64,000 nucleotides of DNA from Asterias rubens (Eukaryota). How positions within the stretch are numbered: position 1 is the stretch's first letter; every line of letters starts with the position of its first letter. The position numbers were made by a program, and so were the translations under genes. This document shows positions 1-64,000 of the stretch, one piece after another. The stretch is from the NCBI RefSeq assembly GCF_902459465.1, contig NC_047070.1:4030001-4094000 (forward strand), read 5' to 3'. The notes below the pieces were generated by a model. It searched no databases. It had not been told where the DNA came from and worked only from the letters and a program-made list of their open reading frames with translations.

Positions 1-1079
1 TGTGCACTGGCTTCGATTTTTGAAACATTTTGGTGTCAAAAAAATAATTTGCAGCCGTATGTGGAAAAAAAATATTTCTGCAAGACCGGTCTGCAAAAAT
101 TTCTTCGTTGACTATTGAGGGCGCTATTACAAGCACACCGTTTAGATTTCTCGATTTATTTTTCTCTGTGTGCGCAAAATATGTAGTCAAGTCACTGCTG
201 GATAAAAAAGGTTGGTCAATAGTTTTGTTTTGTTGTTTTGAGGTTATAAAATTGTAATTTAAATGCAGTGTTTCTTTATTCTTGTTTTTTATATTGCTTT
301 TAACTATGAGTGTGATTTTTATCTCCCGCTAGGTGGAACGACTAGCCTAGCCTGACTTCCTGACTTTCAGGGCAGTCAGGCAGTGTGACTGTGAAGGAAG
401 CAGATGTGAAGTCATTTTTAATTTTAGGCCTTACTCATCATTGTTTCCTCAATTTTGCATGAGTTTTGAGTTTTGTCTCTCACTCTATAGATAGGACTAG
501 AGAGTTTTGTCTAGACAGGACCTAGCCTCGACCCAGTAACTCGGGCGCTGTAGGCCTGTTCCTTATCTAAATTTTGACATTGTCGGTCATGTCATTGTCA
601 ATTAGAAGTAGGGCCTACCTCCTTACGAGCTAAATTCCGGGGGCGAAACAGGGCGAAATGGTCGAATACGTACAATTTTGACAGATAGTCACCAGATTTG
701 CTCCATTTTTACCACTTTTGAAAATCATGACACCAATTGCAATTCCATGACGAACTTGATCCTCAATTTGTAATGAATCCTTTCATAACACTCAAAACAC
801 CAGTGAGGAAACATTTTAAAGAATAAGGACAAAAACTTACCAGAGCCTTGAGCGAAACGGTCACGAAATTGAGATTTTGAACCTGAGTGGGCGGAGCTTT
901 GGAAGTCTTTGCCCTACTCAGTACAGAAATAAAATGATTATTTGAAATAGTAGTTTCACTTGCAAAACAATTAGTTTGGTCTCTTACCATCATTATCTTG
1001 TCTGTTTCTTGTAGATGCCGATTGCCCCATGAGAGAACACACCAAAATCTCACTTTATAGCCTCAATTCTTTAAGTGCA

Positions 1080-4000
1080 ATGGACGACAAGAAGAGAAAG
1101 AGACGTAACATCTGCTCTCGTATGTTGGATCAATGGCGCTATTTCAAATTCTGCCTCCGCAGTTTGACGTATAATTCCTTCAACGATCGCTGGATGGCGT
1201 TTGATACCTGTATGGAACCGCTTTTCTGGCTCGTTGGTGTAGTCTCAAAATATATGGGGCCGGTAAGTTGTTTTTATTGCCCCATTAAATATGATCGTAT
1301 GAGTTGTTTAAAGACACTGGACACTATTGGATTTGGTAATTGTCAAAGACTAGTCTTCACAGTTGGTGTATCTCCACATGCATAAAATAACAAACCTGTG
1401 AAAACTTGAGCTCAATCGGTCGTCGTATTAATGAAAGAAAAAAACACCCTTGTTGCACCGTGGTCACACAAAGTTGAATGCTTTCAGATGCTTGATTCCG
1501 AGACCTAAAATTCTAAATCTGTGGTCTCAAAATCAAATTCGTGGAAAATTACTTCTAGGCCAGCTATGCGTGAGATTTTCCAAAGCTCACCACCACCCCC
1601 CCCCCCTCGGAATTTTTTTTCCCAGTTTTAGAAGGCCTTTCAAAATCGCCGCCCAACTTTTTTTATTTTTTGTATAAAATAAACAAAAATGCAGAAATTT
1701 AATTGTGAACAAAAAAGTGTTCCAAAATGCATCAAAAACCTCTTCAGAATAATTAAAACTCACATGAGGTACACAGGAGATGTTGATGGTTAATGTGGAG
1801 GTCTGATTGTGTCGGATTATTCCCCCCCCCCAAAAAAAATGAAAAAAAATTACAAAAAATTATGTCCAAAATCCTCCGCTCACTTCTTCTGGCTGTTGTG
1901 TCTTCGCTAGTGGAGCGCATTTAACGAATTTGCTAAACGAATCAGGAATAATAATTTTGCGCTTCTTGTGCAAACATTGTAGATTGCGTTTTTTGTACAC
2001 ACGAGCGCGATTTGGCAATTCATTGTCGTTAATTTTTATTTTTTTTCCCGGTCTGGCCCCAATGCGTGAGAAAATGGTTGCTGTGCGTGTGAGTGTGAGA
2101 CAGAGCCCAAATGCGTGAGTCTCATGCCTAATGCGTGAGACTTGGTAGGTCTGTACGTCACTTCAGAGGGAGCTGTTTCTCACAATGTTTTATACTATCA
2201 ACCTCTCCCCATAACTCGTAATAAAGAAAGGTTTTTATGCTAAAGAATTATTTTGAGTAATTACCAATAGTGTCCACTGCCTTTAAAGGTCATACTCTCT
2301 TTCTTGGTTGAAGTAGGGGGATTGCAATTATTGCAACTATAATTGGCTTCCCATCCAATGAAGTTTTTCAACTAGAGTTGACAAAAACTTGGGCTGTGAC
2401 ATTGTAAAAGTAAGATCTATTGACATGATTTTATTTAAGTACTTTCATCTACATGTATTTACCCTGAGATAGATTATGTTCTTTTGAGAACTTGCTTTAT
2501 ATTCTACTATCAGAGAGTAGATTTTTTCGATTTGACTTTTTAGTTCTGAAAAGAACTGTCCTGCTTTTAAACTACCTAGGCAGAAGGTAGAAAATCAGGG
2601 CCCAGTTTCATAGAGCTGGTACGCAATAAATTGGCTTAGCATGAAATTTCTTCCTTGATAGAAACAGGATTATCAACCAATTTTCTGTTCGTTGCAGATT
2701 GTGTATTGCCCGTTTATATTTTAGTTCAGCTGTTGTTTGCTTATCCTGAAAATCACGTGGAAATTTGGTTGGTACTCCTGTTTTTATCAAGGAAGAAATG
2801 TTATGCTAAGCAAATTTTTGTGCTTAGCAGCTCTTTGAAATTGGGCCCACCTTATAGTGGATCGAGGGGACTTCTCCTTTTAAACTTCACTATCGCTGAG
2901 TGAGTTCCTGATAAGCCGTTTGTGGGTTAGATTTGAATACAGCCCGGTGCAATGCTGCGTTTGATCACAAGTTACTCCTAAATTTTAATTCCTCAGACTA
3001 TCGAGACAGTTGCTAGGTCACATGGTTAGGGACAAGCTTTTTGACTAGTTACACAAGAGACGGTGAACATTCTTACACAGTTCTGAATGGATGGTGTAGG
3101 CCCTATGTCACAATGGTGCCAGGGTTAATTACTCATTGGAGGTTGTATGCAAAGGCTTGCCCCAAACCATTTGACCTGACCTAGCAACTGTCTCTATAAT
3201 CTGAGGAATTCAAATGTAAGCTGTACATTTTGACTAAGCAAGTCATTGTACCAGACATTTTTCAAATCTTACTCACAAAAGGCTTCAGGCCTATTGGTCT
3301 CAACCTAACGACTAGCTTGCTCTAGTCATCGTCATGAGACTAATTTTATTATATTTCCTTGATCACTTTAGTTGATGGTGGTCCTTGTCATCTTGCTCAC
3401 CTCTGTCGTCATCAGTGTCTTCTACCTATGCATCTTACCTCGCTGCCTTGAGAATGAAGACCACGTACAGACGATATTTCACCTGACCTTTGGCCATTGG
3501 TTGCTTGTGAATATTGCCTTCCATTACTACAAGGGGGTCACTACACCCCCTGGATACCCACCTCAGGTAACCCCTCCCAAACTTTAACCCCCTTCTTCTG
3601 TACCCCTGTCTCTGATTAGCTGTTAAACATGCATGGAGTTACATGGTCTAGGCCTCTTTAAACCTCCAATGCTTATTCCTCTTGCCCATGGTCTTGGCCC
3701 CTTTGGCCCCTGCTTTGCTCAAATTGCCATGTTGCCTACCTGGCCCCAGGTCTTTGGCTTTCCGGCCACTTGTTTTGGTCTCTCTTACTAATGGTCTTGG
3801 GCTTCCCTGGTCCTAGTCTTGACCTCCCTAGCACCTGGTTTTGGACTCTGTGGAACCTGGTTTTTGCCTCCTTTGCCCCTTGTCTTGCCCTCTCTGACCC
3901 TTGATCTTGGCCTCCATGGCCCATGGTTTTGGTCTTGGCGTCCCTGGCTCCCGGTCTTGTCTGGCCTGGTCTTGGTGTCTCCGGCCTCTTGCCTCCCTTT

Positions 4001-7000
4001 TCCTGTCCTCTGGTCTTGTCCACACTGGTCCCTGGTCCTGTCCTCACTGGTCCCTGGTCTTGGCCTCCCTAGCCCCTTGTCTTGGTGTCTCCGGCCTCTT
4101 GCCTCCCCTTTCCTGTCCTCTGGTCTTGTCCTCACTGGTCCCTGGTCCTGTCCTCACTGGTCCCTGGTCCTGTCCTCACTGGTCCCTGGTCCTGTCCTCA
4201 CTGGTCCCTGGTCCTGTCCTCACTGGTCCCTGGTCTTGGCCTCCCTAGCCCCTGGTCTTGGTGTCTCCGGCCTCTTGCCTCCCCTTTCCTGTCCTCTGGT
4301 CTTGTCCTCACTGGTCCCTGGTCCTGTCCTCACTGGTCCCTGGTCCTGTCCTCACTGGTCCCTGGTCCTGTCCTCACTGGTCCCTGGTCCTGTCCTCACT
4401 GGTCCCTGGTCTTGGCCTCCCTAGCCCCTGGTCTTGGCCTCCCTGGCTCTGGGCCCAATTTCATAAAGCCGGTAAGCACAAAATAAATTGCTGATCAGAG
4501 ACAAATATTACTTGGCCTTGAAGCCAAAAGTCCATACATAAACATTGTTGTGACTGGTGCCCCACCGATTTTTATGGCTAGCATAGAAATTTGCTGAGCA
4601 GTATTTTTATATGGGCCCTGAACTCACTCGTGCGTTGTCTTGGCCTCTCTGACCCTTGGTACTAGCTGTCCTGGCCCCTGGTCTTGACCTCTCTGACCCC
4701 TGGTTTTGTCCTCCCTGGCCATTGGCTTAAGTGCCACAGTTGAGGTATTGCAAGGTATCAATACCAGAAAAATAGCCAAATGGGAAATACCCCGCTCATC
4801 TAAACATATCTTGACATCACATTCTTGATTTCCAGATTGTTTCGGAAACTGGTGTTGCCTCTATATGCAAGAAGTGCATTGCTCCCAAGCCACCCCGAAC
4901 CCACCACTGTAGCATCTGTAATAAATGCATTCTGAAGATGGATCATCACTGTCGTATCCTTTGAAAATATCACTGTCGTATAGTTTGAAATATCTCTGAA
5001 AATGCACACAACTGCAAAGTAAACCTCAGGAATTTGGGGTCAGCCCTTTCTCTTTTGCCATGTGGATTGTAGGACTTTCGTACACAGGGTTTGAATTGCC
5101 AAAAAATCTTCACTGTACCACAGGTCTTCGTTGGCCTCTCTTAAACTGTAGAGGGCACATTGTGAATTCTGTACGGAAAAGTTTCATTAAAGAAAGAGGC
5201 ACATCCTTTTCGTCTGGCAACTCACACCTGTTATCTCCATGTAATTCCTTTTCCAAACAGTAGACTTAATTGGATAAAGCACAAACCAGTTGGGCCGCTG
5301 CCCCAGGCAGATTAAACTGCTCATCCGGCCATAAAGGTTAATAACCCAATTAAATTAATGTCAACTTAAACCTCAGTGAAAAAGATCTGTACTTTCTGAT
5401 TCTGTTGTGGCCACACTCGGAAATTCTTTAATGGAGTTTTAATTCCCATAATGAGCAAAATCAATTGTAATCAAAAAGCAAATTCCTTAAAGTTAATCTA
5501 CACAGCATGGGTCAACAATTGCATAGGACACTATAACCACCGCTATTTCATGTTGTTCTGCATCTACATGTGGATTGGAACACTCTATGTTTGCATATCG
5601 GCATGGCCGCTGTTCCGCCAGGAGTTCTTCGACCCAAAGGTGAGATTTCGGCCGTGTCCGGATTTACGGCTACAGCTATTGCTACGACTGTTACTAAGGG
5701 TGTTGCTGAGAACGTCCTATACTTCATTGCATAGTGCTGATACCAGCCTTAGCCGAAGCTGTAGCCACCAATTCAAACACAGCCTATTACATAATAATAA
5801 TAATAATAATAATAATATCAAAGTCTTATATAGCGCATGTATCTACCAAACAAGGTACTCAAGGCCCTGAGTATAATACAAACTTTCAGAAAGATAGGTA
5901 ATTGCAGTGATGAATTTTGAGACCCGATTATTTAGCACCTTATAATGGTTTACAATGCGCATACAGCAGCCACAGCCAGGAACGACGGGGCGAACCCCTT
6001 CTCTTTTCGAAAAGTGCACTGGGTTCTTTAACATGCGGTACACAACACATGGGACCAACGGCTTTACATCCCATCCGAAGGACGAAGCAATGGTTAAGTG
6101 TCTTGCTTAAGGACACAAGTGTCATGGCTGGGGATTCGAACCCACACTCTGCTGATCAGAAACACCAGAGTTTGAATTCGGTGCTCTTAACCGCTCGGCC
6201 ACGACACTTCCAGTGGAAAAGTTTTTGTTCTTTTCTGTTTCCATTTGTCTTGTCTCAACATTTGTAGTTTACTTTTCTAGGCTGTCTTCTACAAGCCTTG
6301 ACTTAATCTGACAGCCCCATGCTCTCTTTATTTTGGTCACCATAGGTTAACTCTTTTCTTTGCACTATGTGGCGTGTCATGGCCGAGCGGTTAAGAGCAC
6401 CGGATTCAAGCTCTGGTGTTTGATCAGCAGAGTGTGGGTTCGAATCCCGGTCGTGACACTTGCTACATAAAATTGGGGAGGTAGTGCTTTCTGCTCTACC
6501 GGCTAGGCTTCGAATTGATGATACCCAAGCCTACATCCGTATGGACTGTAAAAGGGGTAACCCTGTTTCAGCCCAAGGAGTAGGTGGCAACAGCCTCTGG
6601 ACAAAAAATAATTGTAGCCCATACCTTGAAGTGGCCTTCAGGCCTTGTGTGTTTGGCGACTTGCATAAAAAATTAAAAAAAATTATCCATTCTTATTATT
6701 TTGCTTATTTATGTAAAATTTTGTACGTATGTGTTATTTTGAGAAAAGTAGTATGAAATAAATGTTGGCTTTGACCAGAAAATTGAATTTAATAAACAAT
6801 ATAGTTGAGGGGGCCCACACCAGACAAACTGTTTCTTCAAGGACCCTTTTTTACTTCCATGCTTTGTCGTGATTTATTTTCCCCAGCATGTTGTATTTTT
6901 ATTTGCCTCTTTCCTGTAAATATTGTTCATTTTGCAGTGTTTGGATTTGGAAATAATGTTCAGTTAACCCTTTTATCAATCCTTTCTTGAAAAGTTTGCA

Positions 7001-10000
7001 TTTATTTGCTCGGGTTGTTTTAGTAAAAGAGACTGGTTTATTTATCATTATCCGGTCGAAACATTAAACACGACTATAAAGCTGTAATACATGTAGATCT
7101 GTCTACAATTATATCTAATTATTTATTTTCCACAATTTATTTGAATTTTTTATACAATAGGTATGAGTTCCAAGGGTTAATAACAAATGCGCCTATAAAT
7201 ATAATTTGCGCCTTGAACATCTGTAAAGATTGATTTGGGGCATTACAAATACCTACTATTGTTATTATTATTACTATATAGGCCTAATAATATTTGGTTT
7301 TAGACAAGTCAAAACTTGTTGTTCAACATTTATTTTTTTCCTTCTAAAATTCAACTTAGCCTTTTTGGGGGTATGTTGGACACGGCAGTAGTGCAAGGTT
7401 TGGTTTGGGGCATGCAGACAGGTTTACCCAGAACTCAATAGTAATGTGTCAATCATATCTCAAAATAGTAAAAAAGAATTTCAGGCAGATATATTTCCAG
7501 GGATGTTTTCCACCATGACTATTTTTATACCATGTTAATTTATTTGTAAAGAAGTGAACAGGCCTGATACTTCACGGAGGCAACGAAGGCGATTGCCTCC
7601 GTTGCCCCTTGCCATTGCCTTGGTGCCCTTGAAATGCTCCAGTAGAAATTTACAATTTCCTCGTAGGGTGCCCTTTGCCAAAGAGAAAATGCCTTGGTGC
7701 CCTTGGCCTTTCAAAAACGAAGCATACAGCCCTGAGTGAATACTCATAATTAGTTGTAATTTAATAGATGGAAATTTTAATTATTAGTTTGTTGTTTTAC
7801 CCATATACATGTACACCGATGTGTGTTAGCACTGTATACTTGGTATTTTCCTACAAAGACCTAAGCTCTGTTTAAAAAAAAACACTGTAGGCATATTACT
7901 CGGGTGGCATTTACCATTTTTTTCACACCCTTTAACAAATGATTTTGTTTCTTGTTACAGAAGACATTTGATAGTTTAATGGCTGGTTCTCTGTTCCTGA
8001 CATTTCTGCACTCGTATCAAGCATCAGTGAGTATTCAAATTAAAATCCCTAATAGAAATTTAAAAACACTGGACACTATTGGTAATTGTCAAAGACCAGT
8101 CTTCTCACTTGGTATATCTCAACATATGCATAAAACAACAAACCTGTAAAAATTTGAACTCAATTGGTCATCGAATTTGCGAGAGAATAATGGAAGAAAA
8201 AACACCCTTGTCACTCGAAGTTGTGTGCTTTCAGATGTTTGCTTTCGAGACCTCAAATTCAAAATTTGAGGTCTCGAAACCAAATTTGTGGAAAATTACT
8301 TCTTTCTCGAAAACTACATCACTTCAGAGGGAGCCATTTCTCACCATGTTTTATACTATCAACAGCTCCTCATTACTCGTTACCAAGTAAGGTTTTATGC
8401 TAATATTTATTTTGAGTAATTACCAATAGTGTCCACTGCTTTTAATCTGAGAAACATTATACTGACAGTAATGCTTTTCAGATAAAAATTGTCGGTCATA
8501 AAAACATATTGTTTTACATATTTTGAGATTATGGGTTTCTCAAAATGCATTTATACTATCCAAAGTTGCTGTAGGCTTCTTACCAAAAGTTTTAATTGCC
8601 ATTAATTTTAAAGGCAGTGGACACTATTGGTAGTTACTCAAAATAATTATTAGCATAAAACCTTTCTTGGTGACGAGTAATGGGAAAGGTTGATGGTATA
8701 AAACATTGTGAGAAACGGCTCCCTCTGAAGTGCCATAGTTTTCGAGAAAGAAGTAATTTTCCATGAATTTGATTTCGAGACCTCAGATTTAGAACCTGAG
8801 GTCTCAAAATCAACCATCTAAACGCACACAACTTCGTGTGACAAGGGTGTTTTTTCTTTCATTATTATCTCGCAAGTTCGATGACCGATTGAGCTCAAAT
8901 TTTCACAGGTTTGTTATTTTATGCATTTGTTAAGATACACCAAGTGAGAAGGCTAGTCTTTGATTATTACCAATAGTGTCCACTGCCTTTAAGAGTGATT
9001 ACAGAACATATACATTCCCTTTAATAGAAATTAACAATATTCTCATAGATGTTACGATAATGATAATTGTTGAGTATCTTTATCTTTTTATTTTTCATTA
9101 AAAAAAAAATCGATTTCATTTTTTGAATTTTCTTCCAGCTAAAAAATAGTACAAGTTTACAGTCGGGGTACGTTTCATCCCTGACAACCGCAGAGTCGAC
9201 GTACCATAAAGCCATCGTGTTTCAGTTCATCATCTGTTTCAGCGTTCTAATAGCTCTAGGTCTGCTGACTTTCTGGCACGCTCGTCTTGTATCACGAGGA
9301 GAGACCAGCATAGAGAAGTACACCAATGACTCTGAGAGGGCTCGCTTGAAGAAGGTCAATGTGGTGAGTTGCAATCAGATGTACTTATTCTCTTTAACTT
9401 AAAGACACTGGACACTATTGTATTAGTACTTGTCAAAGACCAGTCTTCTCACTTGGTGTATCTCAACATATCATGACCAGTCTTCTCACTTGGTGTATCT
9501 CAACATATCATGACCAGTCTTCTCACTTGGTGTATCTCAACATATCATGACCAGTCTTCTCACTTGGTGTATCTCAACATATGCACAAAATAACAAACCT
9601 GTGAAAGTTTGAGCTCAATTGGTCGTCAAAGTTGCGAGATAATGTTGAAAGAAAAAACACACTTGTCACACAAAGTTGTGTGATGTTTGATTTTGAGACC
9701 TCAAAATAAATCTAATTATGAAGTCTCAAAATCAAATTCGTGGAAAATTCCTTCTTTCTCGAAAACTACGTTACTTCAGAGGGAGCCGTTTCTCACAATG
9801 TTTTATACTACCGACAGCTCGCCATTACTTGTTACCAAGTAAGGTTTTATTCTAATAATTATGATGAGTAATTACCAATAGTATCCACTGCCTTATAATA
9901 GTGCAGGTATTCAAATTCACAAATTAAAACCAGAAATCTAAATGTTGTTAAACCCCTACCGGCACCCAAATTGGGGAAAGAATTTTTGTTTACCGGTACA

Positions 10001-11445
10001 TATTTTATAACTAAGATCAAAATTATAAGAAAATCCAGATAAAACCATATGGAACACCCCAGGGGTCGATTTCACAAAGAAGTTAGGACTACTCCTAACT
10101 TATGATTATTCCTAGGAGGTACACAAAACGTCTTAACTCTTTGTGAAATCCACCCCAGATAGCAGAGTATGGCAATCAAAACCAAAGATAAATGTATGTG
10201 AACAGGTTTCGCACTTTTTATGTTTTGTGCTTGCAAGCTTTCACGTTTTGTGCTCATAGTTCACTTTTTTTTTCTCACATCCCTGATGACAGCATGTCAT
10301 GGTCGAGAGGTCTAGCATGGGACTCGGGTTCTGGTGGCTGAGTCATCGGAGTACGGGTTCGAGTCACGGTTGTCACACTTGAGCGAGACACTTTACTAAA
10401 AATTAATTGCGCCTCATTATCCAGGAAACGGGTAGTGTAGGGATTGTTGGTGTGAACAATTGACAACCTATGCGCCCATTTGGTTGGCGGTGCTGCATAT
10501 TCCTAAGGAGTTGAGATGATTTCTGGAATGTTTAGAGCCTGAGGAACAGGCGGCCTTCCTTATACACATTATTGTTTATACTACCAGGGCCCAATTTCAT
10601 AGAGCTGCTTAAGCAGAAAATACTGCTTAAAATATCCCTGCTTAGCAAAATGAGCAGGACACCAGTCACAAGTTGTTCATGTGACATGATATTTTGGCTG
10701 GTGACCTTATTTTGGTTAGCATAATTTTGTTTTGCTAAGATTATCTTTGTGCTTAAGCAGCTCTACGAAAGTGAAAATGCCTGGATAGCCCCCTGTGCAA
10801 GCCTTTTATCAACATTTCTATTTGACCATAATATATTTATTTTATAGGTGTACAAAAGTCCCTACAATTTTGGGGTGTTGGAGAACTGGCGTAAACTGTT
10901 TGGGCTGTACGGGGGAAGGTAATATGTTTAAACATGACAGATTTTATTTCCAACTAGGAAGAACTTAAGTCATATTTGTTTTTCTAGATTTGTAATTCTT
11001 GTAGGGAGAAAGGGACAGGGTCATATGTCTTGAGTAGATGGAGCTTGAAGCCTGCAGAAAACATAAGAAAATGTCAAAGAAAAGTAATAATAATACAATA
11101 TGTTTAATTTATTTAGCGCATTGTATTAAGTGTCTGCACATTATGTGACCCAACATAGATGAAATGACAAGTCATTGAAAGCTCAATCAGTAATTTTAGT
11201 CGTAAAAGAAAATAGTGAAAAACCTTCTCATATTTTCACTGTTTTCAAATATCAAGTTTTGGAATTACATGGCCAACAACTGCCTCTGCCCTCAAAAACA
11301 ATTGTAAGGCCCGAATTTTGTTTTGTTTTTTGGCAGGACATTCTGGAGGCACGTTCTCCTACCATCCTCCCATGGTCCAGAGCATGATGGGACACAGTGG
11401 AATGCGCAGATAACACCAGGTTTTCTACCGAAGTCGTTGCCATGA
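1080..11445 (+). CDS. ZDHHC16: DHHC palmitoyltransferase ZDHHC16 orthologue, 8 coding exons, about 366 aa
   Basis: Exons 1080-1262, 3372-3566, 4836-4953, 5506-5639, 7961-8026, 9139-9363, 10848-10918, 11337-11445 join in frame with GT-AG ends (1101 nt). The protein has [93 protein letters not shown] and VLLPSSH, matching ZDHHC16 as recalled. The 66-nt exon 7961-8026 is the least certain. An in-frame upstream ATG exists at 1029 but 1080 has the better Kozak context. Confidence 0.93.
3690..4450. repeat. Pyrimidine-rich minisatellite, 22-bp core CTGGTCCCTGGTCCTGTCCTCA with higher-order blocks
   Basis: Core copies are visible, and a longer block starting GGTCTTGGTGTCTCCGGCCTCTTGCCTCCC recurs near 3968, 4080 and 4254. 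It lies in ZDHHC16 intron 2. Confidence 0.9.
4954..5505 (+). other. U12-type (minor spliceosome) GT-AG intron in the DHHC motif of ZDHHC16
   Basis: Donor GTATCCTTT at 4954, branch-point-like TTCCTTAAA at 5483-5491 and CAG at 5503-5505. It splits the Pro codon of DHHCP (C|CA). Confidence 0.9.
5791..6211 (-). mobile_element. Full-length tRNA-derived SINE with L2/CR1-like tail and (AAT)n end
   Basis: Head GGAAGTGTCGTGGCCGAGCGG (A box) ... GGTTCGAATCC (B box), tail GAGTACCTTGTTTGGTAGATACATGCGCTATATAAGAC and ATT repeats. Other copies at 6369-6462 (+, head), 55011-55417 (+), 54655-54860, 61020-61165 (-) and 10290-10390. Confidence 0.8.
7558..7738. mobile_element. CAGGCCTG-ended dispersed repeat (copies near 19485-19660, 29430-29540, 32505-32645, 33378-33570)
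   Basis: Recurrent GGAGGCAACGAAGGCGATTGCCTC...GCCTTGGTGCCCTTGAAATG...GGGTGCCCTTT body in both orientations. Confidence 0.7.
9438..9585. repeat. 4 x 37-bp tandem expansion inside a MITE
   Basis: GACCAGTCTTCTCACTTGGTGTATCTCAACATATCAT at 9438, 9475, 9512 and 9549. Confidence 0.9.
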
Positions 11446-12646
11446 CAACCAACAACATTGCCATGACAACTGACAACAGGCCTTTGAAGCAGCTTTGAAC
11501 CTTAAAATATTGTTAAACATAAGACAAACCTATATAGTACTTGAGGTATTGCATGGTGAGGTATCAATGTGTATTTGGTTTGCAGTAACACCATGTGTGT
11601 AGTTTGTTCTGCAACTGTCTTTCTTTATTCTACTACCGCGGAGTAGATTATCGGATGTTCGGGAGACTTCTCAGTTCTGAAAAGAACTGTCCTGCTTGTA
11701 AACTACTACCCGGTGGGAAGGTATAGGAAATTGGCTAGGACTACTACTTTAGCTTATAGGATCGAATCTGCGGAGTCAGTTCTTGAATTGGTCTCAACGT
11801 TTCAACTAGCTTGCTCTAGTCATGGCGAAGACAATAGATGTTAAATTTAGGTTCATTTATTATTCTTTGGTCTCGATCGAAGGATAACTGGTGGCTTGAG
11901 GTTTTTTTCTCCCCGCATATTTATACCAAGAGTAGAGGTGTGTTTTGCGATCGAATACATTTGAGGGACTGTTTAAAAAATGCCCACCACACTTTGACTT
12001 CGACTAGGAGCGTGTTTTGGCGGCCATGACGAAAAAAAAATTTCTGACGTAAAGTTCACTAACTGAATTTTTTTTCGAGAGCTACGCGAAAACGGGTCAG
12101 TAACCACAAACAGTTCTTTAAATAAACAAACGGCATTCATTTTATTTTGTAAGTAACGGGACTTAGTCTTTGTAGTTTTATCATTATTATTTAATTGCTA
12201 CGCTTTATGGTCTAGTAAAAATTCTGAGCTTGAGTCATGCGGTCTTGTGGATGTTCCCGCTCAAATTCAACCCAAGATTTGGGGGTCAAGATGCCTGCTA
12301 ATATAAAGTTTCTCTTGTGTGACATGGCAACACTATTGGTAATTACTCAAAATAATTATTTAAGCATAAAACCTTACTTGGTAACAAGTATTGGGGAGAG
12401 GTTGATAGTATAAAACATTGTGAGAAACGGGCGGCTCTCTCTGTAGTAAAGTAGTTTTCGAGAAAGAAGTAATTTTTCACGAATATGATTTTGAGACCTC
12501 AGATTTAGAATTTGAGGTCTCAAAATCATTCATCTGAAAGCAAACAACTTTGTGTGACAAGGGTGTTTTATGCTTTCATTATTATCTTGCAACTTCGACG
12601 ACCAATTGGGCTAAAATATGTTGAGATGCACCAAGTGAGAAGACTG

Positions 12647-12894
12647 GGCCCAATTTCGTGGCTCTGCTTACCGTAAGCACAGAATCGGCGCTTACGGAAG
12701 CAGGGAATTCTGCGCTTACGGCAAGCATATTTCACGGGTTATCGGCAAATTTGGGCTTCTGCGCGTGCGTACTTCACGTTACTAGGCATTCTACGCTTAC
12801 AAGGCTAGCGCAGAAATTCGGAGCTTGCACGTAAGCGGGGAATCTCGATCGTAAGCGCAGAATTCGGCGGTAAGCAGAGCCATGAAATTGGGCA
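12647..12894. mobile_element. PIF/Harbinger-like MITE nested in a Kolobok-like MITE
   Basis: TIR GGCCCAATTTC...GAAATTGGGCA, with the host sequence GAAGACTGGTCTTTG split and CTG duplicated (12644-46 and 12895-97). Family relatives occur at about 2599-2848, 4452-4618, 10588-10770, 14313-14444, 20165-20390 and 56840-56980. Confidence 0.8.
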
Positions 12895-13209
12895 CTGGTC
12901 TTTGACAATTTACCAATAGTGTCCAGTGTCTTTAAAGTGAAAATGAAAAGTGGTGTAAATTAGACTCGGCAGTGCAATACGAATGCTGTAGAACCAAGGC
13001 ATACAAATCATACAGCTGCTTAGTAGCAAACATTATAAATTAATTGAGCACAAATTGACAATGGACCAGTCTCACGTTCTTTGTAAACCAGTTTACTAAA
13101 TTTGTGCGAGTAGGTCAGTTCTGAATTGGTCAACATGATGTTGACATGAGTTGAAGCATAAGTTGCTTGTAGCAATCAGTGCCTATAATTATTTGTCCTC
13201 CGTTATGTT

Positions 13210-13478
13210 TTAAAGATGCTGTCAGATTTTTTGCCCCAAACATTAAAAAATATATTTTTTTGAGTGAATGGTATTTCAAAGAGTATCACCCGCTCTAACG
13301 AACCATGACAACAATTTTGAGCACTTTATTTCACTGCTACTAATAATTGGCGGACTTTTAGAGAGCAATGGCTCAAATGAAAGCTTGTAACTTTCTCGAC
13401 CGCCATCAAAATACCTATTGAATTTTAAATCAAAATATTTTGGTCAAATCTGCCAAAAATCTGACATAGCATCTTTAA
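13210..13478. mobile_element. Second TTAA-flanked (Kolobok-like) MITE family
   Basis: TTAAAGATGCTGTCAGATTTTT ... AAAAATCTGACATAGCATCTTTAA terminal inverted repeats. Related TTAA-AG elements occur at 49336-49500, 54064-54433 and 57248-57400. Confidence 0.7.
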
Positions 13479-14737
13479 TATTTTTTCTGCCATTTTTATA
13501 TATAGCTCAGTACTCTTTTTGTATTTTTTGTTCCCCTTCTTGATTTGTAAGAAGTTGGTAGATAATTGTGGAGAATGGCAGTGCAACCTCAAACTATTGA
13601 TACTTTTCTAACGATGATGTAGCGAAACAGAGGTCTTTTACAAATAAAACAGGAATCTTTTCGGTTTTTTTAAGTTAAGTTCTGTCTTTTATTTTGGTTC
13701 TTTTCAAATCATGTTTAAGTATTTCTAACACATTTTCTATGTACAGTGTGTCTTAAAATTTTTGATGAATAATTTGTGTAAAAAAAAATCATTTTGAAAT
13801 ATTTATGAAGCGGAAATAATTAACTTTATGTATACATACAATGTATTTTACCCTCTTTGACCATCCACTGTGTTGTGTATGATATAGATAAACTATGCCA
13901 CCCTGCAATATGACATCATGTTGTAAGTACAGATCTTGACTGTACACAATCAACCCTCTTACCATCTAACCATTCACGTCATCCACCTAAGGTGGACAGA
14001 TAGTGATGTACTGCATTTGTTTTACCATTCCAGATAAATTTAATGAATCAAAATGTCTCTTAAAGGGCCTAGAATGCACCAGAGAGCATCTACAACCTAA
14101 AACATTTCCGGGGCCCTAAAGCGGGCCCCGGACCCCACGCCGTAAGGGCTTCGCGCTTTGCGCTCACAGGCTTCGCCATCGCAATTTCGTCTCTTTTTTT
14201 TTACCAAATACTTTTCCTTCTTTTTTCTGAAACTCCATTCTCATGCCTGCACCTTTCATATGATATCATTTGTGCATGCAGGGGCGCTGCATTCACAAAA
14301 TGATATCAACAGGGCCCAATTTCATAAAGCCTGCAAACACATAGCACACTAAACACAGAAAATGTGTACTCATTATGACTGGTGCCCTGATCAATAATTG
14401 TCAAGCAGAATTTTCTGCTTAAATAAGCTTTATGAAATTGGGCCCTGATCTACACAGAACATAGTAAACCTCTTACTTTGTAAAACCATTCCACATTATC
14501 CACTGTGGTTTGAATGCAATTTTGCCAGCATATAATACAATATCATGTGAATGATTACATTTTCACAGAACACAGTCAACCCTCCTACTGTCTGACCACT
14601 CAATATCACCTACATGGCTTTGATGATAGATACGTTGACCAAGCAGTTAGCAATACTTATGATACATGTGCCAAGAAATGCTTCTTCACAGAACACATGT
14701 ACAGTTGTACCACCACCTTAATCAACCCCTGCAATAG

Positions 14738-15030
14738 TCTTGGTTCCAAGACAATTGGTCTTGCGCAGTCACACACAACCAACGTTCCGATCTATGTACG
14801 GCAAAAACTGTACACGGTTGTAATGAACAAACGTAGCACGCCCTTTGTTTCTCTGACTTCTGGATTTCACCAGAGATGGTTTTCAGTGTAAAAAGTGTAA
14901 ACCATCTCTGGTGAGATCCAGAAATCAGAGAAACAGAGAGCCAGCTACTTTCGTGTACAGTTTTTGCCGTGCATAGATAGGAACGTTGGTTGTGTGTGAC
15001 CGCGCAACACCAATGGTCTTGGAACCAAGA
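14738..15030. repeat. About 290-bp near-perfect palindrome (hairpin MITE)
   Basis: TCTTGGTTCCAAGAC...CACACAACCAACGTTCC...CCAGAGATGGTT / AACCATCTCTGG...GGAACGTTGGTTGTGTG...GTCTTGGAACCAAGA. Confidence 0.85.
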
Positions 15031-16812
15031 TCACCCATGCAATTGACTGGTTTCAAATGGTTTGACAATTGAAATAAATAAATAAATGTGATTAAAAAGC
15101 TTGGTTTCTTAATTGCATCTTGTTCAACAGTTATTTTCCCTCAATACTTTTCAAAAGTGTTCTTACTTCTTAATCTTAGATCTGATGGTAACACTTGGTA
15201 AAAGAGTTCTCCTAATGTAAGAGCTAGCGTGTATTATGCATAAATTTCAGTCGAATTTCAAAAAATAAAACCCCCCAATAAATTTGTATATAAAAATAAT
15301 AATTTCATCATACATGTAGAGTGTTCCAGATAGCTTGGTAGGGCTTTAAAACCAAGACAATCATTACAGTCAGAGAATTCCATTCTAAAGAGCTTGTTTC
15401 AATCAGGGGTGAGAGTTATTACTAACAAAAAAGTCCGAAACTTGGATACAAATTTAAAGGTCTTGAAATGATGCCATTTCTACAGTTTGATAACCCCTGG
15501 AGTTATAGATTCCAAGGAGCTTTTGGAAACAGTATCCAAAGCACTAGAGAAGTAGACCAATGAGCACGATTTCTCTATTTGTGGAAAAAATATTGTCTGA
15601 TTTTCTTCACCAGGCCGACATAGAAAGTCTGAGTTCAGCCAAAAGTCTGAACAATCTCATGCCTGTTTAATTCAGCATGCTTCAGCCCAACTTTACAAAT
15701 TTGGGTCAAGAAAGCCCCACAGTTTTGAAAAAGAACCCTGTAGTACACAAACAATTTTTTTCTGAACGACTCACAGATGTAAATATTGAAGATTGGACCC
15801 AAAGCAGTTTAAGACCTTTACACTGACTTTTAAAGCATGGCAATTGTTTAAAACATACGAAGCAAATTAAAATATCGGCAGAAGTTTGTGGGTGTTCCTT
15901 TAATCCTGCCCAAAAGTTAGCGAGGTAACTGGAATAAACAAAGTTACACTTGTTACAGTTGATCTATAATAAAAAATACATCAAATGTTAACACTTTACA
16001 ATGGAAACCTTTGAAGTGTACACATGGACAGCTGTACAACTAACAAAAGAAACAAAAAGTAACGCTATTTCACGTTTAAATTTAAACCTCTTTAAAATGT
16101 GCAAAGAAGTTTTGTTATAAACTAGAAAGGGGAAACGGAACTTAAAATAGCCAAAAAATATAGCGATGAAAGTATAACTTTAGTTAAATATTTACATTTG
16201 GTTTTTGAAAGAAAGTATCAGAACTTTTGTTGATTGCTTCTACTAATTTTCAGTGATTGATTAACTTTGAAACTATTGTTAAAACAATGTTCATTGGTTT
16301 TAAATACTAATCTAGTCTTTCACTTGTTTGACCTAAAAACTATTTAAGTGTATAAAATGCTATAAAAGGAAAACAAATAACAACCATATAAAATACAGAA
16401 CAAAGGTAGTTTTTTTTGTAAATTACACGACACACATCTTTAAAACTTTAAAAACTTAAAACTGCTGATGAGTGTTTGCTCACAAGATGTTTCAATATAA
16501 ATGAGTTTATAAGTAAAACGTTAATACATAAAAGAAACAAAATATCTCTTTTTGTGATACTATAAAATGTTTAACATACTCTTTTTTTCATTTTAGGACG
16601 AGACATCTTTAAAAACTTTGATTCGCCTCAATTTCTGATTTGATGTTCATTTGCAAAAGTACTAATTGTTAACATGCTGTCAAAAGATTTTAACAATTAT
16701 TTGGGTCAAAGATTTTGAATCATTTTAAATATAAAATTCGGTATAGATTCAGAGCTAATTACTCCAACCTGCAAAGGTGTTAGACGCCCGATGTTATATG
16801 ATAAAAATTAAT

Positions 16813-19800
16813 TCACTGCACATCATCAGTTTTGAAACAATCATCCAAGTTGAAATTATCAAAGATGTCACCTTTTTTGGCTTTCTTGGACATCTGTTGG
16901 TTTGCGTTGACGCCTTTGGGGCACGGTAGCGAATTGACGTTGGGGACGACAAAGGGGACAAGTGGAGGTCGCGCACACTGGAGGTTGAGGTTAAACACCG
17001 CAGGCATGACCTGAGGGGGTGGCTGCATATTCTGTGAGGCCTGATGTAGCGCCGCTAACAAATCACCTGGGTTGAACTGTGGCTGGTAGTTGTTATTGTC
17101 TTCGACCTCGTGATCAGCTGGGGTTACCGTCGGGGTCAGTGTCGAGTCAGGGGTCGCCGTATCACCCTTCTCTCTTTGATTCGGTACTTTGACCTCCGGA
17201 TGGTTCCCGTTGAGGTGGTCATTCACGCTCAGTCCTTTAAGTTCAGTGGTTGGAGTTGTTGGTCTGTTTTTCACCAATTCCGGAGTCTGAGGGCGACTGC
17301 TTTCATTACTTGCGAGGTAGTCACTGATGGCGGAAGACAGAGAGTTGTTGAGATCGATGTCCATCTTGGCGTCAGTGTCGGTGGACGAGGCTTCTGAAGT
17401 TGTATCTGAGAAATGGAGTTCCTTTCTGCAAATTCATTAAACAAATGTTGAGTTTAATTTTTTGTTTATGTTTAATATTATCAACACATAAAATGTGAGA
17501 GTTCCTTCGTAAGATCAGATAACTGTTGGGTTGTGTCTTTTCAAGATGTGCAAAACCAAATTCATCAGTTTGTTGCATTTATTATTTGTTTTAAGTTTTT
17601 CTCTTTCCAAACTGGGTTGCAATATCTTTCAAATAAAATTCCATTCAAAATTTGCTATTTATGAAAGTATTTTTATCTTCAATTCAAGACAGAATTTTCA
17701 AGGCCAAACAGTACCAGAGCATAAGTTTCTTATCACGATTAATTAAGGTAAACAGACTAAAGGCAACTTTTTAACTTAGAGATGAACAAAGATAAATTTG
17801 AACAGCTAACAAGTTCTGTTTATCAACGCTATCTTGTGCTTGGGGAATACCTTGATTTTATTTTAAAAAGCACCCAAATTTAAGCTGTCCATACCTGGCG
17901 ACTGTATCTGGTTTGTAGGTGTCCGCTGGATCATACTCGTGAAGTTTCTTTCTCCACTGGCGGACCAAACCTTCCCAAGCTCGACGGCTGCATTTGTGGA
18001 ACTTGTTTGGCGTTGACATGTGCTTTCCTTTTGCTCGTTTGTTCCTGGGTACAGATTATAGCAAACATTCAGAGATGAGGCGGTCGTACAAAAGCAGGGT
18101 TCAACTCTGGTTTTCTTAAGTTGCAGAATGTGTTTTCCCTGGTGTGGTGCGTATTAGGGGATGTTCTTTGACTTTGTGCACATGCCTCGAAATAACTCGC
18201 AGCACCGACAGCAATAGACCTTTATCATGCTACCTCCATCTTAATCATGTTCCTCGTATCAAATAACAATAATGAATGCTAATAACCATTTTGCAAATAG
18301 GAACCAGACTATTTTGTTCGTCCTGCCTCTGTTTGGTAACATTAATACCAATAGGAGATCTTCAAGATGGCTGCACAGAATTCCCCGTTTCCGTAAGCAC
18401 CGGTTCTGTGCTCACTGTAGCAAAGGGGAGAGCCATGCAATTGGGCTCTGATAACTTAAGCTTTTTGAACTTACTTGGGGACCTCTTGCAGGTAGTTGTC
18501 ATATCCGAGCGTATTCTTTCCGTACTCTATCTGCTTCTGTCGGCGTACGATGATATTCTCATCGGTTTCGTATTCTTTCTTGGGCTCGGCACTCATGTTT
18601 ACTTTGTGGCCTTTGCTGTAAAATGACAATATTTAAGTATAACACTTTAGTAGTTGTATAGAATTTTCCTGTGATTGTTTTTGTAAGTTAGCCCAAACAT
18701 CCAAAATCAAGATGCGCAGATTGTCATAGCTTGGACATGGTTGTTCCAAGGACAGCGACCCCCCTTAACAGTGGTCCACAAGCCAAATAGACCGATCCAA
18801 TAGGCTTCGCCCACGACGCACGTGTGAGCGAGAACACGTGGGGCTCTCCAATGCCTTTCTGCACAACTCTGCCGCGCGCGCCAAGTATACGCGCACGCAT
18901 GTCGAACCTTAGTGTCGGACCTTCGTTGCGTAGTGATTGGTCAATATGCAATGGGGCAGAGCTTAATGGATCGGTCTATTAGTTCACTAGACAAACTCTT
19001 GTGACACTGTCTTGGGAGACTGCTCTTATGAGACTACTGCCCTCTATGCTGGCTTCCAAATAATACCCCATTATATGGCGGTCATATTTTAAGAGCTGTA
19101 GTCTCGCAGGGAGCAGCCGTCTCGAAAGAACAACACCAGTGTCGCGAGACTCAGAGAGGGAGTCAGTACACTGTCAATGCCACAAACATCTATGTTTATG
19201 TCAGAGTTTTGTCAGGGTTCTCCCCAGGTTTTTTTTTTTTAAACTGTGACGCATTCTTGACCAAAATCTTTTAAAGTTCGGCCAAAGGACGATGAATTGA
19301 AACAAGGTCTTCTTGGAATGTTTTCTACTTGGTGTTTATCTTGGTTGCAAATTCCATAGCGGCATTCTGGAGCATTATAAATGGTTTAATCTTGATGAAT
19401 TTTTGTGAATCCCTGTAAATGTGTAATTTTGTTTGCTGTCACTGTCTAATGAGTGATGACACAGGGAACGATTTCATCCAGCACCAGGGCTGTATGCTTC
19501 GTTTTTGAAAGGGCAAGGGCACCAAGGCATTTTCTTCTTGGTTAAGGGCACTCTATGATGAAATTGCAAATTTGTACTGGAGCATTTCAAGGGCACAAAG
19601 GCAATGACCAGGGGACACGGAGGCAATCGCCTTCGTTGCCTCCGTGAAGTATCAGGCCTGAGAATGAAACTCAATCTAGCAGATAGTAATTTCGTTGCCT
19701 CCGTGGAAGAATCAGGCCTGCAGCACTATTGCATAGGAAAATCACTTTGGCTGATGTTTTGTGCACATGAATGCTAATATTGAGCTAGCAAGTGATGTCT

Positions 19801-22005
19801 TTTGAGTTAGCAAGTGATGTTTTTTGGGTAGCAACTGATACATTTTGCAGAGCATCTTGCCCTGCAATACAAGGGAAATTGTTCACTGTTGACCCAATAC
19901 TTACTGTAGATCTTGATCTTCGTTACTGCCGTCGCTGGACTCGGACATCAGCAGACGACGTTTGTACTTCATCATGTCCTTCATGGCTCGTTGTTTGTCC
20001 TGCTCGAATTGCACTATTTTATCTGCCCAGCTTGCACTCGAGGTTATGACGCTTCGCTGGGTGGACGGCCGCACAACGTCTGGTGTGAAACTGCACAAAA
20101 ATGAAAGTCGAGTTAATTTGGTCATTTTTGTTTTATGTTTGTTTCGTCTCTTAGTAAAAACCAGGGGCCTATTTCATAGAGCTGCTTAAGCAAAAAATAG
20201 CTCGCTTATTTTTCACATGTTACTGGCAAAAATGTCATGCCATATACATTGCTTGTGACTGGTATTCAGCTGTGGTTTACTAATAGCATAACAATTGAGT
20301 GGAGTCTTGGCCGGTAATCTGACTTTACTAAGCAAGGATTTTTTGCTTAAGCAAAATTTTGTGCTTAAGCAGCTTTATGATATTGGGCCCAGGGGACCAT
20401 TAAATAGAGCTGACACTAAGCAAAAATTACTGTTAAAAATGTATTTGCTAAGCAAACTTCCCTTCAAATATTACTTGCTGTGGTACTGTAGTTTTTGAGA
20501 AATGAGTAAAACAATGTCACAAACAAATTATTTGTACCCATTTCTCAAAAACTACAGCGCCTCAGCAAGTAAAAGTTTAAGGGAAGCTTTCTACCACCAT
20601 TATTTTATCTTCAAACTGTGTTAGTTTAAAGTAAATCTGTTGACAATGTGTTTTGACTAGAAAAATTTCCAAACCCCTATGTTCGTTTATTCACAAGAAA
20701 AAAAGGAGAAATATTTATGAATTGATTGTTGTCTTGTCGCACCTGGATCTGGTTTTCATTTCCTTAGCTCCAAGGGAAGGAAACTCTGAGCTACTTTTTA
20801 AGTCCATCTTCTTATTGCCATCGGGTGTTCTTTTATCGCTCGTCCATCGATGAGGTTTGCTGAGGAAAAAAAAATGGAAAATTAAATTGATCCGTTAATA
20901 GCTGCTATTTGTTTTGTCATAAAAGTAGCTTGATTTTTATTTACAGAATAAGTTACAGCATAGTATCAATTGTAATCCCAGCATTGGGGGACCCTGGACT
21001 TGGCTTCGGGAATTGAAAATGGCTTGTCATGATAGTCCCTGCCATGCCCATATATATGATGCCCCGCTACTGCCAGCAGGGGCACTTGTTGTACATCCCC
21101 CACATGATCTGCTATTGTCCCGGTAGGGCGCATAAACAAATGGTACAACCTTTGCAAAGTCCCCGCTATTTTCCTAATAACTTTCCGTATGGCGCCACCA
21201 GTTTTTCACTCAGTTTTACAAAAAGGGATATATCAATCAGGTAAATTAGATACTATATTATTGGATAACTTTCCGTATGGCGCCACCACTTTTTCACTCA
21301 TTTTTACAAAAAGGGATATCTCATTGAGGTAAATTAGATACTATATAATTTCATATCGAGTGAAAAAGTGGTGGCGCCATACGGAAACTTTTCCATATTA
21401 TTTTATTTCGAATGAAAAAGTGGTGGCGCCATACGGAAACTTTTCCAACTTGAAAACTGAAGAAGTTGAAATTGATTTTAAAAAATGCCCGTAGGCACTA
21501 TCCAGCCACCACTTTTTGCGTGAAGTATCTAAATTTGTTCAAATGCCCTAGGGTTGTTCCACAACCCACTCCTTTTTGGTAAAAATGAGTGGGAAAGTGG
21601 TGGCGGGAATCAGGATACGAAAATCTTTCCCGGACTTTTGTCAATTTTTGGGGGGTTTAATGTTTGCCATGAAATGAACGGCAACAGCGTCCATACAAGT
21701 TTGATTAAAACACCTAAAATTACCAAATTTAACACACACTTATTATGGACTTTAAATACTTGTGATTTTATCTACCTCTCCCTGTAGCGTGTTCTGTGAC
21801 CGGCATTGTTGTCCGAACTACCCCGGCGATCATTGTACCGCTCACGGTCACGACGTTCCCGCGTCTCGCCTTGCCCTTGTTGCTCATGATGATGACGGTC
21901 GTGCTTGCGAAAATGATCACTTGTTTTGTGATGTGGTGATCTCCAGCTCCGAAATTCGTCGTCCTCTTTTTCACCTTGGTGATTTCTACTTCTTACAGAA
22001 GCCAT
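16813..22005 (-). CDS. SLBP: Histone mRNA stem-loop binding protein, 6 exons, about 478 aa
   Basis: Exons 22005-21776, 20859-20743, 20090-19905, 18615-18475, 18044-17895, 17425-16813 join in frame (1437 nt). The RNA-binding domain reads [31 protein letters not shown]...[32 protein letters not shown]. Upstream [14 protein letters not shown] and YKRRLL motifs are present, and the C-terminal DNFNLDDCF resembles vertebrate DEFDLEACL. Confidence 0.93.
18787..18979. mobile_element. AATAGACCGATCC-terminated MITE (second copy 27372-27549, inverted)
   Basis: TIR AATAGACCGATCCA ... TGGATCGGTCTATT with a shared internal CCAAT- and CACGTG-containing body. Confidence 0.75.
21177..21446. mobile_element. 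Palindromic MITE, doubled (single copy at 23175-23310)
   Basis: Two forward arms ACTTTCCGTATGGCGCCACCA.TTTTTCACTC followed by two reverse arms GTGGTGGCGCCATACGGAAACTTTTCC. Confidence 0.75.
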
Positions 22006-22127
22006 ATTGCTTAAATAATTTGGAGAAAGACGGACAAAAATGTGGATAAAACAGGAAAATTGAGAGCACTAGTGGAGACAGTTTCACACGGACGACTACT
22101 TTGAGAGGGACGATGTTTCTTTTTACA

Positions 22128-22193
22128 TTTCGCGCGAAAACGAAAAGGACACCTCTGCGCATGAACTCTGTGCAACCAAGAGGGGCGGCGGGC
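22128..22193. promoter_or_regulatory. SLBP proximal promoter: palindromic E2F site plus GC-rich motifs
   Basis: TTTCGCGCGAAA at 22128-22139 (TTTCGCGC on both strands), TGCGCATG at 22156-22163 and GGGGCGGCGGGC at 22182-22193, all 120-190 nt upstream of the SLBP ATG in otherwise AT-rich DNA. Confidence 0.65.
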
Positions 22194-24027
22194 AGGGACT
22201 TATGAATATTTATATTCTGTACCGAACAAAGGAAGTAATTTTTCATCTTTTTGTCAACCACTGGTTCGAGAATGTATTGAAATAAATAATACTTGGATTT
22301 TCCATTATCTATGAACGATCATTTATTTGTATCATTTTTTAAGAAGTTCTTTTAATTAGCGTTCATCCAGATCCAGGTGGGGTACAAGCAATACAATCGA
22401 AAGAACAAATAAAAGAAGATAATCTGGACACTCTCCATATAAACAGTACGAAATAGCGGCTGATGCCAGACTGTAATCAGCTGGAGGTAGTTCGTACCAT
22501 TTATTTGAAGGGTAACCTATTTTTATGTTTCAATATAAAAAAATATATAAACATATCACAAGTTATAAATAAAAAATACAAAAATCAATTTAATATAAAA
22601 ATAAACCAGTTCATACAATTTTAGGTGTAATATTTTTAAATTTTGTTATTTGAAATATAAATACAAAAGTCATTTGTAATTATATCCCCCTGCACTTAGT
22701 GGAACAGAACACTTCCTACGTCCTTTTTTTGTTATGGTTCAAACTCGAGTGTGTGGTGGTGGTAGGGTGTATGTGTTTTGCAGAGCGGCAAATACAAATT
22801 TCTTCTCATCACCCCCATAAAATTCCCGTAAATCCCCTTAAATTTTCTGCAAAATGGATGTAGTTACTATGGTTATATGTGTCCCAAGAAGGTAAGTTGT
22901 GATTCATTTTTGAGAATACATGAATATGTTGTGTTTATTGCGAGATATTGTGTGTCAAAATGTGTACGAATTTCGTCGGCAATGACGCGGATTTATGCTT
23001 CGACATTCCAGGGGCTCACTTTCCCCCTACGCACACGGCACGGCGGACACGGATGTCCGGCGGGGCCGTGGCCGGCACGAGACGGCATTGCATTGTTTGA
23101 CATTTTGGATAAATCATACGACTACGAACTAGCAATATAATTAAAATAGTGGTTTATTTCTGTTTAGTTTCATTGGATAACTTTCCATATGGCGCCACCA
23201 CTTTTTCACTCATTTTTACAAAAAGGGATATATATATCAATCAGGTAAATTAGATACTATATTATTTTATTTCGAATTAAAAAGTGGTGGCGCCATACGG
23301 AAACTTTTCCGTTTAATTTCTTTTCATGTAAATCACAACAATACAATGTGACCCTAAAAATTAAAATGTATTTAATTCCATGATGTGATGGACTGGTCAC
23401 TGGTGCGATGGGCTCTAAAAAGTTGTATTTGAAAATTATTTTGAATTTATTTTATTAAAATTCAAATTAAATTTTAGTTTAATGTTCTTATACTAAATCC
23501 TTCAAAAGTCATTTAATTTAAAACAAACAATCTCTTGTTTACAGTTGTTTTGAAGGCCTTGGCCTTTTTCACAAGCTTGTGTTTGTGAAATTTGTCCTTC
23601 TCTGCAGAAGAAAGAACATCATGAATCATGATCATAAAATGTGGTAGTAGGAACAATGACTATCTGCCCCTTGTTGAACAACGAGAATGCGTAAAAAATT
23701 TTGTATCTGAGTAAAGTAACACAAGTGTTTTGAATTAGCTTTGTAATGCAGCAGGCGCCTTAGCTTAGTTTTAAATGTTCTCCTTTTGCACTACATTGTA
23801 AAAAAAAACACTGGGTTTTAGTTCCGATTTATTATCCCAGTTTTAACTTGATGTGTGATCGGACTGATCGCTTCATATTATTTTGTTTCTGCAGGAAATG
23901 AATCTACCGGTTGCCTCTTAGGTTTTATGAAATCAATCCTCCCCTGGAAAAATATTTAAAAACAAAAAGCAAACAACCGAGAGAAAAGAAGATTGCTGAA
24001 CCCTTGACATCCTGTTCAGGAACCAGA

Positions 24028-27000
24028 ATGGCGTCTAATAACACCAAGCGTAAAGACATGCTTGGCTTGAAGAAGAGAAGTTTATCCTTAAAGTTCGGCC
24101 AAAAAGAGGACATGCCTTTCTCACCGTTGCTCCCTACAAAGATGGGTGGACCTACATTGGCATCCCCAATGACTACGTTGTCTGCGTTCATGGGGGAGTT
24201 AAATTGGTAAGGAGCGAAAATTATGGTTTGTTGTAGCTTAAAGAGTCTATGCCAATTTCAGCATCAACACATACCTGAGTCATGCCCTTCTTTGTGATTT
24301 TTGATTGTGTTTGAAACTTTCTTCCGATGCAGCGGGGGTAGCAGCCTACAAAACGACGACTGTTGCTCTCTCGCACAGAAGACTTTTAAACTTTGGGTCG
24401 TCACATGACAAACATGACTGTACATACATGTCCTAAGCTTTGTCTGTTAAGAGTCTTTATTATGCAAATTTCAGCATCAAGAGGTACCTCATGTGGGCCC
24501 TACTTCTTTGTTTGAGATTTTAATTGTGTTTGAAACTTTATTCCAATGCAGCGAGGGTAGCACCCCTAAGCGACGCTTGTCACTCTCTAGCACAGGAGAC
24601 ACGCCGGTGAGCTCTCGAGCGTCGTCACAAAGTTCAGATCTAGGACAACCAGGTCAGTTGACCTCTTGCTGCATTTTTTTTCATGTTTCATTTTTAACTG
24701 TTTTCGTTGTAGTTGTTTTTCCATTAGTTTTGAATGTTTGTTGATGATGTTATAATTCTCTGAGTACATTGTATTGCTTTTTCTGAATTTTATATGTAAA
24801 CTTGTTTTTATCATTGTATGTAATGCTTGAATGCGCAGGAACAATTGTTTGCCTTTTTTTGTTTTTCTTTTAACAAAGGTTTTCAGAAATCCTTTAATAA
24901 TGTTTGAATATTCCTTGTGATTTATTAAAGTCTTTCATGCATCAACTGGTCTCTACTGACCTTTCTACATGTTCTAGATCCCTTCAAAAAACAGATGTTT
25001 TACAAAAAAGAACAAGTTGCACATCCACACAGTTTTCAGAATATGAAATAGGACTCTATTGTGACCTGTTTTTGGGCGCCAAATGTGCAAGAAATAAGTG
25101 AACAATTGATGATTGTGACACTGTTTTGCTGATGGATTGAATATGTTGCTGGTAAGCTTAATTGCTGGTACATATAGGCAGCAGTCAGCCACCAAATCCT
25201 TTGTCTGGCTTTTCATCATTGTAGCTCTTCTTTGGGAAAAATCTTTGCTTCAAAAACTGAGGCCTTTGGAGTTGCTAGGTTCAAATTTAAAAAGCTAGGC
25301 CCTAGGCATATAGATTGGTTTTAAGCTTCTTTTTTTTTTAGGAATTGCACAACAAAAAACTGCAACGATAGGCCTAAAATGTGTTAATTAAAAGATGTGC
25401 CAACAATTATGCAATGTCATTTATTTTGCGGAAGTTTTGGTATGTTTTTTTTATAAATGTTTTTGTGTATGCGTCATCCGTCAAATTTCGTTCAGACAAG
25501 ATTTTTTAAAGGAAAACATATCTTTCGGCAAAAATTGAGCCATGCAACTTTAACAAATTTTGAATAAAAAAAATGTGTGTTATTTTACAACATTTTAAAG
25601 CAATCCCTGTTAGAATGTGTTAAATCTTTGCGTTTTGTATTTTGTTGTTTTTTATGAAAATATCTGACAAAAGTTTATTTTGTCCCCCTTTTTTTGGTAC
25701 AGTATTTTACATAGGTTCCCCAACCGCAGACGAGTCCCCCTTTGCAGAACAGTAAGTGGTTTTCTATTCTTTCATTCCTTGAAACTACACCTCAGATATA
25801 TCACATGGTTTTAAGTTGCCCCCCATTCATTTCCTCAGTGTCCCTTCAAAAAGTCATTCCTAAAGATTTTAAAATTTGCAAAGTGAAACTTGGGCTGAAC
25901 AAAGAAGTGAATACACAGGTCTGTTTAAAACAGTCCCTCTGCCTACAGGTATCCGAAAGCCTAATAAATAAAAGATGGTTATGGTAGTAAGTAAGCTTGG
26001 GCGATATCGGTTTATTTTATTCATGATATATCACCGACAATATATCGCGATATTCGATATAATCGCGATTAATGAAATTTGACATCATCAGTCTTCAAAC
26101 TCCAAGTGAAAGTTGTAGAAGAGAGACAGTCATAGCTTAAGAGAGGTGTTCTAATGACCTATTCTTTTGGTTTTACTCCAAACCTATGGGGTGCAAGATG
26201 TCTCAGCTAGCAAATACATCGCGATATTTAATCGATATTGCGATATATCGCGATTATCGCGATTATCGATATTTCGATTAAAACCAAATCCATCCGATAT
26301 CGAAATCGTTTCCAAATTAATATCGCGATATTCGATAATATCGTGATATCGCCCAAGCTTAGTAGTAAGCATTCTTGCAAGGTCATTTCATCTGAAGTGT
26401 TCCCAACGATGAAAACACCAATGAATCACAGTTTTTTACTGTTCCTCAACTGGTAGATGCTGTAGTTCAAATGAAACTTTCAAATGTGACTTCTGCTGTA
26501 TCTTCATTGATAATTTGGCACATGAATCAGCATTGCATCAACAACAACCAACCTCACAACCGTTAACCATGGAGGAAAGAAAATTCTTCATCCATGCTTA
26601 AACCCTATCTCCACGCTTTAACCATGGAGGAATGGGGGGCTTTAACCAACTCAGTGAGTCACTATTTAAATACACCCCTCCCTCCCTTGCCCCCATCCTG
26701 GCAAGCTGTTGCATGTGTCCTTTTAATGGCTCATTGGTCTCTAGTCAATGAGGCAGGCAGCTGCCAGCTGGTCCTATGTTGGGTTACTTCAGTCCCTAAG
26801 CTATTTATCAAACCACGTAATTTGCATTTACAGGAACTGAGTGAACATGCATTGACTGCAAGTCTTTGTGTAAGAATTAAGATTTTCTAAGCACAGAAAA
26901 TCATGCTTAACAGAAACTGGTTACCAGCCAAAATCCCTTAAAGTTTACAGCTGCCAGCTGGTCTTTTGTTGGGTTACCAGTACTTCAGCAATAGCCTATT

Positions 27001-30000
27001 AATCAAACCATGTAATTAGCATTTACAGGAAACTCGGTGAATAATGTGTTGATTGCAGGTCTTTTTGAAAAAGCCTACTTTACATAATCTGATTAAGAAC
27101 ATTTTCCTGCTAAGGAAGATTTGTCTTTGCTAAGCTAAGCAAATTATCTGGGCCCAGTTGGTTTGGTTTGTTCACATTTTCAACACATGGGCTTGCCATA
27201 ATATGCTTCATACCACATAAAGATGATATCACACTCAAGAGTGTACATTGTACATAGAGTGGGGCACGAGTTGCATCAATGTAAACTTTACAGAATTTTG
27301 GCTTGTAACCAGTTTCTGTTAAGCATGATTTTCTGTGCTAAGCAAGTTGTTAATGCCTATTGGCTTTATGAAATAGACCGATCCATTAAGCTTCGCCCCA
27401 TTGCGTATTGACCAATCACAACGCAACAAAGGTCCGACAAAGGTCCGACATGCAACGCGCGCAGCAGAGTTGTGCAGAAAGGCTTTGGAGAGCCCCACGT
27501 GTTCTTGCTCACACTTGCGTTGTGGGTTGAGCCTACTGGATCGGTCTATTGGGCCCGAATCTAATGCATACCTTAAAGTTTTACACTAAAATTCCTCACT
27601 TAGTTTTAAGACTTCCAAATTACGTGAATTGTTTTTTCGTTTGCAGATCTTCTTCCCTGAGTGCATTCCGGCGCTACAATTCTCTCCCCAGTCCACAAGC
27701 TGCCCCTGATCCCCCAGTCTTCTTGTTATCCAAAGAAATAAAAAGTGAAGAGGGCTCAAATGGTTGCTTAGCGACGGAGGTTGATGAAAAGGAGTGTCAA
27801 AGAAAGAGAGCAGAGACGATCATGTGGGAAGCGTGTAATGACCAAGAAAATATTGATGTTCAGGTAGTTACATTATCAATATCGGGTTTCTACCCCAGAT
27901 TTTTTTTTTTTTTTTACGTCGGGAATTCTTGACCAAAAATTAGAATGTTTGGCCTAAATAAATAAGGTCACATTTGTTTTAAAAGCTCTACTCATTTAAA
28001 ACCACTCTAAAAACACTTATTTAAATCCATCTAGTCTATTCAGATTCTGCTATTTCATCCCACTTTTATTTGTAATTTGTTGTTATCCTACACTAATGTA
28101 ACAGATGCAAAGTGGTCCCTTTGTTTCCTGCCATAGTGAAGAATATTTTGAAAAGAAAAAAAGATTGCCAAAACAACTGTTTAAAATTTGATACAGTCCA
28201 TTAAAAAAAAACATGCATATAAATTGGCAATGTTTAAAATCTGTGGTTTGCTTTTTCCTCCAAATGCAGCGGAAAATTGAAACCTTCAAAACAGGCCGGC
28301 CCAGGCAGATTTCTTTCATCGAGGCTGGAACATTCGAAGCCACAACTAAAGAGAGACCAATCTCTGCTCCTGCTTCCTTGGTAAGTTTGACATCTTCATG
28401 TTTCACCCACAGTCTGGCAGAAATGCATGACTCAGATTGAGTTTTAGTTCCTCATCAATAGTTGGACTCTAGAAACGTCTTACGTGTAAGTTACTAAGAT
28501 GATTGATCACTCGGTACTGTTGTCAGTTTTTACATTGTAGTAATTTTTGACTTTCTGCTTCTTCTCACCCATACACTCTTGATTTGTTGAGATGTAGAAG
28601 GAGCCAACAGCTTTATTTCACGTACTGCATCTCTTTGCAACTCCTTGTCTGGTGCATGTTTCCTTCCATCATATGTGGTTGAGATGTAGAAGGAGCCAAC
28701 AGCTTTGTTTCACGTACTGCAACTTTTTGCAACTCCTTGTCTGGTGCATGTTTCCTTCCATCATATGTGGTTGAGATGTAGAAGAAGCCAACAGCTTTAT
28801 TTCACGTACTGCATCTCTTTGCAACTCCTTGTCTGGTGCATGTTTCCTTCCATCATATGTGGTTGAGATGTAGAAGGAGCCAACAGCTTTATTCCACGTA
28901 CTGCATCTCTTTGCAACTCCTTGTCTGGTGCATGTTTCCTTCCATCATATGTGGTTGAGATGTAGAAGGAGCCAACAGCTTTATTCCACGTACTGCATCT
29001 CTTTGCAACTCCTTGCCTGGTACATGTTTCCTTCCATCATATGATCTAGACTTTCCCGCTAAGTCCCTTGAACAAAAACAAAAAGAAGTTTAGTGGGAAT
29101 CAAACTTATATATGCTGAACTTTGTCCTGATGTTTTCTTTTTCTGTGTTAGCTTGAGCAGGCAGCGAGACCACAGACGACCGTACTCAACTCCCCTGTCA
29201 AGCTTCAACACTGCCGCCTCGTCAGCAGCAACGAAGATGAGGAAGATGGTTTTACTGAACTCTTCATGGATTCAAATGAGGTGAGCCAATCAAACATCTC
29301 CTTTTACTGAAGTCTGTTTGGAATTCAAATCTGTAAAGCCAATCAAGTGTATCCTTTTTTTCTGAAATCGTCATGGGTTCAAATCTGCTAAGCCAATCAT
29401 GCGTCTTCTTTTCATTTTGCCATTTTCATTTTGCAAAGGGCACTTCAATTGGAAAATCTTGAAGGTAGTGGGAAACTTTTGAAGGGGCACCAAGGCGAAG
29501 ACCAGGGGCAACGGAGGCCTAGCCTCCATGTAATGGCCTGCTTTGAACAACAGCTTTCAGTTGTGTAAAGTGTTTCCCCCTTGAATGGTCAAAAATGCAA
29601 TCACCAGTGTCTGTTATGTCCACAAAATTCAATACAGAAAGGATTTAACCTTCATACTTTTTGTGACCATGTAAAATTTGTGAAGTTTCTGAATTGCATT
29701 TTGTACAGATTACTAATTCTAGACATTCTTGTCACAGGCCTCAGAATCGGCTGTACCCGGGAGTCTGTGCAGCCTCCTCAGCGCCCCCATGGTCATCTCA
29801 CCGCCTACCCCATCCTCTGACCACGCCCTTCGTGACCTCGACTGCAACACTTTAGATGACACCCCGAATGGTCCCAAATGTCGAAGAACAATCTTCAAAG
29901 TCCCGAGCCAACCCGTGATGAGAAGGTCATCCTTCTTAAAGCGGGCAGATCGACCGCGGGACACCCCAAGCCCAGTTCAGAGTAAAAGATACAGGAGTAG

Positions 30001-33000
30001 TTCAGATACCCTCGCGCCTGAACTTGATAGAGAATTAGATACACAGATATATCAGGTATGGATATCACACGAGATATTCTTGGTTACATGAGGCAGTGCT
30101 GTAATCTATATTAACTAGTTTATTTTTATTATTATTAATTTTTTTTTTTTTGGGGGGGGGGGGGGAGAAACGATTGATGCACGAATCATTTTGGTTGCTC
30201 AAAATTCAAATTTTCAATAAAGAAGAGTTGACACTGTTTTCAGGTGAAACCTTTGGAGACTTTTGTTTTCTCTTTCTTTAAAGGCAGTGGACACTATTGG
30301 TAATTGTCAAAGATTAGTCTTCACAGTTGGTGTATCTCAACATATGCATAAAATAACAAACCTGTGAAAATGTCTGCTCAATCGGTCGTCGAAGTTGCGA
30401 GATAATTATGCAAGAAAAAACACCCTTGTCACACCATGTCGTGTGCTTTCTATGCTTGATTTCGAGACCTCAAATTCTAAACTTGAGATCTCGAAATCAA
30501 ATTCGTGGAAAATTACTTCTTTCTCGAAAACTACGTCACTTCAGAGGGAGCTGTTTCTCACAATGTTTTATACTATCAACCTCTCCGCATTACTTGTAAT
30601 CAAGAAAGGTTTTATGATGATAATTAGTTGTAGTAATTACCAATAGTGTCCACTGCCTTTAAAGTTTTGCCTTTGAGCATCACATTATGACAAAAATCGA
30701 TCTATAGCGTTACCTTTGTGATAAATGTATTGTGTATGATGTTACGTGTTCAACGTTACATAATCCTGTGATTGTTTTTAAACCATTGGCTGTGAAAACT
30801 ATTCTTCTTCTTCATTATCTGCTCTGATTCAACTGATTTATGTTTAAACAAAAATTGTATTTCACTGTGTCCTGTTTTCCCCTCCCTGCTGACTACTCCA
30901 GGACTATTTTTTGTATTGCATTTTGGTTTTTGTTGTTGTTAAGGTACTGTTTTCCTCTGCCGACATCAGTTTTTTCATTGTTTACTGTTTTCCCTGCTAA
31001 CTCCCCAGGACTATTTTATGTAATGCATTTTGAATTTTACTCTTAACTGTGTAACTGCTAAATTCATAGTTTATAGTTTGCATTTTGTATTTTATTGTTG
31101 TCGTATGTTTAAAAATGTGGTTTTCGTTTGCAAATGATTTGGTATAAATGGTGTTTTGTAGGCTTATAACTTTTAAAATAGACCACCTTTCTAGATCACA
31201 TGATGATGTTTACAAAAAAGGCCATAGAGCCTTGAAACGAATTTGTACACAGCTCAAAGAAATCATGAAACTGTTCATTATTTTTAGATGTCTATTGCAT
31301 GCACTGTATGATTTGTATCAGCTTTGGATACGAAGAAAGGGGGCAGGCACATCTAAAAACTTGTTCGGCTGATTCTTTTTTTAAATTCTTTATTTATTTG
31401 CTTATTACGACAAAAAAAGGAAATCTTCTCAATTCTTTTGCTTGCAAGAACCATTCCTAATTTCGTTGACCTGCTTTTCAAAGCAGGAAACTTTGCTGAA
31501 ATATTGTCTACTAAGCTAAAATGAGTAGGGGAGCAGCCATAAAGGGTACATGTAACTTGGTATTTTAGGCTGGTAATCTTATTCCCGTAACCATAATTAT
31601 TTTAGGCGTAGGGTGTAGAAAGTAGGCCTACTTTTTTGTAAACAACGTATATATGAAATATTTCTTTTGATCTGTTATACTGACTTGACGGTACATCTCC
31701 TTTTTGCAGAGTCCGAGGGCGCGGCGTCTTGGGCGATCCCATTCTATGGATGAGGGGCGGGACTATCATCAGAAAGTGGCCATGGCTTTAAATTGTGACC
31801 ATACTGTGCTCACTGGTGACCGCACAAAGGTAGGCTAGAAAGGGAGTTAGAGGTAAAATGTAGAAGGGGGGGGGGTAAATCTAGCAATGAGAAATTCAGA
31901 TTTTGATCTGAATTCAGATTGAAAAAAAAAGGCTTTTATTTAGGTTTGTTGTGATTTGTGAGGAGTTTTTCCTGATTTGAGGATCTCTCCCTGTGCCTTC
32001 TGTTTTTCTTGTATTCAATAAACAACTCAACTTTAATACCCCTTTTCTCAGTTTTATTCTCTCGCATTTCTTGTTGTTTCTACTTCCACAACTTTTGAAA
32101 CAAAGGTTTGGTTTTAGCAGTAATAAAACATAGATTGCTCTGCTCAATAAAAAAATAAAATTTTCCTGGGTCGACAACTGACTCATCTTGCTTGATCGCA
32201 TCATATGTAATATGCACAAGTAGGTCAGACCTTGTATTCAATTAATTTTTTAGAAGAGCCAAGAAAATATCTTGTTGGTACAATACGATAATGTTGAGTC
32301 ATAATTCTTTTCAGCCGGACGCCTTACCGCTGTGTGATGGTAAACACCGCGACTTAAAGAGCATCACACCAGAGACGATGTGTAGAGTCTTAAGGTCAGA
32401 GTTCCCAAAGGTCAAAGAGCACTTCATCCTTGACTGTCGATACCCCTACGAGTACAAAGGCGGACACATCAAGGTCAGATTTGTAATATCCTCAAAAATA
32501 GTAAATGCAGGCCTGATACTGACCTGCAGGCAATGGTCATGGCCTTGGTGCCCTTGAAATGCTATAGTAGAGATTTACAGTCTCCTCATAGGGTGCCCTT
32601 TATCAAGGAAAATTGCATTGGTGCCCTTGCCCTTTCAAAACGTTGATGTCCTGACGTTTCGACCCTAGCAGAATCTTTCTGGAAGGCCTTCTGCTAAGGT
32701 GAAAAACGTTGGGACATTTACTATTTATACCACAGGTCCTTTTGTTTTGTGAGCATTTTGCAGTAGCTATTGTTTTGTTTTCATCTTAATATCTTGCTAA
32801 CAATGTTTTTACTGTAAGCTATTTTGAAGTTTTAGCATCTAGTTTGTGTACATTTTTACTCTTCATCAGCTAAAACGTCTGTTGTCATTTTAAGAAATGC
32901 TCGTTCTGCTATGATCAAGATTTTATTATTTTTATAATGTAATCCTTTCATAATTCGGGTAGCCATTATTTGCTAATAGCTTGCTTCCACCAGTCCTTCA

Positions 33001-34291
33001 GGATTTAACTTTATATAGTACAGTCTCACTCGGTCTTTTTTATTAAACATTTTTATTGTTTTTTTTTTTTTACAGGGAGCCATGAATCTTTACACCAAGG
33101 ATTTGGTCAGAAATTTCTTCTTGGAAAAACCCATGGAGGAGAAAGAAGGGCGTGTCATCATCTTCCACTGTGAATTCTCATCCAAGCGAGGGCCGGACTT
33201 GCTCCGTTTCCTCCGTAACAAAGATCGGGACGCCAACATCGACCACTACCCGACCCTCTATTATCCAGAACTCTATATTTTATACGGCGGGTATAAAGCA
33301 TTCTACGAAAACGACAAGGTACGTCAGAAAAAACTTTTGAAGAAGTAATATTTGTGATATTTCTAGCTTGCCAAACCCAGGCATGATACTTCACAGTAGG
33401 CAATGGAGCCAAACGCCTTCATTGCCCTATGGCATTGCCTTGGTGCCCTTGAAATATTCCTGCCCTGATACTTCATAAAGGCAATTGAGGCAACATGCCC
33501 CGAGTAATTGCCTTGGTGCCCCTTGAAATGTCCCAATTGAATTTACATTTTCCCCTTATAGAGGCCCTTTACCAGAGCTCCCAAGTCTCCCTGATTCTGC
33601 AGAAAGTGTCCTGAAAAAAATCTTTCCATGTTCAGATGAACAAAAAATTTGAATCTTCCTGAAGGTGGAAACTATTTCTCTATTATGCTGAATGTAATTC
33701 TAAAGTTATAAGTGTGATATAACCATATATGATACGAAATTCAACAATAGTTGAACTAATATTTTGAATTTTGATTTGGTTTTAGAATAACTATTTGCCC
33801 GGCTTTAGTGATGTATTAAACATGTTTGTAACTTTTTCGTCTAACCTTGTAAGAATTTTGTTTTTGTTTTACACTCAGTTTTCTGTTTTTGATTCATGGC
33901 TTTTCTTATTGCTCTGTATTTAATTATTTTACTATTACTGTTTGTTCACAGAACCCTTAGGGATAGCTGTTGTGATACTGATAAGGGCATCCTCTCTAAA
34001 TAAACGAGTGAAACAAATAAATAAATAAACCATCATTAATAGTTTGAAATGTAAAAAATCCTCTCTTAATAAATAAATGGGGGAAAAATGGGGAGAAAAA
34101 ACATCATTAATAGTTTAAAATGTAACAAACCATTTTTCTCTTATGTTCCATAGACAATGTGTGAGCCGCAGACGTACTTACCAATGGAACACGAAGACTA
34201 CCGGGAAGATTGCAAAACCTTCAAGGCCAAGTCAAAGTCATGGGCGGGGGAACGTAGCCGTCTCGGCCACCGAAAAACCAGCGTCAGCTGA
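24028..34291 (+). CDS. CDC25: Cdc25 M-phase inducer phosphatase (string/Cdc25 family), 11 coding exons, about 583 aa
   Basis: Exons 24028-24206, 24552-24652, 25715-25751, 27647-27863, 28270-28380, 29152-29280, 29738-30055, 31710-31829, 32315-32473, 33076-33318, 34154-34291 join in frame (1752 nt). The rhodanese-fold catalytic domain has ILDCRYPYEYKGGHIKGA, IIFHCEFSSKRGP (HCX5R), YPELYILYGGY and CEPQTYLPM. N-terminal SPMTTL, TPKRRLSLS, FRRYNSLP and EEDGF motifs are also present. Confidence 0.95.
24333..24420 (+). pseudogene. Decayed tandem duplicate of Cdc25 coding exon 2 (pseudo-exon)
   Basis: The acceptor context TTGTGTTTGAAACTTT..CC.ATGCAG and the exon start CGGGGGTAGCAG..ACGAC..CTCTCGCACAGAAGAC copy the true exon at 24552. 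The copy carries an indel, an in-frame TGA and no donor. Confidence 0.75.
25992..26361. mobile_element. hAT-like MITE with 8-bp target site duplication in a Cdc25 intron
   Basis: TIR TAAGCTTGGGCGATATC ... GATATCGCCCAAGCTTA and a perfect 8-bp direct repeat GTAGTAAG at 25984-91 and 26362-69. Confidence 0.85.
28586..29043. repeat. 5 x 92-bp tandem repeat in a Cdc25 intron
   Basis: GTTGAGATGTAGAAGGAGCCAACAGC... starts at 28586, 28678, 28770, 28862 and 28954; the copies are near-identical. Confidence 0.95.
30282..30658. mobile_element. Kolobok/T2-like MITE (representative intact copy of a family with more than 20 copies in the window)
   Basis: Terminal inverted repeats AGGCAGTGGACACTATTGGTAAT ... 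ATTACCAATAGTGTCCACTGCCT flanked by TTAA on both sides. Approximate other copies: 1310-2285 (interrupted), 8062-8444, 8608-8992, 9400-9895, 12330-12935, 37640-37965, 39030-39392, 40380-40705, 40703-41085, 43062-43433, 44048-44428, 44644-45012, 45930-46230, 46395-46530, 52837-53220, 55836-56173, 56985-57250, 57816-58024, 59250-59560, 61255-61648, 62042-62312. TTAA target sites with purine-purine termini are the Kolobok signature. Confidence 0.85.
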
Positions 34292-34649
34292 TGAGGTACC
34301 ATTAGGCAAGGAATGATTGAAATATTGCAGGTATACAGCATTCCTTCAACGATCTTGAACTCTTGGGGGCAGCAGACACTCCGGTGTTACCTGGAAAATA
34401 TCTGTACGACTGATCAGTTGATTGCTGTGTAGCCCAACCCTTAAACCTGTCACTAGGCAGTGCAGTACAACCTAGACTGGGCCCCTGTCTTTATCCGCAA
34501 GGATAAAGACAGGTCCCTGCTCCTCAGATCCAGTGATTCCATTGGATACAATGATATCATTTGATAAACGTGCAGTGACATGAGATTTCCATAGATGCCC
34601 AAACAGTACACTGCTCTCACGGCCGCAATAGATTTTGACTGCGTGTCTG

Positions 34650-34899
34650 TACTCTCTAAATGTAAAAGAGTGCAAAACACCACTCATTACATTTCGAGCT
34701 GTCCCTCATATGGCTCTTCAAAAAGAGTGGTGCGGTTATTTCACTCTTTTAGGGGGTTTCACCCCAGGACAGAGTGAAAAATTACTCAAAAAGATGCAAA
34801 CTTCAATCTAAAAGAATGGAAGACCACTCGAAAAAGAGTTGTCCTTCATAATATTGCTCTTCAAAGAGTGCCTTTTCACTCTTTTACATTAAGAGAGTA
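34650..34899. mobile_element. TA-flanked MITE downstream of the Cdc25 stop (second copy 42750-42991, inverted)
   Basis: TIR TACTCTCTAAATGTAAAAGAGTG ... CACTCTTTTACATTAAGAGAGTA. The internal sequence matches the reverse complement of the 42750-42991 copy. Confidence 0.75.
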
Positions 34900-36556
34900 T
34901 GTGAAATGAATGTAGGTCAAAGGTGAAAGTACATGCCGGTCTGGAGGCAGGTCTCTGGCGTTATTCACGAGCCTCGAAGTGTGACGTCAGAGTTCAGGCT
35001 AAGTACAACCCAGGTACCACCGCAGTGCTGCCACCAAGAGTTCTTGATCAGTAAACTGCTGTATACTTTGTAGGGGGGAGGCATTTCTTCATATTGAGGG
35101 AACAGTGCCAAGTCAAGTAGTCTCTGTAATAATAATAATAATAATAATAAGGTTGCTGCTTGGTCACACACCTATGTTTCGAAACTCTTATGTTCTGACC
35201 CTATTTTCCTATGCCCTTTTAATCCCGACCCTAGCAACTTCAGGATGGGTTGTCAGAACATAGGGTTGTCGGCACACCCTACAAGCATGATTTTGTCCCT
35301 ACTCTAGTCTGATTTCTGAGTATTTGAATGTATAAAGAGCGACAATGTTTTAAGAAAAAGACAGACAATATGAGCTAAGCTGAAATCCAATATAAGATTT
35401 TTTTTAATATTTGAAATAATAATGAGTTAATAATCTGTGTGTTAAGTTAAAGTTTGTAAGGTGTACGTTTGATAAAAATAATCGGGTAAAATTTATATAT
35501 TTTCTTCTGATTATGTGTTCTATCGACATCAGTATTAAATAAAAAATCTTTTTTTTTTTATATGGTTCTGATTTTTTTGTGGTGAAGAGTGCAGCTAAGT
35601 TAACGTCATTTTACTTTGAAGACAAAATCAAGGTTGATTTCATGGAAATATGAATTCCTTTCTTTTTCTACCTTGTTAAAATTAATATTGGATTCCTTCC
35701 ACAGTTAACAAACATTAAAGGGAACACCTATAACGTAGTTAAATACTGCTTTAACACTCAACGGACTGATCCATTGTTACACCTATCGGTGCTAAATGGT
35801 ACAATATCTATTTAGAAAGTTGCCAAACTTTGTAGGATTTGGAAGTGCACACCCAGATAACAATGCATATCATTGGATCCGGTATTGTCCTTGTTCAAGT
35901 CCTATCATTTTGTCTGTTGAGAAAGGATGAGAAATTTACTACAGAAACACTAGGAACATATAAAGTTGAACAAAAATTGATTGGTTTATTCATGCCCAGC
36001 AGTCCAAAAGGTTCAAGCCTATTCACATTTTGATAATGGGGTTTTTAAACGTCCGTGTTTACGTTAACCTTAATGGATCGGTCTTAAAATTTATTTAATT
36101 GGAGGTCAAACTAGACAGGGTGTTGGTTTGTTTTCATAGCGATCAGTGTTTATAAATTAAATTGAGAGAACAAACTAATATATAGTGGGTCAGATTTATA
36201 AACGTATGCCATTTGCTCCTTTTACTATTTTTCGTTTATATTTAGATGTTTTTCAAAGTTTGCTCAACAGTTTTTTTTTTTTTTTTTTTCTTCTTTTTTT
36301 TTCAAATTATTTTGAGAAAAATGGTGTCTGTATTCAAGATTTATCATTTTTTGTGTAACTTAATTATGTAAATAACCAGGTTATTGGTTGTTCGACTCTA
36401 ACTTTGTATACAACAGCTGTTCTGATTAGCTTAGATACATGTTAAAATGTCAAACCAAATAGGTCATATTTTTATTTTGTAAATACAAATCAATTATGCA
36501 ATACCAAATGTGTATATTAGATGAATACAATGTACATAACTTTGTACAGTCAGTGT

Positions 36557-36738
36557 CTAATAAGCCTTTTCGGAGTTACAGCTGCGCATGTCTGTTACTG
36601 CTGATAACGCAATTTGTTACTCTCTAGTGACCTTTTGACAATACCCGCTGGTATTGTCAAACGGTCAAGGGGAGAGCAACAAATTGCGTTGTCAGCAGTA
36701 ACAGACATGCGCAGCTGGAACTCCGAATAGGCTTATAG
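36557..36738. repeat. About 180-bp near-perfect palindrome
   Basis: TAAGCCTTTTCGGAGTT..CAGCTGCGCATGTCTGTTACTGCTGA ... TCAGCAGTAACAGACATGCGCAGCTG..AACTCCGAATAGGCTTA. Confidence 0.85.
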
Positions 36739-36786
36739 CTAAATTGTTATTGGCCCCGTTTGAAACCAATGAGCACTTAGCTCCCA

Positions 36787-37268
36787 CTTGGGCTCATGCA
36801 CAGCTTCTCAAGCTTTTGGCTCTGACTTGGGCTCAGGTTCTAACTTGGGCTCAGGCTTGGGCTCAGGTTCTGACTTGGGCTCAGGTTCTGACTTGGGCTC
36901 AGGTTCTGACTTGGGCTCAGGTTCTGACTTGGGCTCAGGTTCTGACTTGGGCTCAGGCTCTGACTTGGGCTTAGGTTCAGGCTTGAGGCTCCGACTTGGG
37001 TTTAGACTTGGCTTTGGGCTCAGGCTCTGACTTTGGCTCAGGGTCTTACTTGGGCTCAGGCTCTCACTTGGGTTCAGGGTCTTACTTTGGCTCAGGGTCT
37101 TACTTGGGCTTAGGCTCTCACTTGGGTTCAGGGTCTTACTTTGGCTCAGGGTCTTACTTGGGCTTAGGCTCTCACTTGGGTTCAGGGTCTGACTTGGGCT
37201 CAGGCTCAGCTTTGGGTTCAGGCTTGGACTTTCAGTTCAGGCGCGACTGAGACTCGCTTTTGGGCTCG
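36787..37268. repeat. 18-bp minisatellite CTTGGGCTCAGGTTCTGA, about 25 degenerate copies
   Basis: Direct reading; translates as GSGSDL repeats on + and SEPEPK repeats on -. Confidence 0.9.
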
Positions 37269-40200
37269 TAAAACTTTAAAAACATGTGCATTGGGTTCAG
37301 ATAGCCAGACTAAGTCGCTCCAAGCCGGAGACAATGTAGAAACTGGTTTTTGAAAATGTCCAAAACTTTTTTTTGCGACAACTTTTTATATTTTACAAAT
37401 TCAGATCAATGTAACCAAACTGATTGAGGCTAGAAGGAAAAGTCAGTCAGACCCCTCCTTAAGGTACTGCAGCCGATTTCACGAAACGCTAGGATGAATC
37501 CTAACTCGAGTTAGGATGAGTAACCCGTCCTAACTTAGGATGGGTTCAATGCGTCCTACGTATTTGAATACGGAACTTTACTAGTCCTAAGTCCTAAGAT
37601 TAATCCTAAGTTAGGAAGAGTTTGGTGAAATCGACGGCTAGACACGTTTGGTACAAATCAAAGACCAGTATTCTCACTTGGTGTAAGCCAATTGTTTATG
37701 CATACCTGTGAATATTTTGGCTCAATATTAGTCATCGAAGTTGCAAGAGAATAATGCAAAAAAAAAATCCCTTGTATGTTTTCAGATGTATAATAGGCTT
37801 CAGGCCTGAAGCCTTTTATTATTTGAGTGAGAAATTACCTCTCTCTCAAAAACTACATTATATCAGAGGGCGCCGTTTCTCACAAAGTGTTATACTACAA
37901 ACAGCTCTCCATTGCTTGTTACCAAGTAAGTTTTTATTTTGAATAATTACTGTGTCCAGTGCATTTAATAAAGACAGTATTCCTTATTGCTACTGCAGAT
38001 AGGGGACACAAACTGTGCACTTCAGGGAAATTGTACCATATTTTAATTTTAACAAGTTGTGGGAAAGTAATAAACATCTATGTCAAGATATTGATGAATT
38101 TAACTCATGAGTGTTGTTGTTACTGGTCTTTCATACACAATTTTGTGAAAAACTAAATATTTAAAATGTTTTGGGATTTTGTTTCTCCGTTCTTTTTTTG
38201 TCGGATGTGTCCACATTTTCTCTTCACTATCTAAGACTCGTGCTACCGTCGACTTAATCGTGTTGTTTAACCGCGGGATATGTTCCACCATACCTCTAGA
38301 GGGTTCAACTCAATACGGGTTACAGGGATACAGAACAGTTTCTGGCAGTGTAAGTACTTTATGTGACACCATATACATTGTACATAACATGACTACCTGG
38401 AGAAGTTTGAGATCGATGGGCCATCTGGGTCACGAGAAAATAGTGAAAAACAGATTACACATTTTTGTTAGACAGTGATTTCAAACAATGAATAAAACGC
38501 TCACTGAGCAATAACTCCAAACAGGAAATTAACTTTATTCACTTCTCATCAAGTATGACATTTCAGACAGAAATATTTCAAGAGATGTTTTCTACTATCA
38601 TCATCACTAGACCGTATAGACGATGTGACCTGTGACATCACATGTTTACAAAAGAGCCACAGAGCCTGGACTTCCTGCGGAGTGCAGGCACGATTTGTAC
38701 ACAGCCTAATAATGGAAAAAAAAAAAAAAATGTTAAATTTTATGGAGATTGCACTGTCTAATTCTTATCAAAACTTGTCCAACTTTTACTTTCAAAAATC
38801 TTGGATTTATGTGGAAATTATGACACAATTTACAAATTGAAATTTTTCCCATACCCTCCAAAGGTACAAGGTCACACTTATTGTAAACAAAGTTCACATG
38901 TCAATGCATGGTCTATAAGTTTGTGTTAATCTGTGATCTTATTCTTATAGGAGTTTTTTCCTTACCAATTATGACTTCTATGTTATGTGACTACAGCAGA
39001 ACTATGACTATTTTTGAATGTGAAGTACTGTCATCTGCTAAGATTTCGGTGATTGTCAAAGACCAATCTTCTCACAATTACTGTATCTCAACATATGCAT
39101 GAAATAACAAACCTGTGAAAATTTGAGCTCAATCGGTCATCGAAGTTACGAAAGCCAAAACACCCTTGTCACACGAAGTTGTTTGCTTTCTGCTTGATTC
39201 CGAGACGTCAAATTCTAAATCTGAGGTCTCGAAATCAAATTCGAGGAAAATTACTTATTTCTCGAAAACTGCATTACTTCAGAGGGAGCCGTTTCTCACA
39301 GTGTTTTCTACTATCAACCTCTCCCAATTACTCGTTACCAAGTAAGGTTTTATGCTAATAATTATTTTGAGTAATTACCAGTAGTGTCCACAGCCTATAT
39401 GCCTCAATTGGTATCCATCATTAATTTCGGAATAATCACCCCCAAATTAGCTAAACTAGAAGGTATGTTACCAACGTTTATTGAAAAATTACTCTCGAAG
39501 TTTTTTTGAAGTCTGGTCTAGACCATCTAGGAACATTTTCAAGATATATTTGCGGACGTTAGGGAAAATTGCAACCGACGATTCTTGGGACTACCCATCA
39601 GCTGGAGAAAGATTGCAAGTTCAAGAGTTAATAAATAATTTCCATTTAACCGAACCCCCCCCCCCGAGATTTCTGAATGTTTTGTGTATTTTTGAATAAT
39701 AGCACTTTGCACTGTATGCTATGGGAGTTTGTTTTCAGTATATGGTGCATTCAAACTCCATGTACAGCTACCGGCATAATCCATTTCTTAGTCGATATAA
39801 CCAAACAGTGCACTCATGTAGTGTCCGCCATACCACACAAAGCCATTGACTATAATCAGTCCTTACTCTATGCTATAATATTGTGTACTTGAGGCCACTC
39901 AACCGTGTTCGTGTTTTTTTTTTTGCTAAATTATTTATAGGTTCAAGGTTTCATAACTTTGTTTGTCCTTGTGGAGAGCTGGCAACACAGTCCGCCAACG
40001 CCGATTCGCAGCAAAGCGTGAAACGACAGCCGAGTGTCTATTGATCCGCACTACTTGATAGCCCCCGCCCCAAAAAATAACAAGCACACAACCAAACTTG
40101 CTTTATACTTGCTCAGCATGAATTGCTTTTCAATTCGTGTCACTCGGGTTGATTTAGGACAGTTTCATTGGTGGAGGAAGTTAATACAAATGACCTCACA

Positions 40201-41663
40201 GTATGTGTATTCAACGAAATCACGTTCTCACCATCCGGTTCGGGATCATTCACTCACCGGCTCGTGACTTGCAACCAGTTGAAGAAGGAAAAAACAAGAT
40301 TATTATAGCCTGCTGTGCGTAGTTAACACAATATCCAAAAGGTAGGTTTTTCTGTTAAAAAAGGGCAATGTTTACAGCCACTGATGGACACTATACTCAG
40401 AATAGCTGTTAGCTTACAAACTTGTTGGGAACGGGCAACGGAGTGCCGGTGATAGTAACTATCATGGAGGAATAAATCTTCCTCCATGATAGTATACAAC
40501 ATTGTGAGAAACGCTTACTCTGAATGTGACACGGTTGTTGAAAAAGAGGTAATTTCTCACTCCAATACTAAAACACTTCAGGCCCGAAGCCTTTTATAGG
40601 CATCTGAAAGCACACAATATTGTCCAACAGCCAAAGGTGTTTTGTTTATTTATTCTCTTGCAACTTCGATGACAAATTGAGTCAAATTTTCACAGATTTG
40701 TTAAAGACAGTGGGCACTATTGGTAATTGTCAAAGACCAGGCCTCTCATTTTGATGTATATCAACATGTATAAAATAACAAACCTGTAACAATTTGAGCT
40801 CGATTGCTAGTCGGAATTGTGAGATAATGAAAGAAAAAAACACCCATGTCACACGAAGTTGTGTGCTTCTTTAGATGGTTGATTTCGAAACCTCAAATTC
40901 TAAACTTGAGGTCTCGAAATCAAATTCGTAGAAAATTACTTCATACTCGAAACCTACGTCACTTCAGAGGAAGCTGTTTCTCACATTGTTTTATACTATG
41001 AACCTCTCCCCAGTACTCGTTACCAAGTGAGGTTTTATGCTGATGATTATTTTTACTAATTACCAATAGTGTCCACTGCCTTTAATGCATTATTGGGTTA
41101 CACCAAATGAGAATACTGGTCTTTGAAAATATAACCAAAGGTGTTGAGTGTTAACTCGATTGGTTTCAAGTTGTTAACAAAGATCATTTCAAAGTTTCAT
41201 AGGTAGATGCATGGATGTGAATGATTACAATTATCTCGACATTTTTTGTTTACACTTTCTTCCCGTTTTTATGGCAAAACAACTCTCTGAAACTCTCTAA
41301 AAATGTAGCTTTTCTAATTGGTTAGTTTTACCAATGAAAGGCCGATCTGCAAATTCGGACCGAACCTGTGCAGTGTGCGTCTTTAGGAGATAAGCGCATT
41401 TTTAGACGTGCACATTTTATGCTCATTTTCTCAAAAGAAAATATTATTAACATGGCTGCCTGTATTCATCGCTTCAAAATGATAACAACTTACAGTTTCT
41501 TTATATTTATTAACACCACATGAAACAATGTCACATGACTAAGCCTACCCCCGCTTCAGTCGGGTAATTTGTAGCACACGTAGTACACGTTTTTCATGAC
41601 TGCAAAATCTAATCTATATATAGGCCTAAACCTGTTTCTTTTTTCATATCATAGCCAACAAAG

Positions 41664-43650
41664 ATGAAGGTGCAAATAGCATGTATCCTTATTGTGGCGA
41701 TGCTGCTGATCATTCCTCCCACTGGTAAGAGAATGGCCTAGTCAGAACAATCAATAAACAATAAAGTGCTCGGTCAAAAATTTTAATTTACACGGGTGGT
41801 GTGATTATGATAGACACGAGTTTAGGCTAGTTTAATGACACAGGATAATATTGTACAGAAAGAAATTTCAGGGTACATTGGAGATGGCCTTGCTAAAGGG
41901 TAGGATAGAGGTGGTCATTCGTTGAGAGCGCCCTCCACTTCTTACTATAGTTCTTCCGAATTGTATTAGTTATTCAAAAAAGTACACGTCCATGACAGTC
42001 GCCCTTTTTCTGTCGTTTGTGGTATCGTATGCTATATGTTTGTTTGCCCCAAAAGGCGGCTACGTCACGATTTACTGCGTTTTTCTTGCACAAACGGACA
42101 CCTTACTCGCATTAGATAGATAGATATAACTGGTTCAATTCTTACAGATGGTTTCGGTTTGTGATATGTTACAGAGGTAAATGCCGGATTTGTACGAAGA
42201 CGTCGCACTTTTGTGGTCAAGAGGGAAGCAAAGCTCAATATGATAAACGGTATGAGTAAACCTTCAGGACACCCTTCTGAATCTGAATTATATTAGTCGA
42301 CAGAGAATCATAGAATGGAAGCATCACACCAACTTTTCTTAGAAGACAATAAAGAAAGACTCCACTTACTATAGTTCTTCCGAATTGTTATTTTGTACAA
42401 AGACTCCACTTACTATAGTTCTTCCGAATTGTATTAATAGTTATTCAAAAAAGTACACGTCCATGACAGTCGCCCTTTTGTTTTAAACGTGTGAAGAAAA
42501 CACCTATGGGGAAACCTACGCAGTCTCTATAAAGGGGACTGAAAAAACCCAATCTACATGCAAGGCTCCGGTCCAGGAATCGAACCGGGGTCCACAGAGG
42601 TTGAGGGCAGAAACACAGACCCCTGACCCAACCTGAGAAACAATACAACGGCACATTAAAAAACAACAACATTGATTTACAGTGTACTACAAGTGACCAA
42701 AACTCCCCGAGATTACCAAGTTTAAAACTATTGACTTATCTTAGAAACATACTCTCTAAATGCAAAAGAGTGAAAAGGCACTCTTTGAAGAGCCATAATG
42801 AGGGACAACTCTTTTTCCAGTGGTCTTCCAATCTTTTAAATTGAAGTGATTTATCACTCTGTCCTGGAGTGATACCCCTCTAAAATAGTGAAATAATCAC
42901 CACTTTGTTTTAAAGAGCAATTTATTTTGAGGGACAACCCGAAATGTAAAGAGTGGTGTTTTACACTCTTTCACATTTTTTTTAGGGAGTATAGTATAGT
43001 CCTAAATAATAGCTACATGCGTTTATTATTTAGAATGTGACTTTTGTGTCTTTATAAATTCAAAGACACTGGACACCTTTGGTAGTTGTCAAAGACCAGT
43101 CTTCCCACTTGGTGTATCACATGTACAAAATAACAAACCTGTGAAAATTTGAACTCAATTGGTCGTCGAAGTTGCGAGGTGGAAGAAAAACCACCCTTGT
43201 CATACAAAGTTGTGTGCTTTCAGATGCTTGATTTTGGGACCTCAACATCTAATTCTGAGGTATTGAAATCAAATTCGTGGAAAATTACTTCTTTCTAAAA
43301 AACTACGCAACTTCAGAGAGGGCCGTTTCTCACAATGTGTTATACTATCAACAGCTCTCCACTACTCGTTACCAAGTAAGTTTTTATGGCAACAATTATT
43401 TTGAGTATTATTACCAATAGTGTCCAGTGCCTTTACACCAGCATTACGTTGACGTAAACTAAGCGATGGCCCTATCCTTCGGGCCAAAGTATACAACAAA
43501 TACACATTAATTTGAGGAGCTTCAATATACCATGGATGAAAACAGCTTAATACTTTTCTTTCCTTCCTTTTTACAGATGAAGCTGATGCAGCTATCGATG
43601 TCAACAAGAAGTGGGTCGCAAATGACAAAGCGCCTATGGGCAGAAAGTAG
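41664..43650 (+). CDS. Small secreted peptide precursor, 69 aa, 3 coding exons, uncharacterised
   Basis: Exons 41664-41724, 42175-42249, 43577-43650 are all joined at phase 1 by GT-AG introns. Translation: MKVQIACILIVAMLLIIPPTEVNAGFVRRRRTFVVKREAKLNMINDEADAAIDVNKKWVANDKAPMGRK*. Kozak AAGATG follows an acceptor at 41654. The stop lies 3 nt before a donor (43654). A probable 3' UTR exon starts at 44476 with AATAAA at 44621. Confidence 0.72.
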
Positions 43651-45764
43651 CTGGTAAGTGATAGTTTAGTGCATTTTTGAAATACATCTCAGCACTAAAT
43701 TACATTAAAACTTTAGCATTGATATCATTCAACCGCCATCATAAAAGTAAACCAATGAAAACGGACAGATTTCTAAGCGAGCGCGGCAAACATAACAATT
43801 ATTGGCCCCAATGAACAAAACTTCATTTTGACATTCAAGCGAGGGCGCCCTACCTAAATGAGGTCAATAGATCAGCTTCCGATGGCAGTGACCCCTTAAA
43901 TCCCATCCAATAACACGAACTATGTTATGCCCCTTTAAAAACCACCATTGCTGTCGGCATGACCCCTGAGGAAAAAAAACCACCTGTGTTTCATCTTCTT
44001 AAAGTATGGATTATCTATCTATTCATCACCAACAATTTGCAGCAACTAAAGGCAGTGGACACTATTGGTAATTATTCAAAATGTTTATTAGCATAAAACG
44101 TTTCATGGTGACGAGTAATGGGGAGAGGTTGATGGTATAAAACATTGTGAGAAACGGCTCCCTCTGAAGTACCATAGTTTTCGAGAAAAAGTAATTTGAT
44201 TTTGAGAATTTGATTTTGAGACCTCAGATTTAGAACTTGAGGTCTCTAAATCAACCATCTAAACGCACATAACTTCGCGAAACAAGGGTGTGTTTTTTCT
44301 TTCATTGTTATCTCGCAAGTTTGATGACCGATTTGGCTCACAGGTTTGTTATTTTATGCATATGTTGAGATACACCAAATGTGAAGGCTAGTCTTTGACA
44401 TTTACGAATAGTGTCCACTGTCTTTAATGGAATATACAACTCAATTATTGATGCATTTTCCTTATTGCAATGCAGGTACGCTCAGCACAGACTTACTCTA
44501 TGATGATCGGTATCCCCTGGGATACATTCTTGTCATGTTAGTTGAGAGACGTATAAGATTGGAATGATCATCAGCAGAAAATACTAATTGGTATTCAACC
44601 TCGTAGATTAATAATTGATAAATAAATACTAATACATTTATGTTAAAGGCACTGGACACTATTGGTAATTACTCACAGTAATTGTTAGCAAAAACTTGAT
44701 AGTATAAAACATTGTGTATAAAACATGCAGTGTGAGAAACGGCTCCCTCTGAAGCACATTGTTTTTGAGAAAGAAGTAATCGCTCACTAAAATAATCGAA
44801 TTGAATATTGAGACCTCGGCTGAGGTTTTCGAATTCAAAGGTATCTGAAAGCACACAACTTGTGCTATAAAGGTTTCTTTTTCTTTTCATTATTCTCTCG
44901 CAACTTCGACCACCAACTGAGCCAAATTTGTTACGGGTTTGTTATTTTATGCATGTTGAGATACACCAAGTGAGAAGACTGGTCTTTGACAATTAACAAA
45001 GGTGTCCAGTGCAAAAGGAACATTACAGAATTGTTTTTTTTTTGTTTGCTAACGGAAAATTTGCTGACAGTGTAAGCACTTTATGCTATACATACACATA
45101 AATTGACAACCCTGTGGCAGTTTGAGACCGATAGGCCATCTGGGTTGCGAAAAAAAAGAGTGAAAAACCACCTATACATTTTGCATGACGTGGATTAAAA
45201 ACAAAAATGAATAAAACGGTCATTGAGCGATAAACTCCAAACGGAAAATTAGTTTCATTTATTTCAAATATATTATTTCAGACAGAAAATTTCAATGGCT
45301 GTTTTTTTTAATAATCATCATCATTAGACCGTGTAAGTTTTATGTCAATCTGTTGTCTTAGACGATTTGTTTTCTTACCAAATTCTGTAATGTTCCTTTA
45401 ATAACTGATAAATAAATATGAAATGTGTCAACATTTAAACCAATGCGTTGCGTGAAATCTAAACGTGATATTGTTTCAAGCTGATCTCTTTAGATTCCTG
45501 ATTGGAATAATATGTTTATTTTCAGTTGATAATAAAGATTTTGTACGAAGAAGTAAAAAATGGATCGTTTGATTTATTTGTAATATTGATGTCTGATTGT
45601 GCGGGCTCAATTCTGCACACAACACACACAAAAAAGAATTCGCGAAAACCTGTTATTAGTGTTAAAACGGTGGGGGTCCCGTATTAATTTTCCTTTTTTT
45701 ATTGCCACTTAGGAGCAATGAACATTGATTGCAGCAGGTGTCATAGCACTAGACACATTCGGTA

Positions 45765-45920
45765 ATAGGAGACTTTCCAACGCTAGGTGGCAGCAGACAT
45801 ACCGGGTAAATTTCCATTGTTTACGTAGTTCTGAACATGCGCATAATTCTGAGAACAATGGATTTACCCGGTAAGTCTGCTGCCCTCTATTGTCCCAGAA
45901 AGTCTCCCATTGCCAATGAC
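45765..45920. mobile_element. Hairpin MITE (inverted copy 53733-53880)
   Basis: AATAGGAGACTTTCC...GCAGCAGACATACCGGGTAAAT...ATTTACCCGGTAAGTCTGCTGCC...GAAAGTCTCCCATT, a self-complementary body. Confidence 0.7.
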
Positions 45921-47233
45921 CAGCAGTATTCTCCTTTGGGGGTATACCACCAACATAGTGCATAAAATAACAAGCCTGTGAAAATTTGAACTCACATTGG
46001 TCATCGGAAGTTGCAAGAGAATAATAAAAGAAAAACACCATTATTTAACCATTTTTCTTACTTTCAGATGCATAAAATAAGGCTTCGGCCTGAAGTCTTT
46101 TATTAATTGAGTGGGAAATTACCTCTTTCTCAAAAACTATACGTTTAATACTTCATAGGGAGCCGTTTCTCAAAATTTTGTATATACTCATCATCAGCTC
46201 TCCATTGCCGTTTACCAAGTAACTTTTTATGCTCACAATTATTCGGAGGTGAGTTGGTTGATGGTTTACTAAGTGTAGCTGGAGGTATGTTGGAGCTGAA
46301 CTTTTGACGTGCATCGCAGAAGTCGATATGTGGTAGGTTTGTTTTGGTCTGTCTAATTGTGGCTGGAACTATCGTGCTTATCATTGTGTGTCCTTTAAAT
46401 GCACCGGACACCTTAGGTAGGTGTCAAAGACCGGTCTTCTCACTTGGTGTCTCTCAACATATGCACAAAATAACAAACCTGTTTGTGAAAGTTTATTAAA
46501 ACTCAATTGGTCGTCGAAGTTGCGAGAGAGTGCTTTGTCTTTGGAGTTGAGTTGGTTTGATTTTAGCTACGTGCGCGTCATTGTGTTTTTGTAATGGATT
46601 GTGGATACAGTTGGCAATGTACGTGCGTCACAATACAAGTCGAGTGTTTTTTCGTCGGAGTTTCACAGTTTGGCTTGAGTATACAACGTTATTGTGTGTT
46701 CTTTAAAAATAGTGCTGTACCCTCACTACTAAGAAGTTTCCCTGCTTTAACATTGTTTGATATTTTTTCCCCAATGGTAGTGCCTTTTGAAAAACAAAAA
46801 TGGCCTTCCCCTATATGTCTGTTATTATTATTATTATAAGAAAAGATGCGGGAAAAGCTAATCAGCCTTGGAGACACAATTCCTTCATTGTCAAATTCTG
46901 TCTGTTCCCTGGTGTGCAAACTCTCACAACTCATTTTAGCTGTACAATAGGATTGTAAATTTCATGTATTTTTATATACTTGACGAATAAACCATTCAAT
47001 TCAATTCAATTCAATTCAATTCAACTCATCCCTTTCTGGAGATGATTTGCTTTCTTCCTTTGTCATGTTTTAGCAACCTCGGTAAACAACGTTCAATGTC
47101 TGTTATCCATCTCTTTTGGTTGCTGTCTCCAAGCTATACGGAATAACATACACTGTACTTCCATGAATAAAGACTTTGGCAAAACTGATTGGCCGTTGAA
47201 ATAATTTAATCTAAATTTACCCCCGACTGTGCC

Positions 47234-47240
47234 TATAAAA
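47234..47240 (+). promoter_or_regulatory. Candidate TATA box of the GPCR gene
   Basis: CCTATAAAAGCC about 235 nt upstream of the ATG; position and sequence fit a TATA box, no transcript evidence. Confidence 0.45.
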
Positions 47241-47470
47241 GCCGCAGAGAAATTTGAGTCTTTCACAGTTCTTGGGTGTATTTGTGTGTGCGTTTCGAAT
47301 AGCAACCAAACTATAATTTTTGTCAAACTTTTTAAGGTAGATCTAACACATTTTCAGTTGAAACTCTAAACCATCACTTATCGTCAAATTTGATTGCCGA
47401 TTTTTGTGGGTGTGTTGTGAGCATCATCTTTGACCGAGAGTTCAAAATTAAATAACTATCTGCGTTTAAG

Positions 47471-48715
47471 ATGGATGACATCCAAGTTGGCAACTCTTCC
47501 ACTGAGATACAGCCGAGTGACTTTCAAATAGACGTGGGTACTTACGTGTACCGTGTGATGAGCACCGTTACTATTCTGTTGCTCGGAGTGCCTGGAAACT
47601 CTCTCATTCTCCGCGTGTATTGGTCAAAGGCGATCACGACAAGCACACACATTCTGGTCATGTCGTTGGCTCTGATGGATCTCGCCATCTGTTTATGTCA
47701 GGTCTCTGATCTTTTGTCCGATGTTGCGCAAATAACTGGTCAAATAAATAAGCACATCATGTTTGAGATAATGGGATGGATTGAGGACACCTGCATTAGT
47801 TCTTCTGTTGGTCTCACCGTAATCATTGCACTGGATCGTTACGACTGTATCTGCCGTCCGCAACGGCGATTTTTTAATGCGACAAGAGGAAAGGCGGCAG
47901 CTTTCATTTCATTTCTGGTCGCTTTATCTTCAACAACTCCAAAATTCATCAAGGTATTTATGAACACTGACCTTCCCACATTGGAACAAGTAACGTTGGG
48001 AACTTATCTAGCCTATTTATTAATTGCATTTGTGGTCATCATCATTTCTTATTCTAGGGTCTACATGACAATCCGAAAGCATGTCAAAATTGGTTTGCCG
48101 TCCAAGATGGCCAAAGCCGATGTTAGCCCTCCGAAGATCGACCAACAACCAAACCCTAACCAACAAACAAACCCTGCTATAACTGCTGCACCAATAAAAC
48201 CAGAACCAGCTTTACTAACTGTTCCTGACAAATCGGGCAATATGTCACTTCAGAAGATATCAGTAGCATCTATTTCTACCTCCTTGGTAACATCATCATC
48301 GACAAGCGAAACTAACAAGGCGGCCTCAGAGGGTAGCAGTGAGAACAACGTCCACCCCACTACGTCACAGATGGGCACGAGTGGGTCCAAAGTTTCAGAT
48401 CAAGCGCACCGTGACAACAGAGGGCGTCGTGTGAAAACAACTGATGCCCCTTCTCTGCAGCGGAAGACCACCAGAATGTTGTTGATTACCAGTGTGGTGT
48501 TAATGGTGACCTGGCTGCCATATTGTGTTTACCTCTGTGTCTATATTGCTGGCCTTAATGGGTTGAGTACCAGCCCAATAATCGTAGATATACTAAGTCA
48601 GTTTTTTTCTGTTTTGTACGTGAACAATTTCTGTAACCCCATTATTTATGGACTTGCAAATAGACGGTTTCGAAAAGACTGTGTGGAACTGCTACGCAAT
48701 CTTCACATTTGTTAG
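47471..48715 (+). CDS. Intronless orphan class A (rhodopsin-like) GPCR, 414 aa
   Basis: Seven hydrophobic segments with GVPGN (TM1), LALMD (TM2), DRY (TM3), WLPY (TM6), NPIIY (TM7) and helix 8 NRRFRKD. It has an N-terminal NSS sequon and a long Ser/Thr-rich third intracellular loop. Confidence 0.92.
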   Translation: MDDIQVGNSSTEIQPSDFQIDVGTYVYRVMSTVTILLLGVPGNSLILRVYWSKAITTSTHILVMSLALMDLAICLCQVSDLLSDVAQITGQINKHIMFEIMGWIEDTCISSSVGLTVIIALDRYDCICRPQRRFFNATRGKAAAFISFLVALSSTTPKFIKVFMNTDLPTLEQVTLGTYLAYLLIAFVVIIISYSRVYMTIRKHVKIGLPSKMAKADVSPPKIDQQPNPNQQTNPAITAAPIKPEPALLTVPDKSGNMSLQKISVASISTSLVTSSSTSETNKAASEGSSENNVHPTTSQMGTSGSKVSDQAHRDNRGRRVKTTDAPSLQRKTTRMLLITSVVLMVTWLPYCVYLCVYIAGLNGLSTSPIIVDILSQFFSVLYVNNFCNPIIYGLANRRFRKDCVELLRNLHIC

Positions 48716-48810
48716 ATTTGAATAACCATAACATATCACCTTATTATAGAGCCATAACATATAAATTCATCATATAGCCACATATATAACTATAACATAT
48801 AAACGTTATA

Positions 48811-48922
48811 TACGTGAAAATGTATTGTAAACCTATTATTTACGGTCTTGCAAATACACAATTTCGAAAATGTTATGTGGCATTGCTAAATGCAATCTTC
48901 ACATTGGATTTGAATAACCTAA
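48811..48922 (+). pseudogene. Duplicated fragment of the GPCR TM7/helix 8 tail
   Basis: TACGTGAAAATGTATTGTAAACCTATTATTTACGGTCTTGCAAATACACAATTTCGAAAA... translates YVKMYCKPIIYGLANTQFRKCYVALL versus the gene's YVNNFCNPIIYGLANRRFRKDCVELL. The 3' UTR start GATTTGAATAACC is also copied. Confidence 0.8.
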
Positions 48923-50441
48923 CATAGCCATAATATAGTGACCTGTGACATCACATGTTTACAAAAGAGCCACAGAGCCTGGACTTCCTGCAGGCACGAT
49001 TTGTACACAGCTCAATGGAAGAAAATATGAATTCTTATATTTGATGGAGATTGCACTGTCTAATTCTTATCAACTTTTGATATGATGATAGGGGGCACAT
49101 TTCAAAACTTGTCCAGCTTTTACTTTCATAACTCTTGGTTTTATGTGGAAATTATGACACAAAATGTCAACTTTCCCATAGGACCAGTGTAGTACAGTGC
49201 CTGCCAGAATACTTAAAGAATGTCCAAGGTCACACTTATTGTAAACAAAGGTCACATGGTCTATACGCAGCCCTATAGCATTTCTTTAACATTAGCATGT
49301 CAAGTCCACATTAAGTACACCCAACTTATGAGCCTTAAGGAACACGTTGCCTTGGATCGGTCGAGTTGGTCTTTGAAAAGCGTTTGTAACCGTTTGTTAT
49401 AAAATGCATATGATTAGAAAGATATTTTAAAAGTAGAATTTAATGATGCACACAAGTATCACTCGAAATATTGCGTGGTTTTCCTTTTACCTCGTTAACG
49501 TTAAATGTGTACCTGTTATAAAAGCAAGTCGTCAATGTTTTCACGAAGGGAAGGGCTTGTCGGATTTGTTTCTTCTTTTTTTCCGTACTTTTTACTTTCA
49601 ATTTGTTTATTTTTATAATAGGCCTATTATTAGTACTATTTTATATTCCCCCTTTTTTTCTTTTTCTTCGCTTATTAGATTAATGATAGTGAAGTGTTTG
49701 TGAGTAATATATAACCGAAACATCAGCACCCTCATTCCGGCGCCATTTTTCCAACATTATTTCTACCTCCATGCCTCAACTAAGTCGATTTGGCAGGAGA
49801 TTCGGTCCCTGGTCATTCTGTCCCACATACAGCAAACTATGTACAAACTATACTGATAGCGCCCTCTTTTGAAACTTCCTCCTTCAGCCCACTTTAATTT
49901 TCCATAATATGGGGGACAGAATTTTCAGCGGACCGATTTCCCTGGTACACCGGGACAGTAACATGGTCGGCTATTGACGATGTATGAAGATATGATTCTT
50001 CTACGGACAACCCTGAGCCTGTCGATTGTCTATCACAATTTTTCTCAAAGAGAACACTGGTATTACGTTATTCCTATGTCGAGATCGGAGATGCCAACAT
50101 GATCACCATCGTCGGGTTTTTCACAAGCAATGGAAAATTATATTGTATGATATTTCACGGCGTAAATACAAAAGTGTACGTCTTGTCTTAGTAACAAATT
50201 TCAAAGCCTTTAAAATCGGAGAAGAGCAGTTGTTTTTTCAATCATGTATTTTTCTTTAATTTTTTCTTTAAGTTTGTGATCAAGAATATAGAGGCCTATT
50301 TGATGTGCATCTATTTTGCCTGTTTTTAATTGTTGTTCGTTGTCTCCCCAGGCTTCGTAGAGCCACACTATCGGTAGACTTGATTCAAGTCCCGTTCTCG
50401 TGTGAGGTCCCTAAGCATATCGCGCCAACTAGCAAACAAGC

Positions 50442-50603
50442 CGTATACGCCTCTCTTAATACTTATGCATGACGTCGTAGTTCTTACCCAAAATGAGGCT
50501 ATGGGCGCACTTCCCCCTCACTTGCAGTGGCTGCGCCCATCGCCTCGTTTTGAGTTAGCATTGTGACGTACCTCATGCATAAAAAATTAAGAGAGGCGTA
50601 TAC
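50442..50603. repeat. Palindromic hairpin element
   Basis: GTATACGCCTCTCTTAAT ... ATTAAGAGAGGCGTATAC with an inner GAGGCTATGGGCGC/GCGCCCATCGCCTC stem. Confidence 0.75.
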
Positions 50604-53600
50604 AGTGCGTGCGCTCGCCGTCAAATAATGTGGTCCTGAAGGTCCTGTCCCGCGTGCGGAACAGGTTGGGGAATCCAGAACATCAAAAAGATGGTTTTCT
50701 GGCGATGGCATGCAAGCAAGGGATTGGGGGTGAGTCAAGTCCACTATTGGGAGAGGGACAATGCTGATGCATTGAATTCGAAAATGGGTCACGTGAAAAT
50801 AGTGAAAACCCGATTACACATTTTGCATGACATCGATGCACAATTAAACGCTCACTGAGCGATGAACTCCAACAGGGATTTTTTTTCTCATCAAAATGAC
50901 ATTTCAGATAGAAATATTCAAAAGGATGTTTTCTACTGTCATCATCATTAGACCGTGTAAGTTTTATGTAAATCTGTGATCTTCACGATTTTGTTTCTTA
51001 CAAATATTATGTATAATGTTCCTTTAAAATTACTTTAAAACCATGTGGCGTCTTTAACTAACCTTATACCAGTAGCATAAGATTTGCTCAAACGTCTAAT
51101 TGAACCGGAGACTGCTAATTGAACAGTCAGTCGTGTTGTTTGCTGTCATTATTGATATTTGTCTAACAAAGTGTGGGCCTAAAACTGCTAATAACTCACC
51201 CCGCGAAAACAATAAGTGTGGCAAATATTTGTTTTGTCTACTCTTACGCGGTCACCGTGGTCAAATGGTCGAGACTGCAGATGACTTGCAATCACGAGGT
51301 TGTTGATTCGAATCCCCCCAGCTAACCTCTGATTTCACATTGACTGCAAATACTGTCGTCAGAGTTACTGAACCGCAATTGCTTGATTAAACCAATGATA
51401 TGAGAGGGTTTGGCTGTTGCCAAATTGGCCTTTATTATATCCCCTTGTGTGAGTTTGCCGAGTTCCCTTGATGGGAACATCATCTAAACAAACAACAAAC
51501 CGTGAACCAGTCGGTCGTGCTGTTTGCTGTCATTACTGATATTTGTCTAACAAAGTGTTGACTAGAAATGCTAATAAGTCACCCAGCGAAAACAATAAGT
51601 GTGGCAAATATTTGTTTTTGTTCTACCGTCTACACCGATTTGTATTAAAGGAACGTACAGGTTTGGTATCTTTAAATTATCGGCACTAACTTGTTTTTGT
51701 TACAAGCCCACAGGCTAGCTTTCGATAGTATAAAGCATTTTGTGAAACATTTAACTTGTATGTACAAAGAGATTAGTTTGTATGCCCAAAATGTGAATCT
51801 GTGAAGTTGCGACGGCAACGTATTAGTGATTGTTCTTAATGCGGGGACATCCGCTCCAGATCTGAGAAGAAAAAAACACTCACAAACCTTTGAAAGTTTC
51901 TATTTCTTTTGATAGCGCCCCGTTTAAATAATACTCACGAACCCAACAGCCCATGTTAATGTCCCATTATTTCCAGGACACAGACTTGCCCGATGACACC
52001 GCCAGTGCTCGTGTGGACTTATGGACAAGTCGTCACTGCCGTGATAGTTCAATGAGTAGCTATTTCTTATCGTGATTGAAGACTGCTCTCGCGCGAGGCT
52101 ACTGGCTCCTTGACTCCTTTCCGAAACTTAGATCTATATATAGCCCTTTTCGAAAACCACGACTGCGGCTTTGGATTCGGCTTCAGGCTCTGCCCTCTCG
52201 TCTGAAGCCCTGAGCGTGTACGCAAAGCACGCACAAAATATTGTCAAAACAACCGCGGGGCCAAGCTATCATAAGATGAATCTGAAGCCGTGGATTTGAA
52301 AAGGTGTGGCAGTTGTCTCGCGTGGACCAGCAGTCTCGCGAAAACAACGCCAGTGTCACGAGAATCGCCGAGAGAGCCAGAACGCGAACACCAACAAACA
52401 TAACGACTTGTCAGCAAGTCTAGTGCATGTTCCACTCAATGCTGAATGATTTTCGCGTTGTCCCAGATTAACTTCCGTGTTACTCTTTCATACCATCCAC
52501 TCTTCATTTCCGTTCCCGGTTACCGCGGTTTTTCTTATATAAATAATTTCCAGGATGCCTCTGTAAAACATCACGAAGCTATAACTGATCCGGCATTAGC
52601 CCTCAATGAATTCCGCACATCACCATAGCAACCCATCCATTATTTCTCAGCCATCCTAAATTAAAAACAGGTGATCTTTTTGTCGAATTGTATTGACTTT
52701 TCGAGTTTTTCTATTCTGCGTTTGGGTTTAACTCTTTTCGGATACAGTTTTCTCAAACTATGTCTCTGCTTCAGATACAAAAATGTGCTGATAAGATGTT
52801 TATAATCAGTAAGCTTTCAGACTGTAAAGTTTATTTTAAAGACGCTGGACACTATTGGTAATTGTCAAAGACCAGTCTTCTCATTTGGTGTATTTCAACA
52901 TATGCATAAAATAAAAAACCTGTGCAAATTTGAGCTCAACTGGTCGTTGAAGTTGCAAGATAATAATGGCAGAAAAACACCCTTGTCACACGAAGATGTG
53001 TGCTATCAGATGCTTGATTTCGAGACCTCAAATTCTAAATCTGAGGTCTCGAAATCAAATTCGTGGAAATTACTTCTTTCTCGAAAACTATCGTTAGAGA
53101 GGGAGCCGTTTCTCACAATGTTTTATACCCATCAACCTCTCCCCATTACTCCTTATACCTAGTGTGGTTTCATGCTGAGAATTATTTTGAGTAATTACCA
53201 ATAGTGTCCGCTGCCTCTAAAGTAGGATGTTATTTTTATCATCACCGATCCTATATTAAAACAGTTATATGATAACTATAGGCGACCTTTCGAATCGTAA
53301 TGACTTTTCGAGTTCTTACGTTGTATTCTTTTTCTGACTCCTGGTTTGAAAAGGTTTTTGTGTAGGTCTGGTCTTACATGTCTCATGCACGCCCCTGGGT
53401 AATTCAGATGGGATCGTAAACCGACTTAGGGCATGTGTTGCTTACTCAAATGTCTCACCTCCATGTTAAATTTCCCTTGAGATTTCACCAGCAACAATCA
53501 CCCTCTAAAAATACGGACATGATTGCGTTTTAAATACATTCAGAGACGTTGTATTATTGCCGAAAGGTCGGAGCACTTAAACATTTGTTCACGCAAAGCA

Positions 53601-55010
53601 AAATAAATACTTTTCCATATTAGTGAACCCTTGTAGTACGGGAAAACAAATTCTGCAAGTTTTGATTGTTTTCATTTTGTATTCAACAGTGAAAGAGTTT
53701 TACGTCGTCTATCAACATCATAAGCAAGTCTAATGGGAGACTTTCTGGGACGATAGAGGGCAGCAGACTTACCGGGTAAATCCATTGTTCTCATAATTAT
53801 GCGCATGTTCAGAACTACGTAAACAATGGAAATTTACCCGGTATGTCTGCTGCCACCTAGCGTTGGAAAGTCTCCTATTCCTGGCAGTTTATCTAAAGGG
53901 TCTAGGTACTTTGTGCACAATGTCCACAGATTTACATTAAACTTATTACACAGTTTGAAGATAATGATGGTAGAAAGCTTCCCTTAAAGTATTACTTGCT
54001 GAGGTACTGTAAAGTGGACATTGAGTTTTGTGTCCTACAAAGGGTATAGGCCCTACCCAAATCCTTTAAAGCCATTGGACCCTTTCGGTAAACTGTATTG
54101 TCCAAGGCCCACACTTCGTGTATCACAACTTATATATATCAAATAACAAACCTGTGAAAATTTTGGCTCAATCGGTCATCGGAGTTGGGAGAAAATAACG
54201 GGGAAAAACCACCCTTGTTTCCGCACGTTTCGCCGTGTCATGACATGTGTTTAAAATAACTCCGTAATTCTCGACAGCGAGAATTGATAATTGTTTTAAT
54301 GTTTTCTCGAAAAGTAAAGCATTTCATGGAATAGTATTTCAAGTGAAGTCTTTCACTATTACCTTCTGTAAACCCTGTAAGTTATTTGTAAATCTGTGAA
54401 CTTTTTTTTTCTGTGCCGAAAGTGTATAATGGCTTTAACGGTCAGAATTCACCTGAGTGGATTTTGTTTGACTTTCGCTAGATCACCACATCAACCCTAA
54501 CAATTTTCAGTGAAGTAGACAACAAGAAATTTACGCAATGACGTCACTCTGTAGACACACAGGGATCAAAGTCTCCGGGTGTGCAAGCTCGTTGATTTCA
54601 TTGGCTGACGTAGCGCTGGTAACCAAATGAATTCTAGCTTGAGTAATTATATCCCCAGCCGTGACACTTGTGTCCTTAAGCAAGACACATAACCCTTACT
54701 TCGTCCTTCGGATGGGACTTAAAGCCGTTGGTCCCATGTGTTGTGTAAACGCATGTGAAAAAAACCCAGTGCACTTATCGAAAAGAGAAGGGGTTCGCCC
54801 CGGTGTTCCTGGCTGGATTGGCAGCATATTGCGCCACATCACCTTGTAAACCATTTCATGGTGTTTAAGGATTAGGTCTTATATCTTCTACCACCGAAAT
54901 CTGCTGTACTTCTAAACAAGAAAGTTTTTATTACCAGTAATTTTAAGAGTGATAACCAATATTAACGTAAATCATACTTTTCAGTGGTGGTCATCGGCAG
55001 TGTTGGTAAT

Positions 55011-55417
55011 GGAAGTGTCGTGGCCGAGCGGTTAAGAGCACCGAATTCAAACTCTGGTGTTTCTGATCAGCAGAGTGTGGGTTCGAATCCCAAGCCATGA
55101 CACATGTGTCCTTAAGCAAGATATTTAACCATTGCTTCGTCCTTTGGATGGGACGTAAAGCCTTTGGTCCCATGTTTTGTGTATTAACTCATGTAAAGAA
55201 CCCAGTGCACTTATCGAAAAGAGAAGGTGTTGGCCCCGGTGTTCCAGGCTGTACGTGGCTGCTGTATGCACCATAGCACCTCATATACCATTTTAAGGTG
55301 CTACATAATTGGGTCTCAGAATTCATCGCTGCAATAACCCTATCTTTCTGAAAGTTTGTATATACTCAGCGCCTTGAGTACCTTGTTTGGTAGATACGTG
55401 CGTTATATGACTTCGAT
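55011..55417 (+). mobile_element. tRNA-derived SINE, near full length
   Basis: Same head, body and tail as the 5791-6211 copy in opposite orientation. Confidence 0.8.
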
Positions 55418-56418
55418 TCAAACGCAAAGCAAAAATACATAAACAATTATTAGAAATTTTTTAGACGGGCTGCGTCGTAGTTAATTTTCATAGCGTCGAT
55501 TTGTGAGTAGCCAGGCAGGGAATTTTGGCAAAGTAACGGCTCGTATTTCAGAGAGAAAGAGAGAACAAGAAAACTAGAAATGTGTGCACAAACACAAGCT
55601 GTTTCGGATGTTTGAAATATTCTGAGCACGGGATGGACAATCAATGACGTCACTATAAATGTCATCTATAACGGCACATTAGAATAATGTACACGTCAAG
55701 TTTCAATCAAATCGAACACTGAGAAACAGTTGAGCAGAAATAAGATAACCTTTGCTAAGCAAAGACAAAGCGGGCATCACTCAGGCGGTTACGCCCCTAA
55801 ATGTTCCGGCACCCCTTTGTTCTGACAACCTATAAAGACACTGGACACTATTGGTAATTGTCAAAGACCAGTCTCCTCACTTGGTGTATCTCAAAATATG
55901 CATAAAATAACAAACCTGTGAACATTTGAGCTCAATTTATTGGTCGTCGAAGTTGCGGATATAATAATGCAAGAAAAATAACCCTTGTCACACGAAGTTG
56001 GGTGCGTTTAGATGGTTGATTTCGAGACCTCAAATTCTAAATCTGAGGTCTTGAAATCAAATTCGTGGAAAATGATTAGCATAAGGTTTTTGGTAACATG
56101 ATAAATTATAAGCATAAGGTTTTGTGCTAATAATTATTTTTGAGTAATTACCAATAGTGTCCACTGTCTTTAAACCCTATACCCTTATCCTAGCCCTATA
56201 ACTACTACACGTTTAAACCACGTCAGGTGAATGTTCATAAGGAATTAATTGCTTATCTAGAAAGACCAGTCAAAGCCAATATACTTTTGGCTATACTGCA
56301 GCACATTGTCTGGTAAACAATGCTCTTAGCAATAGTTTGTTTTGCCATCCACATTTTTGTTTGCTGTAACATGACTCATCATAAGAGGCCTCGGATGCCC
56401 ATGAACATTTTGCTCCCT

Positions 56419-56755
56419 ATAGACGATGTGACCTGTGACGTCACATGTTTACAAAAGAGCCACAAAGCCTGGACTTCCTGCAGGCATGATTTGTATACAG
56501 CCTAATGGAAGAAAACAGAAAAATCTTATGTTTTATTGAGACTTCACTGTCTAATTCCTATTAACTGTTGATATGGTCAAAGGGGGTACATCTCAAAACT
56601 TGTCCAGCTTTTACTTTCATAACTCTTGGATTGATGTGGAAATTATGTCACAAAATGTCAACTTGCCCATATGACTAGTGCAGTATCTCGCCTGCCAGAA
56701 TACTCAAAGAATGTACAAGGTCACACTTATTGACAACAAAGTTCACATGGTCTAT
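56419..56755. mobile_element. ATAGAC-terminated MITE (other copies 38615-38915, 48935-49265)
   Basis: Shared body GTGACCTGTGACATCACATGTTTACAAAAGAGCCAC...AAGGTCACACTTATTG...TCACATGGTCTAT in three places. Confidence 0.7.
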
Positions 56756-59724
56756 TTATTTTTTTGATAAAGAGAACTAGAAAATCTTTGAATTATTTTG
56801 CCTAGATTGATATTTGGAATCAGCCACTGTCCATTGCCCAAATTCACTGAGCTGCTTAAGCAGATTATTTTGCTTCACAGTTCCTTGCTTAGCAGAAATG
56901 GGCAGGGTACCAGTCACAAATTGTACACGTGACATGGCATTTTGGCTGGTAACCTTAATCTGCTTAGCATAATTGAGGTCAATTGAAGTGCCATAGTTTT
57001 CGAGAAAGAAGTAATTTTCTACGAATTTGATTTCGAGACCTCAAGTTTAGAACTTGAGGTCTCAAAATCAACTATTTAAATGCACACAACTTCGTGTGAC
57101 AAGGGTGTTTTTTCTTTCATTATTATCTCGCAAGTTCGATGACCGATTGAGCTTAAATTTTCACAGGTTTATTATTTTATGCATCTGTTGAGATACACCA
57201 ACTGTGAAGGGTAGTCTTTGACAATTACCAATAGTGTGCACTGCCTTTAAAGGAACACGTTGCCTTGGATCGGTCGAGTTGGTCTTTGAAAAGCGTTTGT
57301 AACCGTTTGTTATAAAATGCATTTGATTAGAAAGATATTTTAAAAGTAGAATACAATGATCCACACAAGTATCACTCGAAATTGCGTGGTTTTTCAATTG
57401 ACTCCCATAAATGGCCGACCGTGTTAGTTCGCAAAGTAAAAGGATATACACCGCACAATCTGGAGTGTTAACATTTGCACCATTAGACGTTGTAACATAA
57501 TTATAGATACCGAAAAGAACCCCAACATTTTACACAATGCGTAAATCTAACACTAATTTCTGGCAGCACAATTACATTGGTGTTGTTTTAACACCCTATA
57601 ATGGTAATTTAGATTCTCTCTTGTGTATCTAGTAATGTGACACTTGTGACAATAGCCATGTGGTCAAATTTAGCACCACAGTTGTTGCAGTGTACTAATA
57701 AACAAACCAGTATAGCTGCTCAAAACCGTAGTCATTCGATTCAATTTTAATCCAAACTCACATTTATTTCCATACCTCACACGGAAATTCAAAACGACAC
57801 ATAAAAAAATTAGTTAAAGGCAGTGGACACTATTGGTAATTATACTGTCTGTTATCATTTGAATGACAGCTTACCTCTTTCTCAAAAACTATACGTTAAC
57901 TTCAGAGGGAGGCGTTTCTCACAATGTGGTATCATTAACAGCTCTCCATTACTCGCTACCAAGTATTAGTTTTTATGCTTACAAATATGTTTGAGTACAT
58001 TACCAAAAGTGTCCACTGCCTTTAATGTGAGATCAAGTTGAACCTATAATTGTATTATTACATAAACGCTCTGGGATAAAATAAAAAAATAACGTAGTTA
58101 AAAATCAACCTATCCTTACCACTTTCTCTTCTTGTATCTACACCAAGAAATTCCCGCAGAGGTTGAACGAAGCTCCTCATATTATTATTATTATCATAAC
58201 TCAATTTTTATTTAAGAGTTAGCCTATATCATAAAAAGTACAATCGGTCAGCTCTCCTAGACCCCATCCCAAAATGCAACAACAATTATATTTTATGAGA
58301 GTGTAAAGCGCTAAACACTTTTGGTTGTCTTGTGTCATTTAGCAGAGTTCTTGTTTTTTTTTGGCGCCAGGAGTGTTATCATTGACAGACATGGCGCACT
58401 AGAAATTTTCAACATTATTATCGAACTATTCCACCCATTTTTTTAATTATCAATTTGCAATATTTGAAATGTAAAATTGTGGCTCTAATAGCGTTCTACC
58501 CAACCTCCAATTTAATCATGCAAAGTTGTTGTAAACGAGGACAGTTTTTAAATAAACCATTCTATCTATAACTATTCTATATTATCTATTATTTTGTATC
58601 GCGTTGAGCGCATTTTTTCAATTTATCGACTGAAAAGTGTTAAGGCCTTGACTTTTTTTCTGAGCAGCTGCTGGCGGTACCCAAAATTCCCCTGACAAAA
58701 GATGGCGTATTTTTATCTAAAGAGCTGTGAAAAGAAATATTATGGGCTATTGCTCCATCTTCAAGCCTCATTTGTTACATTGATTGAAGATAAGTTTTTC
58801 TTTCACGATGTCCACGCTCGCCGGATGTCCTGTGATCGAGGGCAGTGGTCCGTGGTATGAATATTATACTCAGAGAATACCAATCAATTAAAGGCATTGG
58901 ACACGTTTGATAATTGTCAAAGACCAGAGTTCCTTATAAAGAAAAATTACCAAGTTTGTATGAAAAGGTGCATTGGAAATGCCATTGCATTTGACGCCCT
59001 TCAAAATTAACATAAAACACCGAGCAACGCGTCACAATGTGAACTTTGGGTGTGGAGATTTTGTTTAGTCTGTTCTGCTTGGTTTGCACGATTTTCAAGG
59101 GACGGCTTTGCCTTTCATCTTTTGACTGGCGAAAAATTCCTTTGTTGATACTGGACCTCTTTGTACTGTTGATTCCACCGACGTCATGTTTCAAATTTCG
59201 TTTTGATGGAGTAAACATTAGATGGCACCTCACAGCATTACTTGATAGTCACATGGACACCTTTGGTATTTGTCAAAGACCAGTCTTCTCATCACGTGGT
59301 GTATTCCAACATATGCATAAAATAACAAACCTGTGAAAATTTGGGCTCAATTGAGGTCATCGCAATTGCAAGAGAATAAAGAAAGAAAACACCATTGTTG
59401 CATATACTTTGTATGCTTTCAGATGCATAATAAAAAGGCTTGATCTGAAGTATTTTATTATTTGAGGGAGGAATTTACCTCTTTCAAAAACCCCTATACG
59501 TTACTTCAGAGGGAGCCGTTTCTCACAATGATTTATACTATCAACAGCTCTCCAATAGCCCTTTTGAGGTATGGAGTAAACTGTTTGGTTTAGGCGTTTA
59601 CAGACAGATTTACCAAAACTCAATAGTGTCAAATGAATGTGTTCACCATATCTCAAAATGGCTTATTGCTCATTTCCAAATAAGTTTTTTTGCCAACATT
59701 CGTAATTACCAGTATAGTGTCCAA

Positions 59725-60532
59725 TAATGGGGCGGACACAATGGTTTGTAGGACACAAAGGGGCGGACACAATAGGGCAGACACAATAGTTTGTAGGACA
59801 CAATGGGTCGGACACAATGGTTCTACGGACACATTGGGCCGGACACAATGGTTTGTAGGACACAATGGGTCGGACACAACGGTTTGTAGGACACAATGGG
59901 ACGGACACAATGGTTTGTAGGACACAATGGGTCGGACACAATGGTTTGTAGGACACAATGGGTCGGACACAATGGTTTGTAGGACACAATGGGTCGGACA
60001 CAATGGTTTGTAGGACATAATGGGTCGGACACAATGGTTTGTAGGACACAATGGGGCGGACACAATGGTTTGTAGGACACATTGGGTTGGACACAATGGT
60101 TCTACGGACACAATGGGGCGGACACAATGGGGCGGACACAATGGTTTGTAGGACACAACGGGTCGGACACAATGGTTTGTAGGACACAATGGGTCGGACA
60201 CAATGGTTTGTAGGACATAATGGGTCGGACACAATGGTTTGTAGGACACAATGGGGCGGACACAATGGTTTGTAGGACACATTGGGTTGGACACAATGGT
60301 TCTACGGACACAATGGGGCGGACACAATGGGGCGGACACAATGGTTTGTAGGACACATTGGGTCGGACACAATGGTTCTACGGACACAATGGGGCGGACA
60401 CAATGGTTTGTAGGACACAATGGGTCGGACACAATGGTTTGTAGGACATAATGGGTCGGACACAATGGTTCTACGGACACAATGGGGCGGACACAATGGT
60501 TATACGGACACAATGGGGCGGACACAATGGTT
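59725..60532. repeat. Minisatellite of GGACACAATGG cores in alternating 17- and 14-bp subunits (31-bp period)
   Basis: GGACACAATGGTTTGTA + GGACACAATGGGTC repeated about 25 times, with GGGC and TTCTAC variants. Confidence 0.95.
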
Positions 60533-62750
60533 CAAAAATTATGTCGGACTTAATCGTCACCGTCGGACACAATCGTGCGTAACACACGTGCATGCAATTC
60601 GTTCGGAAAAGAAAAAAAAATTAATATATTTTTAAATAATGAAACCAAGGATACCTCATGGTGAGCGTTAAAGCTCACGATTAAAACAAACCACTGTAGC
60701 TTAGAAGCCTTGGGAAACCTGTATCAAGGGTGTTTTGCTTTTGAACAAGAACAAACAGGTTACACTTCCACTGGTCAGTGTTTCGTTTTTTTTTTTACCA
60801 TGCACTACCAATCCTACCACATAAGCATTTCGTTTTGGTACAAAATGTTATAATTTTATAATGAAACAAGGATATCTCATGGTGAGTAGCTCACGAGCTA
60901 CAGTGACAAGCCTATGAAACCTGTATCAAGGGTGCTTGCTATTTGAACCAACACACCACTTCCACTGTATTTGTTTTGTTTTGTATCGTGCACTACCAAC
61001 CCTACACGAGACCTACATCTAAATGTCCCATCCGAAGGACAAATTATAGTTAAGAATCTTGCTGAAGGATTCAGAACATAAGTGCCACGGCCGGGACTTG
61101 AACCCACACGCTGCTGATCGGAAACATCAGAGCTTGAGTCCGGTGCTCATACCCGCTCGGCCATGGTATGGCACATTTTCCTTGACCAATCCTTGAACAC
61201 ACTCCATCACGTTTGATAAACGTTTATTAATAGACCTTATCATTCACATGTTGAAGCCACTGGACACAATTGGTAATTACTCAAAATAATTGTTATAGCA
61301 TATTTTTTACTTGGTAACGAGCAATTGAGAGCTGTTGGTAGTATACAACATTGTGGGAAACGGCTCCCTCTGAAGAAACGTAGTTTTTGAGAAAGAGGTA
61401 GTTTCTCACTCCATGAGTAATAAAACGCTTCAGCTGAAGTCTTTTATTTTGCATCTGAAAGCACACAAATTTGTGCAACAAGGGTGTTTCTCCCCTTTCT
61501 TTCATAATTCTCTAGCATCTTCGATGACCAATTAAGCCCAATTTTCACAGGTTTGTTTATTTATGCATAATATGTTGGGATACAACATGGATAAACCAAG
61601 TGAGAATACTGGCCTTTGACAATTACCAAACGTTTCCAGTGCCTTTAATGCTGTGAAGTGGCATCTGTAGTGTATACTCTTTTAGAGTGAAATTAGAAAC
61701 ATGCATCAATGGATGTCAATAGTACATTAGGTCCAGCATTTACAAATGAATTTCTCGCCAAAATCATCAAATCAAGCAGAACTGACTACAACAAATCTCC
61801 ACACCCAAAGTGCACAGATCCATGTTTGAATTGTGAAGTCGCTAGTTTTTATGATGTTAATTTTGAAGGGCGTCACAAATGCAATGGCGTTTCCAACCTT
61901 TTAAAAGAATAGGTCAGAACTTGTCGTTTTCCCCCTCTTTCATAAGGACTTACACTCTAGTGAAAAGTAAAATGCATCCAAACTGAATTAAATGGAATGT
62001 AGGCCTAGGCTATACCTTCGGTATTTGAATCATTCGATTATTTAAAGGCAGTCGACACTATTGGTAATTACTCAAAATAATTATTGGCATCAAAAACCTT
62101 ACTTGGTAACGAGTAAGAGGTTCATGGAATAAAACATTGTGAGAAACGGCTCCCTCTGAAGTGACGTAGTTTTCGAGAAAGAAGTAATTTTCCACGAATT
62201 TGATTTCGTCACGAAATCAAGCATCGGAAAGCATACACCGTCGTGTGACAAGGGTGTTTTTTTAACGACCAGAAGACTGGTCTTTGACAATTACCAATAG
62301 TGTCCACTGCCTATAATTTATTACTTATTTATTTTATTTCATGATCTTTCTACAGGATACAAACAGCACAACGGCTGTTTTACATTAAGTCCTAAGGAAA
62401 ACATATCTTAGAAATATACTACATAAACCAACCTGTGAAATTTTAATTTCAAAGGTAGAGTTTTTGAGATATATCGCCGTATATTCGGAGCGTTTTGTGT
62501 CTACGCAGGAAGATTAATCCGCTGGAGTAAAACAGTGAACGTTCCTGTCAGTAACATGTCTCAGATTCAAATTTTGGGGGGATACTTTTTTTTTTTTTTT
62601 TTTTTTTTTACATAACCACATTTATACTTCAAAGTGAAATGTTTCTCAACATACTTGATAGTTGATACTATCGAACAAACCTGACGTAGGCTTCTAACCC
62701 AAAGTTTGTATTGCCATTCATTTTAAGAGCGATTACCAAACGTATAAAAA

Positions 62751-62985
62751 GACTGGGATGAGCTTCCTCCACACATCATTGAGCTGCCCACCTTGGAGCA
62801 GTTCAAGGAGGCCATCAGATGCGAGTAGGCATCAAGTCCTGTTTTTACTTGCACACATCTTTATTTTTGTAATATTTCAGCACCCACACACAAACCGTCC
62901 ACCGTCGGCAGCCGCACCCCTTGTCCAGATGCTGAATAGGCTTTGTCAAGTAGCTGAATAGATGTAGATAGATAGATGTAGATGT
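62751..62985 (+). mobile_element. 3' end of a CR1/L2-clade LINE
   Basis: DWDELPPHIIELPTLEQFKEAIRCE* resembles the C-terminal WNxLP...F-K motif of CR1/L2 ORF2. It is followed by a short UTR and a TAGA-type microsatellite tail. Confidence 0.6.
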
Positions 62986-64000
62986 ACGTTATATACCTTC
63001 CCTTTTTCCAGTAATGTATATCCATTTAGCCACTGTACCGCCCAGCCGCATATAGCAATACACTGTATGCGGTACGAGGAAACCTCGCTAGCTTGTGTTT
63101 GAAAAAAAAAGTAACATCAAAAGAAAACTCGATAGTCATTAGTAGGTCTACGCATTTGTTAATATATCTAGTGTTATAGATCGTTATTAATTCTCCCTTC
63201 ACAGTTGACTTGTCGAAGCTAATGATGATGAAATAATTTAGCTCTTACGAAAAATAAAACGCTCATTGGTAAACAGGAAACTGTTCATCATTTATGATGA
63301 TATTGTCGAAAATTAACGCCTTCGCATTTAATCAGTTTTAGCATTGAGCCAGACAAAAGCCTTGAAAAGCTATTGTGTTCATTTTATCCGTGCACAAAAA
63401 TATTCGCCATAAAAATTACCGTAGCCGTTTAACGAGAGGCATTTATTGTTCCCATGAGAACTTGTACTTTTATACAAATATTATTAACGAAAGGGTAAAA
63501 AATTGTGCATACACATTAAGCCATGGCTATCTTTTAAAATTTGAACTACGATTCCAGTAATTTACTGCAAGAATCTTGAGAAATTGGATTTCAGCAAACT
63601 CGGGCTGTGCAGGGACTAAAGGGATATAAACTTTATTTTTGTTCCCAACTTACATAAAGAATTACAATCTATTGAAAAATAAAATCCATTACAAAACTGA
63701 ATTTAACCTCTAGATAATTTTGTTTATTTCCTCGGGAAAAGGTCAAATTATTTTGCTTTTATAAAGTTCCATTTCAATTTTATTACAACAGTCAGCACAA
63801 AATCACGACACTCTTCGCTTGATATTACAAACTGCTATTGCCCCGTGGTGTTTCTCTGTCCATGCTGACATGCCACAACTAAGTTCCGATGACGCCTTCA
63901 AAATTGAACTCAATCACAAAGAAGAATGAAACTGAAAACATCGACTTTTGTTACTCAGTAATGAAGAAGTCAAAAACATCTTTGTTAGAGGGGACCTTTT

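What the first reader, a model, noticed from the sequence alone, without database searches (positions are those of the whole stretch)
40250..44630. Hidden multi-exon gene for a small secreted cationic/amidated peptide precursor
Seen: three tiny phase-1 exons splice to a 69-aa ORF with a textbook signal peptide (MK, hydrophobic core, PPTEVNA|G). Next come a +6 segment GFVRRRRTFVVKR, whose four Arg use four different codons, an acidic spacer (EAKLNMINDEADAAIDVN) and KK-WVANDKAPM-G-RK. The stop is 3 nt before the last junction (NMD-safe). A likely non-coding first-exon donor is at 40341 and a last exon with AATAAA at 44476-44626. Established: Gly plus dibasic residues is the amidation signal, KR/KK/RRRR are convertase sites, and signal + cationic + anionic propiece is a common host-defence peptide layout. 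Inference: an undescribed antimicrobial or signalling peptide gene yielding a poly-Arg N-terminal peptide and/or WVANDKAPM-amide. I do not recognise it as any described echinoderm neuropeptide.
Basis: partly seen in the sequence, partly recalled or inferred. Interest (0 to 1): 0.8.

Follow-up and report, generated by a model that had tools for sequence, protein, structure and literature searches.

The report
Unlisted starfish gene for small amidated peptide
A real, spliced and well-expressed five-exon starfish gene encodes a 69-residue secreted precursor with no detectable relatives, which most likely yields a small amidated signalling peptide (WVANDKAPM-NH2) whose function is untested.

Summary
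One 423-nt contig from a public run (X1) joins all five predicted exons through four GT..AG introns at exactly the predicted junctions. It ends 23 nt after the AATAAA signal. Two runs of a closely related organism show the first two joints, and a fourth run shows the last.

The first ATG of the 467-nt mRNA opens a 69-codon frame (138 of 20,000 shuffles do as well). The product has a textbook signal peptide, a basic segment (RRRR, KR), an acidic spacer and KK-WVANDKAPM-G-RK at the C-terminus.

The gene is single-copy in a genome that I infer to be Asterias rubens. No homologue turned up in 5.8 billion proteins (word search) or 1.84 billion representatives (full HMMER). No searched paper text holds its sequence.

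The best reading is an orphan prohormone-type precursor giving WVANDKAPM-NH2. The antimicrobial reading is weaker but not excluded. Tissue, translation and processing were not shown.

The idea that the orphan GPCR 2.8 kb downstream is its receptor gained no support. That GPCR belongs to a large expansion, and its paralogue loci carry no peptide gene.

The scan noted this stretch once before (s1-151269).

Verdict: a new member of a known kind, of moderate interest.

The parts
40271..40341 (+). Exon 1, non-coding 5' UTR. The 5' end is a minimum: the X3 contig reaches at least 71 nt upstream of the donor. Donor is AAG|GTAGGT.
   Evidence: Joint 40341|41655 in X1, X2 and X3. No ATG in this exon.
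41655..41724 (+). Exon 2: 9 nt of 5' UTR, then start ATG at 41664 and codons 1-20 plus the first base of codon 21 (MKVQIACILIVAMLLIIPPT). This is the signal-peptide n- and h-regions. Phase-1 donor CTG|GTAAGA.
   Evidence: Joints on both sides in X1 and X3.
42175..42249 (+). Exon 3 (75 nt, phase 1-1). It holds the end of the signal peptide (EVNA, to 42185), the basic segment GFVRRRRTFVVKR (42186-42224) and the start of the acidic spacer.
   Evidence: Joints 41724|42175 and 42249|43577. Organism B differs at 42211 (F>Y) and 42217 (V>A).
43577..43653 (+). Exon 4. It holds the rest of the acidic spacer, KK (43606-43611), WVANDKAPM (43612-43638), Gly (43639-43641), RK (43642-43647), stop TAG (43648-43650) and 3 nt of 3' UTR.
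   Evidence: Joints 42249|43577 (X1) and 43653|44476 (X1, X5).
44476..44649 (+). Exon 5, 3' UTR, with AATAAA at 44621-44626. The transcript contig ends at 44649.
   Evidence: X1 contig piece 44475-44649 with no mismatches (table 8). The stretch is held whole by 7 transcriptome-sized runs of organism A from 5 studies.
40342..41654 (+). Intron 1 (1313 nt), holding one copy of a ~385-nt repeat with terminal inverted repeats (40701-41085).
41725..42174 (+). Intron 2 (450 nt, phase 1).
42250..43576 (+). Intron 3 (1327 nt, phase 1), holding one repeat copy (43062-43436).
43654..44475 (+). Intron 4 (822 nt, in the 3' UTR), holding one inverted repeat copy (44047-44427).

Best explanation
This is a genuine single-copy protein-coding gene of a starfish, inferred to be Asterias rubens. 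Its 467-nt mRNA encodes a 69-residue preproprotein of the prohormone or neuropeptide-precursor type.

Shown:
- The five exons are spliced as predicted.
- The transcript is abundant in at least one run, and also occurs in a sister organism.
- The first ATG opens the frame.
- The N-terminus has the n/h/c layout of a signal peptide: MK, a 15-residue hydrophobic core, then PPTEVNA with V at -3 and A at -1.

Inferred:
- Signal peptidase cuts after Ala24.
- Subtilisin-like convertases cut at RRRR, KR and KK.
- A carboxypeptidase removes the C-terminal R-K.
- Peptidylglycine alpha-amidating monooxygenase converts Gly67 to an amide.
- The product is WVANDKAPM-NH2 (monoisotopic mass 1029.507), secreted as a signalling peptide.
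- By-products are an acidic 18-mer spacer and small basic N-terminal fragments.

Its receptor and physiological role are unknown.
For: - All four junctions are on one contig at depth 3832, and are repeated in three further runs from two organisms.
- The joined form is absent from the genome.
- A first-ATG ORF this long occurs in only 0.7% of shuffles, and the start context is good.
- No Rfam family lies in the introns, so it is not an obvious snoRNA or miRNA host transcript.
- The coding exons seem better kept than the UTRs between organisms A and B. There are 2 listed differences in 213 coding nt against 8 in 166 UTR nt (Fisher p=0.024). X3 holds about 70% as many words of the coding stretch as X1, but only 14% of the 3' exon.
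- No difference is listed in the exon that encodes the amidated peptide.
- The layout meets the criteria used to call starfish neuropeptide precursors: signal peptide, basic cleavage sites and a C-terminal Gly (PMC4772807).
- X3 and X4 are two runs of one sample and one study of 2025, from a close relative. That pattern matches the published Asterias amurensis nerve-cord data set (two runs, one BioSample; PMC12236018). If the match is right, the transcript is present in nerve cord. The run ids are coded, so this is circumstantial.
Against: - There is no peptide-level or translation evidence.
- The tissue of the runs is hidden.
- No orthologue was found beyond the near-identical sister organism, so deep conservation of the frame is untested.
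- The only two coding differences seen are both non-synonymous.
- KK and a terminal G-R-K are less canonical than G-K-R.
- The gene is not among the 40 precursors reported from the A. rubens radial-nerve transcriptome. That study's de novo screen looked for Gly-Lys-Arg-flanked peptides.
- The 9-mer resembles no known neuropeptide family.
- SignalP was not available. The signal-peptide call rests on hydropathy and the -3/-1 rule.
Confidence: 0.5

Rival explanations
1. It is a host-defence precursor. The bioactive product is the cationic N-terminal peptide (GFVRRRRTFVV, with or without KR), kept harmless by the acidic spacer. The short amidated C-terminal peptide is an accessory chain, as in sea-urchin centrocins.
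For: - The segment after the signal peptide carries +6 and the spacer -4.
- Centrocin precursors of sea urchins have the same order of parts: signal, prosequence, cationic heavy chain, interchain spacer, a short light chain and a C-terminal Gly-Arg, with proven amidation in EeCentrocin 1 (PMC4805251).
- Basic pairs can survive processing in starfish: ArBN keeps an internal RR (PMC12002301).
- The species differences fall in this segment, as expected for fast-evolving immune peptides.
Against: - The cationic piece is only 11-13 residues long.
- RRRR and KR are optimal convertase sites.
- The pro-region has no Cys, so a centrocin-like disulfide-linked dimer is impossible.
- There is no sequence similarity to any protein.
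- There is no evidence of immune-cell or induced expression.
Confidence: 0.17
2. It is a secreted small protein or peptide with another role, for example a tissue-specific secretion or a pheromone-like or digestive or adhesive gland product. It is either not processed at the basic sites or is processed differently.
For: The signal peptide and high transcript abundance are compatible. It is absent from the nerve-cord-based catalogue of 2016. One RNA-sized run of the same organism holds none of the 3' exon (X16), which suggests restricted expression.
Against: A peptide bounded by KK and G-RK at the very C-terminus is the specific signature of an amidated regulated-secretion product. A 45-residue Cys-free pro-region is unlikely to be a folded protein.
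Confidence: 0.18
3. It is a young, lineage-restricted transcript whose ORF is translated little or not at all and has no selected peptide function. The peptide-like features would then be fortuitous.
For: There is no homologue anywhere and no paralogue. The introns are full of mobile-element copies. The species differences are 2 non-synonymous and 0 synonymous.
Against: - The ORF length is unlikely by chance (0.7%).
- On top of that come a full signal-peptide layout, phase-1 symmetric exons and a stop placed just before the last junction.
- The coding exons seem better conserved than the UTRs.
- The transcript is very abundant.
Confidence: 0.1

Closest known systems
Orphan candidate neuropeptide precursors of Asterias rubens (Arnp21-Arnp25; Semmens et al. 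2016, PMC4772807)
   Same: These are small secreted precursors (83-157 residues) with a signal peptide and dibasic sites. Some have a C-terminal Gly for amidation. They have no relatives outside echinoderms and were called on the same three criteria.
   Different: This precursor is shorter (69 residues). None of the listed precursors has this length. I could not fetch their sequences to compare. Its terminal motif is G-R-K rather than G-K-R. Expression in nerve is not shown. The peptide WVANDKAPM-NH2 is not reported in any searched text.
Bombesin/GRP-type peptides (vertebrate ...W-A-x-G-H-x-M-NH2, quoted from memory; starfish ArBN)
   Same: It is a short amidated peptide with Trp and a C-terminal Met-amide. 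The gene has phase-1 introns.
   Different: The starfish bombesin-type peptide is already known and unrelated: EPRRNYNRVFGPTY-NH2, from a 102-residue precursor (PMC12002301). Here the peptide is at the C-terminus, no intron interrupts it, and the G-H-x-M core is absent.
Centrocins (sea-urchin antimicrobial heterodimers; PMC4805251)
   Same: The order of parts is the same: signal peptide, cationic chain, spacer, then a short chain ending in Gly plus a basic residue, with amidation.
   Different: Centrocins have a 30-residue prosequence, a 30-32-residue heavy chain and one Cys in each chain for the disulfide. Here the basic piece is 13 residues, there is no Cys after the signal peptide, and there is no sequence similarity.

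Membership tests
Prohormone / neuropeptide precursor (generic class) | N-terminal signal peptide | tested here: met
   MK, then a 15-residue hydrophobic core (9-residue Kyte-Doolittle means up to 3.64), then PPTEVNA with V at -3 and A at -1. SignalP itself was not available.
Prohormone / neuropeptide precursor (generic class) | Candidate peptide bounded by basic convertase sites | tested here: met
   KK precedes WVANDKAPM and G-R-K-stop follows it. RRRR and KR lie upstream.
Prohormone / neuropeptide precursor (generic class) | C-terminal Gly as amide donor | tested here: met
   Gly67 (43639-43641) is followed by R-K and the stop codon.
Prohormone / neuropeptide precursor (generic class) | Expression in neurons or endocrine cells | tested here: inconclusive
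   Spliced contigs occur in several runs, but their tissues are coded. The metadata pattern of X3 and X4 matches the A. amurensis nerve-cord study; that is only circumstantial.
Prohormone / neuropeptide precursor (generic class) | Mature peptide detected; bioactivity or a receptor known | not testable with these tools
   This needs mass spectrometry and bioassays.
Bombesin/GRP type | C-terminal W-A-x-G-H-x-M-NH2-like core (recalled from memory), with the peptide directly behind the signal peptide and split by a phase-1 intron | tested here: not met
   The peptide sits at the C-terminus of the precursor, within one exon, and has no G-H-x-M core. The A. rubens bombesin-type precursor is a different gene.
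Centrocin-type echinoderm antimicrobial peptides | Two chains joined by a disulfide; heavy chain of about 30 residues | tested here: not met
   There is no Cys after the signal peptide and the basic piece is 13 residues. Family features are from PMC4805251.
Myoinhibitory peptide / allatostatin-B type | W-(x6)-W-NH2 (recalled from memory) | tested here: not met
   The peptide is W-(x7)-M-NH2. This is a resemblance only.
Published A. rubens neuropeptide precursor set (40 precursors, 2016) | Identity with a listed precursor | tested here: inconclusive
   None of the Arnp precursors has 69 residues, and no searched text holds the sequence. The supplement search lacked a working positive control, so it proves nothing.

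The most novel reading that the evidence does not exclude
The gene is a lineage-restricted, possibly de novo born, peptide-hormone gene of Asterias. Its product WVANDKAPM-NH2 would be the ligand of the lineage-specific orphan rhodopsin-type GPCR that lies 2.8 kb downstream on the same strand (47471-48715). That would make a physically linked, newly evolved ligand-receptor pair.
Probability: 0.04. Interest if true: 0.8.

Novelty: new member of a known kind. Interest (0 to 1): 0.42.

Why it matters
Asterias rubens is the main experimental model for echinoderm neuropeptide biology, and its peptide catalogue is used to reconstruct neuropeptide evolution in deuterostomes.

A well-expressed, single-copy precursor with no relatives would add a candidate signalling peptide to that catalogue. 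It can be tested at once, because the mass is known and the peptide is trivial to synthesise. It would also be an example of a taxonomically restricted secreted-peptide gene.

It also shows that tiny multi-exon ORFs of under 70 codons can be recovered from raw sequence and confirmed with public read data.

Tried and rejected
- **Homologues.** The word-based search of 5.8 billion proteins found nothing. The exact-sequence look-up found nothing. The full phmmer search of 1.84 billion representatives gave 0 hits at E<=0.001. Pfam gave no match. The word-searched library does hold RefSeq proteins of A. rubens, A. amurensis, Patiria miniata and Acanthaster planci. However, the window's own GPCR was not listed there at 100%. 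The window's own proteins may therefore be withheld, so a missing self-hit says nothing about the genome's annotation.
- **Paralogues.** Only the three exons themselves match in the whole genome. A permissive tblastn against the loci of the GPCR paralogues gave only noise.
- **Literature.** No paper text holds any of four sequence strings. There are no 'Arnp26-31' names. Supplement searches of three neuropeptide papers were negative, but known peptides used as positive controls were not found either. These searches are therefore uninformative.
- **Bombesin-type identity.** Rejected.
- **snoRNA or miRNA host gene.** No Rfam family matches, apart from one chance-level plant miRNA hit outside the gene. 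No tRNA was found.
The GPCR belongs to an expansion with at least 378 candidate loci. Homology with its closest paralogue loci (C5, C10, C2) begins only at about 46535, so the peptide gene is outside the duplicated unit. There is no support, and also no disproof.
- **31-mer share as a measure of neutral divergence.** I computed it and dropped it. DNA-sized runs of organism A itself hold only 0.26-0.41 of the words, so the share reflects coverage as much as divergence.
Full report
**1. The observation**

- The coding exons are 41664-41724, 42175-42249 and 43577-43653.
- They join through two phase-1 introns into a 69-codon frame that ends at TAG 43648-43650, 3 nt before the donor at 43653.
- The four arginines use CGA, AGA, CGT and CGC.
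- All four introns have GT..AG ends, and the acceptors have polypyrimidine tracts.

**2. Is it transcribed and spliced as proposed?**

Yes. A run search with 41600-43700 listed transcriptome-sized runs that hold about a tenth of the words, roughly the exon share of that stretch.

Four of these runs were laid on 40100-44800.
- One 423-nt contig of X1 (depth 3832) carries all four joints: 40341|41655, 41724|42175, 42249|43577 and 43653|44476.
- That contig continues without a mismatch to 44649, 23 nt after the AATAAA at 44621-44626.
- X2 and X3 (organism B) carry joints 1 and 2. X3 reaches at least 71 nt into exon 1.
- X5 carries joint 4.

The genome holds these exons only separately and only at this locus. 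The joined form must therefore be cDNA, not a retrocopy.

The 3' exon alone is held whole by seven transcriptome-sized runs of organism A from five studies. One run of similar size lacks it.

**3. Is the frame more than chance?**

- The 467-nt mRNA has no ATG before 41664.
- The start context is ACAAAGATGA, and the frame is closed upstream.
- A first-ATG frame this long arises in 138 of 20,000 shuffles.
- The N-terminus has the n/h/c layout of a signal peptide, with V at -3 and A at -1 before Gly25. SignalP was not available.
- No Rfam family lies in the introns, so it is not an evident small-RNA host transcript.

Organism B differs at two coding positions, 42211 (Phe33 to Tyr) and 42217 (Val35 to Ala). 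Both are in the basic segment, and both occur in two independent runs.

No difference is listed in the exon for the amidated peptide. The UTR exons show 8 mismatches in 166 nt, plus gaps (Fisher p=0.024). Only 14% of the 3' exon words survive in X3. This suggests constraint on the coding part. The numbers are small, and the difference table is truncated.

**4. Organism**

- The assembly has 417.6 Mb in 150 contigs.
- Contigs C5 and C2 have exactly the lengths (22,602,731 and 25,660,236) recorded for contigs that encode NCBI 'Asterias rubens' proteins.
- I therefore take the genome to be Asterias rubens. Organism B is a close congener.
- X3 and X4 are two runs of one sample and one study, released in 2025. 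This matches the published A. amurensis nerve-cord data set (two runs, one BioSample; PMC12236018).
- If that match is right, the transcript is present in nerve cord. The ids are coded, so this stays circumstantial.

**5. Relatives**

- None was found in the word-based search of 5.8 billion proteins, the exact look-up, the full HMMER search of 1.84 billion representatives or Pfam.
- The gene has no paralogue in its own genome.
- The word-searched library does contain the annotated proteomes of four starfish species. No annotated protein of A. amurensis, Patiria or Acanthaster therefore resembles it.
- The window's own proteins seem to be withheld, since its own GPCR was not listed. Whether this genome's annotation calls the gene cannot be told.

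**6. Literature**

- No searched text contains the sequence.
- None of the Arnp precursors described from the A. rubens radial-nerve transcriptome has 69 residues.
- That study's de novo screen looked for peptides flanked by Gly-Lys-Arg. This precursor lacks that motif, so it could have been passed over.
- The starfish bombesin-type peptide is a different molecule.
- Supplement searches failed their positive control and are discarded.

**7. Mechanism**

The shown steps are transcription, splicing, polyadenylation near 44649 and an open frame from the first ATG.

The inferred steps come from established knowledge of the regulated secretory pathway:
- signal-peptide cleavage after Ala24;
- convertase cleavage at RRRR, KR and KK;
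- carboxypeptidase trimming of R-K;
- amidation of Met66 at the expense of Gly67.

The result would be WVANDKAPM-NH2 (1029.507 Da), an acidic 18-mer and small basic fragments.

The host-defence alternative gains some colour from sea-urchin centrocins, whose precursors have the same order of parts and a terminal Gly-Arg. It also gains from the fact that ArBN keeps an internal RR. Against it, the basic piece is very short, it consists largely of convertase motifs, and there is no Cys for a two-chain peptide.

**8. Surroundings**

An intact intronless rhodopsin-type GPCR lies 2.8 kb downstream on the same strand (47471-48715; Pfam 7tm_1, E=2e-23).
- The GPCR is one of at least 378 candidate loci of a starfish expansion with inconsistent automatic names.
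- Its closest paralogue loci share homology with the window only from about 46535 onward, and carry no peptide-like exons.
- Adjacency is thus the only argument for a pair. I give it about 4%.

**9. Verdict**

The thing is a new, apparently orphan member of the well-known class of small secreted peptide precursors, in a species where such a candidate can be tested directly. It is not a new kind of system. Function, tissue and processing remain to be shown.

Noticed in passing
window 47471-48715 (+): Intact intronless 414-aa rhodopsin-type GPCR (DRY and NPxxY motifs, long third intracellular loop). It is a member of a large starfish expansion with at least 378 candidate loci in this genome. The nearest copies are on C5 (82%), C10:6016573 (74%, four stop codons, a pseudogene) and a tandem pair on C2 (60%). 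Automatic names of relatives disagree (CCK-, dopamine-, serotonin-, GPR84-like), so it is effectively an orphan.
   Followed up: partly
window 40701-41085, 43062-43436, 44047-44427, 44643-45012: Four copies (two in each orientation) of a ~385-nt element with terminal inverted repeats (…CACTGGACACTATTGGTAAT…) bordered by TTAA. It looks like a non-autonomous DNA transposon (MITE). It fills the introns and 3' flank of the gene and occurs in thousands of contigs of every run laid.
   Followed up: partly
window 41937-42011 and 42404-42482 (partial third copy 42352-42390): Near-identical (96-98%) ~75-nt direct repeats flank exon 3 (the basic-segment exon) about 470 nt apart. The sequence occurs nowhere else in the genome. 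It may be the footprint of a local duplication; its meaning is unknown.
   Followed up: partly
window 42211 and 42217: Organism B (two runs, two studies) has Phe33>Tyr and Val35>Ala in the basic segment. These are the only coding differences listed.
   Followed up: partly
window 29729-30091 (+) and 5451-5870 (+): Exon-sized ORFs match the M-phase inducer phosphatase family (Cdc25, Pfam PF06617, E=6e-9) and the DHHC palmitoyltransferase family (PF01529, E=1e-8). These are the upstream neighbour genes on the same strand.
   Followed up: no
window 59653-60525 (-): A 290-aa ORF with no significant Pfam match. Not examined further.
   Followed up: no
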